Made by a program: the position numbers and the translations under genes. DNA of 7,520 bases from Salpingoeca rosetta (lineage: Eukaryota; Protista; Choanoflagellata). Shown here one piece after another: positions 1 through 7,520 of this stretch. The notes under the pieces were generated by a model. The model worked only from the letters and a program-made list of their open reading frames with translations. It was not told where the DNA came from and did no database searches. Position 1 is the stretch's first letter, and each line of letters begins with the position of its first letter. The DNA lies in assembly GCA_033442325.1 (NCBI GenBank), contig JAWQFM010000042.1:1-7520 (forward strand), written 5' to 3'.

Positions 1-54
<54 letters not shown>
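1..54. repeat. (AC)27 microsatellite, truncated by the window edge
   Basis: Read directly from the sequence. Confidence 0.97.
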
Positions 55-55
<1 letters not shown>

Positions 56-59
56 ATAC
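1..59 (-). other. Intron 2 of DUF547 gene (5' part)
   Basis: Donor GTATGG immediately after the codons for CGAR, followed by (GT)n to the window edge. Confidence 0.85.
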
Positions 60-283
60 CCGTGCGCCGCAGACGAGGGCAAAGTGGATACGGTGGTCAA
101 AGCGTGTGGGCAGGAAGGCGACGCGAGGATCAGACGTTGGCCAGAACGTCCGCCGCTTGGAGGAGGGGTGCGCCCGGTTGCCTGCGGGCGAGGGAGGGTA
201 TCATGACGAGTTGAGTGCAGTCGCTCACATCAACACAAATGGATGCACACGACCAGACAGACAGACAGACAGACAGACACACC

Positions 284-344
<61 letters not shown>

Positions 345-896
345 ACACACCAACACAGATACAACCTTCCCACCACACACCCTACCCAACTGACATCGAA
401 GGATGCCGTGCTCCATGTCGTCGAGGGAGAAAAAGTGATCGCCGATGAGGTAGCCGTAGGTGCTCCAGAACTTTGGAACCGTGAGCACGCCGGAGAAGCG
501 GTCGCCGCCCAAGTGGATGATCGCGTGCACGGTGGCCATGTTGTACACGTTGATGAAGAGGGCCATGGTTTCGTCGTGCGAGAGCTGGCTCAGCTGCAGC
601 GACTGCAGTTGGAACGCAATCGCCTTCCAGTTGACAAACGCGTCGCTGTTCGCCACTGCAGTGTAGTCCACGCGGTTCCGGCCCTTCACGTGGTGTGCCA
701 GTACAGCGTCTGCGACCTGGCACACGCGCTGCACAAACTCGGAGCCCGTGCAGGACCGGCCGAGCTTGGGCACGTTGACGTCCATGGACGCGTCTGCGCC
801 GGCTGCGCGGGTGTGCGCCGCAGTGTTGAGCGGGACGTGCGATGCCCGAAATGGGCGGGACAGCCACCCCCATGCCTGCGACAGCAGCGCCATCAT
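60..896 (-). CDS. DUF547 domain-containing protein, 5' part (exon 1 896-395, exon 2 181-60; continues beyond the left edge)
   Basis: Exon 1 encodes VDYTAV, LSHDETMALFINVYNMATVHA and YLIGDHFFSLDDMEHGILR. Splicing 394-182 (GTCAGT..CCGCAG, phase 1) continues in frame as CNRAHPSSKRRTFWPTSDPRVAFLPTRFDHRIHFALVCGAR, followed by donor GTATGG at 59. These match the DUF547 motifs AFWINxYN, SLDDIEHxILR and DPRIHFALxC. First in-frame ATG is 896; the ORF track start at 938 is GTG, and an in-frame TAA lies at 1031-1029. Confidence 0.9.
182..394 (-). other. Intron 1 of DUF547 gene (213 nt, GT-AG)
   Basis: Donor GTCAGT at 394 and acceptor CCGCAG ending at 182. Removal restores the HGILR-CN motif. The intron contains an in-frame TGA (227-225) and (GT)n/(TCTG)n tracts. 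Confidence 0.88.
254..350. repeat. Compound microsatellite (CAGA)6 + (AC)27 with imperfect extension
   Basis: CAGA units 254-277 and perfect AC 285-338; intronic. Confidence 0.95.
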
Positions 897-1082
897 CCAC
901 GCGACCACCGACCCCACACTCAACCAAAGCCGCGCCACTTTCGGCTGTTTTGTCGATGTGCGGTATGGAAGGCGCTTTGGTTTGCTTTTGTTTGTGCTTG
1001 TGCGTCTTTGTGTTGATGTTGCCGAAATTTATGGCAAGGCACGGTAATTCTTCCCAACTTGCACCACACGACGACGACGACG
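897..1082. promoter_or_regulatory. Putative bidirectional promoter / 5' UTRs between DUF547 and TFB1M
   Basis: Only 186 nt separate the divergent ATGs (896 minus, 1083 plus). Positional inference; no specific element identified. Confidence 0.55.
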
Positions 1083-1197
1083 ATGAAGCTGCCACCTGTG
1101 CCTTCAGTTGCGCAGCTGCTAAGGTTGTATGGCGTGAGAGCGCTGAAGGACCTGAGCCAGAACTTCCTCCTCGACCCCTCCATCACAGGTTGTGCAG

Positions 1198-1228
<31 letters not shown>

Positions 1229-1295
1229 AACGTACGTGGTGTCATTGCCTTGTCCCAACTGTTCAGCCTTTCCACCCCCACATCTAACACACACA

Positions 1296-1347
<52 letters not shown>

Positions 1348-1855
1348 TAAGTTTGTGAGGCATGCTGGGAAGTTGAAGGACAAAGTGGTGATTGAGGTTG
1401 GTGGCGGGCCTGGAAGCCTCACTCGATCAATCCTCAAGGCACAACCAAGGAAGCTCTATGTCATCGAGAAGGACACGCGCATGCTGCCCATGCTCGACGT
1501 AAGAGGTCAATGTGAATGTGTCACTTTGTGGTTTCGCGTGCTTCCGCGTGCATCTCGTACACAATCACCACATGCTCGTGGAATGACCACCATGCACTTG
1601 CTGCTGTGGCATCTTTTTGTGCAGTTGGTGGCGGAAGCGTCAGGCGGTGTGGCAGAGATTATCCCTGGCGACGCACTGCACATTGACTACGAGCAGCTCA
1701 TCACCCAAGCAAACGTCGCCACTCAACGTGAGTGCGCCTTGTTTGGCATGCCTCTTTCTCCTTCCCCATTTCCTACCTCATTCCTTCTGCCACGCTCACC
1801 CACGATCACACGCTCACCCACACCCTCTTCCTCTCTCACCCACGCTCACCCACGA

Positions 1856-1925
<70 letters not shown>

Positions 1926-2552
1926 CCCCCCCCCTTTGCCACTGCAGCCACGGCAGCAGAGGGTGCGGATTCATCAGCAGCTGCGCCGGCGGAAACAGAC
2001 TTGCACATCATCGGCAACCTCCCCTTTGGCATCGCCACGCCCCTGATTCTCTCATACCTGCGGCAGCTGTCGAGGCGTGACAGCGCGTTTGCCAGGAGCC
2101 GCCCGACACTCACGCTGTGCTTCCAGCGCGAGGTGGGCGAGCGCATATGTGCACCGCCGCGCACGAAGCCGCGCAGCCGCATCTCCGTCATCTCCCAGCT
2201 GTACGCCGATGTGCGCCCTGCGTTTGTGATCCCGAGCACGGCGTTCGTTCCCGCGCCAAAGGTGGAGGCCATGGTGGTGTCGTTTCGCCCTCGCGAGCAG
2301 CTACCGGAGGGCCTGGAACAACTGACGTTTGACCAGATGGAGCGCGTGCTCCGGATTGGATACGGCTCCAGGCTGAAGCGGCTGCGCCACGTGTTTTCTA
2401 AGCACGTGGGCGGCTTGCAGGCGGCAGATGACATGCTGGCGTCGGCCGGGTTCCCCGCGGAAACACGCGCGTTCTTCCTGTCCACACGCCAGTGGATTGA
2501 CCTCGCCACCGCCTTTTACCAGCACCAAAGCGCGGACGGTGGCGGAGGGTGA
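1083..2552 (+). CDS. TFB1M: Mitochondrial dimethyladenosine transferase 1 / mtTFB1 (KsgA/Dim1 family), 321 aa; exons 1083-1188, 1347-1498, 1625-1727, 1948-2552
   Basis: Spliced protein: MKLPPVPSVAQLLRLYGVRALKDLSQNFLLDPSITDKFVRHAG..VIEVGGGPGSLTRSIL..VIEKDTR..IIPGDAL..LHIIGNLPFGIATPLI..LTLCFQREVGERICA..RSRISVISQ..IPSTAFVPAPKVE. It has the QNFL, SAM-binding ExGxGxG, NLPF, QxEV and FVPxPKV motifs. LPPxP, LSQNFLLD and GNLPF are TFB1M-type rather than nuclear DIM1. Exon lengths 106+152+103+605 = 966 nt, all junctions GT-AG and phase-consistent. The exon 4 start is the least certain boundary. Confidence 0.93.
1202..1228. repeat. (GT)13 microsatellite
   Basis: Read directly; near the 5' end of intron 1. 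Confidence 0.95.
1287..1345. repeat. (AC)n microsatellite (perfect (AC)21 at 1303-1344)
   Basis: Read directly; abuts the acceptor AG. Confidence 0.95.
1499..1624 (+). other. TFB1M intron 2 (126 nt, phase 0)
   Basis: GTAAGA..TCTTTTTGTGCAG; removal gives MLPMLD-LVAEASGG, matching TFB1M spacing between EKD and the GD motif. Confidence 0.85.
1728..1947 (+). other. TFB1M intron 3 (220 nt, phase 1)
   Basis: Donor GTGAGT; C/T tract then ACTGCAG. Required to move from the exon 3 frame into the IIGNLPF frame. Confidence 0.82.
1790..1922. repeat. 22-nt direct repeat CCACGCTCACCCACGATCACAC (1790-1811, 1840-1861) followed by (CA)33
   Basis: Read directly within intron 3. Confidence 0.9.
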
Positions 2553-2573
2553 CGTCAGGGTATGTGTGTGTAG

Positions 2574-2671
<98 letters not shown>

Positions 2672-2686
2672 GTGTGTGTATGTGTG
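2574..2686. repeat. Compound (GA)n(GT)n microsatellite downstream of the TFB1M stop
   Basis: GA tract ~2574-2616, GT tract ~2616-2686. Confidence 0.95.
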
Positions 2687-2989
2687 TACATGTGAGGCTT
2701 GTACCTCTTTCTGACTTGAACGCTTTGAATTACCGTAGGCCAACTGTGATAAGAACTCGTAGAACTCGTAAACATCTTCCCCTTGCAAGAGCACTTGCTG
2801 AACTGCTATGTGACAAAGTACACGACAAGACGCATGTTGATTGAAGCCATTGCATGTAGCTCAGCGCGTGCCTTGAAAAGAAGGAATGGGTGCACGTTTG
2901 CATGACGTGGTCTAGTCTCAAGATCAGAGTAAAGCGAGGGAACATAGCCTACGATGCAAGCAACCCGGACCAGATTCTAGCAAAGCAGC

Positions 2990-2993
<4 letters not shown>

Positions 2994-3030
<37 letters not shown>

Positions 3031-3054
3031 CACACCACACAAACACACAACACA
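2994..3054. repeat. (CA)18 microsatellite with degenerate extension
   Basis: Perfect CA at 2994-3029; lies just 3' of the propeller gene stop, where it reads (TG)n on the sense strand. Confidence 0.93.
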
Positions 3055-3063
3055 CGTCCACGT

Positions 3064-4386
3064 TCAGCAGCTTGGATCGATGGCGAGCACAGTGTCCATG
3101 AAGCGCGGGATGCCGTAGATGAGGCCGTTTGGAGCGACCACGCCGTCAAACCATTTGAAAGACCCATCGAGCCCGCTAATTGTTGTTGTGTCGGAGGTGT
3201 TGGTGGCCGGGTCGAAGATGAAGGCGGACGGTGAGCTGAAGGGGATGCCGATGATGTTGCCGTTGGGAGCAAGCACGCCGCCACTCCATTTCGTGGACTG
3301 CGTTTGCTCGGCGATGTCAATCGTGTCTGCGTTGTTGGTGGCTGGGTCAATGACGAGCATGCTTGAGCTCTCCGCGGGGATGCTGTAGATGAGGCCGTTG
3401 CCCGCAAGCACCGCCCCGCGCCACTTGTACGGTACAGCGCCCAGGCCTTGGATCGTGGTCAGGTCCATGGTGAGGGAGGCGGGGTCGATGATGAGGACGG
3501 CAGCAGCCAGGGACGGCATGCAGTAAACGAGGCCGTTGGGAGCTTGCGCACCGCCATACCACTTGTCACTGTCCGTGGACAGGCCGGACAAGGTTGTGTT
3601 GTCGGCCGTGTTGGTTGCTGGATCGACGAGGAGCACGGATGTCGCATCGCGTGGAATGCCGAGGACGAGCCCGTCGCTTGTCACCAGGCCGCTGTACCAC
3701 TTGTAGCCGTTGGAATCAAGGGTATCGACGCTCGTGGTGTCGGTCGCGTTGGTGGCGGGGTCGACGATGAGCACGGCCGTTGCGGAGTATGGGAACATGT
3801 ACACGAGCCCGTTGTGTGCCAGGACGGCGCCAGCCCACTTGAGCTTTTGCAACCCAAGCCCCGCGATGGTGGTCGTGTCGACGGTGTTGGTGCTGGGGTC
3901 GATGATGAGAACCGCGTCTGCGTTGAACGGAGCGGCGTAGATCAGGCCGTTGTCGGCCAGCGCCGCACCCACCCACTTGTTGCCCGACGTGCCGACCTCT
4001 TCTTGCCCGAACGTGGTCGCACTTGCATGGCACACCCTGCCTCGGAGCGCAGCCACTTGGTACTGCTGTGCGTCAACCGTGCTCTGCTGCGCATCGAGGG
4101 TGCTCTGCTGCGCCTGCACCGCTTGCTTGTGCTCCCGCAGCGTGCTCTGCTGCGCCACCACTGCCTCAAACAGCGCGTCCACGCTCACGCCGTTCAGGAA
4201 CACGGGTTGCGTGTTCGGATCGCTCGTGTTGATGTGGAATACACCCGCATCATCCTCCGCCAACACCGCCTCCCCCAAGCAGCCATGCTGCAACTGCAAT
4301 TGCAACAACACCAAGGCAGCGACGCTGGCGGCGATCAGCACCACGCTCCTCGCCAAGAGCCGTGATGGAAGAGGAGCTGTCGTCAT
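3064..4386 (-). CDS. Secreted/surface protein, 440 aa: signal peptide, coiled coil, seven-bladed beta-propeller repeats; single exon; function unknown
   Basis: First ATG at 4386 (the track start 4455 is GTG). Hydrophobic N-terminus SVVLIAASVAALVLL. Heptad AQQSTLD repeats. Seven repeats of KWxG(A/G)VLAxNGL(I/V)YxxPxxAxxVLIIDPATNTxDTTTIxGL with the Lys codons at 3978, 3840, 3702, 3564, 3426, 3291 and 3156 (138/135-nt period). TGA at 3066-3064. The propeller fold is inferred from repeat length and strand pattern. Confidence 0.88.
   Translation of the reverse strand: MTTAPLPSRLLARSVVLIAASVAALVLLQLQLQHGCLGEAVLAEDDAGVFHINTSDPNTQPVFLNGVSVDALFEAVVAQQSTLREHKQAVQAQQSTLDAQQSTVDAQQYQVAALRGRVCHASATTFGQEEVGTSGNKWVGAALADNGLIYAAPFNADAVLIIDPSTNTVDTTTIAGLGLQKLKWAGAVLAHNGLVYMFPYSATAVLIVDPATNATDTTSVDTLDSNGYKWYSGLVTSDGLVLGIPRDATSVLLVDPATNTADNTTLSGLSTDSDKWYGGAQAPNGLVYCMPSLAAAVLIIDPASLTMDLTTIQGLGAVPYKWRGAVLAGNGLIYSIPAESSSMLVIDPATNNADTIDIAEQTQSTKWSGGVLAPNGNIIGIPFSSPSAFIFDPATNTSDTTTISGLDGSFKWFDGVVAPNGLIYGIPRFMDTVLAIDPSC
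3067..3978 (-). repeat. Seven coding tandem repeats of 45-46 aa (propeller blades; the last is truncated)
   Basis: Invariant KW, (N/D)G, P and DP at fixed spacing in all seven units. Confidence 0.9.
4079..4155 (-). repeat. 21-nt-period coding repeat (AQQST heptads, coiled coil)
   Basis: GTGCTCTGCTGCGC at 4079, 4100 and 4142 (spacing 21 and 42). Confidence 0.85.
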
Positions 4387-4567
4387 GAGGAGCGAGCAGG
4401 TGCGAACAATCAATCCACGTGCGAGTGCAGAAAAGTGGAACAAGATAAGCAACACTTTTCCTTAGTGTGATGTGAGTGATGTGAGTTGTGGTGATTGGAG
4501 TGAGTTGTGATTGCGGCCTTCCCTCTCAGTTCCCTTCCTTCCTTCCCCCTCTTGCTAACCTCCCTTC
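4387..4567. promoter_or_regulatory. Putative bidirectional promoter between the propeller gene and the LRR-like gene
   Basis: 181 nt between divergent ATGs; clustered GTGA-core direct repeats 4467-4513, ATTGG (reverse CCAAT) 4494-4498 and a pyrimidine tract 4517-4567. Confidence 0.5.
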
Positions 4568-7027
4568 ATGAACGCCTCAGCGCTGGTGCTGGTGGCTGAG
4601 TGGCTGGTGCGCTCAGCACAATCAGCGACACAATCACCGACACAATCACCGACACAATCAGCGACACAATCAGCGGCGAGAACAGTCAGCTGTGACATGT
4701 GCGGTGATGATGACGCTATCAAGAGCAGGACAGAGTGCAGCAGGTACCTCGACTACGCCTTTGAGCCACCGGCTGAGGATGTGCTGCGCGACGTTCTGCG
4801 CACCTTCACCAACCTCATGCTGACCTGTCGCGAGCTGTACCACGACTTGCCGTGGGCCATGCCAAAGTGGTGCTTCGCCGAGGCGTTTGAGTTGGGTCCT
4901 GAAACGTGGGATCAGCGCGTTCAAACTATCGTGCACTGGCTCGACACCTTCCAAGTGCAGCAGCAGCAGGGAGAGGTGGATATGGAAATGACGAAGGAGA
5001 TGGAAGAGGCGGAGATGGTGGAAGAGGCGGAAATCATGGAGGAGGGCGTCTGTTCGGCTTCTGCCACGTGGCTGGAAACCCGCTTTCTCGTGTATGCGTG
5101 GCTGGGGGCAACGTGGAGCTCCGAAGGCACGTTCCTGCGTTCGAAGCTGCTAACGGCGTCCTCCTCGGCACCAGGAGGCAAGAACAGCCGCGCCTTCTGG
5201 CGCACGTTTACACACTGCGGACGCGTGTGGTTTGCTTCTCTGCAGGACTTGCAGTCCTGGGCTGCTGCCGCTGCCGCCGCGTCTGTGAGTTCACGGCGCA
5301 CGATGCGACAAACACACGCAGCACGAGCTGAAGGACCTGCCAGAACTACACAGGCACTTCCAGCGACGAGTAGAAAAGAGCACGAGAAGGAACAGGAGCA
5401 GGATGAAGAAGGACAAACAGAACGCAAAGGGGAGCAGCAAGAACAAGCAGAGCACGACCATGACCACGACCCGCAACACCACCACCACGACGACGACCCC
5501 CACCACGACGACGACGACCACCACGACCACCACGACCACCACCACCAGCAGCAGCGAGCACCTGCACTGTTCTCGCTCGTGGCAGTGTTGAACAGTCAGG
5601 CCGACGCCGATCAGTGGCACGAGCTGCGCGCAACGTTGCTGGGCAATGCAAGGGGGCACGACGTATGCCTGTGTGCACAGGAACCATTGGATTCCCTGAT
5701 GGTGAGCCACGTTGACAGTCTCGAGCTTCAGTCCGCTGACATCAACCACGCCACGTTCCATGACGTGCGGTGCATCGAGTGGTGGTACCAGGGGCAGCAG
5801 CAAGCGCTCCAGGCCACCTTCCACACTGTTTCACGCTGTGCCATCGACAACGGCGTAGCCCTTGTCAATGTCAGTCCTCTTGCGGCTGTCCCCGATGTGA
5901 GCATCTCGTGCACCCACAACCACCCTGTCGACTTGTCGCCACTCCGCGGCGTGCAGAACTTACGCGTCAACAAAACGCTTGTGGTTGCAGAGGAAGCACT
6001 TTCCACAGCGCAGCGCGTTGACCTGCACCGAGTCGCGCTCACCGCGGACACGCTCCATGCCGCACATGTCAAGCTGTCCCGCATGACTACGTTGCCTGAC
6101 ATGTTGCACCTTCCACGGGCCACCCATGTTGAGCTAGAAGACATGGGACCTGTGCCGAAGCTGCTAACTTGCCCGCCTCACCTTGACCAGCTTGTCGTTG
6201 ATGGCACGTCGTCACTTGTCCTTCCGACCATTCCCGACTTTGAGCACGCACATATCTTGGTGCTCAAGCTCCGTTCAAGGACAGCGTTCACACGTGAGCG
6301 GCTGGCGGACCTCAGCCGCCGTGCCTGCAAACTAGTGCTCAGCGGCTGTGTGACAAACGTCACCGACTTGCACGATATTCCTGACGACGTACAGGTGTCG
6401 GTGGAGCACGTCGAGAGGGTGGACGGAGCCGTCCCACCCTGTGTCACAACGTTGCATGTTCGCTTCAACGGTGAACTGCACTGCAAACACCTGGGCACGG
6501 TGCCATGCCTGGCCCTTCACGCGAGCGGCCACGACCTGATTCACGACTTCCAACTCTTGTCTGGTCGGAGGTGTCTTCACCTGAACGAATGCACGCTCGC
6601 TGGCGAGGTTGCACGCTGCCAGTACCTGGTGCTGAACAGGTGCTGCGGGTGCGGTGCGTTTGCACACGTTGATTGGCTCGTGATCCACCGCGCAACCGTC
6701 GTCGCATCCCCACCCGAGGTCGGCAACTGCTCCCACCTGCCACTTGATGACAGCGACTTGAGCATCGCGCATTGTCGTGCGGTGTTCCAGTGCCACCTCC
6801 GATGGTGCCGCATCAAAGACTTTGCTTGCTTCGAAGGCGTGCAGCGTCTCGTCTTGAAGAACTGCTACTTTGACAAGCTGGAAAGCCTTCCGCACATCGG
6901 GTGCGTCGTCCTGCGCCGTTGCTCCACCACAGACAGGCGTTGGCGCTGGCCAGACCGTGTTCTCGTCAATCGATCCCCACAGGAGATGAGGTCGGCGCTG
7001 CTAGCTGGCAAGGTGAAGAGCGGGTAA
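4568..7027 (+). CDS. Hypothetical 819-aa protein with degenerate leucine-rich-repeat-like C-terminal half and possible divergent N-terminal F-box
   Basis: Uninterrupted 2460-nt ATG..TAA ORF. LRR-like units include VNVSPLAAVPDVSISC, VDLSPLRGVQNLRV, IHDFQLLSGRRCLHLNEC, IKDFACFEGVQRLVLKNC and LESLPHIGCVVLRRC. No signal peptide evident. Coding status is well supported; the domain calls are by eye. Confidence 0.75.
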   Translation: MNASALVLVAEWLVRSAQSATQSPTQSPTQSATQSAARTVSCDMCGDDDAIKSRTECSRYLDYAFEPPAEDVLRDVLRTFTNLMLTCRELYHDLPWAMPKWCFAEAFELGPETWDQRVQTIVHWLDTFQVQQQQGEVDMEMTKEMEEAEMVEEAEIMEEGVCSASATWLETRFLVYAWLGATWSSEGTFLRSKLLTASSSAPGGKNSRAFWRTFTHCGRVWFASLQDLQSWAAAAAAASVSSRRTMRQTHAARAEGPARTTQALPATSRKEHEKEQEQDEEGQTERKGEQQEQAEHDHDHDPQHHHHDDDPHHDDDDHHDHHDHHHQQQRAPALFSLVAVLNSQADADQWHELRATLLGNARGHDVCLCAQEPLDSLMVSHVDSLELQSADINHATFHDVRCIEWWYQGQQQALQATFHTVSRCAIDNGVALVNVSPLAAVPDVSISCTHNHPVDLSPLRGVQNLRVNKTLVVAEEALSTAQRVDLHRVALTADTLHAAHVKLSRMTTLPDMLHLPRATHVELEDMGPVPKLLTCPPHLDQLVVDGTSSLVLPTIPDFEHAHILVLKLRSRTAFTRERLADLSRRACKLVLSGCVTNVTDLHDIPDDVQVSVEHVERVDGAVPPCVTTLHVRFNGELHCKHLGTVPCLALHASGHDLIHDFQLLSGRRCLHLNECTLAGEVARCQYLVLNRCCGCGAFAHVDWLVIHRATVVASPPEVGNCSHLPLDDSDLSIAHCRAVFQCHLRWCRIKDFACFEGVQRLVLKNCYFDKLESLPHIGCVVLRRCSTTDRRWRWPDRVLVNRSPQEMRSALLAGKVKSG
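4617..4675 (+). repeat. 12-bp coding minisatellite x5 (CACAATCA[G/C]CGA) encoding TQS(A/P)
   Basis: Units at 4617, 4629, 4641, 4653 and 4665. Confidence 0.92.
5453..5554 (+). repeat. (CAC/GAC)n trinucleotide low-complexity tract encoding a His/Asp-rich segment followed by QQQ
   Basis: HDHDHDPQHHHHDDDPHHDDDDHHDHHDHHHQQQ. Confidence 0.88.
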
Positions 7028-7062
7028 AGACGGGGAGTGTTGGGGAGGGGGTTGAGTGTTGT

Positions 7063-7064
<2 letters not shown>

Positions 7065-7150
<86 letters not shown>
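7065..7150. repeat. (TG)43 microsatellite
   Basis: Read directly, just downstream of the stop at 7027. Confidence 0.97.
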
Positions 7151-7151
<1 letters not shown>

Positions 7152-7459
7152 TGGTGCTGCACTTGGCCGTTGATGGCATGTGGATAGAAGGGGTATTTGC
7201 TGACGTGCTGATGATTGGTATAACGGTGATTGCCTTGTTGTGCTTGTGCACGAGAGAGGCGGGTGGTGAGTGGCGTGGTTGTTCTTGTGGCTTATTCAGC
7301 TTTACTTGCTGCGACAGTGTGAAGGAACAGTGAACAGCGTCACGCACATGAGTTGCAAGAATTCACGGAGAGGAAATGAGGGAACAGTGGCTGATGAAAG
7401 CAGGGGGATGGGAGGGATTGAGGCTGCGCAGAAACGCGCGAGCACAGCACATGAACACA

Positions 7460-7520
7460 TCAACACCCCGGATCGATGACGAGCACAGGACTCCGCATTG
7501 GCTGGAATGCCGTAAACTAG
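7460..7520 (-). pseudogene. 3' end of a paralog of the beta-propeller gene with a 1-nt frameshift (pseudogene, altered C-terminus or sequence error); partial at the right edge
   Basis: Minus strand reads CTA GTT TAC GGC ATT CCA GCC AAT GCG GAG TCC [T] GTG CTC GTC ATC GAT CCG GGG TGT TGA = LVYGIPANAES/VLVIDPGC*. This aligns without gaps to LIYGIPRFMDTVLAIDPSC* of the 3064-4386 gene once one base near 7487-7489 is removed. Confidence 0.75.

What the first reader, a model, noticed from the sequence alone, without database searches (positions are those of the whole stretch)
3064..7520. Possible repeated cassette: secreted propeller gene head-to-head with an intracellular F-box/LRR-like gene, followed by a second propeller copy
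Seen: propeller gene (minus), a 181-nt spacer, LRR-like gene (plus), then the tail of another propeller paralog in the same orientation, with stop codons about 4.4 kb apart. Both complete genes are uninterrupted repeat-domain ORFs of no function I can name. Inference: the unit of duplication may be the divergent pair, giving a co-regulated extracellular binder plus intracellular LRR partner. This could be a recognition/immune-like or effector-antidote module, loosely analogous to head-to-head paired NLR loci in plants. Only one full pair is visible, so linkage could be chance.
Basis: partly seen in the sequence, partly recalled or inferred. Interest (0 to 1): 0.75.

Follow-up and report, generated by a model that had tools for sequence, protein, structure and literature searches.

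The report
Loosely linked propeller and LRR genes
In the choanoflagellate Salpingoeca rosetta, genes of two large uncharacterised families, a secreted stalked propeller and a cytosolic LRR-like protein, are neighbours on opposite strands far more often than chance allows, but most copies stand alone, so a working two-gene module is not shown.

Summary
The window is the whole 7.5-kb contig C42 of a Salpingoeca rosetta assembly. It carries an intact propeller gene (3064-4386, minus), a 181-nt spacer, an intact 819-aa LRR-like gene (4568-7027, plus), and the last 20 codons of a second propeller gene (7460-7520, minus). That tail has a 1-base frameshift, and the contig ends there.

I found at least 94 propeller loci and at least 51 LRR-like loci.
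- **Adjacency:** 9 LRR-like loci have a propeller gene within 1.2 kb. A uniform model expects 0.2 and a local-shift model about 2 (0 of 5000 shuffles reach 9).
- **Orientation:** all 11 close junctions are on opposite strands, 5 head-to-head and 6 tail-to-tail.
- **Repeats of the pattern:** C25:461-475 kb shows the same alternating array. One pair (C14/C34) was copied as a unit.
- **Against a fixed module:** about 80-90% of members are solitary, other recent duplications carry one gene only, the two gene trees disagree, and LRR-like genes also sit next to TPR genes.

No F-box was detected, and co-regulation or an immune role is untested. This scan had already noted these families and their neighbourhoods on other DNA of this genome.

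The parts
2990..3055 (.). (CA)n microsatellite directly 3' of the propeller stop codon. DNA similarity to many paralogs starts here.
   Evidence: tandem repeats. (many paralog matches begin at 2990).
3064..4386 (-). Propeller gene, 440 aa from the ATG at 4386 with its stop at 3064-3066. The parts are an N-terminal hydrophobic signal-like segment (about 4276-4386), a short beta module, a long helix or coiled-coil stalk (about 4033-4182), and a seven-bladed beta-propeller (about 3067-4023).
   Evidence: ORF. (AlphaFold2 mean pLDDT 89, helix 69-118, 28 blade strands). (Foldseek matches to Vgb lyase, YVTN and WD40 propellers, E about 1e-12). (hydrophobic segment at residues 10-28). (100% self match, best paralog 61%).
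4387..4567 (.). 181-nt head-to-head spacer between the two start codons. It holds no microsatellite and is a candidate shared promoter region (inferred).
4568..7027 (+). LRR-like gene, 819 aa. The parts are a short conserved N-terminal motif, a family-specific tryptophan-rich helical domain (4763-5353), an acidic/His-rich low-complexity linker (about 5354-5557), and a C-terminal LRR solenoid (about 5558-7024).
   Evidence: ORF. (family alignments). (pLDDT about 90 over residues 330-819, low over 1-160 and 255-326). (Foldseek: TLR, COI1 and TIR1 solenoids, E 2e-3 and weaker). (family profile against internalin LRRs, E 9e-6).
7028..7459 (.). Tail-to-tail spacer of 432 nt holding (TG)43 at 7065-7150.
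7460..7520 (-). The last 20 codons of a second propeller paralog, cut by the contig end. It carries a 1-base frameshift at about 7487, between ...GIPANAES and VLVIDPGC-stop.
   Evidence: One search gives the family consensus C-terminus.

Best explanation
The window holds one and a bit units of an alternating, opposite-strand array built from two intronless multigene families of Salpingoeca rosetta.

**Family 1 (at least 94 loci).** It encodes probably secreted proteins with a signal-like N-terminus, a coiled-coil stalk and a seven-bladed propeller head. The head is related to bacterial DUF5074/DUF6923 and YVTN-type surface propellers. These are most likely extracellular binding proteins.

**Family 2 (at least 51 loci, found only in S. 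rosetta).** It encodes proteins with no signal or membrane segment. They have a family-specific N-terminal helical domain, a low-complexity linker and a cysteine-containing LRR solenoid of the kind seen in cytosolic F-box/LRR and NLR proteins. These are most likely intracellular interaction scaffolds.

**My reading of the linkage.** I think it is real but loose. Both families expand by local birth-and-death duplication in the same gene neighbourhoods, mainly on contigs C4 and C25. An old propeller(-)/LRR(+) arrangement has been copied, broken and recombined. Sometimes the pair moves together and more often one gene moves alone. Exchange between paralogs scrambles the histories.

**Status of each step.** Shown: adjacency, orientation, the extent of the duplicated stretches, the folds. 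Inferred: secretion, trimer formation, cytosolic location, common descent of the arrangement. Untested: a shared promoter and any functional coupling.
For: **Family sizes.**, merged, give 94 propeller loci and 51 LRR-like loci.

**Adjacency.** 9 LRR-like loci have a propeller within 1.2 kb and 13 within 5 kb. Uniform placement expects 0.21 and 0.86. Shifting each LRR locus by 30-150 kb on its own contig gives means of 1.8 and 3.7, and 0 of 5000 shuffles reach the observed counts.

**Independent check.** Profile scans of the 1.5-kb flanks find the other family in 5 of 30 propeller loci and 5 of 30 LRR loci.

**Orientation.** The 11 junctions of 1.2 kb or less are 5 divergent, 6 convergent and 0 same-strand. 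C25:461-475 kb repeats the window's alternating layout.

**Extent of duplications.**
- The C14/C34 pair was copied together, including the spacer, at 92-97% identity.
- The C25 tandem block of spacer plus LRR 5' end is 97.7% identical.
- The C2/C12 LRR genes, the C25/C10 LRR genes and the C4 propellers at 1799k/369k were each copied alone.

**Mosaic genes.** The two C25 LRR proteins are identical over about 296 residues and roughly 20-50% identical (mostly under 40%) afterwards. The N-domain tree differs from the whole-protein tree.

**Proteins.** Searches cover the propeller. Searches cover the LRR-like protein. One search covers the hydrophobic segments. In one search only 28 library representatives reach E 1e-30. 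All 10 weaker or partial relatives I sampled are S. rosetta proteins.
Against: - A purely neutral account does not by itself predict 11 of 11 opposite-strand junctions.
- It also does not predict an excess over the local-shift null.
- The block homogenised between the two C25 units is centred on a head-to-head spacer. That could reflect selection on a shared control region.
- The catalogues are lower bounds, because the search tool scores only the best candidates.
- I could examine only 1.5-kb flanks.
- Contig lengths are unknown, so enrichment at contig ends could not be tested.
Confidence: 0.55

Rival explanations
1. The head-to-head pair shares a bidirectional promoter. It co-expresses an extracellular binder with an intracellular LRR partner that work together, for example as sensor plus regulator in the manner of paired NLR genes.
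For: - Adjacency exceeds both null models.
- Close junctions are strictly opposite-strand.
- The window's spacer is short, at 181 nt.
- One pair was duplicated as a unit with its spacer.
- On C25 the spacer plus the LRR 5' end is kept 97.7% identical while the rest of the genes has diverged.
Against: - 42 of 51 LRR-like loci and about 85 of 94 propeller loci have no partner within 1.2 kb.
- 6 of 11 junctions are tail-to-tail, which cannot share a promoter.
- The closest paralogs of paired genes are unpaired, and those duplications exclude the partner.
- Tree tests reject matching histories: p-AU 9e-8 and 6e-4, with the groups named after I had seen the trees.
- LRR-like genes are just as often next to TPR_12 genes, in 4 of 30 loci.
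- A secreted protein and a cytosolic protein have no evident way to meet.
Confidence: 0.25
2. This is pure regional co-enrichment. Both families simply pile up in the same fast-changing regions, and adjacency carries no further meaning, either historical or functional.
For: - C4 holds 38 of the 94 propeller loci and 8 of the 51 LRR loci. C25 holds 13 and 7.
- The local-shift null (1.8-2.7) is about ten times the uniform expectation (0.21), so regional clustering is strong.
- Other expanded families, such as TPR_12 genes, are interleaved.
Against: - The observed 9 still exceeds the local nulls (0 to 2 of 5000 shuffles reach it).
- Pairs also occur on contigs that hold only 1 to 4 propeller loci: C2, C34, C14 and C42.
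- All 11 close junctions are opposite-strand.
Confidence: 0.15
3. This is an assembly artefact. The short contig, the repeated family and the frameshifted tail would come from mis-assembly of paralogs.
For: The contig is only 7520 bases and ends inside a family member. The tail has a 1-base frameshift.
Against: - Both complete genes are intact and unique. The best paralogs are 61% and 44% identical in protein and about 70% in DNA.
- The left part holds single-copy housekeeping genes.
- The same layout exists inside large contigs.
Confidence: 0.03

Closest known systems
Head-to-head paired NLR resistance genes of plants (for example RGA4/RGA5 and RRS1/RPS4; recalled from my own knowledge)
   Same: Two repeat-protein genes sit on opposite strands with a short shared upstream region. 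Both belong to expanded, diversifying families, and the pair is sometimes duplicated together.
   Different: Neither gene has an NB-ARC domain. One product is secreted. Most family members are unpaired, half of the junctions are tail-to-tail, and the partner trees are not congruent.
F-box/LRR proteins with cysteine-containing LRRs (Skp2, TIR1, COI1, the FBXL type)
   Same: The protein is cytosolic with a C-terminal LRR solenoid. Foldseek lists COI1 and TIR1. Distant S. rosetta relatives match the LRR_At1g61320_AtMIF1 and LRR_RPS2 models. The language-model neighbours of the N-terminal domain are F-box clusters, at scores of 0.79-0.84, which count only as leads.
   Different: No F-box is detected by Pfam in any member. 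None of the roughly 30 F-box matches in the genome lies in an LRR-like locus. The N-terminal domain is a family-specific tryptophan-rich module with no match to any solved structure.
DUF5074/DUF6923 and YVTN-type seven-bladed surface propellers of bacteria and archaea, and virginiamycin B lyase
   Same: The fold is the same (Foldseek TM about 0.8 by target, E about 1e-12). Paralogs score above the Pfam cut-offs for DUF5074 and DUF6923. Close sequence relatives occur in Leptospiraceae and other bacteria.
   Different: Here the propeller follows a eukaryotic signal-like segment and a coiled-coil stalk, and it has expanded to about 100 intronless copies in a choanoflagellate. The window's own copy matches no Pfam model.
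Collectins, ficolins and similar stalked lectins
   Same: The design is the same: signal peptide, self-associating helical stalk and C-terminal binding head, encoded by a multigene family.
   Different: The head is a beta-propeller rather than a C-type lectin or fibrinogen domain. There is no collagen region. Oligomer state and ligand are unknown.

Membership tests
Seven-bladed beta-propeller, DUF5074/DUF6923 (YVTN-like) group | Seven four-stranded blades forming a closed propeller | tested here: met
   The AlphaFold2 model has mean pLDDT 89 and 28 blade strands over residues 138-437. Foldseek matches seven-bladed propellers at E about 1e-12. The alignment shows seven sequence repeats of about 46 aa.
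Seven-bladed beta-propeller, DUF5074/DUF6923 (YVTN-like) group | A match to the Pfam models above their gathering score | tested here: inconclusive
   The window's protein matches neither model. Paralogs do: L023 scores 49.3 bits for DUF5074 and 36.6 bits for DUF6923, against cut-offs of about 27. Many homologs carry PF21959 or PF16819.
Leucine-rich repeat proteins | Tandem LRR motifs folding into a curved solenoid | tested here: met
   Residues 330-819 are modelled as a beta-rich solenoid at pLDDT about 90. The Foldseek top hits are all LRR solenoids, though weak (E 2e-3 and weaker, TM 0.2-0.3). The family profile matches internalin LRRs at E 9e-6. Generic LRR proteins match profile positions 360-435 several times each. 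No Pfam LRR model matches the window's protein itself.
F-box proteins | An F-box motif of about 45 aa (PF00646 or PF12937) | tested here: not met
   No match in the window's protein at E up to 1, in 29 family members, or in 20 isolated N-terminal domains at E up to 10. Genome-wide F-box matches lie outside all LRR-like loci. Only weak language-model leads point to an F-box.
F-box proteins | Binding to Skp1 | not testable with these tools
   This needs a binding assay or a confident complex model.
Paired head-to-head NLR loci | Both partners carry an NB-ARC or NACHT domain | tested here: not met
   No such domain is found in either protein or in either family.
Paired head-to-head NLR loci | Partners are inherited and duplicated together, giving congruent trees | tested here: not met
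   Only C14/C34 and part of the C25 tandem were co-duplicated. Other duplications carry a single gene. Tree tests reject matching groupings. Recombination between paralogs weakens this test.
Toxin-antidote or effector-immunity gene pairs | Near-obligate tight linkage of the two genes in nearly all copies | tested here: not met
   Only 9 of 51 LRR-like loci and 9 of 94 propeller loci have a partner within 1.2 kb.

The most novel reading that the evidence does not exclude
A subset of these opposite-strand pairs may be true functional units in the closest living relatives of animals. In this reading a secreted, oligomeric propeller binder and a cytosolic LRR scaffold are driven from one short bidirectional control region. 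Exchange between paralogs keeps that control region together with the 5' ends of both genes. This would be a previously unknown paired recognition and response system that evolved independently of NLR pairs.
Probability: 0.12. Interest if true: 0.8.

Novelty: new variant of a known kind. Interest (0 to 1): 0.45.

Why it matters
Choanoflagellates are the sister group of animals and live by capturing and sensing bacteria. Two large, diversifying, intronless families of repeat proteins that sit together non-randomly are natural candidates for recognition functions that pre-date or parallel animal innate immunity. One family is extracellular and the other cytosolic.

Neither family appears in the papers I could search. 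The LRR-like family has no relatives outside S. rosetta in a library of 1.8 billion proteins, apart from generic LRR matches.

The result here also sets a limit. The pair is not a fixed module, so claims of an 'immune cassette' need expression and genetic tests first.

Tried and rejected
- **Extending the window to the right.** This is impossible, because the window is the whole contig and no other contig overlaps its ends.
- **Fetching 10-kb contexts of all pairs.** Contexts were therefore limited to the 1.5-kb flanks of loci L001-L060.
- **F-box.** I sought it five ways and did not find it. A UniRef 'F-box' label on the distant relative PTSG_11466 was not confirmed by Pfam, and its similarity is confined to the LRR part.
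- **The N-terminal domain against solved structures.** No match at E up to 10. The Atlas structure rows were all below TM 0.45.
- **A third recurrent partner gene.** Only TPR_12-type genes recur next to LRR-like genes, in 4 of 30 loci. Other recurring flank segments looked like conserved non-coding or shadow frames.
- **Literature.** Searches on the family names and on six PTSG identifiers found nothing on these families.
- **Chance and mis-assembly.** I rejected chance because. I rejected mis-assembly because.
- **Enrichment at contig ends.** Many loci carry the highest coordinate seen on their contig. I could not test this because contig lengths are not available.
Full report
**What is in the window**

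The 7520 bases are the whole of contig C42 of a 55.4-Mb, 68-contig eukaryotic assembly. The organism is Salpingoeca rosetta. Family members translated from other contigs begin with the same N-terminal residues as, or align closely to, annotated PTSG_ proteins.

The left 3 kb holds a DUF547 gene fragment and an rRNA adenine dimethylase gene split by introns rich in CA repeats. I scanned those open frames one at a time by reference and did not join any exons.

The finding covers the rest:
- a propeller gene at 3064-4386 on the minus strand (the open frame runs up to a GTG at 4455; the conserved start is the ATG at 4386);
- a 181-nt spacer;
- an 819-aa gene at 4568-7027 on the plus strand;
- a 432-nt spacer with (TG)43;
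- the last 20 codons of another propeller gene at 7460-7520 on the minus strand.

The tail reads ...GIPANAES, then one extra base, then VLVIDPGC-stop. VLVIDPGC is the family's consensus C-terminus. The second copy is therefore real, but as assembled it is frameshifted. The two stop codons are 4396 bases apart.

**The propeller protein**

AlphaFold2, run with 43 aligned relatives, gives mean pLDDT 89. The model has an N-terminal helix over a hydrophobic segment, two short strands, a 50-residue helix (residues 69-118) and seven four-stranded blades.

Foldseek finds seven-bladed propellers at E about 1e-12. They include virginiamycin B lyase, an archaeal YVTN surface-layer domain, the leptospiral antigen Lp49 and WD40 domains.

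The window's copy matches no Pfam model. Paralogs pass the cut-offs for DUF5074 and DUF6923. The word search finds 246 relatives, including proteins of Leptospiraceae and other bacteria.

Nearly every paralog has one hydrophobic segment of about 20 residues near the N-terminus, followed by a conserved G-E-V motif. The family also keeps a cysteine at the start of the propeller and another as the last residue. I infer from this that the protein is secreted. Trimer formation by the stalk is also an inference.

**The LRR-like protein**

Pfam gives nothing beyond low-complexity noise, either for this protein or for 28 relatives. The family alignment shows four parts:
- a short conserved N-terminal motif;
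- a strongly conserved tryptophan-rich domain of about 190 residues;
- a low-complexity linker (His/Asp-rich here, poly-Q in many paralogs);
- a domain of about 490 residues with many conserved leucines and cysteines.

The last domain is modelled as a solenoid at pLDDT about 90. The N-terminal third is poorly modelled.

Foldseek's best rows are all LRR solenoids, namely TLR9, TLR13, COI1 and TIR1, but they are weak (E 2e-3 and weaker). The family profile matches internalin LRRs at E 9e-6. More distant S. rosetta relatives match the LRR models of plant F-box/LRR and RPS2-type proteins.

No member has a signal-like or membrane-like hydrophobic stretch within its conserved regions. A cytosolic location is therefore a fair inference.

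Pfam finds none at E up to 10 on isolated N-terminal domains. None of the roughly 30 F-box matches in the genome lies in an LRR-like locus. Only language-model neighbours at 0.79-0.84 point to F-box clusters, and the tool rates such scores as leads only.

In a full HMMER search of 1.8 billion representatives, 28 proteins reach E 1e-30. Below about 1e-24 nearly all matches are short, repeated LRR matches. All ten weaker or partial relatives that I looked up are S. rosetta proteins. The family looks specific to this lineage.

**Are the two families linked?**

Protein and profile searches of the genome, merged, give 94 propeller loci and 51 LRR-like loci. These are lower bounds, because the tool scores only the best candidates.

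| Distance to a propeller gene | LRR-like loci observed | Uniform expectation | Local-shift mean (30-150 kb) | Shuffles reaching observed |
|---|---|---|---|---|
| within 1.2 kb | 9 | 0.21 | 1.8 | 0 of 5000 |
| within 5 kb | 13 | 0.86 | 3.7 | 0 of 5000 |

With shifts of 10-50 kb the means are 2.7 and 5.3, and 2 and 1 shuffles of 5000 reach the observed counts. Regional clustering is therefore strong: contig C4 alone has 38 propeller loci. Immediate adjacency still exceeds it.

An independent check agrees. Profile scans of the 1.5-kb flanks find the other family in 5 of 30 propeller loci and in 5 of 30 LRR loci.

**Orientation and layout**

Counting the window's tail, there are 11 propeller/LRR junctions with gaps of 1.2 kb or less. 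Five are head-to-head (gaps 115-991 nt), six are tail-to-tail (435-776 nt), and none is same-strand. The chance of 11 out of 11 is about 5e-4 if the junctions are independent, and about 2e-3 to 4e-3 if evident duplicates are counted once.

Same-strand pairs appear only at 2.5 kb or more. In two of those cases a TPR_12 gene lies between the two genes.

C25:461-475 kb reads propeller(-), propeller(-), LRR(+), propeller(-), LRR(+). This is the same alternating layout as the window, and there the second propeller does have its own head-to-head LRR partner.

**Is the pair the unit of duplication?**

Sometimes it is.
- C14:1311241-1313785 and C34:415332-412673 are 92-97% identical across the propeller gene, the spacer and the LRR gene, as far as my locus reaches. 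The proteins are 98% and 91-93% identical.
- On C25 the two tandem units share a 1.4-kb block at 97.7% identity that covers the spacer and the first 0.85 kb of the LRR gene. The two LRR proteins are identical for about 296 residues and then roughly 20-50% identical (mostly under 40%). This is a clear recombinant or converted block centred on the head-to-head region.

More often it is not.
- The LRR gene of the C2 pair is 87% identical to one on C12.
- The LRR gene of the C25:492k pair is 85% identical to one on C10.
- The propeller of the C4:1799k pair is 80% identical to one at C4:369k.
- In each of these cases the similarity stops 20-50 bp beyond the stop codon, and the partner is absent from the other copy.

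On the trees the 'paired' state needs at least 5 changes among 34 propellers and at least 6 among 33 LRR-like genes.

The window's propeller groups weakly (support 80-81) with C25:315k and with the C14/C34 propellers. The window's LRR gene, in contrast, sits in a well-supported clade of unpaired genes (C2:1470k, C14:1583k, C30:60k, C4:77k).

- Holding the window's LRR gene together with the C14/C34 LRR genes is rejected (p-AU 9e-8).
- Holding the C14/C34 propellers together with the C25:470k propeller is rejected (p-AU 6e-4).

I named both groups after seeing the trees. The N-terminal domain alone gives a different tree from the whole protein. Exchange between paralogs therefore blurs these histories, and incongruence cannot exclude an old common origin of the arrangement.

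**Reading**

The most likely account, which I put at about 55%, has four parts. An old opposite-strand arrangement of the two families exists. Both families grow by birth-and-death duplication in the same neighbourhoods. Pieces of the array are copied with variable end points, and paralogs exchange segments.

A true functional pairing of a subset, through a shared control region, remains possible. I put it at about 25% for any real coupling and at about 12% for the strong version. The orientation rule and the homogenised head-to-head block on C25 speak for it. The solitary majority, the tail-to-tail half of the junctions and the different cellular compartments of the two products speak against it. 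Pure regional co-enrichment (about 15%) and mis-assembly (about 3%) fit the data less well.

**Comparison with known systems**

The locus resembles head-to-head NLR pairs only in layout. The NB-ARC domain and strict co-inheritance were both tested and not met. The LRR domain resembles the cysteine-containing LRRs of F-box/LRR proteins, but the F-box itself was tested and not met. The propeller belongs with the DUF5074/DUF6923 and YVTN-type surface propellers. As a design, signal segment plus stalk plus head recalls collectins and ficolins.

I found no paper on either family.

Earlier notes of this scan, made on other parts of the same genome, describe the propeller family, a TIR-bearing member, and LRR-centred neighbourhoods. 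My counts agree with those notes. I treated them as leads, not as evidence.

**Limits**

I therefore could not read beyond the 1.5-kb flanks, could not obtain contig lengths and could not see official gene models. No expression data were available.

Noticed in passing
window 1-2552: The left part holds single-copy housekeeping genes. One is a DUF547 gene fragment on the minus strand (225-938). The other is an rRNA adenine dimethylase gene on the plus strand, split by at least two introns full of CA/TG repeats. Both family genes next to them are intronless.
   Followed up: partly
window 2990-3055 and 7065-7150, and many paralog loci: A CA/TG microsatellite lies directly after the stop codon of the propeller gene and of the LRR-like gene, and at the same place in many paralogs. 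Duplicated blocks tend to end close to stop codons. The repeats may mark or promote the recombination end points, or they may act as 3' elements.
   Followed up: no
L051 and L035 (C25:466200-475953): Two tandem LRR-like genes are mosaic. Their first 296 or so residues and the upstream spacer are identical or 97.7% identical, and the remaining 500 residues are roughly 20-50% identical (mostly under 40%). The break falls in the low-complexity linker. The upstream propeller copy at C25:465231-466232 matches the family profile only from position 108 and may be truncated at its 5' end.
   Followed up: partly
P0001 (PTSG_02868, probably the gene at C25:316198-317553), the closest paralog of the window's propeller: This 612-aa member has an N-terminal TIR-like match (TIR_2, residues 24-136, E 2e-5, just under the Pfam cut-off) ahead of the propeller. 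This is a receptor-like design. It sits head-to-head with another propeller gene.
   Followed up: partly
L046:1-951, L048:4234-5181, L058:1-918, L059:3803-4732, L021:2-505: Genes with TPR_12 / NPHP3-type repeats lie tail-to-tail next to four LRR-like genes of one clade and next to one propeller gene. This is a third expanded family in the same neighbourhoods.
   Followed up: partly
window 4799-4879: This 81-nt piece of the LRR-like gene encodes the most conserved motif of the N-terminal domain. It stays 83-84% identical in DNA to paralogs whose proteins are otherwise only about 30-40% identical.
   Followed up: no
(coordinates of family loci): Many family loci carry the highest or lowest coordinate seen on their contig, for example on C2, C34, C36, C30, C33, C12 and C10. 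This hints at enrichment near contig or chromosome ends.
   Followed up: no
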